This document shows, piece by piece, positions 1-51,453 of a DNA stretch of 51,453 nucleotides (its first letter is position 1; each line of letters opens with the position of its first letter). Where the stretch lies: NCBI GenBank assembly GCA_040755315.1, contig JBFMBF010000006.1, positions 1-51,453 of the forward strand, given 5' to 3'. The DNA comes from Candidatus Hadarchaeota archaeon (GTDB lineage: Archaea; Hadarchaeota; Hadarchaeia; Hadarchaeales; Hadarchaeaceae). The translations under genes were made by a program, and so were the position numbers. Under the pieces are notes generated by a model. That model was given only the letters and a program-made list of their open reading frames with translations, did not search any database and had not been told where the DNA came from.

Positions 1-280
1 CCACCAGCACCTCCTTCATGAACCCGAACTGCTTGTCCCAGAGCACTGAGACGCCTGACATCATTGAAGAAAATATCAAAGTCATCCCGATTATGCCGGG
101 TGCCATGAACTTGATGTAGCTGCCACCCCCCGTAATTGTGAACGCCGAACTGAGTCCAACGCCCACGACCGCCAGCCAGAGGAAGGGCTGGACCACAGAT
201 TGGACCATCCTAATCTTTCCCCTGACGAACCACTTCATCTCCCTGAGCCAGAGGGTGTATATGACCTGAGCTGACGGCAT
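1..280 (-). CDS. ABC-2 type transporter permease (partial, runs off window start)
   Basis: Manual translation from ATG at 280: MPSAQVIYTLWLREMKWFVRGKIRMVQSVVQPFLWL...YIKFMAPGIIGMTLIFSSMMSGVSVLWDKQFGFMKEVLV, a DrrB/ABC-2 permease signature; abuts the ATPase gene. Confidence 0.9.
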   Translation of the reverse strand, partial: MPSAQVIYTLWLREMKWFVRGKIRMVQSVVQPFLWLAVVGVGLSSAFTITGGGSYIKFMAPGIIGMTLIFSSMMSGVSVLWDKQFGFMKEVLV

Positions 281-1273
281 TTATCTCCCCCAGAGAGGGG
301 TAAAGCCCCTTCTTGAGCCGCTCTTTGCTCCTTCGTCCCTGATCATCCTGCCAGTGTATTTTATGAAAACATCTTCAAGGGTCGGCCTGCTGATGCTCAC
401 TTCCAGCACTTGCCCTCCGTGTGACCTGACTGTATCTATGAGCTTTGGAAGGGCCTTTTCCCCGCTGCCAACCTCAATGTGCAGCCTGTCATCCACCATT
501 TTTACTCCCTTCACCAGGCTGTTTCTTCTGAGGATGGGGAGCAATTTTTCCGGTTCCGGAACTTTCATGGAAATTATGTCCCCTTTTAGTTCATCCTTGA
601 GGGCCTCCGGTTTGTTGAGCGCCACTATTTTTCCGTGGTCTATTATGGCCACACGGCCGCAAAGGTAGTCCGCCTCCTCTATGTAATGGGTCGTGAGGAT
701 TATGGTGACTTTTTCTTTCTCGTTAAGCGCTTGGATGTGGTCCCATATGACGCGTCTTGTCTGGGGATCGAGCCCCAGCGTCGGCTCGTCTAAAAAGAGG
801 ATTTTGGGACGGTGCATCAGCCCCCTCGCCATTTCCAGCCTTCGCTTCATACCGCCGGAATATGTCTGCACTAGAACGTCGGCTCGGTTGCTTAGTCCAA
901 CTATTCCCAGCACCTCTTTCACGCGGGCCGCTCGCTCTTCCTTGTTCAAACCATACAGCCGGCCGTGAAAGTCCAGGTTCTCCCTGCCGGTAAGACGGTT
1001 GTCGAGGGATGGTTCCTGAAACACTAACCCAATCGCCCTACGAACGTCGTCGGGCTCTTTTTTGATGTCGAAGTCGGCCACTCTCGCCGTCCCCTTGGTC
1101 AGTGGCAAAATTGTGGACAGCATGTGAATCAGTGTGGTCTTCCCCGCGCCGTTCGGGCCCAGCAGGCCGAAAATCTCGCCGTAATTTATCTTCAGGTTCA
1201 CACGGTTGACTGCTACCAGATTGCCATATTTTTTTACCAAGCTATGTGTTTCTATCGCGCAGCAGGTTTTCAC
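281..1273 (-). CDS. ABC transporter ATP-binding protein (DrrA-like)
   Basis: Walker A GPNGAGKTT, signature YSGGMKRR, Walker B LFLDEPT. Confidence 0.95.
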   Translation of the reverse strand: MKTCCAIETHSLVKKYGNLVAVNRVNLKINYGEIFGLLGPNGAGKTTLIHMLSTILPLTKGTARVADFDIKKEPDDVRRAIGLVFQEPSLDNRLTGRENLDFHGRLYGLNKEERAARVKEVLGIVGLSNRADVLVQTYSGGMKRRLEMARGLMHRPKILFLDEPTLGLDPQTRRVIWDHIQALNEKEKVTIILTTHYIEEADYLCGRVAIIDHGKIVALNKPEALKDELKGDIISMKVPEPEKLLPILRRNSLVKGVKMVDDRLHIEVGSGEKALPKLIDTVRSHGGQVLEVSISRPTLEDVFIKYTGRMIRDEGAKSGSRRGFTPLWGR

Positions 1274-1651
1274 CTAATCCACCCCGAAAATCTCGCGGAG
1301 GAAGTCCCTGAACCCCGTCATCACCTTTCTCCATTCGGAAAACGCCGCCTCTGCCGCTTTTTCTCCCTCGCCGGTGATTTTGTAGTAGCGGCGACTAGGC
1401 CCGCCCGTTTTCTTGGTCGTCCATGTGCTCTTCACGAACCCGAGCTTTTCAAGGCGTCGAAGTATCGGGTACACCGTGCCCGCCTTCGGCACCCACTTTC
1501 CCTTCGTTTTCATCTCGAGTTGCTGAATTATCTCGTAACCGTACATCTCCCCGCCCTTTTTCTTCAGGGCCCAGAGAATCCACATGCTCAGAAGGCCGCG
1601 CTTCATCTCCTTGTGCATGTGAACCCGCCATGCGTCATGTGCGCGCTTCAT
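1274..1651 (-). CDS. PadR family transcriptional regulator
   Basis: YGYEI...GTVYPILRRLEKLG...RRYYKITGEG winged-helix PadR motifs. Confidence 0.93.
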   Translation of the reverse strand: MKRAHDAWRVHMHKEMKRGLLSMWILWALKKKGGEMYGYEIIQQLEMKTKGKWVPKAGTVYPILRRLEKLGFVKSTWTTKKTGGPSRRYYKITGEGEKAAEAAFSEWRKVMTGFRDFLREIFGVD

Positions 1652-1663
1652 GCGGCTTCAACT

Positions 1664-1686
1664 ATGTAGCAACACTATATATATAA
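1664..1686 (-). promoter_or_regulatory. TATA box and candidate PadR operator for the padR-ABC operon
   Basis: TATATATA run ~25 nt upstream of the padR ATG; imperfect inverted repeat ATGTAG-caaca-CTATAT at 1664-1680. Confidence 0.45.
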
Positions 1687-1758
1687 ATGTTGACAAAATG
1701 CCTTCGGGCGCCAAGCTTGAGTTAGCCATAAATCCAACCCCGCTGAATGGGAACCGAT

Positions 1759-1872
1759 ATGACAAAAAACCCGGCCGTGAAAGAGAAAACCAAGCAAATC
1801 TTAGCGCTGCTGCTAGTTGTTCTTTTTATCATATCAATGGTGGCAGCTACAGTAATCTCCCTGATAAAGTGA
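1759..1872 (+). CDS. Small single-pass membrane protein (37 aa)
   Basis: Manual translation MTKNPAVKEKTKQILALLLVVLFIISMVAATVISLIK*: basic N-terminus plus one hydrophobic helix; alternative in-frame ATG at 1747. Confidence 0.6.
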   Translation: MTKNPAVKEKTKQILALLLVVLFIISMVAATVISLIK

Positions 1873-1922
1873 GTCCTCCAGTAGGGTTAAAATGGGCCTG
1901 GAGCAAAGTTGGTGGGATTGAG

Positions 1923-2084
1923 ATGGCGACCTGCACGTCATGTAACAAAGAGGTGGCGCCGGGCGAGGTTGCGGCCCGCTTCCAATGCCCTGGCTGCGGC
2001 TCAAACGAGATATGGCGCTGCGCAAAGTGCCGGCGACTGAGCAACACCTACAAATGTCCAAGCTGCGGGTTCACAGGCCCTTGA
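1923..2084 (+). CDS. Zn-ribbon protein (DUF1610/HVO_2753-like)
   Basis: MATCTSC...FQCPGCG..IWRCAKCRRLSNTYKCPSCGFTGP; this family typically sits upstream of aEF-1beta. Confidence 0.92.
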   Translation: MATCTSCNKEVAPGEVAARFQCPGCGSNEIWRCAKCRRLSNTYKCPSCGFTGP

Positions 2085-2093
2085 GGTGGGGAG

Positions 2094-2351
2094 TTGGCTG
2101 ACGTCGCGGTGGTAATAAGGGTGATGCCGGAAAGCGATGAAGTCAACCTTGACAATCTTGAGAAGATGGTCAGGGAACGCGTGGCTGTCCACTCCGTTTC
2201 CAGAGAGCCAATAGCCTTCGGTCTGGAGGCTCTTCACGTCACAGCGCTGATACAGGACGCGGCTGGAGGGACGGACCCTTTGGAGCAAAAGCTGGCCTCG
2301 ATACCTGGTGTGGGCAACGTCCAGGTCATCAGCCTTACCCGGGTTTTTTGA
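2094..2351 (+). CDS. ef1b: Translation elongation factor aEF-1beta
   Basis: MADVAVVIRVMPES...REPIAFGLEAL...GGTDPLE motif. Confidence 0.95.
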   Translation: MADVAVVIRVMPESDEVNLDNLEKMVRERVAVHSVSREPIAFGLEALHVTALIQDAAGGTDPLEQKLASIPGVGNVQVISLTRVF

Positions 2352-2422
2352 GGGATTTTTTGCATAACGATGGCGCAAACCAGTTACCCCTTTAGGACTT
2401 TGCGACAAATTAAAACGATACC

Positions 2423-3307
2423 TTGAGAAGTGAACTGGCCGAGAGGGCGACAAAAATCTCCATGGCCGCGACCACTTTGCGCGGGCTGGCAGAACTGATT
2501 GTGGCGTTTTTTTCAGGCAGCGTCGCGCTGGTCGCCGCCGCGGTGGATTCTTTTTCAGATACCGTAACCTCGATGATGATCTTGGGCGGGCTTAAAATTT
2601 CAAGGCGACCGGCCGACCGTGGGCATCCATACGGCCATGCGCAGGCGGAGACTTTGGTTTCCTTACTGCTGGCGGCTGCGCTCTTTTTTGGAGGCATTTA
2701 CGTGGCTTTCCTCGCCATTGCTAGGTTTTACTCGGGCACGCCAGTAACGATGGCTTTGGAGGTGTTTTTGGTCGCGTTGCTTGCAATTTTGATTTCAGGA
2801 TTACTTGCTTGGTACAAGATACGCGTGGGGAGGAAGGTCCACAGCATGGCGGTTGTTGCGGACGGTTACAACTCGCTCTCGGATGCTTTGTCTGCAGGTT
2901 CGGTAGCGGCGGGGATGGTCTTTGTATCTTTGGGGTACGCCTGGGTCGATTCGGCCGTTGCACTTGGAATTGCAGGACTGATACTTTACTGGAGCACGGG
3001 GATTGGAAAAAACGCGCTAAACATACTAATGGGCGCGTCTCCTGGGAAAGAGATAATGGAAAAAATAGTGGGGACTTGCTCCGGAGTGCCTGGGGTCGTC
3101 AGCTGCCACAACTTCCGGGCAAGGCGAGTAGGATCCAGGGTATACGCGGATGTGCACATAACGGTCAACCCAAAGATAACTGTTGAAAAGTCGCATGAGA
3201 TAGCTACCGCAGTTGAGCGCAGGTTAAAGGCAAGAATACAGGAATTAACATCGGTGGTGGTCCACGTGGAACCGGCCGGAGGCGAGAAAGTTGGCAAAAA
3301 GCGTTGA
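2423..3307 (+). CDS. Cation diffusion facilitator (FieF-like) transporter
   Basis: SVALVAAAVDSFSD, RPADRGHPYGH, C-terminal VVVHVEP. Confidence 0.92.
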   Translation: MRSELAERATKISMAATTLRGLAELIVAFFSGSVALVAAAVDSFSDTVTSMMILGGLKISRRPADRGHPYGHAQAETLVSLLLAAALFFGGIYVAFLAIARFYSGTPVTMALEVFLVALLAILISGLLAWYKIRVGRKVHSMAVVADGYNSLSDALSAGSVAAGMVFVSLGYAWVDSAVALGIAGLILYWSTGIGKNALNILMGASPGKEIMEKIVGTCSGVPGVVSCHNFRARRVGSRVYADVHITVNPKITVEKSHEIATAVERRLKARIQELTSVVVHVEPAGGEKVGKKR

Positions 3308-4493
3308 ACAGGTCAGGGCTGACATCCCGTTCCTGAAAACTGGAGTCATCTACCTTGACAACGCGGCGACCACTCCTACGCCAGAACCAGTTATCGCCGC
3401 GATGCTCGAGTACTTCCGCGAGTACGGCGCCAACGTGGGCAGGGGGCTCTACCGCGCCACCAGAAAAGCGACTGAAGCCTTTGAGGGTGTCCGGGCGAAA
3501 GTGGCCAAAGTCATCGATGCCGCGCCTGACGAAATAGCTTACACGAAAAACACGACCGAGGGGATCAACCTCGTAGCGCGAGGCCTAGGCCTGAAAAAAG
3601 GAGACAAGGTCATAACAACCGTGCTTGAGCACCACTCAAACATTCTACCCTGGCAGCGCCTTCAGGAAAAGGGTGTGGAACTTGAGATCATCGGGGCCAC
3701 CAAGGAGTGTCTGCTCAGGCCGGAAGATTTCGAGGCCGCAATTGACAAAAACACCCGCCTGATCGCCGCACACCACATATCAAACTCGATTGGCAGCGAG
3801 CAACCTGTCAAAGAAATAGGTAAAATAGCCAGAGAAAACGATGTCCTGTTTCTCCTCGACGCCGCACAATCAGTCGGGCACGCACCAGTAGATGTGAAAA
3901 AAATTGGATGTGATTTTCTTGCGGCGCCAGGCCACAAGGGGCTGCTGGGGCCGCAGGGGACGGGATTCCTTTATTTCAGGAAAGACGTGGGAAAGGAATT
4001 GAAACCCCTGCTTGTCGGGGGGGGCATCGTGCTGGATGTTGAAACCCACAGAGCCAAGCTCGTCGAGCCTCCGGAGGTCTTCGATGCCGGAACGCCAAAC
4101 ATTCCAGGAATAATTGGACTGGGCAGGGCCTGCGACTACACCCTCGAGATAGGGGTGGAAAAAATAGAGGCGAGGGAGAGAAAGCTCACAGAGATGATGA
4201 TGAAAATAAAGGACTTCCCAAACGTCACCGTCTACGGGTCTCCGTCCGTGGACAGAAGGGGCGGCGTGGTAAGCTTCAACATCGCGGGGCTAGGCTTCCA
4301 CGACGTCGCCGCCATGCTGGACGAGCTTGAGAAAATCGCCGTCAGGTCCGGCAACCATTGCGCGCAGCCCACAATGAGGCACCTCGGCATTGGAGGAACA
4401 GCTAGGGCGTCGGTCCACTACTACAACCTTGAGGAAGAGGTTTCGAAGTTCGTCGATGCGGTCGGGGAGATTTCAAAAGAGCTTGGCGGCTGA
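3291..4493 (+). CDS. sufS: Cysteine desulfurase (SufS-like, class V aminotransferase)
   Basis: IYLDNAATT, LDAAQS, APGHKGLLGPQG (PLP Lys), RSGNHCAQP catalytic Cys. Confidence 0.9.
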   Translation: MAKSVEQVRADIPFLKTGVIYLDNAATTPTPEPVIAAMLEYFREYGANVGRGLYRATRKATEAFEGVRAKVAKVIDAAPDEIAYTKNTTEGINLVARGLGLKKGDKVITTVLEHHSNILPWQRLQEKGVELEIIGATKECLLRPEDFEAAIDKNTRLIAAHHISNSIGSEQPVKEIGKIARENDVLFLLDAAQSVGHAPVDVKKIGCDFLAAPGHKGLLGPQGTGFLYFRKDVGKELKPLLVGGGIVLDVETHRAKLVEPPEVFDAGTPNIPGIIGLGRACDYTLEIGVEKIEARERKLTEMMMKIKDFPNVTVYGSPSVDRRGGVVSFNIAGLGFHDVAAMLDELEKIAVRSGNHCAQPTMRHLGIGGTARASVHYYNLEEEVSKFVDAVGEISKELGG

Positions 4494-5519
4494 GCGCCTG
4501 AAACTCCACTTCACCGAAAGCGCCTTTTTTACCTCATCGATCACTGGCGGGCGATTTTCCTTCGGAGGATTGAACCTCTCACCCTGCATTGCCCTCACGA
4601 CATTCACCACTCCCTCGGAAAGGGCGTGGAGGTCGTACCCTCCCTCAAGGAGGAAAACCGCCTTGCCGCCGCAAATTTTCTTGGCCTGGGCGACGACCGC
4701 GGCGGTCATCCAGCCGTAGGAGTCCGATGAGAGCTGGAGGGCGGTAAGTGGGTCCCTGGCGTGAGCGTCGAAACCGGCGGACACCACTACGATCTCGGGC
4801 TGGAACTGCTCGGTCAACGGGAGAAAGAGCTCGCGCATGACGGCCGCATATTCCGCGTCCCCGGCCCCCGGCTGCAGCGGGACGTTGACGTTGCACCCCT
4901 CGCCTCCTCCCGACCCGGTTTCCTCCACATGGCCCGTCCCGGGATAGAGGGTGTGCGGGTGCTGGTGGATTGACATGTATAGGATGCTCGGGTCATCATA
5001 AAAAATGTCCTGCGTCCCGTTCCCGTGGTGAGCGTCCCAGTCCAGGATGAAGGCCCTCTGCAGGCCCCCCTCCCTCAGGCGCTTCACCATCACAGCCACA
5101 TTGTTGAAGTAGCAGAAGCCCCCGCCTCTGGCCTTGGTGGCGTGGTGTCCGGGAGGCCTGATCAACGCAAAAGCATTGTCGTACTTCCCGGAGACCACCA
5201 GCTGCGCCGCCTCTATCGCCCCTCCGGCTGAAAGCAAGGCTATCTCGTATGTGTTGCTGTGCGTTGGGGTGTCTCCGTTTATCGGGCTTTCGGACAAACT
5301 CAGCTTCTTCACCAGCGAGACGTAATCCGGGTCGTGGGCGAGCTCTATGTCTTTCCTGTCCGCCAGCTTTGGCGCAACGACTTTCACATTCTCGGTGTTC
5401 CAAAGCCCAGCCCTCCTGAGGCCGTCGACTATCGCCTGGAGGCGCTGCGGACGCTCGGGGTGGCCCCATCCCGGGTTATGTTCGAGGTATTTCTGAGAGT
5501 AGACCAGCGCTGTTTTCAT
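4473..5519 (-). CDS. Histone deacetylase family protein
   Basis: HPERPQRL, RPPGHHA, GFCYFNN, DWDAHHGNGTQ, SAGFDAH, LEGGY. Confidence 0.95.
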   Translation of the reverse strand: MKTALVYSQKYLEHNPGWGHPERPQRLQAIVDGLRRAGLWNTENVKVVAPKLADRKDIELAHDPDYVSLVKKLSLSESPINGDTPTHSNTYEIALLSAGGAIEAAQLVVSGKYDNAFALIRPPGHHATKARGGGFCYFNNVAVMVKRLREGGLQRAFILDWDAHHGNGTQDIFYDDPSILYMSIHQHPHTLYPGTGHVEETGSGGGEGCNVNVPLQPGAGDAEYAAVMRELFLPLTEQFQPEIVVVSAGFDAHARDPLTALQLSSDSYGWMTAAVVAQAKKICGGKAVFLLEGGYDLHALSEGVVNVVRAMQGERFNPPKENRPPVIDEVKKALSVKWSFRRSAAKLF

Positions 5520-6189
5520 TCTTAACAACAATATCTGCGCGTCTCACCAAATAACACCCGCTTGTGCCATGCCAGACCTTCTTGGCCTCGAGTATCCTGA
5601 TTTTCGACCGGAAGAAGGGCGCATCCAACACAAGCGACTCGTACTCTCCCCCCTCGCCCGCTGGGTTTATGCCGCGCTTTTTCCCAAACTCAACTAGGTC
5701 TTCAATGGCGCTTTTATCTAGCTTTCTACCCAGCCACTCCGGCCCGAGGCCCTCCGCGGCCGCGGCGGTGATGATGATCTCAAATCTCTCGCGAAGCATC
5801 TCACGCAGAAGAATCGCCGGCTCCTTCCCCCAGAGCGGTGCCAGAGATTTAATCCCAAGCCTAGAGCAGATGCGATCTATGTTTCTCTTCTGGTAGGTGG
5901 AGGCGATGGCTCCGCTCACTACGCCGTTTACATTAAGCTCGGAAAGTGCCCCTTCCAGGTCCAGGAGTTCTTCGTCTTTTTCTCCGCTTGTCTCGACCTT
6001 CAAGAGGGGGAATCTCGCACACTCGGCAAAAAGATCCACCAGCCTTATGTTTGGCGTATGATACATCCAAGAATCCTCCCTACGCGAAACCATGGCTACA
6101 AGGCACGATATCTCGTGCCCCTGCCCCATTGCCCGCCAAAGGGCCAAGGCGGAGTCCTTGCCTCCCGAACATAGCGCCGCGAGCCTCAT
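5476..6189 (-). CDS. dph6: Diphthine--ammonia ligase (Dph6, PP-loop ATPase)
   Basis: Start placed at MRLAALCSGGKDS; GAIASTYQ, PLWG, GEGGEYESLVLDAPFF. Confidence 0.9.
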   Translation of the reverse strand: MRLAALCSGGKDSALALWRAMGQGHEISCLVAMVSRREDSWMYHTPNIRLVDLFAECARFPLLKVETSGEKDEELLDLEGALSELNVNGVVSGAIASTYQKRNIDRICSRLGIKSLAPLWGKEPAILLREMLRERFEIIITAAAAEGLGPEWLGRKLDKSAIEDLVEFGKKRGINPAGEGGEYESLVLDAPFFRSKIRILEAKKVWHGTSGCYLVRRADIVVKNENSAGLLSEIPRT

Positions 6190-6243
6190 GCTATCAAAAA
6201 ATATCCTTTTTATCTGTTTAATCACATTAGTCTTGGTGAAATA

Positions 6244-6594
6244 ATGAACGTCAGAATGTACTCGGCGCTGGCGGTGATGGTAGTGGGGATTTTTGCCCTT
6301 CTCGAGGGGTCGAGATTTAACTACGGGATGCCACTGGACATTGTGCTTATTGCTGTTGGGGCGGCTCTCACGCTCAGCTACATTTTCCTGATCGGGGACT
6401 CCTTGGACAAGAAGCTCGGCAACAAGGACGCTTCGCTTCTCACGGTCCTGATCGTGGTTGGCACAGTGCTGCTTTACCAAGCGGGCACGAGGCCGATGCC
6501 GATTGAGCAAAAAGGCATCTTCGGCGCGCTCGGGGCGGCCCTTGTCATAGCCACGGCCCGAATGTTGTTTTCAGGCCACCGCAAAAAGCGATGA
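6244..6594 (+). CDS. Hypothetical membrane protein (about 4 TM)
   Basis: 116-aa ORF with four hydrophobic segments and a GGTGA SD upstream. Confidence 0.75.
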   Translation: MNVRMYSALAVMVVGIFALLEGSRFNYGMPLDIVLIAVGAALTLSYIFLIGDSLDKKLGNKDASLLTVLIVVGTVLLYQAGTRPMPIEQKGIFGALGAALVIATARMLFSGHRKKR

Positions 6595-6605
6595 GATAGT
6601 AAGGC

Positions 6606-7835
6606 TCAAAGACCCATTGCTCTCATCACTCCACTTTTGGCGCCGGCAAAGTACAGGATACACGGAAGCATTATCACGCCCATGCAGTGGGTGCGCTTGA
6701 CGTGAAAAAACGCCGGCAGCATCCCCATGACAGTCGCGGCGCCGTAGACGAGAAGGCCCGCCAAACCAGAATAGAAGACCACCATCCCAGTGACCAGAAC
6801 CAGGACGCTTACGCACAACGGGCGGTACGGCACGGTCTCCATGCGTCTGGCCGCGAGCTTTCCCAGCCTGAGGTTAAGGACGGCGGCTATCCCCCCGGCA
6901 AACAGCGCCACACCGACCAGAAAGACCAGTTCTGCTTCGCCAACTTCCATCATTTCCCCCACGGCAATGGCTGCACCGCTCCTCGCCCGCCCTATCGCGT
7001 AAAGCGCGACAAAGGAAAGGAGGGTCTTTGATGTGTTCACGCTGCTAACGGCGGTCAGGAACTCCTCTTCCCCGCTCGACTTGGTGGCGAGCTGCGCGAG
7101 CACGGTCCCCTGTGAAGGACCTATCGCGGGAATGACCCCTGTTATAACTCCCGCGGTCGTGCCTGCGCACAAGGGTACTATCGTCTGGAGGGCTGGAATT
7201 TCGTCGTCCTCGATGTACTGCTCCGGAAGAGAGCTCCCTTCCACTATGCTGGGGAGGAGAACGCTCGCTCCGAAAAGACCGGACAGAAGGGGCATCAGCG
7301 CCGCATCCCCCCGCAGGATGTTGGTGTCGAGCGCCAGCAGCCCGAGAAGACCTGACATTGCAAAAATCAGGATTGCCCAGAAGATTCTCGTTTTTGATTT
7401 TTCTAGAAATATCATGACCGCGACCACGGCAATCAGCAAAAAATGCATGTTGGGCTGCAGGAACGCGTAGGCCGGGGATACCACAAACAAAAAAGGCAAA
7501 AGAAAGGCGGCGCTCAGCAGCAAGCCGCCGAGGGAGCCCCAAGTCGTGAGCCTGACCGCTTGGTAGCCGCGCCCCTCGAGCAGGAGCCTGTGGGCCGGGA
7601 GGACAGAAAGTTCCGTCCCCGCCTCGGGCGCGCCCAGGAATGTCGAAGGGATGTAGCTGACGAAAACGTTTGTTATTGACATCGCCACGATAAGGGCCGC
7701 TACCCCGAGCGACCCCGACCCTACCGCGAGCGCGACAAAAAATGGGGTTATGTTGTTAACGTGGACGCCGGGGATGAGACCCGTCACTACCCCGAGCCCT
7801 ACACCAGCCAGCGCCAGGGCCACGACCTCGAGCAT
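6606..7835 (-). CDS. Archaeal TctA-family (DUF112) membrane protein
   Basis: GLIPGVHVN, IPSTFLGAP, LSVLPAHRLLLEGRG, RTHCMG motifs. Confidence 0.88.
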   Translation of the reverse strand: MLEVVALALAGVGLGVVTGLIPGVHVNNITPFFVALAVGSGSLGVAALIVAMSITNVFVSYIPSTFLGAPEAGTELSVLPAHRLLLEGRGYQAVRLTTWGSLGGLLLSAAFLLPFLFVVSPAYAFLQPNMHFLLIAVVAVMIFLEKSKTRIFWAILIFAMSGLLGLLALDTNILRGDAALMPLLSGLFGASVLLPSIVEGSSLPEQYIEDDEIPALQTIVPLCAGTTAGVITGVIPAIGPSQGTVLAQLATKSSGEEEFLTAVSSVNTSKTLLSFVALYAIGRARSGAAIAVGEMMEVGEAELVFLVGVALFAGGIAAVLNLRLGKLAARRMETVPYRPLCVSVLVLVTGMVVFYSGLAGLLVYGAATVMGMLPAFFHVKRTHCMGVIMLPCILYFAGAKSGVMRAMGL

Positions 7836-8495
7836 TCAAGCTACCGCCTGCAGGTCGGACGCCCCGGCTACCTTCAGCTCCAGCTCGCCCTTGTACAACT
7901 GCAGCCACCCGCTCGCCCTCAATGTGCCCCCGACGTGAATCTCCGGGATGCCGTCGTCCACTATCCAACTTGAGACGTAGACGGGGAGCTTCGAGCCGTT
8001 CTCCCTCAAAGTGAAGATTACGCTGCCGCTGCCGACTATCTCCCTTTCTGCCACTGTGCCTTGAACCTTGACCGGAGAACCCGCGTTCTCCTTGGTGATG
8101 CCCGATATGCTGAGCGGGGCCGTGTGGATCACCTTCACGTCGCTGGACTCTGCTGGGACGACCTCAAGCTCGTTCCTGTAAATGGTGACCTCCCCCCTAA
8201 CCTCGAGCACGTCCAGCAGTTCTATCGTCTCAAGCTCGGCCCTGGTCCTCGAGAAAATCGGGACGCTCGCGACGCCTCCCGAGGAGTCCCTGAGCTTGAC
8301 AAATAGGTGGTTGTCCCTGCTTTCCTTCAGCTCCATCACCTGCCCGGATATCACCACATTCAGGCCGATGAAGTTGTTGTCGATGCTGGCGATGGAGGTG
8401 AGCTGAGGTCTTGCGGCGGCGGCTGCAGCATATATTGCGGCCAACCCGGCGATTGAACAGGCGAGGCTGATTCTGCCCATTGACTTTTCTTCCAT
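7836..8495 (-). CDS. Membrane-anchored tandem OB-fold protein
   Basis: N-terminal TM followed by two OB-fold repeats (V.G.V...Y.GELE). Confidence 0.8.
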   Translation of the reverse strand: MEEKSMGRISLACSIAGLAAIYAAAAAARPQLTSIASIDNNFIGLNVVISGQVMELKESRDNHLFVKLRDSSGGVASVPIFSRTRAELETIELLDVLEVRGEVTIYRNELEVVPAESSDVKVIHTAPLSISGITKENAGSPVKVQGTVAEREIVGSGSVIFTLRENGSKLPVYVSSWIVDDGIPEIHVGGTLRASGWLQLYKGELELKVAGASDLQAVA

Positions 8496-8544
8496 TTCCC
8501 CCGCCGGAGCTTTGGGTGAACCGGCTTTATAAAGGAGAAAAACA

Positions 8545-9958
8545 GTACGTGTTTAGCTCTTTCGGTTGAGCGACCGAAAAATTTTTGGAAAGTTCTGCTG
8601 AAGTAAGATGGCTGGGTCCGGGGAGGTGGTTACAGGAGATGACAAATGACATGCCCGGACTGCGAGAAGCTCCAAAAAATAGTTGCGGAGCTGAAGAAGG
8701 AAGTGGAGGAGCTGAAGCGCCGTTTGGCGCTCCACGAGAACGCCAACACTCCGCCATCCCAGTGGAGATATCCAACACGCCAGAACGGTGGCCAGCGCAC
8801 GGGCAAGCGTTGCCCGGGCAGACCGAAAGGGCACGAGGGCACGACGAGGCCGGTCCCGAAGCCCGATGTGGTGGTAAAACCCGAGTGGAAAAAATGCCCG
8901 AAATGCGGCGCCCACCTCCGCAGGCCAAAGGTGGTAAAGCACCACATCGTCGAGGAGATCCCAGAACCATCTCCTGTGGTGGTGATCGACTTTCTGCAGT
9001 TCGAGGGAGATTGCACGGGTTGCGGCGCCCACGTCGTTGCGAGACACCCGGACTGCCCTCCCGAGGGGAGGTTCGGCAAGAACCTGCTGGTCCAGGTGTC
9101 GCTGTGGAAGTACGAGGGGCGGCTGCCCCACCGCAAAATCCGGGATATGCTGAAGTGGCAGTATGGGCTATCGGTCACCGCCGCTTCGATACTCGACATC
9201 ACCCGCCGGGTGAGCGAATGGCTGAAGCCGAGCTACGAGGAGGTTCGCCGGAGGGTAAGCGAGGCCAGCGTAGTCTATTCGGATTGGACTGGGATGAAGG
9301 TCGACGGCAGCAAGTGCTGGACATGGGATTTTGTCGCAAACACCGACGCGCTGATTGCGGTGCGGGAGAGCAAGGGAAAGAAGGTTTTGGATGAGATCCT
9401 CGGGAGAGATTTTACGGGCACCATTGTGTGCGACGGCGACAAAATTTTTCCAAACTTCACGCGCAGGCTCCAGCGGTGCTGGGCCCACCTGCTGAGGGGG
9501 GCGGATTGGCTCGCCGAGCACGTCGATGAGGCGAAGCCGCTCCAGAAGGCGTTACACGGGCTCTACGACGACCTCAAGGCTTCACTGGAGGACGACCCCC
9601 CACCGAGAAAGCGGGCGAAACTGGCGAAGAACGCCAAGCGGCGGCTGCGTTACTGGCTGAAGAAGCACTACAGAAGCGAGGAGACGAGGAAGTTCGTCGG
9701 AATGGTGCGCAGCGGGTCCGACAGCTGGTTCACCTTCGTCACCACGCCTGGAGTCGAGCCGACGAACAACCTAGCCGAGCGCGTCCTGAGGGAGCACGTG
9801 GTTCAAAGGAAAATCATTGGGACGCTCAGAAACGAGAAGGGCGCATCCATCTACGAAATCAACATGACGATGTTGGCAACGTGGAAACTGCGGGGGCTCG
9901 ACCCATCCCAAGCGCTGGCCGAAAGTCTAGCTAGTGCTTGGAAGAGCTAAACACGTAC
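8545..9958 (+). mobile_element. IS66-family insertion sequence (single-ORF, ISBst12-like), 1414 bp
   Basis: 17-bp perfect TIR GTACGTGTTTAGCTCTT at 8545-8561 and 9942-9958; 8-bp TSD GAAAAACA at 8537-8544 and 9959-9966. Confidence 0.95.
8646..9950 (+). CDS. IS66-family DDE transposase
   Basis: N-terminal coiled coil, Zn finger CPKCG/CTGCG, DWTG, CDG, QRCWAHLLR, PTNNLAERVLR. Confidence 0.95.
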   Translation: MTCPDCEKLQKIVAELKKEVEELKRRLALHENANTPPSQWRYPTRQNGGQRTGKRCPGRPKGHEGTTRPVPKPDVVVKPEWKKCPKCGAHLRRPKVVKHHIVEEIPEPSPVVVIDFLQFEGDCTGCGAHVVARHPDCPPEGRFGKNLLVQVSLWKYEGRLPHRKIRDMLKWQYGLSVTAASILDITRRVSEWLKPSYEEVRRRVSEASVVYSDWTGMKVDGSKCWTWDFVANTDALIAVRESKGKKVLDEILGRDFTGTIVCDGDKIFPNFTRRLQRCWAHLLRGADWLAEHVDEAKPLQKALHGLYDDLKASLEDDPPPRKRAKLAKNAKRRLRYWLKKHYRSEETRKFVGMVRSGSDSWFTFVTTPGVEPTNNLAERVLREHVVQRKIIGTLRNEKGASIYEINMTMLATWKLRGLDPSQALAESLASAWKS

Positions 9959-9989
9959 GAAAAACAGGGTGCCGAAAAACAATGGGCGC

Positions 9990-10274
9990 TCATCTGCCGA
10001 GCTTCAGGGTGTAAACCAGCACCCATAAAATCAGCCACATCACAAAGTGTGGCCAGAACCCCGTCATCAATACTTTCTTCTTTGAAAACTCAGCCACATT
10101 GATTTTGAGGTATTCCGGAGCCAGCCTGAAAGTGAGATAGAATAGAAGCAGCGCGACCCCGGCAGCCAAAAGTGAGTTGACCAAAACTCCCGAAATCACG
10201 CCAGCCACCGCTCCGGCCGCGGCAAACATCAGGACTACTTTTGTCTGTGCATCCAATCTCTCACCTTCAACCAC
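9990..10274 (-). CDS. Small 3-TM protein, archaeal EMC6-like
   Basis: Three hydrophobic segments ending G.W..F..W...W...YTL, which resembles archaeal EMC6-like proteins as I recall them. Confidence 0.6.
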   Translation of the reverse strand: MVEGERLDAQTKVVLMFAAAGAVAGVISGVLVNSLLAAGVALLLFYLTFRLAPEYLKINVAEFSKKKVLMTGFWPHFVMWLILWVLVYTLKLGR

Positions 10275-10435
10275 TATGCCCTGACCGCGCTGGTTTAAAA
10301 CGCTGCCGTCAGCTCTGACTCGTGCTGCTCCAGAAATTTAGCAAAAAATAACTTTTTCCGGCCCCTTGATAACTTCCAACTGGTGATAAAATCAAGCTGA
10401 AGGGAATCGCCCTGCTACTCGCCGTCCTGACCGGG

Positions 10436-11701
10436 GTGTCTCTGACGTCCGCCGGCGTGATTCAATACATCACGGCGCCCGTGTATACTCAGTATCCATT
10501 CCTCGGCTCTAGCGTCACTAGGGACAACATCTACGCCGAGATTGTAGAGGTGGCGCCGGAGGGTCTTGACAACCCGTCCATCAGCAACATCCCGGACGCC
10601 ATCTTGGGTTTGATAGAAAACGCACGGACCTCAATCGACATGGAAGTTTACACAATATACAAGTACACCAGCGGCCCTGTGGCCGACATCGTCAACGCCA
10701 TAAACCGGGCCGCATCTCGGGGGGTGAGGGTGAGAATTTTGATAGATAATGAGATCTACACGAAGCTGGCCACAGAGAGTCCATCGTCGCGCGCAATGCT
10801 CGACAACATGGACGCGCATGAAAACATTGAGTTAAGGCAGTCGGGGTGGCTCATGCATTCAAAAGTAGTCATTGCAGATAATGAGGCCGCCTGCGTGAGC
10901 AGCGCCAACATGAGCACCTCCGGCATGACGACCAGCCGCAACACAGGCGTAATCGTGAGGGGGGAAACGTTTGTCCGAGCGCTTGAGGCGGTTTTCGAGG
11001 CCGGGTGGACGGGCAACGAGAACCAGCCCGGGTTCGAGAACGGGTGGACGGTCGACTGGATAAAACCCGTCGTGACCCAGATTGGATCACTCAACTGGGT
11101 GCCGCAGACCCTCGATGTCATCCTGGACCTAGTAAACTCCGCCAGCAAAACCATCCGCATTCCAATGTACGTGATCTCGGGCTCCCCCTCGCAACTCACG
11201 AACACTGTGGAAAACGCGGGGGCGCGTGGGGTCGACGTGAAGATAATGGTGGACCGCGATTACAGCAACCTGTCGGAATACCCGGTACTCCTGAGGCTCG
11301 ACCAATCGCCTAACACTGAGGTTAAGTACGCGGGACTTTCGAATTACGGAGTCTACCACAGCAAGACTGCCGTGGCCGATGGGGCGAGGGCCTATGTGGG
11401 CAGTGCCAACTGGACAAGCACCTCCATGACCAGCCGACGCGAGATAGGCGTTTACTTCGAGGACGGCACATTGGCATCAGCAATAGAGAACATGTTTCAG
11501 TCTGACTGGGAGAGCAGGTACGCGAGGTGGATCACAGAGCCATCTAACCCGGCTTTTGCATTCTTAACAAACACCGCCATCATCTTCCTGGCGCTGCTTG
11601 GGGTTTTTGTCATTTTCCTACTCAAACAGAGAAAAAAACACGACCGCGCGAGAAAAAATTGGATTGCAGAGCTCTGGGCGTCGTCGGGGCACGAGGCGTG
11701 A
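10436..11701 (+). CDS. Phospholipase D family protein with two HKD motifs, membrane-anchored; true start probably ~10391-10397
   Basis: HSKVVIAD..SANMS and HSKTAVAD..GSANWT; C-terminal TM helix. Confidence 0.9.
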   Translation: MSLTSAGVIQYITAPVYTQYPFLGSSVTRDNIYAEIVEVAPEGLDNPSISNIPDAILGLIENARTSIDMEVYTIYKYTSGPVADIVNAINRAASRGVRVRILIDNEIYTKLATESPSSRAMLDNMDAHENIELRQSGWLMHSKVVIADNEAACVSSANMSTSGMTTSRNTGVIVRGETFVRALEAVFEAGWTGNENQPGFENGWTVDWIKPVVTQIGSLNWVPQTLDVILDLVNSASKTIRIPMYVISGSPSQLTNTVENAGARGVDVKIMVDRDYSNLSEYPVLLRLDQSPNTEVKYAGLSNYGVYHSKTAVADGARAYVGSANWTSTSMTSRREIGVYFEDGTLASAIENMFQSDWESRYARWITEPSNPAFAFLTNTAIIFLALLGVFVIFLLKQRKKHDRARKNWIAELWASSGHEA

Positions 11702-11729
11702 GGGGCTACACAAGAACGAAGGCGGTTGC

Positions 11730-12170
11730 ATGATTAAATTTGTAGCAGAAATCCGGAAGAAAGGAATAAACCCGTACGTGGACGTTCCCAAGAGGGTGAG
11801 CGAAAGTTTTGGGAGGAAAGGTTACGTCCCTGTGAAAGGGACTATCAACAGAACTTCCATCAGGGCTACTCTGGTCCCTGTTGGCTCTGGGAGACATGTA
11901 CTCTACGTCAACACTGAGATTAGAAAGAATGTGATGGTTGACGTGGGAGATAGTGTCGCAATCTCTCTGGGGCTGGACACTGAACCGAGAGTCGTGCCAA
12001 TGCCCGATGAGTTCAAACTGGCGTTGCCAAGAAACAAGAAAGCAAAAATGGCTTTCGATAAACTTCCTCCTTCACACCAAAGGGAATACCTGAACTACCT
12101 CAATTCACTGAAGACTCCTGAGTCGCTGAAAATAAACACCACCAAAGTAATCAAAAAACTCTTGGATTAG
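11730..12170 (+). CDS. DUF1905 / YdeI-OmpD-associated domain protein
   Basis: YVDVP..FG.KGYVPVKGTIN N-domain; PDEF..AL....A...FDKLPPSHQREY C-domain. Confidence 0.85.
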   Translation: MIKFVAEIRKKGINPYVDVPKRVSESFGRKGYVPVKGTINRTSIRATLVPVGSGRHVLYVNTEIRKNVMVDVGDSVAISLGLDTEPRVVPMPDEFKLALPRNKKAKMAFDKLPPSHQREYLNYLNSLKTPESLKINTTKVIKKLLD

Positions 12171-12213
12171 AACCTCTTTTTTACAAGGCAAAAATATTGT
12201 CGGCCATAAAGCG

Positions 12214-12301
12214 TGGAGCCGCCGGCGGGAATCGAACCCGCGACCTACGCCTTTTTGTGCGAGATACCAAGGCGTCGCTCTACCGACTGAGCCACGGCGG
12301 C
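12214..12301 (-). tRNA. tRNA-Thr(GGT) with 12-nt intron at 37/38 (12253-12264)
   Basis: GCCGCCG/CGGCGGC acceptor, GGTTCGATTCC T-loop, ACGCC-TT-GGT-A[TCTCGCACAAAA]A-GGCGT, encoded CCA; 76 nt after splicing. Confidence 0.93.
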
Positions 12302-12359
12302 CCAATTTAATTGTTGGACCACCTCTTTAATATCCGCAAGGGAGATTGGCAGGGAGTTC

Positions 12360-13145
12360 ATGAAGGTAGGCTTCATAGGCGCGGGGAAAATGGGGATTTC
12401 ACTCCTGAAGGGGATGCTGAAGTCAAGAGCTCTCGAGCCTTCTCAGGTGACCGTGAGCGAAACCGACCCAAAGAAGCTCAACGCCGCGCGCGCCCTGGGA
12501 ATAAAGGCTGCTCCGAGAAATGAAGCTCTGGTCAAAATTTCCGATGTGGTCTTTATCGCCGTGAAGCCAAACGATGTCGAAACCGTCCTCAAAGAGACAA
12601 AAGCCGTCTCAGGCGGGAAGCTCTTCATCTCAATCGCCGCCGGGGTCACGACCAAATTCATCGAGCAGAGGACTTCCGCGAGGGTAATCCGCGTGATGCC
12701 AAACATTGCCGGGGCCATCGGGGAGATGGCGGCTGGCTACTGCCCCGGGAGGTGCGCCAGGCCGTCCGACAATAAGTTGGTGGAGAAGCTGCTCGGGAGC
12801 ATCGGTGTCGTCTTCAAAGTGAAGGAGCCTCTTATGGACGCAGTAACTGGGCTGAGCGGCAGTGGCCCAGCCTATGTCGCCTATTTCATCAAAGCCATGG
12901 CGGAGGCTGGCGAAGAGCTGGGGCTACACGGCGCAATCTCTCTGGCCCTAGCGGCGCAGACCGTGAAGGGCACCGCTGAACTGGTGGGCCTGGGGGAACT
13001 GCCAGGCGAACTTATCCAGCGGGTCTGCACGCCCAAAGGAACTACAATTGAGGGGATGACGGTCCTGAATAAAAAGAAAGTCGACGACGCCATAAAGAAG
13101 GCCGTGAAGGCTTCGGCCGCCAGAGCAAAAGAGCTATCGAGGTAG
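12360..13145 (+). CDS. proC: Pyrroline-5-carboxylate reductase
   Basis: GFIGAGKMG, AVKP, RVMPN, TGLSGSGPAY, VCTPKGTT. Confidence 0.96.
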   Translation: MKVGFIGAGKMGISLLKGMLKSRALEPSQVTVSETDPKKLNAARALGIKAAPRNEALVKISDVVFIAVKPNDVETVLKETKAVSGGKLFISIAAGVTTKFIEQRTSARVIRVMPNIAGAIGEMAAGYCPGRCARPSDNKLVEKLLGSIGVVFKVKEPLMDAVTGLSGSGPAYVAYFIKAMAEAGEELGLHGAISLALAAQTVKGTAELVGLGELPGELIQRVCTPKGTTIEGMTVLNKKKVDDAIKKAVKASAARAKELSR

Positions 13146-13523
13146 CTCCTCCGGCGCACCCTCTTGAGTCTCCTGGGTCTCTACAAGCCTCTTCCTGATC
13201 TTGGCCGGAAGCTCCTTTGACTTCTCGTACGCGGCGTTGAGCTCTGAAACGGTTTTGTCGAGGACCGTGGCTGGCGGGGCCTCAATCTTTTTTCTCTTTG
13301 TCCTCTCGGCCTCGTAAACAACCTCCTCAAACCTGACCGTCTGGATGTCCCACAGGTAGTCGCCCAGCAGGGTCACCGCAACGAAAATCTTCTTGCTTTC
13401 CGGATCCTCAAAGTGCTTCTCGGCCAGCAGGATGGTGTATGAGGTGAACCAGCCATAGTCCTTATCCAGCGTCCCAAGGAACTTTGGGGCGTTGACGCTT
13501 TTTCCTATCAGTTCGATCTTCAT
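13134..13523 (-). CDS. Hypothetical protein (~129 aa)
   Basis: Open frame from MKIELIGK; the longer track ORF overlaps the tRNA, so the start was trimmed. Confidence 0.7.
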   Translation of the reverse strand: MKIELIGKSVNAPKFLGTLDKDYGWFTSYTILLAEKHFEDPESKKIFVAVTLLGDYLWDIQTVRFEEVVYEAERTKRKKIEAPPATVLDKTVSELNAAYEKSKELPAKIRKRLVETQETQEGAPEELPR

Positions 13524-13586
13524 GGACTCCGACAAACTCTTGTCGCTCGTTGATTTAAAGCGGGAGGTCATGGCGGAGAAATTTTG

Positions 13587-13758
13587 TGGTGCGGATGGGG
13601 GGATTTGAACCCCCGGCATTCGGATATCCGACCTAAGACTTCAGTTTTGTCCCCCAACGGTTAAATCCATCAGGGTCCGACACTTTTGGGTCGGGTGTAT
13701 CCCGATCTCCCATTTCAGTCCGGAGGCGTTGCCTTCCAGATGGCTGAGTTACATCCGC
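13587..13758 (-). tRNA. tRNA-Phe(GAA) interrupted by four BHB introns
   Basis: Removing introns 13741-13713, 13706-13685, 13676-13646 and 13638-13626 gives a canonical 77-nt cloverleaf: GCGGATG TA ACTC AGCCTGGGA GAGT G TCGGA CTGAAGA TCCGA ATGCC GGGGG TTCAAAT CCCCC CATCCGC ACCA. Confidence 0.92.
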
Positions 13759-13763
13759 ACCGT

Positions 13764-14421
13764 TTACTTTTCGTTGCTTGAATTTAAAGACTTCTTCCAT
13801 AACTCATGCTTTCGAAGATGCCGTGAATTAGAAAAACCTATTTCTTTCATCCATTTTTCTACCATTGCGCACCCGGACAATCTAACATAAATCTGGTGTT
13901 CCATGTTTTTTCTTTTCTTAGCTGTTTTCTGAAGTATACACTAAATCCTCTTTTTTCTAAAATCTTAGTTAGCTGTTCCGCCAACTTTACACTTGTCGTG
14001 GAAATTTGAATTGAAGGATAATACCTTCCACTTCTAGACTTGGCGAGCGAAAAACATCCATCTGTGTCAGCTATGCCGCGAATGCATCCCCTTAGAATAT
14101 TCCAAGAAATATAAAATTTTTTAGGTATAGTGACTTTTTTGCCTTTGCCTCTTCCGTAAGGCAGCCCCAATTTTTCTGTAAACAGCACGAAAACCTCTTT
14201 TGAACAAATCCTAAATTGTATTGAGCCGGTAATTTTTCTTTCACGAACATAGGGTTCCCTGTTAAATAGTTTTTGACTATTTTTTGGAAATGTTTGTAAT
14301 ATTCTTTGTCAAGTTCCGGATGACCGTTCAAATCTATTCTGTAGTGTCTGCTGTCTCTCCAAAGGTTTCCGTCCCTGATGACCGCACCGACTAATTCAGC
14401 AAGCGATTCAGATATTTTCAA
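13764..14421 (-). pseudogene. Double-motif LAGLIDADG endonuclease-like pseudogene (two frameshifts)
   Basis: Motif 1 LAELVGAVIRDG, motif 2 CIRGIADTDG, C-terminus ...KWMKEIGFSNSRHL in a third frame; shifts near 14272-14276 (A5 run) and ~13890-13940; AT-rich. Confidence 0.85.
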
Positions 14422-14471
14422 TTAAATCTAAAACTTGTAACTCGATTTTCAATTAGCCACTTTTGGGGAGA

Positions 14472-14489
14472 GAGGTCGACGAAAGTATT
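14472..14489. promoter_or_regulatory. Conserved motif GAGGT-N3-CGAAAGTATT, copy 1
   Basis: 15 fixed bases identical to the copies at 41154 and 47773. Confidence 0.6.
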
Positions 14490-14630
14490 GCTTATAAGTG
14501 CACGAATTCTTCATCAAACTAACTCCAAAGTGCCATTTGCGCCATATTATTTGTATAACAACTCCGAAAGTGATGTTTTAGAACCTCTAGCGGGGACACG
14601 GATTTAAGCCCGCCGACATTAGGTAAGCTG

Positions 14631-15980
14631 GTGAAAATGTCAGGATACCGCGGCAGGGCCCAGCGTCTTCTGGAATCAGCCTCCGTGAGCGTGGGTGACA
14701 AAATCCGAGTCGAAGGCTCTGACAAGGCTTACGAGGGAGTGCTGATGCCCCGAATAGAGCTCGGCGACGCGGATCATCTAGTGATAAAGCTGGCGAACGG
14801 CTACAACATCGGCGCGCGAGTAGACGAAAAAACCAAAATAACGCTCATTGAAAAGGGCTCGTCGCCAAAGCTGTCCGTTCCAAAACTCGAAATAGCTCGA
14901 GACACCAGCAAGCCGAACGTCACAATCATCGGGACGGGCGGCACCATCGCCAGCAGGGTCGACTACAGGACTGGCGCAGTCTATCCCGCTTTCACTGCTG
15001 AAGAGATTTACAGCGCCGTCCCTGAGGTCGCCGAGATAGCTAACATCAAGGTTGTCGAGGCCTGCAGCGTCTTCAGCGAGCACATGACGCCTGACCTCTG
15101 GGTGAAAATAGGGAAAACCGCCGCGAAGGAGATTAACGGTGGTGCAACTGGGGTCGTCATCGCCCACGGGACTGATACCATGGGCTACACCGCCGCCGCG
15201 CTCAGCTTCATGCTCAAAGGCTTGTTCCGTCCCGTCGTCATGGTCGGCTCCCAAAGATCGTCTGACAGGCCGAGCTCGGACGCGGCGACGAACCTCATCT
15301 CCGCGATAACTGTCGCCGCCAAGTCCGACATAGCCGAAGTTTCAGTGGTGATGCACGGGGGCACTGGGGATGACTTCTGCCTGGTCCACCGCGGGACCAA
15401 GGTCAGGAAATGCCACACCAGCCGCCGCGACGCTTTCCAGAGCATCAACGACATCCCGATAGCGATGGTTAAGGGGCGGGAGCTGAAGCTCCTCCGCGAT
15501 GACTACAACCGCGCAAGCTCCGGCGGAAAGGTGAAACTGGCTGGGAAATTCGAGCCCATGGTAGCTCTCCTGAAAGCGACGCCTGAGATGCCTTCAAGCG
15601 TAATATATGGAATGCTGGGGGCCGGAGACAAGGGGATAGTGCTGGAAGGGACGGGCCTCGGCCATGCCCCTGAGTCTCTCTTTGCTGGCATCAAACGCGC
15701 CATTGACAGCGGGGTGCCAGTTGTCATGACATCTCAATGCTTGTGGGGGCGGGTCAACATGAAGGTCTACTCCACCGGCCGGGATCTACTCAAGCTTGGC
15801 GTAATCCCTGGGGAAGACATGCTCCCGGAGGTTGCGTGGGTGAAGCTCATGTGGGCGCTGGGACAGGAAAAAGACAAGAAAAAAGTGGCGGAATTGATGA
15901 GGGAAAACCTGGCCGGGGAGATGACGCCGAGAACAAGAGTCGATGTTTTCATGAAGCCGTCCCTCTCTTGGAAAGGCTAG
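14631..15980 (+). CDS. gatD: Glu-tRNA(Gln) amidotransferase subunit D
   Basis: KLANGYNIG, GTGGTIASRVDYRTGAV, HGTDTM, GSQRSSDRPSSDA. Confidence 0.97.
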   Translation: MKMSGYRGRAQRLLESASVSVGDKIRVEGSDKAYEGVLMPRIELGDADHLVIKLANGYNIGARVDEKTKITLIEKGSSPKLSVPKLEIARDTSKPNVTIIGTGGTIASRVDYRTGAVYPAFTAEEIYSAVPEVAEIANIKVVEACSVFSEHMTPDLWVKIGKTAAKEINGGATGVVIAHGTDTMGYTAAALSFMLKGLFRPVVMVGSQRSSDRPSSDAATNLISAITVAAKSDIAEVSVVMHGGTGDDFCLVHRGTKVRKCHTSRRDAFQSINDIPIAMVKGRELKLLRDDYNRASSGGKVKLAGKFEPMVALLKATPEMPSSVIYGMLGAGDKGIVLEGTGLGHAPESLFAGIKRAIDSGVPVVMTSQCLWGRVNMKVYSTGRDLLKLGVIPGEDMLPEVAWVKLMWALGQEKDKKKVAELMRENLAGEMTPRTRVDVFMKPSLSWKG

Positions 15981-15988
15981 GTGTTTTG

Positions 15989-17893
15989 ATGGAACTGGAC
16001 TATAGCAAACTTGGTTTGAAAGTCGGGTTCGAAATACATCAGGAGCTGAATACCCACAAGCTCTTCTGTAATTGCCCTTCGGAGCTCAAAGAGGATGAGC
16101 CGAAGCTTGCGGTGATGAGAAAGCTACGCCCGACCCAAAGCGAGATGGGTGAAGTCGATAGAGCTGCGCTCGCGGAAGCGATAAAGGGGAAGGGTTTCAA
16201 CTACCAAGTCCACACTGACAGCGTCTGCCTAGTCGAGCTGGACGAAGAACCGCCGCACCCTGTGAACGAGGAGGCCCTTAACATTGCCCTTGAACTTGCC
16301 ACCCTTCTAAACGCCAAGCCTGTGGATGAGGTGCATGTGATGAGAAAAATCGTCATAGACGGGAGCAACACTGCGGGCTTCCAGCGCACGATGCTGGTGG
16401 CGACGAACGGCACGATAGATGCCGGCGGCAAAAGTTTCCGCATACCCACCATCTGCCTGGAGGAGGACGCGGCAAGAAAGATGGGCGAGGGTGGAGAACA
16501 CGTGGACTACAGGCTAGACCGGCTCGGCATCCCACTTTTGGAGATCGCCACGGGGCCTGACTTCTCCGACCCGCACACCCCGGCGAAGGCCGCCCTGTAC
16601 CTTGGGCAGATCCTCCGGGTGGCCGGCAAGGTCAAACGCGGTATCGGGACAATCAGGCAGGATGTCAACATTTCAATCGCTGGCGGGGCGCGACAGGAAA
16701 TCAAGGGCGTGCAGGAGCTGGCGCTGATATCTGCGGTAATCGAGCGAGAGGTGCACAGGCAGTTGGCACTCATCGACATTCGGGAAGAGCTGAAAAATCG
16801 TGGGGCTTCCGAGGTGGAGAAAAAATTCTTCGACGTGAGCGGACTTTTCTCATCCACTGAATCGAAGGTGGTACAAAACGCTATGAAAACTGAAGGGGTT
16901 GTTCTTGCCGTGACCCTGCGGAAGTTTTCTGGGCTGCTGGGCAGAGAGCTGCAGCCGGGGAGAAGGTTTGGCACCGAGCTTTCAGACTATGCTAGATTGT
17001 ACGGGAAGGTCGGCGGACTCTTCCACACGGACGAGATGCCAGCATATGGGATATCTCAAGAGGAGGTCAGAAAGCTGAGGGAGGCCACCGACGCGACAGA
17101 AGGCGACGCGGTTGTTTTCATAGCGGACTTGAGGGAAAAAGCGGAAGCTGGCCTGAAAGCAGTCGTTGACCGGGCAAACCAGGCGATTGAAGGCGTCCCG
17201 GAAGAGACACGCCGGGCGCTGCTGGGAGGAAACTCGGAATTCATGCGGCCGCTTCCGGGGGCCAGCAGGATGTACCCTGAGACCGACATCCCACCGATTA
17301 CGATTACTTCTTCACAGATGAGAAAAATCAGGGCGAAGCTGCCGGAACTTCCTGCAGACCGGCGCGACCGTTTGATGAAGCAATACAAGCTGAGCAGGGA
17401 GCTGGCCTGGCGAATGACCATGTCAGAGAACCTGAAACTTTTCGAAGAGATTGTCGCCAAGACAAGGGCCGACCCGACCCTGATTGCAACCACCCTCGAA
17501 GAGACCATCGTGAGCCTTCGGAGGGAGGGCGTGAGAGTAGAAGGCCTGCAGAACACCGACCTAATTGAGATATTTAAGTGGGTCAAAAAGGGAAAGATGG
17601 CAAAAGAAGCCTTGCCGGACGTAATGAGGCTGGTCGCCAGGGGAATAGGCGTCTTGGGCGCTGTTGAACAGCTAAAAATCACGGCCATCGGCGGGGCCGA
17701 GCTGGAGAAGCTGGTAGCCGATGTCGTGGCGTCGAACATCGAGCTCGTCAGGGAAAAGAAAAAGGATGCGCTCTCCCCCCTAATGGGACTAGTCATGGAG
17801 AAGGCCAGGGGGCGGGCTGACGGGAAGCTCGTGCACGACCTGCTGGAGAAAGAGCTGAAAAAAGCCTCCGCAAAGCTGAACCTTAAGAGCTAG
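15989..17893 (+). CDS. gatE: Glu-tRNA(Gln) amidotransferase subunit E
   Basis: MELDYSKLGLKVGFEIHQEL.THKLFC, RKIVIDGSNTAGFQRT, RPLPGASRMYPETD. Confidence 0.97.
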   Translation: MELDYSKLGLKVGFEIHQELNTHKLFCNCPSELKEDEPKLAVMRKLRPTQSEMGEVDRAALAEAIKGKGFNYQVHTDSVCLVELDEEPPHPVNEEALNIALELATLLNAKPVDEVHVMRKIVIDGSNTAGFQRTMLVATNGTIDAGGKSFRIPTICLEEDAARKMGEGGEHVDYRLDRLGIPLLEIATGPDFSDPHTPAKAALYLGQILRVAGKVKRGIGTIRQDVNISIAGGARQEIKGVQELALISAVIEREVHRQLALIDIREELKNRGASEVEKKFFDVSGLFSSTESKVVQNAMKTEGVVLAVTLRKFSGLLGRELQPGRRFGTELSDYARLYGKVGGLFHTDEMPAYGISQEEVRKLREATDATEGDAVVFIADLREKAEAGLKAVVDRANQAIEGVPEETRRALLGGNSEFMRPLPGASRMYPETDIPPITITSSQMRKIRAKLPELPADRRDRLMKQYKLSRELAWRMTMSENLKLFEEIVAKTRADPTLIATTLEETIVSLRREGVRVEGLQNTDLIEIFKWVKKGKMAKEALPDVMRLVARGIGVLGAVEQLKITAIGGAELEKLVADVVASNIELVREKKKDALSPLMGLVMEKARGRADGKLVHDLLEKELKKASAKLNLKS

Positions 17894-17919
17894 CGAGACG
17901 ATATCCGCGAGGGATTGAC

Positions 17920-19725
17920 TTGTGTGGAATAGTGGGTTACGTCGGGAAAAAACTGGCAGCACCGGTGCTTTTGGAGTCTTTGAAAAGGTTGGAGTATCGA
18001 GGGTACGACTCGACTGGCATCGCAACCATCTCGAAGGGCTTCCACGTTAAGAAGGAGAAAGGCAAGATAGCCGAGATAGATCAAAAAATCAATCTTGGTG
18101 GCTTGCCCGGCAAAATCGGGATAGGACACACTAGATGGGCCACCCACGGCGTCCCCTCAAAAACAAACGCCCACCCCCACATCGACAACTCCGGAAAAAT
18201 CGCGGTCGTGCACAACGGAATTATAGAAAACTACGAGGAGCTACGGAACTTCCTGCTGAAGAAGGGGTACAAGTTCACATCTGAGACCGACACGGAAGTG
18301 ATTCCAAACCTAATCTCCTACTTCATGGGCGAAGAGAAGAGCTTCGAGGCCGGCGTCAGAGAAGCATTGAAGAAGCTCAAGGGCAGCTTTGCGCTCGGCA
18401 TCATCAGCACGAGCGAGCCGGAAAAAATCTTGGCGGTCAGGAGGGAGAGCCCGCTCATAGTGGGGGTCGGGAAAGGCGAGATGTTCTTAGCGTCCGACAT
18501 ACCCGCGATCCTCCAGTACACGAAAAAAGTCATCACCCTCGAAGACGATGAAATGGCTGTCCTGACCTCCAAAGGGGAGGAGGTGCGGAATTTCAGGTCG
18601 TGGACAATAAAAAAGAAGCAGCCGATGATCGTCAAATGGACCGTGGAGATGGCGGAAAAAATGGGCTACCCTCACTTCACTCTAAAGGAAATCATGCAAC
18701 AGCCGGATGCCATCAGGGATACCCTCAGGGCGGACCCAGAAAACATTGAAAAACTCGCAAAGTTCCTGCTCAACGCAAAGAGAGTTTACATTGTGGCATG
18801 CGGCACCTCCTATCATGCCGCCCTCGTCGCGAAGTATGCCTTCGCCAAGCTGGCCGACTTTTCTGTTGAGCCCGTGATATCTTCTGAGTTCCAAGAAAGC
18901 TGTAGGTCGGACAAAGACACCGCCGTGCTCGCGATTACGCAGTCCGGAGAAACAGCAGACACTTTGAAAGCTGTTCGGGTCGCAAAAACCACCGGGGCGA
19001 GAATAGCATGCCTCACCAATGTCGTGGGGAGCTCCATAACAAGGGAAAGCGAGCTTGTCTGCTACACCTACGCTGGCCCGGAAATAAGTGTGGTCGCGAC
19101 AAAAACTTTCGCCGCCCAAGTCTCGTTCCTGCTTCTCCTCGCGGCCCATGTGGCGAAGGCGCGGGGGCTGTTTGACGAGCGGAAGGCGAAAGATTTCAAT
19201 GCTAGGCTTCTTTCAGTCCCGAGCGTCGTCCACTCCGTACTGTCTGGTGCTGCCACGAAGGTGAAAGAGCTTGCTACCAAGTACAAGAACGCTGGCAGTA
19301 TTTACCTGATTGGCCGCGGAATCGGTTATCCCATTGTCCTCGAGGGGGCGCTGAAGCTCAAAGAAATAACCTACATTCATTCAGAAGCCCTCCCGGCCGG
19401 GGAGCTGAAGCACGGGACGTTGGCGCTGATCGAGAAGGGGACGCCTTTGATTGCTGTTGTGCCTCCAGGCGAAAGCAGGGCACGGATGATTGCGAACATT
19501 GAGGAGGTTAAGGCCAGGGGTGCGAAAATAGTCGCCATCGCAAACGAGGGCGACGATGTTGAAAAACACGCAGACGAGTTCATAGCTGTCTCGCCTGTGG
19601 AAGAGCTTTTCAGTCCACTTCCATACATCGCACCCCTTCAGCTGCTCGCGTACCACATCACGGTCGAGCGAGGGCAGGACCCAGATAGGCCAAGATCGCT
19701 GGCCAAGTCAGTCACGGTAGAATAA
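17920..19725 (+). CDS. glmS: Glutamine--fructose-6-phosphate aminotransferase
   Basis: MCGIVG, RLEYRGYDS, GHTRWATHG, SLAKSVTVE. Confidence 0.98.
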   Translation: MCGIVGYVGKKLAAPVLLESLKRLEYRGYDSTGIATISKGFHVKKEKGKIAEIDQKINLGGLPGKIGIGHTRWATHGVPSKTNAHPHIDNSGKIAVVHNGIIENYEELRNFLLKKGYKFTSETDTEVIPNLISYFMGEEKSFEAGVREALKKLKGSFALGIISTSEPEKILAVRRESPLIVGVGKGEMFLASDIPAILQYTKKVITLEDDEMAVLTSKGEEVRNFRSWTIKKKQPMIVKWTVEMAEKMGYPHFTLKEIMQQPDAIRDTLRADPENIEKLAKFLLNAKRVYIVACGTSYHAALVAKYAFAKLADFSVEPVISSEFQESCRSDKDTAVLAITQSGETADTLKAVRVAKTTGARIACLTNVVGSSITRESELVCYTYAGPEISVVATKTFAAQVSFLLLLAAHVAKARGLFDERKAKDFNARLLSVPSVVHSVLSGAATKVKELATKYKNAGSIYLIGRGIGYPIVLEGALKLKEITYIHSEALPAGELKHGTLALIEKGTPLIAVVPPGESRARMIANIEEVKARGAKIVAIANEGDDVEKHADEFIAVSPVEELFSPLPYIAPLQLLAYHITVERGQDPDRPRSLAKSVTVE

Positions 19726-20670
19726 TCAAGGCAAAAGTTTTCCGCTTTTCATCAAAACTTTTCCATCCAGCTTTACAGTAGGCTTGAGGAAGATTCCATC
19801 AACGTGGACTCCCGCTTGAACTTTGCCGCCGAAAGTTGAGTTGTCCCCCAGAGCGACGTGGCATGTCCCTAAAACCTTTTCATCCTCAAGCACATTCCCG
19901 ATTAATTGTGCCTTAGGGTTTGTTCCCACACCGAACTCCGCAAGGTTGAACGCCTTTTTGCCGGCTTTTTTCAAGATGGCTTCAAGCCGCCTAGAAGGGC
20001 CGCCGGAAAACTTTACCGCCCTTCCTCCCCTTATTTCTATTTTTATTTTACCGTGCACCTTGTCGATCATCGACCCGTCTACAACAACCGTTCCTTCGCC
20101 AGTCCCCTCCACTGGTGCTATGAATGCCTCACCGGCGGGCAGGTTGCCGAAGTCTCCAGGGCGGTGAAAAATCCCTGTGTCTGGGTGGGCCTTGCGGCCT
20201 TTCACGCTGAACCCAAGTTCTGTCCCCGCGGCTGAAGTGACCTCGACCTCGCGGCACCTGTTCAGCCGCCCAGCCACCTTCTTTGTCAGTTGACTGACCT
20301 CTCGGTAATCAGCGAGCATCGCTCCACGACACATCATCTCTTCAGTTATCATCGGCATTGTGGCTATCCTGACGCCTGCCTCCGTGGCGCGCTTGCGCGC
20401 TTGCGTGTGCGTCAGAGAGTAAGTGGTGGGCGCAAAAACAACGTCGGCGGCCCTCATGGCCTCCGCGACGACCTTCGGCGGCTCCTCGCCGTGCCTGCTC
20501 AACGTAGGTATAATCAGCATTGTCACTCTGGCGCTGGCCTCCCTCGCCGCAGAAAAGATGTAGCTGGCCACCCTGTGTCTCTGCTGGTCTGTGACAACGA
20601 GGACAACCTCACCGCGAGAAACATTCATGCATTCCTTCACGGCTATCCTGGCACCTTTCAGTATTCCCAT
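19726..20670 (-). CDS. Aminopeptidase (thermophilic metalloprotease, M29-like)
   Basis: HGEEPP, NLPAGE, AEFGVGTNP, LEDEKVLGTCHVALG, HVDG. Confidence 0.88.
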   Translation of the reverse strand: MGILKGARIAVKECMNVSRGEVVLVVTDQQRHRVASYIFSAAREASARVTMLIIPTLSRHGEEPPKVVAEAMRAADVVFAPTTYSLTHTQARKRATEAGVRIATMPMITEEMMCRGAMLADYREVSQLTKKVAGRLNRCREVEVTSAAGTELGFSVKGRKAHPDTGIFHRPGDFGNLPAGEAFIAPVEGTGEGTVVVDGSMIDKVHGKIKIEIRGGRAVKFSGGPSRRLEAILKKAGKKAFNLAEFGVGTNPKAQLIGNVLEDEKVLGTCHVALGDNSTFGGKVQAGVHVDGIFLKPTVKLDGKVLMKSGKLLP

Positions 20671-20722
20671 CTCTGTGACGCTGGTACGCAAGAGTATCCC
20701 TTCTGCCCTTCAAGAAATAAAA

Positions 20723-20929
20723 TCAGACTCTTTTCGCTGCAAGCCTTATGTCGACGTCCCTGACTGTCCTTCTCCCCGCGTGCTCAGCCAGCTTCGACGC
20801 CTCCGCCGCTATTGTCACGGCGCGCTCCTCAAGTACCTCGGCTAATGCCACCGCCGCTTCCTCGCTGACCCTTTTAGCGCCCGCTTTTCTGATTACCCTA
20901 TCTACGGCCGCTACAGGTAATTCAACCAT
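20723..20929 (-). CDS. Archaeal histone (HMf family)
   Basis: MVELPVAAVDRVIRKAGAKRVS...AEHAGRRTVRDVDI. Confidence 0.96.
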   Translation of the reverse strand: MVELPVAAVDRVIRKAGAKRVSEEAAVALAEVLEERAVTIAAEASKLAEHAGRRTVRDVDIRLAAKRV

Positions 20930-21070
20930 TTTCATGCCTCCTTAAACATTTCTAAACCTTTATTTGACATATTTTCATATATTCGGGCAGTATTTAAACC
21001 TACTCTTAAAACCGGCTTTTAACATGCATTTTTTACAGGATATTCGATTTAAACTTGCGCCCCGTCGAAG

Positions 21071-21946
21071 TCAATCTTTTTTGGGATACAAAATTTTTGC
21101 AGCGGCCCAAATGAGCGCCACATCAATCAGCACCCACACAATCATCAGCACGATCACGCTGGCCGCACCTAATGCAAGAACAGCGGCAGGTATGTTGGAG
21201 TATGAAAGCACGAGAAGGCCGCCGATGTTAAACATCATGTGCAAAAGGACGGGCGGAAAAATACTCTGGCCGGATTCGTGATACATGTAGCCTGTGAAAA
21301 TGCCAAGCCCTGTTATTACAGTAATAGTCTGCGCCGCCTGAATGAGAATCACATCCGCAGCTTGAGCCGCCGTAATGCCCTGCGCCAGTTGTATTGCCGG
21401 ATCGGTGAGCTTCATGTAAGAATAAACTTGGATGTGTGGAAGCATGAACAAGATTGCCGTTACAACTATCGCCTGGAGTGGCCCATAAGCGCCGGTGAAT
21501 TTTCTCTGGATATAACCGCGAAACGCGCATTCTTCCACAAATGCTACCAGAACTGCGTTGACGAGAACGCTGACGAGAAAAGTCCCTGCAGGTGTGGCAC
21601 TAAAATCAAATACCGCGCCCGTAGCCGCCGAGGCGATTATCATCCAGAGGATTTGGAAGAAGATTCCCAAAAACGCTGAAAACAGCAGGACCTTCCCCGA
21701 GCCAGCCACTCTAAAGCCAAGGCTGTCGACGCGCTCGCCATCCTGTCTGAGGAAAATCAGCAAAGTCGCAAAAATCACAACGTAAAGAATTATTGTCACC
21801 GCCGTAAGGGCGTCTGCGCCCAGTCCCGCCTCCCACTGAATAACGACAGAAAGCCATGCAAACAAGGCGAAAACGAGAAACATCATGACTGGCCGCTGCA
21901 AAGATACTTTGCTCATCCTCTCAAAATCCAGTCCTCCGGCTGTCAT
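21071..21946 (-). CDS. CPBP (Abi/CAAX) family intramembrane protease
   Basis: EECAFRG, F..PH, H...N motifs in a multi-TM protein. Confidence 0.88.
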   Translation of the reverse strand: MTAGGLDFERMSKVSLQRPVMMFLVFALFAWLSVVIQWEAGLGADALTAVTIILYVVIFATLLIFLRQDGERVDSLGFRVAGSGKVLLFSAFLGIFFQILWMIIASAATGAVFDFSATPAGTFLVSVLVNAVLVAFVEECAFRGYIQRKFTGAYGPLQAIVVTAILFMLPHIQVYSYMKLTDPAIQLAQGITAAQAADVILIQAAQTITVITGLGIFTGYMYHESGQSIFPPVLLHMMFNIGGLLVLSYSNIPAAVLALGAASVIVLMIVWVLIDVALIWAAAKILYPKKD

Positions 21947-22001
21947 AAAACTTTTACGACATTAATTTAAACCCGCACACATATTGTGGCTGGGTGTAAA
22001 A

Positions 22002-23021
22002 TTGCCAAGCATGATAGTCGCCGGAGGCCAGTGGGGTGACGAGGGGAAGGGCAAAATCGTCGCATACCTTGCACTTCACGACAAACCGAAAATAGTGGCG
22101 AGGGCGGGCGTGGGGCCCAATGCCGGCCACACTGTCTACTACCAAGGAAAAAAGTTCGGGCTGCGCCAGATACCCTGTGGCTTTGTACAACAAGAAGCAA
22201 AACTCCTCATAGGCCCGGGGGTCCTCATCAACCCTGAAGTCCTGCTCGCGGAAATAGACGTCACGGGGACAAAAGGCCGGCTTGGGATAGACCCCCGCTG
22301 CACAATTATTGAACCACACCACATCAATCAAGACAAATCGTCCGAACATCTGCAGGGAAAAATCGGTACTACCGGAACGGGGTGCGGGCCCGCCAATGTT
22401 TCCCGCGTAGAGCGCACGGCGAAGCTGGCGCAGGATTTCCCAAAGCTCAAGCCATTCCTAGCTGATGTTCCAAAAGAGGTGAACGCCGCGCTAGACAGAG
22501 GAGAGCTAGCTATGGTGGAAGGATCTCAGGGCTTCGGTCTTTCGCTGTTCCACGGCAGCTACCCTTACGTGACTAGCAAAGACACCGCGGCAAGCACGCT
22601 GGCGGCGGATGTTGGTCTTGGACCAACCAAGGTTGACGATGTAATGCTGATCTTCAAGGCCTACGTGAGCAGGGTGGGCGCTGGACCATTCCCGACAGAA
22701 ATCCCACAAGAAGAGGCTGAAAGGCTTGGCATAGTGGAGTTCGGCACAGTGACTGGACGGAGGAGGAGGATTGGGACCTTTGACTTTGACCTAGCAAGAA
22801 GGGCCGCTATGATCAACAGCGCAACTCAACTCACGGTAACCTGCCTAGACCGGCTATTCAAGGGGGCAGCGGGCGCCAAGCGGCCGGACCAGCTTCCGGC
22901 GGATGCGAAAGAATTTCTGGAAAAAATCGAGCGGGAGGTCGGAGTCCCCGTTACCATCGCCTCCACGGGGAGCGGTGTGGACGACATAGTAGACATGCGA
23001 GAGGAAAAAATGCGAAGATAA
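22002..23021 (+). CDS. purA: Adenylosuccinate synthetase (short archaeal form)
   Basis: [37 protein letters not shown]. Confidence 0.97.
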
Positions 23022-23071
23022 AGGCGTTGGAAAACTTTTTAACTTGGGCCTCGAAAGATTTAGTGATAAAA

Positions 23072-23935
23072 ATGGGTGGCGCTGCAAGAACTGCTTTGCT
23101 GATGGGAGTCCTAACCGGAATGCTGATGCTGGTGGGGTTCGCGGCCGGCTATCTCACAAGCGTCCCGATCGTGTACTCGCTTGGGTTCGCCCTGATAATG
23201 GCGACTATCCTGAACCTTGTAATGTACTGGTACGCGGACAAGTGGGTGCTGAAGCTCTACCGAGCCAAAGTTGTCAGCGAGGCGGAGCAGCCGAAGCTTC
23301 ACGCCATCGTCTCCCGCCTGGCTTCAAACGCCAGCATACCCAAGCCTAAGGTGGCCACCATCCCGATAGAATCCCCGAACGCCTTCGCAACCGGGAGGTC
23401 GCCGTCAAACGCTGTCGTGGCCGTGACGGACGGCGCCATGAGACTGCTCAATGAGGAGGAGCTTGAAGGGGTGCTCGGGCACGAGATTTCGCATGTCAAG
23501 AACCGCGACATGCTCATAAACACCCTGGCCGCGATCATCGGCGCCGTGATAACCTACGTGATGTACTTCTCGATGTTCTCCAGCAGCAGAAGGGACAGGG
23601 AGGGCGGCGCGGGATGGCTGGCGGTTCTGGCGATAATCTTTGTGCCGTTTGCTGCCATGCTTGTCAGGCTTGCCATCTCAAGGGGAAGGGAGTACGGGGC
23701 TGACGAAGGCGGCGCCCACATATCTCGCAAACCCCAAGCTCTAGCCGACGCCTTGAAAAAGCTAGAGTCGGCGGCGGCCAACAGGCCAATGCGGGGGGGC
23801 AACCCGTCGACCTCTCACCTTTTCATAGTGAACCCATTCAGAGGTGTGAGCCTGCTCAGCATATTCTCCACGCACCCACTGACTGGCGAGAGGATAAGGC
23901 GCCTCGAGTCTATGGCGAAAACTGGAAGGTTCTAA
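23072..23935 (+). CDS. htpX: Zinc metalloprotease HtpX
   Basis: PNAFATGR, HEISHVKNRD, AISRGREYGAD, FSTHP. Confidence 0.95.
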   Translation: MGGAARTALLMGVLTGMLMLVGFAAGYLTSVPIVYSLGFALIMATILNLVMYWYADKWVLKLYRAKVVSEAEQPKLHAIVSRLASNASIPKPKVATIPIESPNAFATGRSPSNAVVAVTDGAMRLLNEEELEGVLGHEISHVKNRDMLINTLAAIIGAVITYVMYFSMFSSSRRDREGGAGWLAVLAIIFVPFAAMLVRLAISRGREYGADEGGAHISRKPQALADALKKLESAAANRPMRGGNPSTSHLFIVNPFRGVSLLSIFSTHPLTGERIRRLESMAKTGRF

Positions 23936-24105
23936 AAGCCCAAAATTGACTGGCCGTAAAGCCGGATTAAAATTTCAAGAATTATCACGGCGGAGATAAA
24001 AATGACTATCTTCTTTGGAGAGATTTTTATTCCTTTGCCCTCCTCATCAAAGTATCGGATCAGTCCAGCACCAGTTGATGGCATCCTTTGTTCGCTCTTT
24101 GGCAT
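23932..24105 (-). CDS. secG: Preprotein translocase subunit Sec61beta (57 aa; not in ORF track)
   Basis: Manual translation MPKSEQRMPSTGAGLIRYFDEEGKGIKISPKKIVIFISAVIILEILIRLYGQSILGF*. Confidence 0.93.
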   Translation of the reverse strand: MPKSEQRMPSTGAGLIRYFDEEGKGIKISPKKIVIFISAVIILEILIRLYGQSILGF

Positions 24106-24159
24106 TGTACACCATTCACATCTAAGCGCGCCTGTTTAAGGCTTTTCCGGCACTCTTGA

Positions 24160-24678
24160 TCATCTTTCCGGCGGCATGAACTTTGACTGCGCGGCAACCA
24201 CTTCAGAGCTGTCTTTGGCGTCGGCGTAGGCTTCCAGCGGCTCTTTGTTCAGCTCCATGAAGACCGGCCCCCATTTGAACACGCCAAGAATATCTTTCGC
24301 GCGTTCTTCCTCGCCAAGGATGAACAGGGCGGCGGCGAGGGCCTCCGCGGTGCTGAGCGTGGTGGGCCTGCCGTAGTAAGTGGGGTTGGCGGCAACCAAG
24401 TAGGGTAGCACTCTCGATACCATCCTCCTCCTGAGCTCGGCCGCTTGCTTTATTTTTTTCCAAGAGCAGTCGAGAGCCGCCAGCCCGCTGCTTTTGGCTG
24501 TGTCGGAATCTTCCTTCGAAAGTGCCTTTTCCGCAAACGGGTCCAAAAGGACGGCTCCGGACGGAAGCGCCTGAATGCTGTAAACCATATCAACCTTCCG
24601 GAACTTGTGGAGTCGCTCGGCTGTGCATTTTTTCGGGTCGCACTCGCGGGCGTTGCAGACGATGAGTTTCATTTGCAC
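24160..24678 (-). CDS. tsr3: 16S rRNA aminocarboxypropyltransferase Tsr3 (DUF367)
   Basis: ECDPKKCT, LDCSW, LPYLVAANPTYYG, LSTAEA, FKWG. Confidence 0.95.
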   Translation of the reverse strand: MQMKLIVCNARECDPKKCTAERLHKFRKVDMVYSIQALPSGAVLLDPFAEKALSKEDSDTAKSSGLAALDCSWKKIKQAAELRRRMVSRVLPYLVAANPTYYGRPTTLSTAEALAAALFILGEEERAKDILGVFKWGPVFMELNKEPLEAYADAKDSSEVVAAQSKFMPPER

Positions 24679-24726
24679 CGCGCATAAGTGGTAAGTTATG
24701 GCTTTGAAACTTTCGGAGGATAGTTA

Positions 24727-27700
24727 TTACTTTTTCAGCTTCTGAAGCCTTTTTGTCCCAATCGAAAGTTGTCTCCAGATGATTGCAAGGATTATTACCA
24801 CGAATATTATGGCGGCGACCAATATCAAGTAAACCGGCGGAATGGACAGAGTTGGCAACGTTGGCAGCGTCGAGATGGTAATCGTGCGGGTGGAGAAGTG
24901 TGGGATTGAAATTAGGATTTGGGCACCGTTGCCGCCTTTCAGGATGAAGTACTCAGGAACATTCTCGTTGGTCGGGTCGAGCACATCAGCATAGTCATCT
25001 GCTGGCGAGATTTCCACGTTGTCAACCTGTACCCTCGAAATCCAACCTGTCGGAAGCACCTTGTTATCGACGCCCACCACCACGGTTTTTCCGTTCTCCA
25101 CATCCGAACTCACCGTGAGAACTATCCTCTCGCCAACTTTCACGTCGGCTACCTGTGTTCTGACATCGCCATGCTCATATCCTATCGCTATGCCCGGCTT
25201 GTCGACTTCTATTGTTATGGTCATTACTGCGCCGAGATTTCCGTTCACAAAAGCATTTTCAAAAAGACGCAGGTTTTCATTTTCAAGAAGGATTCCAAAC
25301 TCCGTGTTTTGGTTAGCCAGGTTATCCTTAAGGTTCTCCAGTGTCTGCGCCACTTCTTTAACCAACACGGTGGCGGTGGAGGTAGCGCTGGAGGACAAAT
25401 AGCTGCTGTCGCCTGAAAAAGACGCCGTTATAGTGCCGGTGGTTTGAGCTGTGACGTCCGGGGCGGCAAACGTGACCGTGGCCTGGCCTGAAGAGTTGGT
25501 TGTACTGCTGGCTGTCGAGAGGCTCCCAGCGGTTTTACTCCAGCTGATTGTTCTGCCCGCGATTGGGCCGCCCCCAAACGTGAGCGTTGCTGTTAAAACC
25601 ACATTCTCCCCAGAGCCGATTGTGAAGCTTGAAGGAACAATCACCAAGGACGAGGTAACGGTGGGGACCGGATAAATCGTGCCGGCCGAAGTTCCGGAAC
25701 TACTGTTATAACTGCTGTCCCCGGCGAATGAAGCCGTTATCGTGACATTTTCTGATGTGGTGACTGTTTGGGCTGTAAACGTAACTGAGGCCTGGCCTGA
25801 AGAGTTGGTCGCGCCGCTAGTTGTTGACAGGCTACCTGCCGTTTTGCTCCAAGACACAGTCTTTCCAGACAGCGGGTTGCCGGTGTTGTCCTTCAATGTT
25901 GCCGTCAGGGTGCGGGATCCCCCCGAAACCAGCGAGAAACTAGAGGCATCCATCGTTACCGTCGTGTTGGTTTTGGACGGAGGTGGCGAAGAAGTCGTTA
26001 ACGTGTAGTCTGAAGAGACGACGAGATTGTTGTCGTTGTCTTTCGACTTTACCCGGTAGTGGTAGGTAGTGTTCGCGGACAGGGCCGACAGGCCGACCGA
26101 GTGGCTCGTGGTGGTTCCGTCTGTTGCTGTGAATCCATATGATATCGTCGTGCCGTATTCTACCTCGCCGGTCGAGTTTTCGACTGTCGTCCAAGTTATG
26201 GTTGCTGAATTCGTGGTGATGTTCGACGCTCCAACACTTGCAATACGTGGGGTGCCATATGATGTTGAATGTACGTTTGCCTGAAGGGTGTTGTTGTAAG
26301 AGCCAGAAAATACATAAACATCGTAATTGCCGCTGCTCTCGACTGTGTTGTTAGAAAAAATATTGCCGTTTGATTCGGTTAATGTAGCGCCATTCCAAAA
26401 GCTGTTTGTGACTACGTGGTTAGAAACTAAGTTATTGTCCGCCAAGTAAAGAAGTATCCCATTGTAGTTGTTATTGAAAGTATTGTAACGAATAATGCTG
26501 TTTTCTGTGCCAGCCAAGAAAATTCCTTCCAGACTGTTTTCAACAAGGATGTTCTCCACGAGTAAATTGTCGCACTGGACCAGGCCCAAAAAACCTATGC
26601 TGTTGTCCTGATTGATGACAAGATTTTTCTTTCCTACAAGGTAGACGATTGACTTTCCATTTACCGTGTTCGAGTTGTCCACGTTATGAACTGTGTGAGA
26701 AATGTCATCGCCATTCACGCCAAAATTATAACGATTGTTTTCGAGGGTGTTGTTGTCCAAGTTATCATTGGATGAGAAATAGAGCAAGATACCGTACGAG
26801 TTGTTATCGACTCTGCTCCTAGAAAGAACGCTGTTGTCAGCGCGGTAAACATAAATGCCGTAGTTATTGTTTTTCACCGAATTGTTTTCCACCCTTCCGT
26901 TGATTGCGTTGTCGAGATAAATTCCATGATAAGTCGTCCCACCGTTCTCCACTGTAACATTTCTGACCACGAAATACTTTGTAGTGTTTTTAATGTGTAT
27001 GCCATTGGCAGACGATGCACTAATCACCCAATTCTCAATTATGTACGGGTCGTTCTTCGCCCCTGATCCGGAAAACACGCCATTGAAAGGTGTGAAACTT
27101 TCATCGCCTTGAATGTATATCGGTGGCCTCTTTGGCCAAATATTCACGATGGGTTTTGGTGAAACATGGCGCCGTAGCAGTCGCCAAACATCATTCTTGT
27201 AGTTGCCGTCGTAACCTCCAGTAACCCACACCATGTCATCAAAAACAACTGAAGCGTGCTCATAACGCTGGGACCACCCTGCGCTCGCTGTGGCTTGGGT
27301 CCAGTTTTCCCCGTCCGCCGAGTACCAGACGCTGCTGTTGTACTCGTTCCACCCTTCGGGGCTTCCTCCGATTACCCACATCTTGTTGTCGAAAACTACT
27401 GAGGCGTGATATTTTCTCGCGCTCCATCCTGCGCTCGCTGTGGCTTGGGTCCAGTTTTCCCCGTCCGCCGAGTACCATACATCGTTTTTGTAGAATGGTG
27501 TTGATCCAAAGGCCCCTCCAAACACCCACATCTTCCCGCCGAAAACCACAGATGCATGGCTGTGGCGCGCTGTCCAAGTTGCAGATGACGTCGCTTGAAT
27601 CCAGTTCTCGCCGTCGGAGGAGTACCAAACGTCGTTCTTGTAATTGCCGTCATATCCACCTATCACCCACATCTTGTTGTTGAACACTAGGGAGGAGTGC

Positions 27701-28419
27701 CCCCAACGTGACGTCCAGCCTGCACTCGCGGTAGCTTGGATCCAGTTCTCGCCGTCGGAGGAGTACCAGACGCTCCGGTCGGCGCCACCAAGCACCCACA
27801 TCTTGTTGTTGAAAACAACCATCGTGTGATTTCTCCGCGAACTCCAGCCTGCACTCGCGGTAGCTTGGATCCAGTTCTCGCCGTCGGAGGAGTACCAAAC
27901 ATCTCTCCTGTTGCTTCCATCGCTGCCCACTCCTCCTGTAATCCAAATCTTTCCATCGTAGCCCACCGAAGCATGCCCGTATCTCTCGGGCCAAGCCGCG
28001 CTTGCTATCGCCTGTGAATCAACGTATGGTAAAATGGCGTTGCCCCAGTTGCTTACACATGTTGCTGATGCATTATCGTAGTAAACATAAACCAGGTTAT
28101 CAATGTTTTCCGCTCGTCTTACCCACACCGTCGCATTGTCAGATGTGTAATTTTCAATCCAGTAATTCAGTACTCCAGAGCTCTCGTTCTCAAGAAAGCG
28201 GAGGTCGTCGTAGTCTGGTTGCATCCCTTGGAGGTATGGAATTACCACTTTCAGATGGTAGTTCTCTGGGTGTGAACCTGAAATCGTGGCTGGAAGGCGA
28301 CGGCTCCAGTTGTCATTCCACCACGCCGGATCAGCCTCACCAAGCGGAACCATTCCAAATATCACTATAACTAGCCCAAAAAACACTAGGACGCAATTCA
28401 GGGATAGAGACATACTCAT
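24727..28419 (-). CDS. Large cell-surface protein: DUF2341-like, Kelch-like propeller, parallel beta-helix, FnIII, Ig-like repeats, C-terminal TM
   Basis: Signal peptide; DLRF..L.YWIE..VWV; repeated VWYSSDGENW.QAT.SAGW..R..H; Asn-rich beta-helix; TTYHYRV; S/T-rich Ig repeats; PHFST then TM anchor. Confidence 0.85.
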   Translation of the reverse strand: MSMSLSLNCVLVFFGLVIVIFGMVPLGEADPAWWNDNWSRRLPATISGSHPENYHLKVVIPYLQGMQPDYDDLRFLENESSGVLNYWIENYTSDNATVWVRRAENIDNLVYVYYDNASATCVSNWGNAILPYVDSQAIASAAWPERYGHASVGYDGKIWITGGVGSDGSNRRDVWYSSDGENWIQATASAGWSSRRNHTMVVFNNKMWVLGGADRSVWYSSDGENWIQATASAGWTSRWGHSSLVFNNKMWVIGGYDGNYKNDVWYSSDGENWIQATSSATWTARHSHASVVFGGKMWVFGGAFGSTPFYKNDVWYSADGENWTQATASAGWSARKYHASVVFDNKMWVIGGSPEGWNEYNSSVWYSADGENWTQATASAGWSQRYEHASVVFDDMVWVTGGYDGNYKNDVWRLLRRHVSPKPIVNIWPKRPPIYIQGDESFTPFNGVFSGSGAKNDPYIIENWVISASSANGIHIKNTTKYFVVRNVTVENGGTTYHGIYLDNAINGRVENNSVKNNNYGIYVYRADNSVLSRSRVDNNSYGILLYFSSNDNLDNNTLENNRYNFGVNGDDISHTVHNVDNSNTVNGKSIVYLVGKKNLVINQDNSIGFLGLVQCDNLLVENILVENSLEGIFLAGTENSIIRYNTFNNNYNGILLYLADNNLVSNHVVTNSFWNGATLTESNGNIFSNNTVESSGNYDVYVFSGSYNNTLQANVHSTSYGTPRIASVGASNITTNSATITWTTVENSTGEVEYGTTISYGFTATDGTTTSHSVGLSALSANTTYHYRVKSKDNDNNLVVSSDYTLTTSSPPPSKTNTTVTMDASSFSLVSGGSRTLTATLKDNTGNPLSGKTVSWSKTAGSLSTTSGATNSSGQASVTFTAQTVTTSENVTITASFAGDSSYNSSSGTSAGTIYPVPTVTSSLVIVPSSFTIGSGENVVLTATLTFGGGPIAGRTISWSKTAGSLSTASSTTNSSGQATVTFAAPDVTAQTTGTITASFSGDSSYLSSSATSTATVLVKEVAQTLENLKDNLANQNTEFGILLENENLRLFENAFVNGNLGAVMTITIEVDKPGIAIGYEHGDVRTQVADVKVGERIVLTVSSDVENGKTVVVGVDNKVLPTGWISRVQVDNVEISPADDYADVLDPTNENVPEYFILKGGNGAQILISIPHFSTRTITISTLPTLPTLSIPPVYLILVAAIIFVVIILAIIWRQLSIGTKRLQKLKK
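27278..27897. repeat. Intragenic exact direct repeats in Kelch blades
   Basis: 50-bp identical pair at 27278-27327 and 27428-27477; 55-bp identical pair at 27714-27768 and 27843-27897. Confidence 0.9.
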
Positions 28420-28449
28420 CAGCTTCCAAAATAATCCTCAACTTTGCTT

Positions 28450-29085
28450 TCATCCCCAAGTCCACAACGTCACAGAAAAGTCTATTGATGTTCCGGCCCG
28501 CAGTATCCATCCATTGCCGTTGTTGTCAAAAACCGCGTTGTAGCGTATCCACCCGTTTGGGCCACCGTAGTTGCTGTTTTCAAACACATATTCCATCACA
28601 TCAGTCGAGTTCTCTGAATACGTAAACTCACCACTTGTTGTGAGAGATATCTTAGTGTTTTCCTTACGCGCGTATGCCATTACATAAGGCGCACTTCCAG
28701 GAGCGCTTACCTTGGCCGCCGCCGCCATAACAAATCTGACTTCGTAGGGGATGGTTACGGGGTCAACGCCGCCCTCGTACACGCACACCGGATCGTTGTC
28801 GGTAATCCAAGCCTGCCCGTTGTCACCAAAATTTTGGTTGTAGCGCTGGATTTGGTAGTCGAGAATGTAAACATTTTCAAACCCTGCCACGGCTGGAACG
28901 CCGCCTGCGAGGCCCATCGGGAGTTTTGGATTTTTACTGTCCCAAACTTCCACAATATTCCACGCTGGAGCGACGGGTCCAGACATCTGCCACCCAAGCA
29001 CTGCTGCCACTACAAAAACGACCGTAGCCAGCCCTGCCCAAGGGAGCATCCTCACCTCTTTTCTCACAAATCTAGGTTGGGACAC
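28450..29085 (-). CDS. Hypothetical secreted or membrane-anchored protein
   Basis: 211-aa ORF with N-terminal hydrophobic helix and a beta-rich, Asn/aromatic-rich body; precedes the surface protein. Confidence 0.75.
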   Translation of the reverse strand: MSQPRFVRKEVRMLPWAGLATVVFVVAAVLGWQMSGPVAPAWNIVEVWDSKNPKLPMGLAGGVPAVAGFENVYILDYQIQRYNQNFGDNGQAWITDNDPVCVYEGGVDPVTIPYEVRFVMAAAAKVSAPGSAPYVMAYARKENTKISLTTSGEFTYSENSTDVMEYVFENSNYGGPNGWIRYNAVFDNNGNGWILRAGTSIDFSVTLWTWG

Positions 29086-29152
29086 GGCGATAAATAATTA
29101 GCAATCGGGAAAAAAGAAGTTTCGGCAAGGGGCGAAACCTTTTCATTGGGTC

Positions 29153-29240
29153 TGGCGCCGGGGAGGGGATTTGAACCCCTGCTCTCCGAAGGAGAACCAG
29201 ATCTCGAGTCTGGCGCGTTACCTGGCTTCGCTACCCCGGC
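29153..29240 (-). tRNA. tRNA-Ser(CGA)
   Basis: GCCGGGG acceptor, CCAGA-CT-CGA-GA-TCTGG, long variable arm TCTCC-TTC-GGAGA, GGTTCAAATCC, encoded CCA. Confidence 0.96.
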
Positions 29241-29316
29241 ACCAGATGGACTTGAACAGGGTTTGAATAAAGTTACCGTGTTCGGCGGTATCTGAAATCA
29301 TTCCATTCCATCCAAC

Positions 29317-31227
29317 TCAGTAAACGCCCCTGTTGAAGTGCCCAGTCGTGTAACCCTTCCTGATCCTGCGGTCATCGAAAGGTTCAAAGTTCAATATTTT
29401 CCTGTAAATCCTGACAAATTTGTCAACGTCCTTTTCAACATCGACGAGAAAATATTTCACGCCTGCTTTGACGTAATCGCGGGCCTTGTTGAACAAACCA
29501 AGCTGCCTCATGTTGAGCACCTCTGTCACGCCATGGTTCCGCCTTACCCTGAAACTTCTGCCTTCGCTGTCTACCAACTCCGCGGCCGAAAGCTTCTGCT
29601 TGCTGTTCATCAGGATGATGTCTCCGTGGGTAAGAACTATGAACCGCTTGTTTCTCAGGGCCGAGACTTCTTTGAAATTCAGTTCCGGAGAAATTATTGG
29701 TACGGCGGGATAACATTTCAAGTCTACATCGTTGAAGCAGTTGAAAGAGTAATCGAGATGCATCTTGTAACCGTTTAATAACCTCAGCAACCCCCTGTCC
29801 GCCACCAGGACTCCATCGGGCCTGATTTCTTCAATTTTTCCGGCGACATCTGTGATTTGTTCGTCGGAAAGTATCCTCTGTGTGTAAACGAAAAATCCGG
29901 AGTTCTTCAGCAGGCCCTTGACTTTGCCGCAGTCGTCTTTCAGCACATCGTAATACACTATGTCGGCTTTTGCCCTGTCCGCAGCCAAGGCAGATTTTTT
30001 GTTGTAAACCTTGGCGAAAATTTTAACCTCGGACTCGTTCTCTACTGGCGCAAATTCCGGCAGGGCTATTTTTGATTTTTTGACTTCGCCCCTCACTGAA
30101 GTTACCTCATCACCTAAATCCAACTTCATTCCTGCTGAAGAAGTCTTGAAAACTGGGTCGCCGCTTTTAGCGCCTTTTGTATCGATTTTCACAACATCTC
30201 CAGCGAACGCTTCATTTACGGTCACACCATCCTTGGTAATCCTATTCACGACGTATCCCCTGACTTTATCTCCAACCCAAATCCCGACCCCATCGCCGCG
30301 CTTTAGGCCGCGCTCGAGCTTCAGCTTTCCATCCATGAACTTTCCAATGTAAACACCCCTGTTCATCGGCATCCTTGCGTCCACCACGCTATCGCAGAAC
30401 CCGAACCCCTCCGTGAACTCCCTGTTGAAAACTAGTTTGAGCTCATCGATGTCTTTTTGATCCACCGAAAAATTGCCGGCATAGTAGGCATCGATGTACT
30501 TCCTGTAAATCCTCGCTACCGTGGCAACATACAGCGGGCGCCTCATCCGACCCTCGACCTTGAAAGCCGCCGCCCCCGTCTCAATCAGCTTGGGGATGTT
30601 TGAAAGCAAACAGAGGTCCATGGTGCTGAGCGGGTAACTATCGTTGTACTTCAACCTGCAGGGCTGGGCGCACAACCCCCTGTTAGCGCTTCTTCCACCA
30701 ACAACCGAGGAAAACAGACACTGCCCGCTGTAACTGAAACAAAGGGCGCCATGGACAAAAACCTCCGCACGGCGCTCCTTTGAGATGGCCGCCACCTCCT
30801 GCAGCGCAAGCTCTCTAGCAAGTATTACCCTGTCAACTCCCTCTGGGATGGAGTGGCTGTTCACTGTGGTGGCCTGGGTTGAAAGGTGCACAGCCAGGTT
30901 TGGGAAATTATGTTTGATCAACGGGATTAAACACGGATCTTGGACAATTATCGCGTCCGCCTTGGCAGAATCTGCAACATTTATCAGTCTGAAATATTCC
31001 TCAAGCTCGTGGTTCTTGACCAAAGTGTTGAACGCGACATAAACTTTGACATTCCTTTTGTGGCAGTAGTCGATTGCGCCGAAGATGCTGCTCTCGTCAA
31101 AGTTTGCGGCGCCCCGCCTAGCGTTGAACTTCTTCAACCCAAGGTAGACTGCGTCAGCACCGTTGTTCACAGCGGCCCTGAGGCATGTCTCATCTCCAGC
31201 CGGAAGTAGTAGCTCGACTTTTTGCAT
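29317..31227 (-). CDS. Peptidase U32 family protein (RlhA-like)
   Basis: ELLLPAG, GADAVYLG, HLSTQ, EVFVHGALCFSYSGQCLFSS, NRGLCAQPCR, KVEGRMR. Confidence 0.92.
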   Translation of the reverse strand: MQKVELLLPAGDETCLRAAVNNGADAVYLGLKKFNARRGAANFDESSIFGAIDYCHKRNVKVYVAFNTLVKNHELEEYFRLINVADSAKADAIIVQDPCLIPLIKHNFPNLAVHLSTQATTVNSHSIPEGVDRVILARELALQEVAAISKERRAEVFVHGALCFSYSGQCLFSSVVGGRSANRGLCAQPCRLKYNDSYPLSTMDLCLLSNIPKLIETGAAAFKVEGRMRRPLYVATVARIYRKYIDAYYAGNFSVDQKDIDELKLVFNREFTEGFGFCDSVVDARMPMNRGVYIGKFMDGKLKLERGLKRGDGVGIWVGDKVRGYVVNRITKDGVTVNEAFAGDVVKIDTKGAKSGDPVFKTSSAGMKLDLGDEVTSVRGEVKKSKIALPEFAPVENESEVKIFAKVYNKKSALAADRAKADIVYYDVLKDDCGKVKGLLKNSGFFVYTQRILSDEQITDVAGKIEEIRPDGVLVADRGLLRLLNGYKMHLDYSFNCFNDVDLKCYPAVPIISPELNFKEVSALRNKRFIVLTHGDIILMNSKQKLSAAELVDSEGRSFRVRRNHGVTEVLNMRQLGLFNKARDYVKAGVKYFLVDVEKDVDKFVRIYRKILNFEPFDDRRIRKGYTTGHFNRGVY

Positions 31228-31277
31228 GCGAGTTAATATTGACGGCTTTCTAAAAAGCAGAGCACGGTAAGTATTCG

Positions 31278-34200
31278 CTACAAGAAGTCTGCGAGGCTCG
31301 TCTGCCTCGCGGCGTCGCTCTCAAACGTGGACTTTATGTCCCGCTGCGAAAGCATAAGGCGCTGTTTGGTGTAATCGCTGACGTTGTACTTATCCGCCAA
31401 GTTCATCGCGACCATCAGGTACTTCTCTGCGCCCCCCTTGGAAATCGTCAGGATCAGTTTCCCCCCACATCGGCCGCAAACTCCGTTCAGAGGTATCCTC
31501 CTGTGGTGGTTGTTGCAGTTTATGCACCTGACCTCCTGGGCTGCAAACTTTCGAGTGTTCCCCTTTAAATCCGGGATGAAGTGGTGCTCTATTACCAACT
31601 CCGCAACATCCCTCTCGTCGACCGCGCGGATTTTCTCTGCCAGCCCCAGCTGCGCCTGCAATTTTTCCTCCATCGTCTCCAACGTCTTGTACTTGCTCTC
31701 CAACGAGCCGGAAGAAAAGTCGCTTGTGTCGAAGGAGAACATCATCCCCTCATACTGCTCTTTTTTATCAAGCCTACTGGCCACTGTACTCATGAACTTG
31801 AGCTTGCCTGGACTCTCGAACCTCAGCGTGGCCTTGTAAAATTCGAGTGGATACCTCTCCATGACATCCATGTTGTGCGCCTGCTTGTCTATCTCCTTCG
31901 GGTTTATCTTCATGTTGAGGATTAGTGGAGCGTCCATCCTCCCTCCCCTCCCGGAGGGCAGGAACCTCTTGCTGAAATTCAGGAGGGCATCAAGCAGAAG
32001 CATGACACAGTCTTCGTCCCCGTCGCAGTCCCTTCTTTTGGCCGCGTGGAAGAACGGGTGAGCATACCCTACGCTGGCTTTTGTGAAACCTATTATCCTG
32101 CCTGCCGTCCCCACTGAAGTGTGCGGAGCCAGCCCAAGCACAACATGACCAACGAGGTCTTCGATGGTCCTCGCAGAATAGTGTGGAGCTAGTCCGTACA
32201 CTTTCTGAAGCAGATCGTCTACGAAATTTGAAGCCCGCAAAAGATAGTCAGCTGCCTTGCTGGACAGAATAATGTCCTGAACCTTCATCTCAGCCACCTG
32301 GTCCTCGCTCTCAAGCGGTTGCCCGCGGAAGTCTTTTGTGTATCCCAACTCCCGCAGCCGCTCGACCGGGACTCCTATCTCCCTTGGCCTGAAGTGGGTG
32401 AGAGGAACGTCCGTGGCGTCGAACCTCACCGTCCCGTCCTTGAAAACGTAAACATCATGCTTGGCGCGCAGTATCCCCTTCTCAATAGGCTCCGGTATCT
32501 TGTACTCGCTCGTCATTCCCTGGACTCCCTTCACCAGTTCCGGCATTTCCTCGCCGAGCCGGGCCACCGCTGCGTCCAGCAAAGATTTCAAATCAATTTT
32601 TCTCTTGCTGAAATACTCCGACCTTGCGTTGCACCTCGGGCACTTCTCACCTCCCATGGGCTGCCCACACATAGGACAAACTTTCAGGTACTCCGCCACC
32701 GCGCCGCACGCTTGGCATTTCCTCGAGAAAGAAGTGGCGCCACACTGCTTGCATTCCAGCTTCGCCACCTCCACCTCGACTTCACCCTTGCTGGCTGCAT
32801 CCACCAAGTTCCTCATCTTCCCCCCGGCGAATCCAACAGGGAAAAGCATGTGCACGGGCGGCTTCATCTCCCTCGGGTTGGCTTTCTCCGGCCTGCCCAT
32901 CCTTGCGCCGATGTAAGTCGGGGCTTTTTTTCTTACGGTGAACCCGGCGAGCGCGCCGACAATCTCGTTTATTTCCTTGGTCTGGCTAGACTGCAATGTC
33001 TCTTGAAGCTTTTCGACGTTCAACTCTTCCCCTTTAATCAGCCCCAAACACCTGCACAAGGGGAGCGCGTGATCCTCAAGCACCACTCTGCCGTCACTCA
33101 TCGTGTGCGGGACTCCAAGCTCCTCAAGCAAGCGCTTCATCGACGGGTCAACCGAAATGGTGAGAGAGACCAGCCGGCCATCGCTGAACTCTGCCACTCC
33201 TGACGAAAGCCAACGGCCAAGCTCCCAAAGCTCCTCGAACGCCATGGAGTGGTATGGATACGTGTACGCTGGGTGAAGCGGCACTCCAAGTTCTTCCGAT
33301 ATTTTAATCGCCAGTTCTGACGCTGGTCTGGGATAAGGCGGAGAAATGTAACGAGATATTTCCTCCGCAAACCCGCGCCCGCCGAGCGCGAGCTCCACCT
33401 CCTGTGCCCACCACTCCTCACAATAACCAGACGGCACCAGCGGATGGTTGTTTTCCAGAAACTCACCGAACCCAATCAATATGTCGCCGAGGAAGAGGAT
33501 TTCAACCACTCTCTCGCGGAGCTGTAACGCCTCCTCAACCGTGTTTATTCTTACAACCGAGCCATCATCCAGCTTGACCACCGGCCCCTCGATAGAATCA
33601 ACTGACGTGACCGCGCCGCCTTTTCCGGGCCGCTCGGTCTTCAGCTGGGTGCCAACCGCTATGAACTCATTGCAGATCACCATGGTGGCCGGATGGACAC
33701 CGACCGCGGCTATGCCTGTGTTTCTGGACCTGCCATAGCGCAGCCTGAAGCCGCCATCTTTTCCCCTGCCCGTTCCGGGATGGGAAAAAACAGGCCTACC
33801 AGCAATGACTTCGTCCAAATACTTGTGCTCCTCATCCACCTGCTCGGCCTCCGCCACAAGGTAATCTTTCTCTCCCCGATGCTCCGTCTTGACCTCCTCC
33901 GTGGGGGTCTTTGTAGTAAACTCTGAAAGCCATCCCCAGCCGTCGATGTGGAGCTTCTCAACATATTTCTTTATCTTCTGCGCCTTTTGAACCACTCCTT
34001 CAATCAGCACCAGAATCGCGCCGCCCCTGATGAAGTTGTGTTCCACCCTCTCCAGATCCCTGTAAGCTGTAACCTGGAGGCTCTTGTCCGTGGGCTCCCC
34101 GGTAATCTCCACCGGAAGGTTCCTGAGTGCCAATCTCACCTCGTCCGCTGAAGGGGTGTACTGCTCCCGCGCAACTATTTTGTAAAGGTCCACCTCTTCA

Positions 34201-34784
34201 ACAAACCTCTCGACCTCTCTTTCGGTGGGCTTGTATGGGTCAAGGTAAAGCCTGCGCCTCACAAAATCTCCAGCAAGCACTGAAAGGGCTGCCGCAGTCC
34301 CTCCCGCCGCCCTTATGGGGCTGGCGTAGTAAAGAGCCAAGTATTGGGTGCCGTCCGCGTTTTTCTTTATCTTCACTTCGGTTATCCCTTCAAGAGGGGC
34401 AACAACTATCCCCTCTGTCAGTATGGCAAGCGCTGTCCTGATTGCCTGCTCCGCCGTCTGCTTCTCGTCTGCGCGCCCGAACTTTCCATCCACTATCATC
34501 TCCGCAATCTTCAGCGCCATTTCCTCCCTGGCCATGGCCTTCTCCTCTCCAGACTCTAGGTCTATCTCCCGATTTTTCTCCAACTCTCGGATTGCCGCGG
34601 CCACGCCCACCGGCCCCACGAGGGTCTCGACCCTAGCGGCGAGGTCTCCTGCCATCGGGATTTCCGGCTCAAGCTCGGGGTCTTTGCCTAGCGCTCTGGC
34701 CTTTCTTGCCACCTCGTAGATCTCTTTTATTTTTCGTTCAAGTTCCCCGAAGTAGCTCTCCATTTCTTTGCTCATTGCCGGCAA
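31278..34784 (-). CDS. polC: DNA polymerase D large subunit DP2
   Basis: GFRLRYGRSR, IGARMGRPEKA, HAAKRRDCDGDED, Zn fingers; no intein. Confidence 0.98.
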   Translation of the reverse strand: MPAMSKEMESYFGELERKIKEIYEVARKARALGKDPELEPEIPMAGDLAARVETLVGPVGVAAAIRELEKNREIDLESGEEKAMAREEMALKIAEMIVDGKFGRADEKQTAEQAIRTALAILTEGIVVAPLEGITEVKIKKNADGTQYLALYYASPIRAAGGTAAALSVLAGDFVRRRLYLDPYKPTEREVERFVEEVDLYKIVAREQYTPSADEVRLALRNLPVEITGEPTDKSLQVTAYRDLERVEHNFIRGGAILVLIEGVVQKAQKIKKYVEKLHIDGWGWLSEFTTKTPTEEVKTEHRGEKDYLVAEAEQVDEEHKYLDEVIAGRPVFSHPGTGRGKDGGFRLRYGRSRNTGIAAVGVHPATMVICNEFIAVGTQLKTERPGKGGAVTSVDSIEGPVVKLDDGSVVRINTVEEALQLRERVVEILFLGDILIGFGEFLENNHPLVPSGYCEEWWAQEVELALGGRGFAEEISRYISPPYPRPASELAIKISEELGVPLHPAYTYPYHSMAFEELWELGRWLSSGVAEFSDGRLVSLTISVDPSMKRLLEELGVPHTMSDGRVVLEDHALPLCRCLGLIKGEELNVEKLQETLQSSQTKEINEIVGALAGFTVRKKAPTYIGARMGRPEKANPREMKPPVHMLFPVGFAGGKMRNLVDAASKGEVEVEVAKLECKQCGATSFSRKCQACGAVAEYLKVCPMCGQPMGGEKCPRCNARSEYFSKRKIDLKSLLDAAVARLGEEMPELVKGVQGMTSEYKIPEPIEKGILRAKHDVYVFKDGTVRFDATDVPLTHFRPREIGVPVERLRELGYTKDFRGQPLESEDQVAEMKVQDIILSSKAADYLLRASNFVDDLLQKVYGLAPHYSARTIEDLVGHVVLGLAPHTSVGTAGRIIGFTKASVGYAHPFFHAAKRRDCDGDEDCVMLLLDALLNFSKRFLPSGRGGRMDAPLILNMKINPKEIDKQAHNMDVMERYPLEFYKATLRFESPGKLKFMSTVASRLDKKEQYEGMMFSFDTSDFSSGSLESKYKTLETMEEKLQAQLGLAEKIRAVDERDVAELVIEHHFIPDLKGNTRKFAAQEVRCINCNNHHRRIPLNGVCGRCGGKLILTISKGGAEKYLMVAMNLADKYNVSDYTKQRLMLSQRDIKSTFESDAARQTSLADFL

Positions 34785-35578
34785 CTGACCGCCTCCGCCA
34801 AGTTTTTAGAAACAAAATCTGGAGCCATCTTGGTGCCCCTAACTCTCTTTTCATCTTCGAGTGTGCAGACCCCGCTAAGCACAAGAACCGTCCGCAACCC
34901 GAGCTTTTTTCCAACCGCCACATCCATGTCAATCCTATCTCCGACAACCGCGGTCTTCCGCCCGGTCCCCAGCTTCTCCAGCGCCATCCTTATCATCATG
35001 AGCGATGGTTTCCCGACCACCAAGCTTGGCCCCTTTCCAAAGCAGCCTGCCAGCGCGCCGATGGTTGCTCCTGCGCCGGGTGACAGCCCTGCCTCCGTTG
35101 GGTATGTCGGGTCTGGGTTCGTCGCTATGAACTCGGCGCCGGCTAAAAGAGCCTGTAAACCGGCCGCAATTTTTTCGTATCTAAAATTCTTGTCTATCCC
35201 CACAACAACGTGGGTCGCGTTCTTCGCTTTTGAGGAAGGAACAACATCTACTCCAGCTAGCTTCAGCTCCTCCAAAAGCCCGATTTCTCCAATAGGGTAA
35301 ACCTTGGCCCTCGGAGCGTGTTTCTTGAGATATACTGCTGCAGCATGACCAGAAGTTATGATTTCAGATTTATCGGCTTCAATCCCAATCATCCTGAGCT
35401 TTTTGACATAGGCGACACGGGAGTGGGCGGAATTATTCGTGGAAAAGACCACGCGCCTGCCCTCATCCCTAAGGCATTTCACAGCTTTCGCAGACCCAAC
35501 AATCGGCTGGTTGCCGCGGTAGAGCACTCCGTCCATGTCCAGAATCACGCCTGAAATTCCGTCGAAGGCTTTGCCCAA
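34772..35578 (-). CDS. HAD-superfamily IIA hydrolase (NagD-like)
   Basis: DMDGVL, TNNS, TNPD, GKPS, GDRIDMD. Confidence 0.93.
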   Translation of the reverse strand: MGKAFDGISGVILDMDGVLYRGNQPIVGSAKAVKCLRDEGRRVVFSTNNSAHSRVAYVKKLRMIGIEADKSEIITSGHAAAVYLKKHAPRAKVYPIGEIGLLEELKLAGVDVVPSSKAKNATHVVVGIDKNFRYEKIAAGLQALLAGAEFIATNPDPTYPTEAGLSPGAGATIGALAGCFGKGPSLVVGKPSLMMIRMALEKLGTGRKTAVVGDRIDMDVAVGKKLGLRTVLVLSGVCTLEDEKRVRGTKMAPDFVSKNLAEAVSCRQ

Positions 35579-35582
35579 TCCA

Positions 35583-37148
35583 TCACCCCAGCAGCTGCTC
35601 CCCCCACAGGTCCAACGTCAGAAGGTTGTTTTTCTGAAGGTCCAAGATCGGCACAAGGCCGGGAGTCGGCTCCACGCCCATCTTCTGCATGTATTGGGTT
35701 TTTTCTTGAAAAGTCCCGGAGTTCACAGCCCAAACATTGCGGTACTGCTCGCAGCCGTAAACATGCACATGGCCGCAGTGGAATACATCTGGAACTTCAT
35801 CCATCACCAGCAGGTCCTCCCGCTCCGGGGAAATTGCCGCCCTTCCGCCGTAAATCGGCGCCATGTGTCGCTTCTGCAGCAGCTTCACCATCATCGAAGA
35901 AGGCTTTTTCCGGCTAAGACCAGGCACGGCCGTTATCAAGTCGTCGAAGCTCCTGCCGTGGTAAAGTTGGAAGTTTATCCCCTCTATCGAAACCAGCGCC
36001 GGATTGCCGAGCATCCTGCAGTTGAGGTTGTAAATACCTTCAGCAAGATCCTTTGGGATTGCCGGCTGAGGCTCGGAAGGTCTCACTGCATCGTGATTGC
36101 CCGGCACCACTACCAAAGTGATGTAATCTGGAATCTCGGCCAGAAGCTTTGCCGCCGCGTCGTACTGCTTGTATATGTCCTGGATCAGAAGCTCCCCCAG
36201 CTGCTCCGGGTACACCCCTATGCCGTCCACCACGTCCCCGGCTATCGTGATGTACTTCACCCTGCCGGCCAGCTCGCGCTGTTTTTGATCCCCGACCTCG
36301 CCGCGCAACCATTTGATGAACCTCATGAACAGCTCCTCCAAAAATTTGTCGCTGCCTATGTGAAGGTCTGAAATCTGAACTACGCAGGTTGGCTCAGCTG
36401 GGGCCTTCCGCTCGTGATCAAGAGGAAGGTCCGGCCAAATTATTTCTCTGGTGAAAATCCTTGGGGACCTGTCGCCGCTCCTAACAGAACCAATCACCCC
36501 AACCACCTCGTCCGTCACTGCGTTGTCCGCCTTTTGAAACAGATCGCTGTTTTTGAACACGAAAGCTGTGACCGTCCCGGTCTTGTCTTCAAGCTCCAGC
36601 ATGAGGTGGCCGTTCTTCGACCTGCGCTTGCTTGCCACCATCCCGATTACTTTGACCTGCTCGCCGTCCGCAGCACTCCTCAGGCTCCCGATGCTTGCGG
36701 CCCCGCTCAGCTCTGTTCTCCTGTGGAGAATGCGCGAGAGCTTATCGAACCTGTCGTTGAAGAGCCTCACGAAGTCCTTGATGCTCCCCTCGCCGTAGCT
36801 CCTCCCCGTCACGTCCTTGATTACCCTAATCCTGGACTCATGCTCGGCCGCGAACGGCGTGAATTTTTTGTGAGCGAGTTCCGGCAGCCGCTTTTCGGGC
36901 AAAGAAGGCGCGGCTTTTTCCAGCCGGAGTGGAACAACCTCCTGAACGCTGCTTGGTTCCCCTTCCAAAATCTTGGAAATCATGTCGGCCGTCACCATGG
37001 ACGGTCTCGACTGCATTTTTTTCAAAACCTCCAGAACATGGTCGGCCACAACCTCGGCATCCTGACGCTGGCGGATATTGTCAAATGCATCTTCCGTAAG
37101 CTGCAGGTCGGCCTCCATGAACTTTTTTACAAGCTCGCCGGCGTCCAT
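35583..37148 (-). CDS. polB: DNA polymerase D small subunit DP1
   Basis: OB fold; SDLHIGS, GDVVDGIGVYP, PGNHD, YHGRS, GHVH phosphoesterase motifs. Confidence 0.97.
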   Translation of the reverse strand: MDAGELVKKFMEADLQLTEDAFDNIRQRQDAEVVADHVLEVLKKMQSRPSMVTADMISKILEGEPSSVQEVVPLRLEKAAPSLPEKRLPELAHKKFTPFAAEHESRIRVIKDVTGRSYGEGSIKDFVRLFNDRFDKLSRILHRRTELSGAASIGSLRSAADGEQVKVIGMVASKRRSKNGHLMLELEDKTGTVTAFVFKNSDLFQKADNAVTDEVVGVIGSVRSGDRSPRIFTREIIWPDLPLDHERKAPAEPTCVVQISDLHIGSDKFLEELFMRFIKWLRGEVGDQKQRELAGRVKYITIAGDVVDGIGVYPEQLGELLIQDIYKQYDAAAKLLAEIPDYITLVVVPGNHDAVRPSEPQPAIPKDLAEGIYNLNCRMLGNPALVSIEGINFQLYHGRSFDDLITAVPGLSRKKPSSMMVKLLQKRHMAPIYGGRAAISPEREDLLVMDEVPDVFHCGHVHVYGCEQYRNVWAVNSGTFQEKTQYMQKMGVEPTPGLVPILDLQKNNLLTLDLWGEQLLG

Positions 37149-37151
37149 GCT

Positions 37152-38426
37152 CTAGCCCCTTGCCGTGAAGACCGAAACGTGAGAAACTTCGCCCACATGG
37201 TACTCCTCCTGGACGGCGGCCTGCACCTGCGTGGGGTGGACATTCAACTTAACTTCCTTGGTTCTTCCTCCCCTTCCACGATTCACTATCCTGGCTGTTA
37301 TTATCCCGAGAACATCCAACTCGGACATGAGGTCGCTCACCCTGCGCGATGTGAGCACATCCAACCCATTGCGCCTACAGAGCTCCTGGTACACATCGTA
37401 CACTTCCCCACTCACGACTGGCCTAGGGGTTCTTTCCGCCAGGGAAACGACGCTTGAAAGAACCAGTTTGGACTGCGCTGGCAAAGTCTTTATGACCTCA
37501 ACCATCTTGTCCTGCTCAATCCTCTCGTGCGCCTTGGCGACATGCGAGACGCCAACCCTCTCAGAACCCTCCGCCTCCGCCACCTCGCCGGCGACCCTCA
37601 AAAGATCGAGCGCCCTCCTAGCATCGCCGTGTTCTCTCGCCGCGTGGGCCGCGCAAAGCTGAATCACTCCGCTTTCAAGCACTCCATCAATGAAACTCAT
37701 CTCGGCTCTCTGCCGCAGAATTTCCTGGAGCTGGGTTCCATTGTATGGTGGAAAAACTATCTCATCCTCGCCCATGCTGCTCCTAACGCGCGGATCCAGA
37801 TACTCCAAGAAGTTTGTGTCGTTTGAAATCCCGATGATGGACAACTTGGAGTCCCTCATGCTAGAATTCAGCCTAGTCAGGTGATAAAGAACCTCGTCGC
37901 CGCTCCTCTGCACCAGCTTGTCCACCTCATCAAAAACAACGACTGCCAGCCTTGGCTCGCAATCCAACGCTTTTATGAGGGTAGCGTGGACCTCGTCCGT
38001 CGGCCAACCTGTCTTGGGCACCTTTAAAGGCAGCCCCATGGATTTTGCAAAGTCCTCCCCCTTGCTTTTTCTTAGGCTTTCCAGAAAGTTGTCGGCGAGC
38101 GTGGCAAGTATCCTGTACTGTGTGTTCACAACCTCGCAGTTGACATGCACAACGATTATTTTCATCGGGGCCTTGTCGCCGACCCGCTCAAGCTCCTTCG
38201 TCACATAATTCACGGTCGCAGTCTTCCCGGTACCGGGCTTGCCGTAGAGAAGGATGTTTGAAGGTGTCTCGCCCCTCAATGGCGCCACGAGAATCCTGGC
38301 CAGCTGGTGGATCTGCTCGTCCCTGTGGGGGAGCTTCTCCGGAGTGTAGCTATGGCGCAGGTACTCCCGTCTCTTGAATATCGGCCTCGCTCCCAACAGC
38401 ATGTCGAATAGGCCCTCCGAACTCAC
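37152..38426 (-). CDS. cdc6: ORC1/Cdc6 replication initiator
   Basis: YTPEKLPHR, YGKPGTGKT, FDEVDKL, HGDARRALDLLR, winged helix. Confidence 0.97.
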   Translation of the reverse strand: MSSEGLFDMLLGARPIFKRREYLRHSYTPEKLPHRDEQIHQLARILVAPLRGETPSNILLYGKPGTGKTATVNYVTKELERVGDKAPMKIIVVHVNCEVVNTQYRILATLADNFLESLRKSKGEDFAKSMGLPLKVPKTGWPTDEVHATLIKALDCEPRLAVVVFDEVDKLVQRSGDEVLYHLTRLNSSMRDSKLSIIGISNDTNFLEYLDPRVRSSMGEDEIVFPPYNGTQLQEILRQRAEMSFIDGVLESGVIQLCAAHAAREHGDARRALDLLRVAGEVAEAEGSERVGVSHVAKAHERIEQDKMVEVIKTLPAQSKLVLSSVVSLAERTPRPVVSGEVYDVYQELCRRNGLDVLTSRRVSDLMSELDVLGIITARIVNRGRGGRTKEVKLNVHPTQVQAAVQEEYHVGEVSHVSVFTARG

Positions 38427-38910
38427 CCTTTACCACCTCCTCTCCTATGATTCTGCTCAGCCTCCTGCTCCAGCCATTTATAACCGAGGCCAAGCGATTG
38501 ACGATGAAATGCTCCTCCGGGGGCAGACCCTTCAGACCTTCCGGGGAAAGAGCCAGCCTGAGAAGCTTTGGAAGCCTGATGTCCAGCAGCGCCTGGGCCC
38601 GCGCCCCGATATCTTGGGCCCGCTCCAAGTCCCCACCAAAGCGTGCCGCCGCAACGCTGCTTCTAAGAGACATGTAAAAGTCCTCTGGCAGAGACTCCAA
38701 GTTTGACGAACGTTCCTCTGAGATGGTCAGCCTGCGGATGTCGCCTGCTGCCAACCCCTCCAAGCCCTCCGCAAAGCCAAAGCGCTCCAGCACTTTTGCC
38801 TCCCAAGGCCAGACTTCTGCCTCGGCACCGGTTGTAAAAGGACCGAGCCTTCTCCCGCCCAAATCAACCTGCGGAAAATCTTTCAAGAATTTTATTTTCT
38901 GTCTCATCAT
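38350..38910 (-). CDS. GINS subunit (Gins23-like)
   Basis: N-terminal B domain (GPF..G....V..W.A..L...G) then A domain (E......LPEDFY); located between mcm and cdc6. Confidence 0.8.
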   Translation of the reverse strand: MMRQKIKFLKDFPQVDLGGRRLGPFTTGAEAEVWPWEAKVLERFGFAEGLEGLAAGDIRRLTISEERSSNLESLPEDFYMSLRSSVAAARFGGDLERAQDIGARAQALLDIRLPKLLRLALSPEGLKGLPPEEHFIVNRLASVINGWSRRLSRIIGEEVVKGEFGGPIRHAVGSEADIQETGVPAP

Positions 38911-40916
38911 TTCACAACCAGAGCAACCGTCTCACTCGTTGGCGAGTACAATGTGCCCCTGTTTATTTCCTTCTGTATCAGCGTTTCAACAAAGTGTTCT
39001 GTCAGCCCGGCCTCGACCGCCCTGGACTTGACTTTGTCAATAGGAACCGGCCCTCCATATTCTCCCTCCATCTGCCTGATCAAATCCAGAACTTGTAGGA
39101 CCCTCTCCCTCTGAGAAGCCGTCATCCCAGTGTAGATGAGGTTCACGTCCACGGCCTTTTTCTCCGGGTCAATCCCGGCCTGGTTCAAGCTGACTTTAAC
39201 TAGGTTTATGGCGTGCGTCACGTCCTCGATGTCAACTTTGTCCCGCAGCCTGAGCCTGGCGCTGGACTTTGCCAAGCGTATGATGGCCTCAAGCTGCCTC
39301 ACGGTGATGGGTAGCGGCAGATTCTGCTGCGCTGCCGCGGTTCTCCACTCGACAAAGAAGTCCTCGATTCTCTTCAGGACCTCCTTCTCCTCCATCTTTG
39401 GCTCTATATTTTTTCTGGCATAAATTACGATTTTCCTCAAAAACTCTGGCTCAAAAGGTGGCTTCGCCAGCTTCTGCTTGGAATGAAGCTGGATGACGTG
39501 CTGCGCCATCGAGCGGTCCTCGTCCGTGGTCGGCCTATCCTTCATTATGAAAATCAGGTCGAACCTTGAAAGGAGGACTGGGTTGAGGTTGGGATCCAGC
39601 TGCTCTGGGACTGTCCTGTTCTCATCAAATCGCCCGAAGCGGGGGTTGGACGCCGCAAGAACAGCCGTCCTAGTGTTCAGGGTGGCGACTATCCCCGCCT
39701 TTGCTATGCTTATGGTCTGCGACTCGAGAGATTCCAGAAGAGCTGCTGCGTCTTCCTCTTTCATCTTTTCGAACTCATCTATGCTCGCCAGCCCGCCATC
39801 AGCTATGACTAGGGCGCCCGCTTCAAGCGCCCACCCCCCACCGAGTTCATCGCGAACAGCGGCTGCCGTGAGCCCGGCACCCGTAGCCTTCATGCCTGAG
39901 GTGTATATGCCACGGGGCGCAATGTTTGAGACCCACCTCAGCAGCTGGCTTTTGGCCGTGCCTGGATCCCCAATTAAAAGTATGTGCGTGTCCCCCCGGA
40001 TCCTCGTCTGGTCCTGCAGGATAACGGGGTTGCATCCGAAGAGCTGAAGGGCCACAGCCTCCTTTATTTCGTCGTGGCCGCGCATTGCCGGCGAGATTGA
40101 CTTGACTATCTTGTTGGCTATCCACGGGTCTTTCATCAGCTCTTTTATTTTTTCCTCATCCTCTGCTGTGAGCTCTGCCTCTTCCACTCCCTTGTGCGGC
40201 AGGTCTATGTGATTCACGAAAAGGACTGTTGGAAAAACTGTCTTCCCCTCTTTTATGGCCTTTACCTGGAGTACCCTGAGCATGCCAGTGATTACCACAT
40301 GGTTGCCGGGCACGGCCATGTCAACGAAATCGTCCCTTATCACGCCATTCAGCGTCCTAGGCATCCTCCCGCCGCGAAGCTTTGACGGGTGTTCTTGCAT
40401 CTTGATGTTTTGCCAGTCGCGGAAAATCGTGTTCTCCACAACCAGATCAAAGCGCCCCTTGCTCCCACAATTGGGGTTTGGACAGAGGGGCGGCTCTATC
40501 AAGAACTCCCCAAACTGTTCTATTGGAATTTCTTCTTTGCACCGCCTGCACTTGAAGACCGCGACCTTAACCTCGGGCTTTACCTCGCCTGCGCTTTTCA
40601 ATACTCCCTCAACCTGAATGAATTTTCCCACATGGTTGGCCCGGATGTGCCTGATTTCCACCGTTTTGTCCAGCCCTTTTACTCTGAACCTCACGTCTGG
40701 GATTTTGGTTATCCCACTGAGGGTTGAATCAGCTTTATCCAAGAACTCCATGGGCGAGTCCAGAAGTACTTTGGCCAGCTTTTCATCGAATTCAACAAGG
40801 TCCTTGAACTCCACGACGAGGGATTTGTGGCCGCTGGCCATCACTTTCTTCAGCTCTTTCGAAATTTCTCGCCTGTGGAGGTAATCTTCCAGCCTCTCGA
40901 TCAGTTTTTGCTCCAC
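38907..40916 (-). CDS. mcm: MCM replicative helicase
   Basis: GDPGTAKSQLL, LEAGALVIADGG, IDEFEKM, SRFDL, ITVRQLE. Confidence 0.98.
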   Translation of the reverse strand: MEQKLIERLEDYLHRREISKELKKVMASGHKSLVVEFKDLVEFDEKLAKVLLDSPMEFLDKADSTLSGITKIPDVRFRVKGLDKTVEIRHIRANHVGKFIQVEGVLKSAGEVKPEVKVAVFKCRRCKEEIPIEQFGEFLIEPPLCPNPNCGSKGRFDLVVENTIFRDWQNIKMQEHPSKLRGGRMPRTLNGVIRDDFVDMAVPGNHVVITGMLRVLQVKAIKEGKTVFPTVLFVNHIDLPHKGVEEAELTAEDEEKIKELMKDPWIANKIVKSISPAMRGHDEIKEAVALQLFGCNPVILQDQTRIRGDTHILLIGDPGTAKSQLLRWVSNIAPRGIYTSGMKATGAGLTAAAVRDELGGGWALEAGALVIADGGLASIDEFEKMKEEDAAALLESLESQTISIAKAGIVATLNTRTAVLAASNPRFGRFDENRTVPEQLDPNLNPVLLSRFDLIFIMKDRPTTDEDRSMAQHVIQLHSKQKLAKPPFEPEFLRKIVIYARKNIEPKMEEKEVLKRIEDFFVEWRTAAAQQNLPLPITVRQLEAIIRLAKSSARLRLRDKVDIEDVTHAINLVKVSLNQAGIDPEKKAVDVNLIYTGMTASQRERVLQVLDLIRQMEGEYGGPVPIDKVKSRAVEAGLTEHFVETLIQKEINRGTLYSPTSETVALVVK

Positions 40917-41153
40917 TCGAAATCAACCTTCGGTATTGCTGTGAAGGATGGAGCAACTGCGTATTTAGATACTCTCATTAAAATTTTAAACTCAAAGATT
41001 AACGGCGGATTAAAATTTGTATCTGACTGGCCACAATTTAGAGTAAATTTTCCATCCCCGCAGCGGGGAATAACTTTTGGAGCTTCAGCCCTGGAAATCT
41101 TCATAATCTTCCTTTGATTACTAAAAGAACATTGGATAATTCTATTTTTTGGG

Positions 41154-41171
41154 GAGGTGCGCGAAAGTATT
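41154..41171. promoter_or_regulatory. Conserved motif GAGGT-N3-CGAAAGTATT, copy 2
   Basis: Identical core; intergenic, upstream of the mcm operon. Confidence 0.6.
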
Positions 41172-41229
41172 CCCCTTTTACATCCAAGGATTCTGGAGTG
41201 GATACAGTGGAAACCAATAGAACCCGTGG

Positions 41230-42531
41230 TTATGGTATTTTTATGTACTCGTATGCCTCGGTAATTGAGTCAAAACAGTAGTGTACACGCTGAAATTCAC
41301 TACGGAACTTCGCCACCTCGCCGGCTATCTTCTCCTCCGGCTCCTTACCCACGACAACCCTCTTTATAAACTCGGCTATTTGGTGCATCTGAGGTTCCTT
41401 CATGCCAAGCCGGGTGACTTCGGAGGTGCCGAGCCTGATCCCTCCTGGATTTTTGTAGTGGCGGCCTTCCTTTGGGTCCCAAGGGAGGAGGTTCCTGTTG
41501 AGGATGATGTTTGACCTTTCCAGTTTTTTCTCCAATGAGCCACCGTCGCCATGTTTTATGACATTGACTACTGTGGTGTGGGACTGCGTGAACCCCAGCT
41601 CCGGGCACAAAACATCGAAACCGAGGTCGTGGAGGGCTTTTGCCAGTGCCTTTGAGTTCTTCACTATCTGCGCCGCGTATTCTCGGCCAAATTCCATCAT
41701 CTCGGCCAACGCCACCGCCAAACCAGCAACTGAATGTAGGTGGTGGTTGCTCACAACCCCTGGGAAAACTGCCTGGTTAATCTTCTCCGCCAACTCCTTT
41801 TTGCACAAAATCATGCCGTGCTGCGGTCCGGGAAGGGTCTTGTGGGTGCTGCAAGTCATCACGTCTGCGCCCTCCCTGAGGGGATCCTGAAACTGGCCGC
41901 CGGCTATCAAGCCACACACGTGTGCGGCGTCGTACATCACGTGGGCGCCGTTCTCCTTCGCCACCTTGCTCAGCTCTTTTACCGGGTGCGGGAATAGAAA
42001 GACGCTTCCGCCAAGGGTCAAGAGCTTTGGCTTGACTTCCTCAATCTTCTTTGCAGCCGCTTCCACGTTCAAGTTCATCTTTTTTTCATCAAATGGGATG
42101 TATTCCACCTCAAGCCCGTGAACTGCGCCAGCTGTGCCACCGAACTTCTTTTTACCCATGCTGATGTGGCCGCCGGAAGCAATCGCAAGACACATCATGG
42201 TGTCGCCCGGCTCCGTCAACGCCGTATAGGTTGCAAGATTAGCAGTGACGCCAGAAATGGGCTGAACGTTGGCGTGCTCGGCCCTGAAGAGCTCACGAGC
42301 CAAATCCATCGCGAGGATTTCCACTTGGTCTATGTAAACGCAGCCGGCGTAGACCCGCTCGCCCGGCCAGCCCTCCGCATACCTGTGCTGGAAGTCCGAC
42401 AGCAGAGCTTCCCTGACGGCTGGGCTAGTAACATTCTCGCTAGCTATAAGAGGGATGCTATTCCTGAACCATTCATTGTGCCTCCGCAACAGCCCAATCG
42501 TTCTTTCATACGCCGCCCTGGCCTGCATCAT
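41230..42531 (-). CDS. glyA: Serine hydroxymethyltransferase
   Basis: LIASEN, RYAEG, YDAAH, STHKTLPGPQ, GIRLGT. Confidence 0.97.
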   Translation of the reverse strand: MMQARAAYERTIGLLRRHNEWFRNSIPLIASENVTSPAVREALLSDFQHRYAEGWPGERVYAGCVYIDQVEILAMDLARELFRAEHANVQPISGVTANLATYTALTEPGDTMMCLAIASGGHISMGKKKFGGTAGAVHGLEVEYIPFDEKKMNLNVEAAAKKIEEVKPKLLTLGGSVFLFPHPVKELSKVAKENGAHVMYDAAHVCGLIAGGQFQDPLREGADVMTCSTHKTLPGPQHGMILCKKELAEKINQAVFPGVVSNHHLHSVAGLAVALAEMMEFGREYAAQIVKNSKALAKALHDLGFDVLCPELGFTQSHTTVVNVIKHGDGGSLEKKLERSNIILNRNLLPWDPKEGRHYKNPGGIRLGTSEVTRLGMKEPQMHQIAEFIKRVVVGKEPEEKIAGEVAKFRSEFQRVHYCFDSITEAYEYIKIP

Positions 42532-43739
42532 CTCAACCTCTTAAGATCACTTGGCCCCGCTGCCGTGAGCGGGCGCTCCGATACTAATGTAGCCTCTTCC
42601 GGGTCTTTAAGAATGTGGCCGGTCGCGACGCACACAACTTCCTCATCTTTTTCCACCTCACCAAGTTTGACCAGCTTCTTCAGCCCGGCTATCGACGCTG
42701 CACTCGCGGGCTCCGCCCCTATCCCTGCAAGTCTCGCCAGAAGTTTCTGGGCTTCGATTATCTCCTTGTCGCCGACTGCCTCCGCCGTGCCGCCGGAATT
42801 CCTTATTGCCCTGATTGCCTTGGGGCCGTTGATCGGGTTCCCAATGCGGATTGCGGTTGCTATCGTCTCCGGCCTTTTGACTGGCTCAAACTTCTCCTGT
42901 TCACGCTTTATCGCGTTCACTATCGGCATCGCTCCCTTCGCCTGAATCCCCGTCATCTTTGGCACCCCCTTCGTTAGCCCGACCATGTCAAACTCGAAGA
43001 ACCCCTTGTAAATTGCCCAGATGTTCGCGCAGTTCCCCATAGGCACGACTACTCTGTCAGGTGCCCTCCACCCCAGCTGGTCGGCTATCTCAAACCCGAT
43101 TGACTTCTGGCCCTGCGGCCTGAAAGGGTTCAATGAGTTCAGGAGATAAATGCTGTTTTTCGTCTCGCAGAGCCTCATCACTGCCTCGAGGGCCTGGTCA
43201 AAATTTCCCCTCACAGCAAGAACCTGCGCGCCGTAGACCAGGGACTGCGCGAGCTTTCCCAGCGCCACTTTCCCCTTTGGCAGGAGGACGAGGCACCTCA
43301 GGCCGGCCTTTGCAGCATACGCAGCTAGAGAAGCAGAGGTATTGCCAGTGGAGGCGCAGGCGACCGTCTTCACTCTGAACTCAAGGGCTTTGGTCACGCC
43401 GACGGTCATGCCCCTGTCCTTGAATGAACCCGTTGGATTTGTTCCCTCAAACTTCACGTAAAGGTCTCTCAAGCCTATTTCCTTCGCGAGGCGGTCACAC
43501 CTGAGCAGCGGGGTGCCGCCCTCGCCCAAGCTGACAACCTTGGACATGTCGAGCACGGGTATGAAGGCGCGATACTTCCAGACGTTTGGAGTGGCTGTCT
43601 TCAACTTTTCTCTGTCAATTTTGCGTTTTATTTCTCCCGGCTCGAACTCCACCTCCAGAAGTCCACCGCACTCCGGGCAGGTGAGGAAGGTCTCCCTGAT
43701 GTTGAACTTGCCTCCGCATTCTATGCATTCTAGACGCAC
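42528..43739 (-). CDS. thrC: Threonine synthase
   Basis: N-terminal Zn ribbon, EGTNPTGSFKDRG, ASTGNTSAS, TGHILKDP; start estimated. Confidence 0.95.
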   Translation of the reverse strand: MRLECIECGGKFNIRETFLTCPECGGLLEVEFEPGEIKRKIDREKLKTATPNVWKYRAFIPVLDMSKVVSLGEGGTPLLRCDRLAKEIGLRDLYVKFEGTNPTGSFKDRGMTVGVTKALEFRVKTVACASTGNTSASLAAYAAKAGLRCLVLLPKGKVALGKLAQSLVYGAQVLAVRGNFDQALEAVMRLCETKNSIYLLNSLNPFRPQGQKSIGFEIADQLGWRAPDRVVVPMGNCANIWAIYKGFFEFDMVGLTKGVPKMTGIQAKGAMPIVNAIKREQEKFEPVKRPETIATAIRIGNPINGPKAIRAIRNSGGTAEAVGDKEIIEAQKLLARLAGIGAEPASAASIAGLKKLVKLGEVEKDEEVVCVATGHILKDPEEATLVSERPLTAAGPSDLKRLR

Positions 43740-43788
43740 GAGATTCCCAATTAATTCTGGAATGCTGGTAAATACTTTCAGTTGACGG

Positions 43789-44802
43789 CTAGATTCCAAG
43801 TGTCTGATGGATGTCTATCAGGTCGGCTAACAATGAGCTGGATGTCTCTTTTGGCCCGGCGCCGAAACCTGATATTGAAATCTCTCTGGCAAGGTCCAGC
43901 TTGAAAGTCACCGAGTTCAACGTCCCGCCTACTGACAATGGGTGGTCTCGAGACACGAGCCTTGGCGCCACCTCAAGCATGTGGGGCCTGGCCACACCGA
44001 CCAACTTTATCGTCTGCCCAGCCTCTTTCGCCAACTTCATCGCGCTCGGACCAATCCTAGTTATGCCAACTCTTCGGACATCTTTCAGCTTGGCGCTCCT
44101 GCCGAGCAGGGAGTTTGCAAGTATGACGATTTTACTGGCGGTGTCGATGCCCTCCACATCCAGAGTCGGGTCTTTCTCCGCAACTCCCAACTCCTGAGCC
44201 TCTTTAAGAACCATGTCAAACGGCGCACCTTCCTCCCCCATCCTTGTTAAGATGTAGTTTGTCGTCCCGTTCAAAACTCCCTGTATCTCCAACACCTCGT
44301 TTCCTGCCAGCAACTTTCTAGCAAGCTCTATCACGGGAATTGCGCCTCCAACTGACGAAGAATACCTGAACTCTATGCCATGCTTCTTCGCCAAAGACGC
44401 CAGCTCCTGAAACGCCACCACCAGAGGTCCCTTGTTGGAGGTTATGACGTGCCTCCCCGCCTTCATGGCCGCTTTTATGTGGCTCAGTCCAGGCTCGCCT
44501 GTGATTATGTTCGTGGGCGTGAGTTCAAAGACTACGTCCGCCTCAACATCTTCTATTGTGCCGAAGGCGAGCTTCCCCTTCTTTGCGCCTGGAAGACTTG
44601 TGACATTCCCCCCACGCTCCACAATCGCGAGAAGCTTTTGTAAACTCAATCCCTTTTCGTTAACAACCGCGCCGAACTCATCCACAACTGCTACAATTTT
44701 TGGGGACAGCCCATATTTCTTTCTCAGAAATGGCTCCTTTTCAGCCAACGTACGACTCAAACCTTTGCCAAGGTTCCCAAACCCTATTAGAACCAGCCTC
44801 AT
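43789..44802 (-). CDS. hom: Homoserine dehydrogenase
   Basis: GFGNLG, TSNKGP, VGGAIP, NGTTNYIL, DVEGIDTASK, GAGPKET. Confidence 0.96.
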   Translation of the reverse strand: MRLVLIGFGNLGKGLSRTLAEKEPFLRKKYGLSPKIVAVVDEFGAVVNEKGLSLQKLLAIVERGGNVTSLPGAKKGKLAFGTIEDVEADVVFELTPTNIITGEPGLSHIKAAMKAGRHVITSNKGPLVVAFQELASLAKKHGIEFRYSSSVGGAIPVIELARKLLAGNEVLEIQGVLNGTTNYILTRMGEEGAPFDMVLKEAQELGVAEKDPTLDVEGIDTASKIVILANSLLGRSAKLKDVRRVGITRIGPSAMKLAKEAGQTIKLVGVARPHMLEVAPRLVSRDHPLSVGGTLNSVTFKLDLAREISISGFGAGPKETSSSLLADLIDIHQTLGI

Positions 44803-45305
44803 TGAAGGGCCTCCAGAGATGTGAGAAGGAGGAGCTTTTTCTCATTGGCTATTTTTTGAAGCATTGAAACCGCCGCCCGCGAATTCTTCTCCTCGTTCGC
44901 CGTTATCGTCATCCGCGCGACCGACTCTTGCCCCCGCCCGCCAACGACCAAGCTCAGGTCGGAAACCCTGACACCTTTTACTGCATTCAGCCGATTTATT
45001 GTGTCTCTCGCGTCCGTGTTGATTATGTGCCCGACCAACATCACCACAGTCTGCACATTGCCCGCGCCCTCCCCCAGCTGTGTAATCGTAACTCCCATGG
45101 CGCGGATGGCAGCCAGCATCTTGTTCAGCCTGGCTCTGTCGCCCACCTCGAACACCAAGGTAACTGGTATCCTCCCCAAAGGCGTCTTCCGCTCGCGCTG
45201 GTGCATTATGCTATGGATGTTCCCGCCCAGCCTAGAAATCGGCTCAAGGGCCCTCAAAAGCTGCCCAGGGACATCCTGCAACTCCATCACTATCTTTACC
45301 AGCAA
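44799..45305 (-). CDS. ACT-domain protein (regulator of homoserine dehydrogenase)
   Basis: ELQDVPGQL..ALEPIS..GGNI.SI.H; translationally coupled to hom. Confidence 0.9.
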   Translation of the reverse strand: MLVKIVMELQDVPGQLLRALEPISRLGGNIHSIMHQRERKTPLGRIPVTLVFEVGDRARLNKMLAAIRAMGVTITQLGEGAGNVQTVVMLVGHIINTDARDTINRLNAVKGVRVSDLSLVVGGRGQESVARMTITANEEKNSRAAVSMLQKIANEKKLLLLTSLEALQ

Positions 45306-45380
45306 TGTATCACCGTCTTCTAATCGTTCCCCGGAGACTAAAAAACAGTTTCGCCGACGGTTATGTGAAAATTGTTGAAC

Positions 45381-45506
45381 TTAATAATCTGGCTCTTTCT
45401 TCGAAAGCAAACATTCTCCGTCTGAGTAAAAGTCGCATTCTTCACAGCATCCGTTTGTATCCTTGCAGTCCTCAAACATATAGCATTTGTCACAGCATCT
45501 AGGCAT
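45381..45506 (-). CDS. Small cysteine-rich protein (41 aa, 8 Cys; not in ORF track)
   Basis: MPRCCDKCYMFEDCKDTNGCCEECDFYSDGECLLSKKEPDY*; GGTGA SD and a BRE-TATA (CGAAAAGCTTATAA) upstream. Confidence 0.75.
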   Translation of the reverse strand: MPRCCDKCYMFEDCKDTNGCCEECDFYSDGECLLSKKEPDY

Positions 45507-45656
45507 TATTCATCACCGAGACCTGCAAGGCAACTTCGCTTTTAAAATTTTTTATTTTTTTATAAGCTTTTCGGGCACGCATTTTTCTGAACAAAAATAC
45601 TCCAGATACGGCGGGAAATATGAATTAAGGGAAAAAACTTGGAAATCCTTCAAAAA

Positions 45657-45670
45657 GAAAGCTTTTTATG
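45657..45670 (+). promoter_or_regulatory. Putative BRE-TATA for the structured RNA
   Basis: GAAAGCTTTTTATG located ~23 nt before the start of the terminal helix at 45692. Confidence 0.5.
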
Positions 45671-45691
45671 GGGTGAAAATTAATAGTCAAT

Positions 45692-45973
45692 TGCGTCGAG
45701 GGGTCCTACCGGAAGGGTCTCCTAGAGTTGACCTTGGTGGATCTCACTGACAGGGGAACTCGAGGGCTGGCCAGCTCTCGTGTGTCTCCATGCAGCCGGC
45801 GGTCAAGGTTGGCTTGAAAGCCTTCGACTGATCTTGGCGCGGAAAGTCCGCAAGGATAATCCGCACAATCCGTGATGGATTGGAGCGGCGCGGTCTGGCG
45901 GGCTGCCCAAAAGGTGGTTCAGACGGGCTTCGTCGACCTTGGTCATAGAAGTCCGGGGCCTCACCTCGGCGCA
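45692..45973 (+). ncRNA. Unclassified structured ncRNA closed by a perfect BHB motif; predicted 255-nt circle 45708-45962
   Basis: Outer helix TGCGTCGAGG/CCTCGGCGCA, central GGTC/GGCC, bulges CTA and TCA, inner CCGGA/TCCGG; several internal hairpins with G-U pairs; GC-rich island in AT-rich flanks. Confidence 0.8.
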
Positions 45974-46010
45974 CCCTTATAAATTTTAAAGTCAATATCT
46001 TTTGGTCGTT

Positions 46011-46124
46011 GTGGCGAGGAAAAAACTGTCTCCGCAGGAAAGGTTGAAGCGGCTCCAAGGAACGATGCTCTCACCACAGGATATCGGGAAAAGACTGAGG
46101 AAACTAAAAGAAAAAAGCGATTGA
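46011..46124 (+). CDS. Small basic protein (37 aa; not in ORF track)
   Basis: GTG start, MARKKLSPQERLKRLQGTMLSPQDIGKRLRKLKEKSD*; TTTTAAA box 21 nt upstream, consistent with a leaderless mRNA. Confidence 0.55.
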   Translation: MARKKLSPQERLKRLQGTMLSPQDIGKRLRKLKEKSD

Positions 46125-46177
46125 ATCGAGGCGCTCTAAATTTGTAAAATTTTGGTTTTGCCGTGACGAGTGGCGTG

Positions 46178-46867
46178 TCATTTCAAAACTTTTTCGGTTT
46201 TCATGTGCCAGAGATAAAGGTCCAGTTCTGCCGGGGAGATTGAGAATTTTCTGGAGATGGGCTCAAGGCGCTTTTCTGCCTCCATATACCTCGACCTTGT
46301 CAGTGCCCTAGAACATTTCTTGATCATTCCGTGATCTTCCATGACGCTAAGCACATGACGATCCAAGATAGCCACATCCTCGTGCCCCGTATTTCTTAGA
46401 AAGTGAGAGGCCTCCTTCCAGCCCAGCCCCTTTACATTTCTGGCCAGCCAGTCGCGAGCCTCAATTGTGTTGTTGAAATTCGTTAAAGTGCCCATTATGT
46501 TTGAAAATTTCCTAGCCTCAACTATGAACTTGGACCTAGTGTTTGGGAACCTGTGTCCAGCTAATTTTAACTCGTTCGTGAGCCTTTCCAAGGAAAGCTG
46601 CGAAAATCCATCGTCGCCGAGCCTCCTCTGGATTTCTATCCCTCGCTTGGCGGTAGAGTTTGCTGTCAGAATGCAGAAGCAGAGCTCGGAGAAAATCCCC
46701 GAATCGTACTCCACGTCGAGGAAAGGCCTGAAGTCAAAGTGCGTGCAGCCCTCGCGACCGAGCCTGCGGAACTCCCTCATCCTTCTTTTGACAACTGGGC
46801 CTACTTTGGAAATTTCTGAAGCTACTTTTTTCTCCAGCTCTGCCACCGAAGCAGAGTAGTTTGTCAT
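46178..46867 (-). CDS. ogg: 8-oxoguanine DNA glycosylase/AP lyase (Ogg2 type)
   Basis: FSELCFCILTAN, HRFPNTR, VKGLGWKEASHFLRN, AILDRH. Confidence 0.95.
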   Translation of the reverse strand: MTNYSASVAELEKKVASEISKVGPVVKRRMREFRRLGREGCTHFDFRPFLDVEYDSGIFSELCFCILTANSTAKRGIEIQRRLGDDGFSQLSLERLTNELKLAGHRFPNTRSKFIVEARKFSNIMGTLTNFNNTIEARDWLARNVKGLGWKEASHFLRNTGHEDVAILDRHVLSVMEDHGMIKKCSRALTRSRYMEAEKRLEPISRKFSISPAELDLYLWHMKTEKVLK

Positions 46868-46900
46868 AGCTCTCCAACTGCAGCGCAAAAAGACTTAAGC

Positions 46901-47722
46901 TTATGCTTGTGCTGCGGCGGTGCCCATTGCAGCGAGCTGCCACGCCCTAGTCAACTTCAGGAGACCGCGAGCCACCGATGTCGGCGGGGCCCACCAAGAA
47001 CTCCTGACCCTCTCAGGTGAGGAGTCTAGCACGGAGAACGACTCGATGCGGTCTGGATCTACTGGGACTGAAACCATGCGAGTTTCCGGGTTCAGGCTCA
47101 TCGGCGCTAGGAGGAGGCCTCGCCCGACCCTTAGCTCGGAGAGGAGGCAGATTTTTTCTGCCTTTTTAATCTTGATGGATTTCCCGGACTCCACACTAAA
47201 CCCCGCTTGGGGCTCGCGCATGTACTCAGTTATAAAATCAGTTATCTCGCCCTGCAGTTCATCTAGAGCGGCTGAATCGCCCCACCATGCTTCCCAGGGG
47301 ATTGAGTCCAGCGGGACAACTATGTCAAACCCTAGGTCTCCGGAATACTTCACCCATGGCTCCGAAACTCCGGCCTCTTCAAGCGCTTTCACTACTTTCG
47401 CTGTCACAAGCTTGACGAACTCAATCCCTCCGACATTTGCACGAACTGTCCACACGAGGTCCCGACCAACCGGTTTTGAGAAATCAGCACCGTCGTAGTG
47501 CCAGAAAGAGCAGTAGAATGCCGATGCACCCACGCCAACGGCTTTTTCCAGCTCGTTTGCAGTTCCAAATGAAATCGGATGCCTTGAGCCGTTATCACCG
47601 AAATATCTTTGCACACTCCCAGTTTTGCTGTTGTAGATTGCACACTCTCGAAATCCTCCGCTTACACTAGAGCTCGCGAAATCGACAATCATATCTTTCA
47701 CATGTTGGCGCTGGTAGTACAT
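46901..47722 (-). CDS. Archaeo-eukaryotic primase (PriS/LigD-Pol)-like protein with degenerate catalytic motifs
   Basis: VKYSGDLGFDIVVP (compare K.SG..GFH), LLLAPMSLNPETRMVSVPV (compare R.PYSL..KT..VSVP), GRDLVWTVR in place of DxD. Confidence 0.65.
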   Translation of the reverse strand: MYYQRQHVKDMIVDFASSSVSGGFRECAIYNSKTGSVQRYFGDNGSRHPISFGTANELEKAVGVGASAFYCSFWHYDGADFSKPVGRDLVWTVRANVGGIEFVKLVTAKVVKALEEAGVSEPWVKYSGDLGFDIVVPLDSIPWEAWWGDSAALDELQGEITDFITEYMREPQAGFSVESGKSIKIKKAEKICLLSELRVGRGLLLAPMSLNPETRMVSVPVDPDRIESFSVLDSSPERVRSSWWAPPTSVARGLLKLTRAWQLAAMGTAAAQA

Positions 47723-47772
47723 GCTCTCTCTACAGAACTTTTGCTGTCACACCTTTTTGCTGGTTTTTGGGA

Positions 47773-47790
47773 GAGGTACCCGAAAGTATT
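47773..47790. promoter_or_regulatory. Conserved motif GAGGT-N3-CGAAAGTATT, copy 3
   Basis: Identical core; lies between the divergent primase-like and LAGLIDADG-like genes. Confidence 0.6.
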
Positions 47791-47909
47791 CTGGTTAGAG
47801 TAACAAGCCCAATTGACGTCCCTGCGCCACCCCCTTGCTTCTACTGGAGCTATTTAACTATCTTATCATTTTTATTTATGTTACATATACTATACAAATA
47901 GTGATAGAA

Positions 47910-48275
47910 ATGATGTTAGAAGAAAAAGATAAATGGTGGATTGTAGGTTTTATAGAAAGCAAAGGGGTTTTTACAAAAAACAAGATTAAAATAAGGCAAA
48001 AAACAGAAAAAGGAGATAAAAAATACGAGTACACTAATCCTGCTTTCTACCTGGTTAGCAAGGACATCTCTGCACTGGAAATCATGAGTGAGCTTCTAGG
48101 GCTTGGACAGATCAAAAAACACGGCCCGATATCCCATTTAGAGGTGCGCAGGAAAGGCGAAACTATTCGGCTGGCAGAGTTCCTCAAAGACAATTTCAAG
48201 TCCGAAATTAGGCGCCAGCAGTTCGAGAGGTGGCGGCAGATGGTGCTCCAGTGGAAGGGAAGGGGTAGAGGTTGA
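47910..48275 (+). CDS. Single-motif LAGLIDADG-fold protein, probably nuclease-dead
   Basis: WWIVGFIESKGVF (LAGLIDADG helix with Lys at the acidic position), P.F.L...D...LE.....LG.G.I, F..W C-terminus. Confidence 0.7.
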   Translation: MMLEEKDKWWIVGFIESKGVFTKNKIKIRQKTEKGDKKYEYTNPAFYLVSKDISALEIMSELLGLGQIKKHGPISHLEVRRKGETIRLAEFLKDNFKSEIRRQQFERWRQMVLQWKGRGRG

Positions 48276-48345
48276 AACTGAGGGAGAAACGAGGAACTCA
48301 TCTCGCAATATCACTAAGGTTAATAGAGATGGAGGCGGTTTTTTC

Positions 48346-49857
48346 TTGATGGAGATGTCAACGCCACTGATTTCCGTTGAGGCCGTGCCGAAGCTGAAGT
48401 ACTTCTTCGGCAGACAGAGCGAGATAAGTCAAATAAAGGAATTCATGGAGTCAGACACGCACAGGGTCTTGGCTTTGCGCGGCATGGCAGGAGTCGGAAA
48501 GACCGCGCTAATCTCTAAAATGATTGAAAATTACGGTGGCGGAAGGAGCATCGTCTACGTGAAGGTGTACCCGTACAGCACTTTGGGCGGCACCCTCTCG
48601 AGGATTGCCGCGTTTCTTGAAAAACTCGGCAGGAAAAAGCTCGCCAACTACCTTTCGGAGAGGAAGGAAAATTTGGAGCTCGAGGGGTTCCTCCTCGCGC
48701 TGCAGGAAGATCTAATGGGAACCGGCGCGCTTGTCGTAATAGACGATTTGCACTACGCGAGAGATGAAATAACAAAAATCCTCGCGCCCCTCATGGACGT
48801 GCTCGACGCCACAGACGCCAAGGTTGTCATTGCCGGCAGGGTAATCCCTCACTTCTACGACAAGCGAGACATACTGGTTCGGAGGCGGCTGAAGGAAGTG
48901 GTACTCGGGGGCTTGGACGAAAAGAGCGCGTGCGAGCTCCTTACTCACAGAGGGATTGAGGAGAAGTACCACGATAAGATTTACTCTTTGACCCAGGGGC
49001 ACCCACTAATGCTCGAGCTGGCGAAGCCGGACACGAGCGGGGACGCTGCGGAGTTCGTCGAGAGGGAAATTTGGGAGCCGCTGGGCGACGTGGACAAGAA
49101 GACCCTAGGGATAGCTTCGGTTTTCAGGATGCCGTTCCCGCTGGACGCCATAAGGGCGGAATCCGAAGAGATGTCATTGAAAAGGCTCACGGAAAAGTTG
49201 CTTCTAAAGGAAGTGGACGGGAACTTTGAGGTTCACGAGATGCTGAGGGCGATGATATACAATAAGCTCACCGTGGAGGAAAAGGTCGGCTACCACAGGT
49301 TCGCGGCAGAATTCTACATCAAGACCGGAATTGACGTTTCTCTGATTGAAGCGATTTATCACCTGACAAAAGGTTACCGTCAGCAGCAGGCGGCCGCGAT
49401 AGCGATAGAGAATGCTGAGCGGCTTGTCCGCGCGGGCTATGGCAGAGCACTTCTTGAAGAGGTATCCATGCTTGAGGAGGGCGAGGTGGCTGAATATTGG
49501 CCATATGTGCTGATTCTAAGGGGAGATTTGCTGTCGAACGCTGGCCAGCTTAATGAGGCGAGGCAGCAGTATGAGTTGTGCACAGAGTACACGGAGACAA
49601 CTGCGCCGAAGGGTGGCAGGGAAGTTTTCTCCTACCTCTGGTTCGGCGTTTCGAGGGAGTTTGCGAGGGCCAGAGCATTGGCGCACTTCCGGCTTGGGGC
49701 GACTCTAGTCAAGATGGGCAACAACGCCGCCGCATGGGAAGCCTACTCCCAGAGCCTCCAGCTATTCAAAGAGCTTGGGGCCGCGGAGGCGGGCGACGCG
49801 GAGCGGGCGCTTAAAGAACTTGAGAGCCAAGGATGGCCGGGAGGGAAGAAGGAATGA
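48346..49857 (+). CDS. STAND-class (NB-ARC/MalT-like) P-loop NTPase with TPR-like C-terminus
   Basis: FFGRQSE, GMAGVGKT, VVIDD, GHPLML, helical C-terminal repeats. Confidence 0.85.
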   Translation: MMEMSTPLISVEAVPKLKYFFGRQSEISQIKEFMESDTHRVLALRGMAGVGKTALISKMIENYGGGRSIVYVKVYPYSTLGGTLSRIAAFLEKLGRKKLANYLSERKENLELEGFLLALQEDLMGTGALVVIDDLHYARDEITKILAPLMDVLDATDAKVVIAGRVIPHFYDKRDILVRRRLKEVVLGGLDEKSACELLTHRGIEEKYHDKIYSLTQGHPLMLELAKPDTSGDAAEFVEREIWEPLGDVDKKTLGIASVFRMPFPLDAIRAESEEMSLKRLTEKLLLKEVDGNFEVHEMLRAMIYNKLTVEEKVGYHRFAAEFYIKTGIDVSLIEAIYHLTKGYRQQQAAAIAIENAERLVRAGYGRALLEEVSMLEEGEVAEYWPYVLILRGDLLSNAGQLNEARQQYELCTEYTETTAPKGGREVFSYLWFGVSREFARARALAHFRLGATLVKMGNNAAAWEAYSQSLQLFKELGAAEAGDAERALKELESQGWPGGKKE

Positions 49858-50831
49858 CGGACGATTTTGAACTCGCGGCCAGGGGAACGAACGAAGTGGT
49901 AACCGATGAGGAGCTCCGGGAACTGCTGGCCCATGGCAGGCCATCTGTCTACTGCGGCTACGAGCCTTCCGGGAAGATACACTTCGGCCATCTCCTGACT
50001 GCGATGAAACTCATAGATTTCCAAAAAATAGGTTGTCCTGTGGCGGTGCTTTTGGCGGATTTGCACGCTTATCTCAACCACAAAGGGACATTGGAAGAGA
50101 TCAAGAAAGTTGCAGAGTACAACAAGCACTGCTTCATAGCGTTGGGGCTTGACTCCAAACACACTCATTTCATCCTCGGTTCGGAGTTCCAGCTGAAACC
50201 GGACTTCACCTTGGATGTGCTCAGGATGGCGACCGGGGCCACGCTTTTGAGGGCCAAGCGCTCGATGGCCGAGATAGCCCGGCAGCTCGAAGACCCGGAC
50301 GTGGCGCAGGTGCTTTATCCACTTATGCAGACGGTCGACATAGTGCATCTGAAAGCTGATGTCGCGGTTGGCGGCATGGATCAGAGGAAGGTGCACATGA
50401 TTGCGAGGGAGAACCTGCCTGCTCTAGGGTACAAAAAGCCGGTCTGCGTGCACATGCCGCTCCTCCATGGTTTGGACGGCGAGGCGAAGATGTCGTCCAG
50501 CAGGGGGAATTTCGTGGCGGTGGACGACGAGCCGTCCGTTATCAGGGAGAAGATTTCGAAAGCATTTTGCCTGCCAAAGCATGTGAAGGACAACCCCGTC
50601 GTAGAGTATGCCGAGCACATAGTGATTCCGAGGCTTGGTGGGCTGAATGTCGAGAGGCCAGCCAAGTACGGAGGTCCGCTCGAGATAAAAAACGCGGCTG
50701 AACTCCACAAGGTTTACTCAGCCGGAGAGCTGCACCCGGCAGACCTCAAGAGCGCCGTGGCAGAGGCCATTGTCGAAATCCTTGCCCCGGTTAGAGAATA
50801 CTTCCACAAAAACCCCGGGGCGCGGCTTTAG
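49854..50831 (+). CDS. tyrS: Tyrosine--tRNA ligase
   Basis: GYEPSGKIHFGH, YPLMQ..D, GGMDQRKVH, KMSSS. Confidence 0.97.
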   Translation: MTDDFELAARGTNEVVTDEELRELLAHGRPSVYCGYEPSGKIHFGHLLTAMKLIDFQKIGCPVAVLLADLHAYLNHKGTLEEIKKVAEYNKHCFIALGLDSKHTHFILGSEFQLKPDFTLDVLRMATGATLLRAKRSMAEIARQLEDPDVAQVLYPLMQTVDIVHLKADVAVGGMDQRKVHMIARENLPALGYKKPVCVHMPLLHGLDGEAKMSSSRGNFVAVDDEPSVIREKISKAFCLPKHVKDNPVVEYAEHIVIPRLGGLNVERPAKYGGPLEIKNAAELHKVYSAGELHPADLKSAVAEAIVEILAPVREYFHKNPGARL

Positions 50832-50899
50832 TTACAACATTTTCCACGACTACAAAGAGGTTAAATGTCCAGACCTTCAGTAAGCGTGGAGGGTTGAAT

Positions 50900-51453
50900 T
50901 TGAGAGTCAGGCCGCGTTCGATATCTGTAACATCTGGAAAAGGAGGGACAGGGAAGACCACGGTGACGGCCAACTTGGGAGTGGCGCTGGGAGCCCTCGG
51001 CAAGAAGGTGACGATTCTCGACGGCGACTTGGCAATGGCGAACTTGGGGATAGTCATGGGCCTCCACCAAGTAAAGACAAGTTTTCTCGATGTTTTGTCC
51101 GGCAAGGCAAATGTCGGCTCGGCTGTTTACGAGAACTACGGGATAAACGTCGTCCCATGCGGGTTTAGATTTGAGGATGTCCACGAGGCTCTGGCCAAGG
51201 TAAAGCGGGAAAAGGTGGAAGATGCGGTGAGGGAACTTTTGGCCGGTTCTGATTTTCTTTTGATAGACGCGGGGGCCGGGCTCCAAGACTCCACGATGAT
51301 TTCAATAGCCGCCGCAAGCGAGATGCTGCCCGTCTGCAACCCGACCTACACAAGCCTGGTTGACGCGTACAAAGTCATCCGCTACGCGAACCTCTTCGGC
51401 TCGTGGACGCGCGGCGTCGTGGTGAACAGGACGGGCAAGAGGGCGGACCTCTC
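50900..51453 (+). CDS. minD: MinD-family ATPase (partial, runs off window end)
   Basis: Manual translation ..SISVTSGKGGTGKTTVTANLGVAL...VTILDGDLAMANLG...LIDAGAG; GGAGG SD. Confidence 0.92.
   Translation, partial: MRVRPRSISVTSGKGGTGKTTVTANLGVALGALGKKVTILDGDLAMANLGIVMGLHQVKTSFLDVLSGKANVGSAVYENYGINVVPCGFRFEDVHEALAKVKREKVEDAVRELLAGSDFLLIDAGAGLQDSTMISIAAASEMLPVCNPTYTSLVDAYKVIRYANLFGSWTRGVVVNRTGKRADL

Follow-up and report, generated by a model that had tools for sequence, protein, structure and literature searches.

Introns bounded by a bulge-helix-bulge (BHB) structure are a well-known feature of archaeal tRNA genes, for which the peer-reviewed literature, in the portions available, gives a maximum of three per gene (PMC4033280, PMC8450103). 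The nearest counterparts to the gene analysed here are the multi-intron tRNA genes of Thermoproteales (Pyrobaculum, Thermofilum and Caldivirga; Sugahara et al. 2007/2008, as cited in PMC4033280 and PMC8450103), which carry several short introns with BHB or relaxed motifs, many of them non-canonical, and in which adjacent introns that cannot form all their motifs at the same time are described as being removed stepwise (PMC8450103). A single tRNA gene can carry as many as five intervening sequences in Asgard archaea, according to a bioRxiv preprint of October 2026; its own example is a tRNA-Phe(GAA) with a missed D-arm insertion, and Hadarchaeota do not occur in its text (10.64898/2026.10.13.758758). 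Among lineages of euryarchaeal grade, M. kandleri combines an EndA without a specific loop with a pre-tRNA-Glu(UUC) whose D arm holds a relaxed HBh' intron, that enzyme being (alpha-beta)2 and the introns single (PMC5829648). The same paper (Kaneta et al. 2018, PMC5829648) covers a member of the phylum studied here, Hadesarchaea archaeon YNP_N21; its available text gives neither a per-gene intron count nor a four-intron gene for this archaeon, and one supplement mentions neither Hadesarchaea, YNP_N21 nor Phe. Our full-text literature search found no four-intron tRNA described for Hadarchaeota or Hadesarchaea.

We analysed a tRNA-Phe(GAA) gene in a 51,453-nt stretch of archaeal DNA, hereafter the window, from an assembly designated G000. 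The host belongs to Hadarchaeota: of the 30 loci closest to its splicing endonuclease EndA, 25 come from records whose titles name Hadarchaeota, Hadesarchaea, Hadarchaeum, Hadarchaeales or Hadarchaeia, the best being 95% identical. A preliminary description of the window had proposed that the gene is split by four BHB introns, and the exons and introns are all present in the sequence with the coordinates, lengths and motifs first given for them (Table 1). Taken together, the evidence presented below makes it very probable that this 172-nt stretch (window 13758-13587, minus strand), with its five exons and four introns, is the single functional tRNA-Phe(GAA) gene of its host, giving one precursor from which four BHB introns would be spliced by proteins. 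As in Thermoproteales, the gene combines several short introns, many non-canonical, with neighbouring motifs that cannot all form at once, but it has four introns where the described maximum there is three, and its host is not a member of Thermoproteota. The novelty that the preliminary description saw in exceeding "up to three introns" is only partly kept: four introns exceed the peer-reviewed maximum, and the Asgard preprint goes beyond both numbers.

Table 1 Features of the tRNA-Phe(GAA) gene and its upstream region (window positions; arrows mark the predicted junctions within the bulges)
Feature	Position	Strand	Description
TTTAAA box	13783..13788	-	some 25-30 nt upstream of where the mature tRNA begins; read in the sequence; probably an archaeal TATA-like promoter element
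Exon 1	13742..13758	-	17 nt; tRNA positions 1-17, comprising the acceptor 5' strand, 8-9, the D-stem 5' strand and the D-loop start; aligns with intronless orthologues
Intron 1	13713..13741	-	29 nt, at 17/17a; HBh'; central helix TCAG/CTGA, bulges CC↓A and AA↓T, inner helix 6 bp
Exon 2	13707..13712	-	6-nt micro-exon TGGGAG, positions 17a-22; carries G18 G19
Intron 2	13685..13706	-	22 nt, at 22/23; HBh'; central helix TGGG/CCCA, bulges AG↓A and AA↓A, inner helix 5 bp
Exon 3	13677..13684	-	8 nt, positions 23-30: D-stem 3' strand, 26, most of the anticodon-stem 5' strand
Intron 3	13646..13676	-	31 nt, at 30/31; full hBHBh'; central helix TGTC/GACA, bulges GG↓A and AA↓A, inner helix 9 bp, outer helix 2 bp
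Exon 4	13639..13645	-	7 nt, positions 31-37; carries the anticodon GAA
Intron 4	13626..13638	-	13 nt, at canonical 37/38; relaxed hBH (bulge-helix-loop, BHL); central helix CTGA/TCGG, bulges AG↓T and AT↓A; the anticodon stem serves as outer helix
Exon 5	13587..13625	-	39 nt, positions 38-76, from the anticodon-stem 3' strand through the variable loop, T arm and acceptor 3' strand to the discriminator A and the encoded CCA

Joining the five exons in silico produced the fully paired 77-nt molecule that had been predicted, which ARAGORN identified as tRNA-Phe(gaa) with complete acceptor (7/7), D (4/4), anticodon (5/5) and T (5/5) stems. The joined tRNA has a D-loop of 9 nt, a variable loop of 5 nt, a discriminator A and an encoded CCA. 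Anticodon GAA, discriminator A73 and G20 are identity elements of tRNA-Phe. All three are present, the anticodon by ARAGORN's reading and the A before CCA and the D-loop G20 in the exon sequence itself. A TTTAAA or TTAAA box occurs at a similar place upstream of several orthologues of the gene; a scan for sigma-70 promoters, a model unsuited to archaea, returned no match. On the downstream side, a 161-aa open reading frame with no Pfam match (window 13134-13619, minus strand) has its listed start inside the 3' exon of the tRNA, its true start probably being an ATG about 17 nt past the CCA end.

All four introns have a fully paired central helix (4/4) and two 3-nt bulges at the predicted junctions. 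We classed the motifs as hBHBh', HBh' or hBH after Marck and Grosjean, as defined in the Asgard preprint (10.64898/2026.10.13.758758), with a flanking helix of at least 2 bp; such a helix is available to every one of the four introns, to intron 4 only after the others have been removed. Introns 1 and 2 have an outer helix of just 0-1 bp. No inner helix is usable in intron 4, where the outer helix grows from 1 bp in the unspliced sequence to 5 bp once the other introns are taken out. The motifs of introns 1 and 2 abut, U17a being both the last bulge base of the first motif and the first helix base of the second.

We searched the DNA of 60 relatives and then that of the whole order (65 genomes), and found matches to the full-length gene at 71-76% identity in several genera, with partial matches in many more. 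The tRNA-Phe gene was resolved in 38 of the 65 genomes, and the counts of intron states refer to these 38, the other 27 having been left out because they gave no match at the DNA-search thresholds or because the locus was not retrieved. Four introns were present in 9 genes, three in 2, two in 17 and none in 10. The nine genomes with all four introns span five genera, namely G000 itself (g1), G012, G019, G024, G029 and G068 (g11), G003 (g2), G013 (g12) and G031 (g8); introns 1, 2 and 3 were found in G022 and G034 (g8), introns 1 and 2 only in G004 and G049, and introns 3 and 4 only in 15 genomes, including both same-genus relatives of G000 (G001 and G002). All introns fell at the same four insertion sites. 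Introns 1 and 2 occurred together in 13 of 13 genes, with an invariant micro-exon between them in each, and introns 1 and 2 on the one hand and 3 and 4 on the other tended to be present or absent as blocks.

The relatives also supplied the sequence expected of a spliced product. The joined exons of G000 were identical at 74 of 74 positions to those of the two-intron gene of its same-genus relative G002, and at 72 of 74 to the intronless gene of G017, both differences forming one compensatory pair in the acceptor stem. The intronless G017 gene scored 69.8 bits on the Rfam tRNA model, by which none of the two-, three- and four-intron orthologues tried (4 loci) was detected. The tRNA-Phe gene adjoins gatD in genomes with four, three, two and zero introns; the different intron states are therefore alleles of one locus. 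No genome among the 38 resolved held two different tRNA-Phe alleles. Such use of intron presence and absence between close relatives to define junctions is shared with the Asgard preprint, as is the finding of multi-intron genes with many D-arm introns missed by annotators (10.64898/2026.10.13.758758); the present host differs from those archaea in its phylum and its small genome of about 1.2 Mb. Because the four-intron state is common to five genera at one syntenic locus, with block-wise presence and absence of introns, we infer that it is probably of long standing in the family, with repeated losses.

As a separate observation on these alleles, intron 4 starts with TTCCCAGG or a close variant in loci L012, L015, L016, L022 and L026 (genomes G002, G014, G005, G001 and G009, respectively), and with a similar sequence in L007, L028 and L069-L071. 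In the same tRNA it has a complementary counterpart, CCTGGGAG, in the D-loop/D-stem exon sequence, with 7 Watson-Crick pairs and one G-U pair between the two. The 13-nt intron 4 of G000 itself does not contain TTCCCAGG.

The region directly 5' of the gene holds a degraded two-motif LAGLIDADG homing-endonuclease gene (window 13767-14421, minus strand), broken into three frames (14421-14092, 14188-13859 and 13865-13767), the tail of which overlaps the tRNA promoter region. Compared with G002, the interval between tRNA-Phe and gatD is longer by roughly 850 bases, most of which are taken up by this remnant, and a homologous remnant (44-54% identity) lies at the same place in G001. Its position raises the alternative that the four-intron allele is not ancestral and that introns 1 and 2 arrived recently by gene conversion linked to the LAGLIDADG gene. 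In keeping with such an event, homology with G002, which has introns 3 and 4 only and no LAGLIDADG gene, breaks at window position 13653 and resumes at 14602. Against it, G001 has the same remnant beside its tRNA-Phe and yet is without introns 1 and 2; no LAGLIDADG gene was found within about 1.5 kb in the loci of 24 other relatives, including six four-intron genomes with full upstream flanks; and no donor is visible, no sampled genome having these introns at more than about 76% identity. An arrival of introns 1 and 2 tied to the homing endonuclease is thus distinctly unlikely, and an old four-intron allele remains our preferred reading.

Covariation among the orthologues was evaluated for the predicted helices of introns 1 to 3. 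For introns 1 and 2 (13 genes), 94.6% of cells were paired, compared with at most 51.2% when the partners were slid out of register; 6 pairs and 26 cells had changed on both sides, and the covariation score was reached by none of 500 shuffles. The pair between exon position 15 and intron 1 covaries, being GC in 7 and AU in 6 of the 13 genes, and two inner-helix pairs of intron 2 change on both sides (UA in 8 and CG in 5 genes; AU in 7 and GC in 6). For intron 3 (25 genes, 22 of them distinct), 98.6% of cells were paired against at most 54.6% in slid registers, with 27 cells changed on both sides and the score again unmatched in 500 shuffles. Intron 4 was weaker in this respect: its central helix, scored in a fixed register in 18 genes, had 4 pairs in 5 genes, 3 in 11 and 2 in 2.

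The two detection tools used did not recover the gene, in keeping with what the preliminary description had anticipated of standard scanners. ARAGORN did not call the unspliced locus with its intron option on or off, and the Rfam tRNA covariance model did not find it in the window or in the whole genome; only exon 5 drew weak, partial Rfam matches of a tmRNA- or tRNA-like kind at E ≤10. The assembly, which is 86.6% complete, contains no second tRNA-Phe that we could find: elsewhere the gene matched over the T arm only, and the anticodon GAA occurred once among 39 verified tRNAs. A second tRNA-Phe gene may nevertheless exist, because the assembly is 86.6% complete.

That degree of completeness, together with the silence of ARAGORN and the Rfam tRNA model, would also fit a decaying or non-functional tRNA-Phe copy that has taken up insertions while the working gene lies in the unassembled part. 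We regard this as very improbable: the exons match those of the same-genus orthologue without a single difference and those of the intronless one with only a compensatory change, the motif helices have been kept by two-sided changes across genera, the locus is the syntenic tRNA-Phe site beside gatD, and none of the 38 resolved genomes has two different alleles.

The number and boundaries of the introns were addressed with a SPLITS-like solver, which anchors the T arm and a complementary acceptor strand, recursively removes BHB-bounded stretches and accepts full cloverleaves only. Under strict rules (central helix 4/4, flanking helix of at least 3 bp), the locus had a single solution, the four-intron one, which attained the top score for the cloverleaf (29/29). 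Relaxing the rules brought up 11 solutions of three or fewer introns, with scores of 26-27. In a control of 500 dinucleotide shuffles of the interior, in which the acceptor and T arm were kept, some cloverleaf was obtained in 34, a score of 27 in 7 and a score of 28-29 in 0. Because 34 of the 500 shuffles yield some cloverleaf and 7 reach 27, the solver is on its own only moderate evidence for four introns, and the comparison with relatives is decisive.

A real gene with fewer than four introns or with other boundaries, part of the extra sequence being kept to enlarge the D-loop or to lengthen the variable arm, would agree with the relaxed-rule solutions and with the caution in the Asgard preprint that some D-arm insertions may not be introns (10.64898/2026.10.13.758758), but it is highly improbable, since those solutions score below the 29 of the four-intron one, carry other anticodons (GAT, GGG) and require a variable arm of 11-18 nt, since relatives lacking each insertion have exactly the sequence that the four junctions predict, and since the micro-exon with G18 G19 does not vary. 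The four BHB-type introns at 17/17a, 22/23, 30/31 and 37/38 accordingly stand as first proposed, on the paired central helices, the sole strict solution, the orthologues and the covariation of introns 1-3. Self-splicing group I or group II introns were rejected, no Rfam ribozyme family being matched in the window at gathering score or in positions 13400-13950 at E ≤10 and the introns being only 13-31 nt long, and so was a split or permuted tRNA gene, the five exons being collinear on one strand within 172 nt.

A census of the other tRNAs of G000 placed the gene in its genomic context. The census is heuristic and incomplete: 48 loci were compiled, of which 9 were dropped as low-scoring or unconfirmed by ARAGORN, and 5 of the 21 second-pass loci were Infernal tRNA hits without a solution. 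The 39 ARAGORN-verified genes had 43 introns, to be set against 0.84 per gene in the intron-rich Thermoproteales (PMC8450103). Eleven genes had no intron, 17 had one, 8 had two, 2 had three and 1, the tRNA-Phe gene, had four. Both three-intron calls are doubtful. The tRNA-Lys(TTT) call (C8:3377-3577) has a score of 27 and an 81-nt product before CCA, and was left out of the resulting table of 38 genes; the tRNA-Trp call probably represents two introns, one 58-nt canonical intron having been split by nested removal. The tRNA-Phe gene is for this reason the clear extreme of the genome in intron number. Among the 40 intron calls of the 38 genes, 18 were at 37/38 and the rest were non-canonical, many of them in the D arm and at 30/31. 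A blastn-short comparison among the 40 introns recovered a duplicate tRNA-Val intron only and no match for the Phe introns; unlike the situation in Thermoproteales, as far as the available accounts describe it, the Phe introns resemble no other introns of the genome and show no sign of intron transposition.

Several of these tRNAs merit separate mention. Three genes that ARAGORN called "Phe(aaa)" resolved as Thr(GGT), Arg(CCT) and Pro(TGG). The tRNA-Thr(GGT) gene lies in the window (12217-12301, minus strand) and has a 12-nt canonical intron with a central helix of 3/4 and an outer helix of 5 bp; ARAGORN returned it as "tRNA-???" or "Phe(aaa)", and the Rfam tRNA model scored it at 64 bits. The tRNA-Trp(CCA) gene (G000:C23:19357-19509, plus strand) has a 22-nt intron at 25/26 besides the probable single canonical intron of 58 nt, which contains GATGATGA and CTGA, resembling box C and box D motifs. 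We take this to be reminiscent of the guide-RNA intron of euryarchaeal tRNA-Trp. The tRNA-Val(CAC) gene is present in two identical copies with the same 13-nt intron (G000:C17:24581-24665 and G000:C25:1-85), one of them at a contig end, and the pair represents a true duplicate or else a repeat created in assembly.

Genes for the two enzymes of tRNA splicing were identified in the genome. The EndA match at G000:C30:4392-4649 (112.7 bits; gene of about 180 aa) is the sole EndA gene found in G000, and RtcB is encoded at G000:C10:23966-25273 (597.9 bits). Across the order, EndA was matched in 58 of the 65 genomes, with exactly one match in 55 of those, and the open frames were mostly about 175-200 aa. 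The G000 enzyme aligned end to end with the alpha4 enzyme of M. jannaschii (E = 1e-36, one 1-residue indel), its best PDB match being M. kandleri EndA (5x89, E = 4e-45). Neither the 9 residues inserted in the A. pernix alpha subunit (the crenarchaeal loop) nor the 5 inserted in the ARMAN-2 enzyme are present in it. By these alignments, EndA of G000 is a single-unit, alpha4-like enzyme.

This places the enzyme apart from those otherwise associated with such introns. According to PMC5829648, relaxed motifs depend on (alpha-beta)2 or epsilon2 enzymes that possess a specific loop. In contrast to Thermoproteales with their (alpha-beta)2 EndA, the present genome has one single-unit gene without the crenarchaeal specific loop; the L1 loop described throughout Asgard EndAs (PMC5829648) is likewise absent from it. 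M. kandleri, with its two-subunit enzyme and single introns, differs in turn from a genome with one EndA gene and a tRNA that carries two adjacent introns in the D arm and two in the anticodon arm. In PMC5829648, a Hadesarchaea EndA is assigned to the alpha4 class, is said to carry an "L3" loop C-terminally and is tied to increased tRNA gene disruption; we did not locate this loop in our EndA alignments, in which there was no insert relative to M. jannaschii EndA. Introns 1 and 2, which lack an outer helix, and intron 4, which lacks an inner one, thus appear mismatched with a plain single-unit EndA, an apparent discrepancy that is directly testable in vitro.

We further compared the intron motifs with predicted folds of the precursor. 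In the minimum free energy fold of the entire precursor (-71.1 kcal/mol, z = -3.78), the acceptor stem and T arm are present together with the motifs of introns 1 and 2; the motif of intron 3 is absent. Forcing motifs 1, 2 and 3 cost at most 1.0 kcal/mol each. Forcing motif 4 cost 4.3-8.0 kcal/mol with intron 3 present and 1.3-2.8 kcal/mol once intron 3 had been removed. According to these models, the motifs of introns 1, 2 and 3 should be able to form in the primary transcript. Intron 4 is probably excised after intron 3, because its motif needs the anticodon stem, which intron 3 interrupts.

From the motifs and the enzyme genes, we infer that EndA would cut within the two 3-nt bulges flanking each 4-bp central helix and that RtcB would ligate the exon ends, giving the 77-nt tRNA with its perfect cloverleaf. 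More tentatively, a loop-less single-subunit (alpha4-like) EndA may remove relaxed HBh' and hBH introns in an obligatory order, with the abutting D-arm motifs and intron 3 first and intron 4 last, a proposal that we put forward as possible rather than likely. If true, it would run counter to the rule by which (alpha-beta)2 or epsilon2 enzymes bearing a specific loop are needed for relaxed motifs and multi-intron tRNAs.

These results extend four-intron tRNA genes to Hadarchaeota, a phylum of euryarchaeal grade. Generic tools leave the genome without any tRNA-Phe, which would distort estimates of the tRNA complement and of completeness for these metagenome-assembled genomes. The 38 orthologues, with 0, 2, 3 or 4 introns at fixed sites, give the exact junctions without RNA data and provide a comparative series for intron gain and loss. 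Alleles of one syntenic gene with 0, 2, 3 and 4 introns occur within single genera of Hadarchaeales and, if the proposed course of splicing is true, the order would offer a natural experiment in how tRNA introns are lost block by block, for example via partly spliced RNA copies.

What the first reader, a model, noticed from the sequence alone, without database searches (positions are those of the whole stretch)
45692..45973. Free-standing structured RNA closed by a textbook BHB: predicted novel 255-nt circular RNA
Seen: 5' arm TGCGTCGAGG|GGTC|CTA|CCGGA (45692-45713) and 3' arm TCCGG|GGCC|TCA|CCTCGGCGCA (45952-45973) form a 10-bp helix, 3-nt bulge, 4-bp helix, 3-nt bulge and 5-bp helix. A BRE-TATA sits ~23 nt upstream. 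The flanking exons would ligate only into a bare hairpin, so this is not an intron of a tRNA, rRNA or mRNA. Known: EndA plus RtcB circularise BHB-flanked pre-rRNAs and the permuted SRP RNA of Thermoproteus. Inference: the product is a stable circle (45708-45962, junction ...GGGGCCTC^ACCGGAAG...). I could not match it by eye to SRP, RNase P or 5S, so it may be an undescribed circular ncRNA class.
Basis: partly seen in the sequence, partly recalled or inferred. Interest (0 to 1): 0.9.

Follow-up and report, generated by a model that had tools for sequence, protein, structure and literature searches.

The report
New archaeal RNA gene, probably circular
One family of uncultured archaea (Hadarchaeota) carries a stand-alone gene for an undescribed, highly folded RNA whose ends keep the exact shape cut by the tRNA-splicing enzyme, so it is probably made into a ring of about 255 bases; its job is unknown and no RNA data were available to prove the ring.

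Summary
Window 45692-45973 is a free-standing non-coding RNA gene with its own BRE-TATA promoter and T-tract. A covariance model finds one copy in 32 of 66 Hadarchaeota genomes, all in the window's family, and none in 340 genomes of three other archaeal phyla. The fold (long hairpin plus four-way junction) covaries strongly, matches no Rfam family, and SRP, RNase P and 5S lie elsewhere in the genome. The terminal bulge-helix-bulge is selected: strict in 27 of 34 homologues, all four central pairs with compensatory changes. EndA and RtcB are encoded. Best reading: an EndA/RtcB-matured circle acting as a stable protein-binding scaffold. Cutting is well supported, a lasting circle is inferred, the function is a guess. 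No RNA run was listed, so expression is untested. The gene layout is that of the Thermoproteus circular SRP RNA; the RNA itself is a new family.

The parts
45655..45670 (+). BRE and TATA box of the RNA gene
   Evidence: TATA at -32 to -28 in 32 of 35 homologues, BRE+TATA in 28 of 35; 0.27% of 20,000 random genome positions
45692..45973 (+). precursor RNA, 282 nt (start inferred from the promoter spacing)
   Evidence: conservation begins and ends here; CM hits span it end to end
45692..45713 (+). 5' arm of the BHB: outer helix, central helix 45702-45705, bulge 45706-45708 (predicted cut after 45707), inner helix
45708..45962 (+). predicted excised RNA, 255 nt, closed 45962 to 45708 (247-270 nt in homologues)
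   Evidence: inferred from BHB cut rule; lengths; stops in all three frames and no conserved length modulo 3
45715..45721 (+). segment that can re-pair with 45955-45961 once the 5' exon is gone, capping the junction as a hairpin
   Evidence: 89.9% cells paired, 4 of 6 pairs with two-sided change; weaker
45722..45725 (+). conserved unpaired CUAG in the central junction
   Evidence: 33 of 34 homologues
45725..45815 (+). domain 1: long hairpin with a nearly invariant internal loop (45738-45749 with 45793-45802) and a self-complementary GGCC apical loop (45769-45772)
45821..45948 (+). domain 2: helix leading to a four-way junction with hairpin A (45837-45864, mostly GNRA loop), hairpin B (45866-45882) and rod C (45886-45935, two head-to-head copies of a G-U-rich helix motif)
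45952..45973 (+). 3' arm of the BHB: inner helix, central helix 45957-45960, bulge 45961-45963 (predicted cut after 45962), outer helix
45974..45990 (+). T-rich tract, likely terminator
   Evidence: TTTT within 16 nt downstream in 32 of 35 homologues

Best explanation
A single-copy, vertically inherited gene of one Hadarchaeota family makes a ~285-nt precursor from its own promoter (inferred). Its ends fold into a canonical BHB (shown by covariation). The tRNA splicing endonuclease cuts after 45707 and 45962 and RtcB closes the inner 255 nt into a circle, the two short ends forming a throw-away hairpin (inferred from established enzymology). The strand freed from the central helix re-pairs with 45715-45721, holding the ends together and capping the junction (moderately supported). 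The circle folds as a three-way junction carrying domain 1 and a four-way-junction domain 2 (shown by covariation). It most likely works in trans as a long-lived RNP scaffold: the invariant internal loop and the two-fold symmetric G-U-rich rod are protein-binding sites, and the palindromic apical loop may let copies pair (inferred; about 0.35 for this last step alone). Closure gives stability rather than activity.
For: BHB: 99.5% of 440 cells paired, 7 of 13 pairs and all 4 central pairs with two-sided changes, 0 of 500 shuffles, slid controls 36-56%; strict form in 27 of 34 rows, third bulge base a purine in 29 and 33 of 34; BHB is the main conformer in 26 of 34 (37 C) and 27 of 34 (60 C) precursors. 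One short EndA with one catalytic domain and one RtcB; many intron-bearing tRNAs. Fold: 39 of 90 pairs with two-sided changes on a plain MAFFT alignment, 52 of 90 on a model-fitted one. Promoter and T-tract. Precedents read as passages: PMC4731332, PMC7714728, PMC12918454.
Against: No expression or junction data. L191 (G023) keeps the fold with 1-2-nt bulges and a fixed stem; 7 of 34 rows depart from the strict BHB. The junction helix is weaker than the BHB (9-24 of 500 shuffles; P>0.5 in 20 of 34 circles at 37 C, 11 of 34 at 60 C, and 0.02-0.03 in the window's own). The gene is decayed or missing in most genomes of two genera. No partner protein was identified; homologues are related, so covariation counts are not independent events.
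Confidence: 0.6

Rival explanations
1. The working RNA is the linear, uncut transcript closed by its terminal stem; the BHB serves as an EndA-gated turnover or off switch.
For: L191 keeps the fold without a canonical BHB. The outer helix is more conserved in sequence than a disposable stem needs (8 invariant columns). The competing pairing wins in 4 of 34 precursors at 37 C.
Against: Archaeal BHB-cut inner pieces are normally ligated (PMC7714728, passages). Trees place the BHB-less genus among BHB-bearing lineages, suggesting secondary decay, with only moderate support (66-91); 3 of its 4 genomes lack the gene.
Confidence: 0.15
2. The circle is an intermediate that is reopened elsewhere, giving a circularly permuted linear RNA.
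For: Known for archaeal pre-rRNA; a permuted 23S is reported in PMC7758197 (listing and abstract start only).
Against: No tRNA-like or second cut site is evident; permuted profiles match no other RNA of the genome.
Confidence: 0.12
3. It is a domesticated intron: a group I ribozyme that gained a BHB and lost catalysis.
For: The lineage has group I introns in 23S; a 7-base stretch of domain 1 equals the Q element of the genome's own intron, and P-, R- and S-like stretches follow in order (by eye). The route is proposed in the literature (as cited in PMC6125680).
Against: RF00028 finds the genome's intron (27 bits) but not this RNA at E<=10. The RNA's profile has no significant match to the introns (best E 0.18; none). 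No P3/P7 pseudoknot covaries; the would-be P4 has two fixed mismatches.
Confidence: 0.06
4. It is a reduced or permuted paralogue of RNase P RNA or SRP RNA.
For: By eye, the segments of the junction helix resemble the two halves of RNase P P4, and domain 2 is a four-way junction.
Against: Intact RNase P and SRP RNAs lie elsewhere; neither model hits this locus at E<=10; CR-I, CR-II, CR-V and SRP helix-8 patterns are found in 0 of 34 homologues; permuted profiles do not match them.
Confidence: 0.03
5. It acts at the nearby replication origin together with the neighbouring inactive primase-like protein.
For: The primase-like gene lies within about 3 kb wherever both are on one contig; two origin-box-like sequences lie at about 47826-47852 and 48245-48268 (by eye).
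Against: The protein is in 46 of 66 genomes, including 7 of 8 of a genus that has mostly lost the RNA and 7 of 9 of a family without it. The exact origin-box search found no site there. Shared gene order explains the proximity.
Confidence: 0.04

Closest known systems
Permuted, circular SRP RNA of Thermoproteus tenax (PMC4731332, passages read)
   Same: Free-standing gene; short leader and trailer form a BHB; EndA cuts, RtcB is proposed to close; the junction sits in a hairpin formed only after closure.
   Different: No SRP helix-8 motif or Rfam match here; a normal SRP RNA exists elsewhere in the genome; the EndA looks like the short single-subunit type, not the heterotetramer; the gene is dispensable in some genera.
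BHB-flanked pre-16S/23S rRNA circles and mature circular 23S (PMC12918454, passages and Results part 1)
   Same: Stable RNA excised from a terminal processing stem; the circle may be the working form.
   Different: Not ribosomal: no match to 23S; a relative with the RNA has a complete 23S; 255 nt.
Archaeal BHB introns of tRNA, rRNA and mRNA, including the tRNA-Trp box C/D intron and the HVO_1309 5' UTR intron (PMC7714728, passages)
   Same: Same splice motif and enzymes; the inner piece is circularised.
   Different: No host RNA: the exons are about 16 and 11-25 nt; the inner piece is the conserved part; no box C in 34 of 34; no ORF.
Large structured RNAs of unknown or scaffold function such as OLE, ROOL, GOLLD, raiA (recalled; Rfam families searched)
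   Same: Multi-domain fold, GNRA-type loops, possible self-pairing loop.
   Different: No Rfam match; archaeal; BHB-closed.

Membership tests
Canonical BHB substrates of EndA | 4-bp central helix with two 3-nt bulges on opposite strands, flanked by helices | tested here: met
   window; strict in 27 of 34 homologues, central helix complete in 32; covariation
Canonical BHB substrates of EndA | EndA and RtcB in the genome | tested here: met
Canonical BHB substrates of EndA | cleavage at the bulges and a ligated junction in RNA | not testable with these tools
   no RNA run listed
BHB intron of tRNA, rRNA or mRNA | flanking exons rebuild a host RNA | tested here: not met
   promoter directly before and T-tract directly after the stem; no tRNA or rRNA here
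SRP RNA (RF01857), linear or permuted | model match; helix-8 loop motif | tested here: not met
RNase P RNA (RF00373 and clan) | conserved regions CR-I to CR-V and the P4 pseudoknot | tested here: not met
5S or fragment of 23S rRNA | model match; matching gap in the rRNA | tested here: not met
Group I intron (RF00028) | P3/P7 pseudoknot, P4-P6 domain, model match | tested here: not met
   (positive control in the same genome)
Group I intron subtypes (GISSD models) | match to subtype-specific models | not testable with these tools
   models not available
Box C/D guide RNA | box C and box D | tested here: not met
   box C in 0 of 34; the box D tetramer at one column in at most 20 of 34
Box H/ACA guide RNA | K-turn hairpins ending in ACA with guide pockets | not tested
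   not seen by eye; no formal test
Y RNA | Ro60/TROVE partner | tested here: inconclusive
   no TROVE match in the genome, which is 86.6% complete
Mobile-element RNAs (omega, bridge, viral) | linked transposase or nuclease, several copies, presence in viruses or plasmids | tested here: not met
   single copy with housekeeping neighbours; no true match in viral, phage or plasmid sets

The most novel reading that the evidence does not exclude
This is the RNA of a new kind of archaeal ribonucleoprotein: a gene that exists only to make a covalently closed RNA of a new fold, with a built-in switch in which splicing frees a strand that caps the circle and turns on a function (scaffold, self-assembling oligomer or ribozyme) without a counterpart among known RNAs.
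Probability: 0.35. Interest if true: 0.87.

Novelty: new variant of a known kind. Interest (0 to 1): 0.7.

Why it matters
Archaea have very few known structured RNA families beyond rRNA, tRNA, SRP, RNase P and guide RNAs. The only dedicated BHB-circle gene I found in print is a rearranged SRP RNA. This would be a second one, with an unknown payload, showing that the tRNA splicing machinery matures purpose-built circular RNAs. It is directly testable: exact junction coordinates, a natural BHB-less variant, natural losses for profiling a partner, and published Hadarchaeota transcript data (PMC12918454).

Tried and rejected
No RNA holder listed; no evidence either way. A pattern for the predicted junction found 0 stretches in metagenome contigs; that is a DNA collection and the pattern fits only one spacing, so this is no evidence. 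Weak CM hits in G012, G024 and G028 lie in coding sequence and were rejected. Synteny searches beside the ACT, glycosylase and primase-like genes found no further copies. The glycosylase and primase-like neighbours do not track the RNA. No TROVE protein. No covarying pseudoknot. No coding role. A first BHB scan dropped the site itself through a filter against alternative registers and was redone without it. The 23S tree misaligned the window's genome and was redone on the 3' part. L113, titled Bathyarchaeota, has the Hadarchaeota gene order and is treated as probably mis-binned; its lineage was not searched further.

Full report
Observation. The two arms, both 3-nt bulges and the upstream BRE-TATA are at the stated coordinates. 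The 282-nt segment folds better than all 200 shuffles on the plus strand (z -3.9) and less well on the minus strand. The BHB shape alone is not rare: with G-U allowed, outer helix at least 7 bp and inner at least 3 bp, the genome holds 388 such pairings, and this one ranks second. In the window's own sequence a competing register wins at 37 C (BHB P 0.08) and the BHB wins at 60 C (P 0.72).

Organism and distribution. The window is contig C6 of G000. Named records carrying the motif are titled Hadarchaeota, Hadarchaeum or Hadesarchaea. BLAST gave strong matches in 21 of 61 genomes. A covariance model found one full-length copy in 32 of 66 genomes of the phylum: G000 and 31 of 45 other genomes of its family, 0 of 20 in five other families. 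A second model found no further intact copy in the 34 negative genomes and 4 outside genomes, and none in 151, 38 and 151 genomes of three other archaeal phyla (stricter filters above 40 genomes, no positive control inside those runs). Three more homologues came from metagenomes. Neighbours are housekeeping genes in conserved order. Many genomes are incomplete, but losses are real where the syntenic interval is assembled: no RNA in G010, G012, G024, G028, G029, G032, G068 and a decayed relic in G019. G023 has a syntenic homologue of 66 bits that keeps the fold but has bulges of 1-2 nt and a fixed terminal stem. Two small trees put both affected genera among BHB-bearing lineages, with moderate support.

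It is an independent RNA gene. A TATA box lies at -32 to -28 in 32 of 35 homologues, with BRE in 28 (0.27% of random positions), and a T-tract follows in 32. Conservation starts and stops with the terminal helix. The inner piece has stops in all frames and lengths of 247-270 nt in every phase.

Structure. RNAalifold on 20 sequences gives 90 pairs, 39 with two-sided changes; on a model-fitted alignment of 27, 96.3% of 2413 cells pair and 52 of 90 pairs have two-sided changes (fitted, so leaning high). Domain 1 is a long hairpin with a nearly invariant internal loop and an apical GGCC in 33 of 34 rows, AGCU in the other, both self-complementary (one event, a lead only). Domain 2 is a four-way junction: hairpin A with a GNRA loop in 25 of 34 rows as parsed, hairpin B, and a rod with two head-to-head copies of one G-U-rich motif in 33 of 34. 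No covarying pseudoknot was found.

The BHB is under selection. Alignment A3 has 34 rows: 30 of the 32 genomes (G030 left out as a near duplicate, G023 as too divergent) and 4 other records; the relic was also left out. The central helix is complete in 32 rows, the strict motif in 27, the first inner pair in 34, an inner helix of at least 4 pairs in 26 (mostly with a 1-nt bulge), and the third bulge base is a purine in 29 and 33. Of 440 cells 99.5% pair; all four central pairs show two-sided changes; 0 of 500 shuffles reach this and slid controls pair at 36-56%. Rows are related, so these are not independent events. The genome has one EndA of about 180-218 aa with one catalytic domain, one RtcB and many intron-bearing tRNA calls. 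By length the EndA resembles the narrow-specificity homotetramer type in Table 1 of PMC6379350 (passages read); a second subunit missed by the search cannot be excluded.

A second pairing after cutting. The 3' strand of the central helix can also pair with the segment just after the 5' cut (45715-45721). Circular folding of the alignment predicts this helix; 89.9% of cells pair and 4 of 6 pairs have two-sided changes, but 9-24 of 500 shuffles reach the covariation measures. In single-sequence ensembles it dominates in 20 of 34 circles at 37 C and 11 of 34 at 60 C, not in the window's own. It is therefore plausible, not proven. In G023 the equivalent helix is permanent, which suggests that what matters is a closed three-way junction.

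What it is not. No Rfam match at gathering score or at E<=10 beyond noise, also for three divergent homologues. SRP, RNase P and 5S RNAs are intact elsewhere. A relative with the RNA has a complete 23S. Five permuted profiles match none of these RNAs or the lineage's group I introns. RF00028 finds the genome's own 23S intron but not this locus. RNase P, SRP and box C patterns (recalled, or read) occur in 0 of 34 rows. No true match in viral, phage or plasmid collections.

Mechanism. Shown: gene anatomy, fold, selected BHB, enzymes present. Inferred: transcription, cutting after 45707 and 45962, ligation, persistence of the circle. Guessed: a role as a stable protein-binding scaffold acting in trans. 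No partner was found: no TROVE protein, and two neighbours do not track the RNA. Rivals are a linear working form with the BHB as turnover switch, a reopened circle, a tamed group I intron, a reduced RNase P or SRP paralogue, and a role at the nearby origin.

Literature. Eight full-text searches listed no description of this RNA; the library lacks most subscription papers and I read no supplements, where motif lists could hide it. Read as passages: PMC4731332, PMC7714728, PMC6379350, PMC6125680, PMC12558985, PMC12918454 (with Results part 1). PMC7758197 was seen as a listing. The closest case is the Thermoproteus SRP RNA: same gene layout and maturation route, different RNA. PMC12918454 reports highly expressed Hadarchaeota in Illumina and Nanopore RNA data, which makes the junction test feasible.

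Verdict. A real, undescribed RNA family, limited to one archaeal family and dispensable in part of it, very probably an EndA substrate and probably circular. New variant of a known kind by maturation, new by fold; interest 0.7.

Noticed in passing
L037:128-541 (G000:C10): The 23S rRNA gene carries a group I intron of about 410 nt near position 1931 with P, Q, R and S elements and a decayed LAGLIDADG stretch. G023 and G037 have introns of about 860 nt with ORFs a few bases earlier. Hadarchaeota do not appear in the intron table passage of PMC6125680 that I saw.
   Followed up: partly
window 47820-48275: Two origin-box-like sequences in opposite orientation flank an AT-rich stretch and overlap a 146-codon ORF with weak LAGLIDADG similarity (E 9e-4) that is also conserved in another family. 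Possibly the replication origin with a domesticated endonuclease-fold protein.
   Followed up: partly
   Followed up: partly
window 45381-45506 (-): Unlisted 41-codon Cys-rich ORF divergent from the RNA promoter, conserved also in relatives that lack the RNA.
   Followed up: partly
L022:1399-1684: The apical loop reads AGCU instead of GGCC, a double change that keeps it self-complementary, with no matching change elsewhere in the RNA.
   Followed up: partly
L113: Contig titled Bathyarchaeota holds the RNA with the Hadarchaeota gene order; probably mis-binned.
   Followed up: partly
window 12214-12301 (-): tRNA gene with a short intron in the anticodon loop.
   Followed up: no
window 48346-49857 (+): STAND-type ATPase with TPR repeats between the putative origin and tyrosyl-tRNA synthetase.
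   Followed up: no
G000:C11:30038 (+): A BHB-shaped pairing as strong as the finding's encloses a short TFS-like ORF; its 5' arm abuts the TATA box, so it is probably chance.
   Followed up: partly
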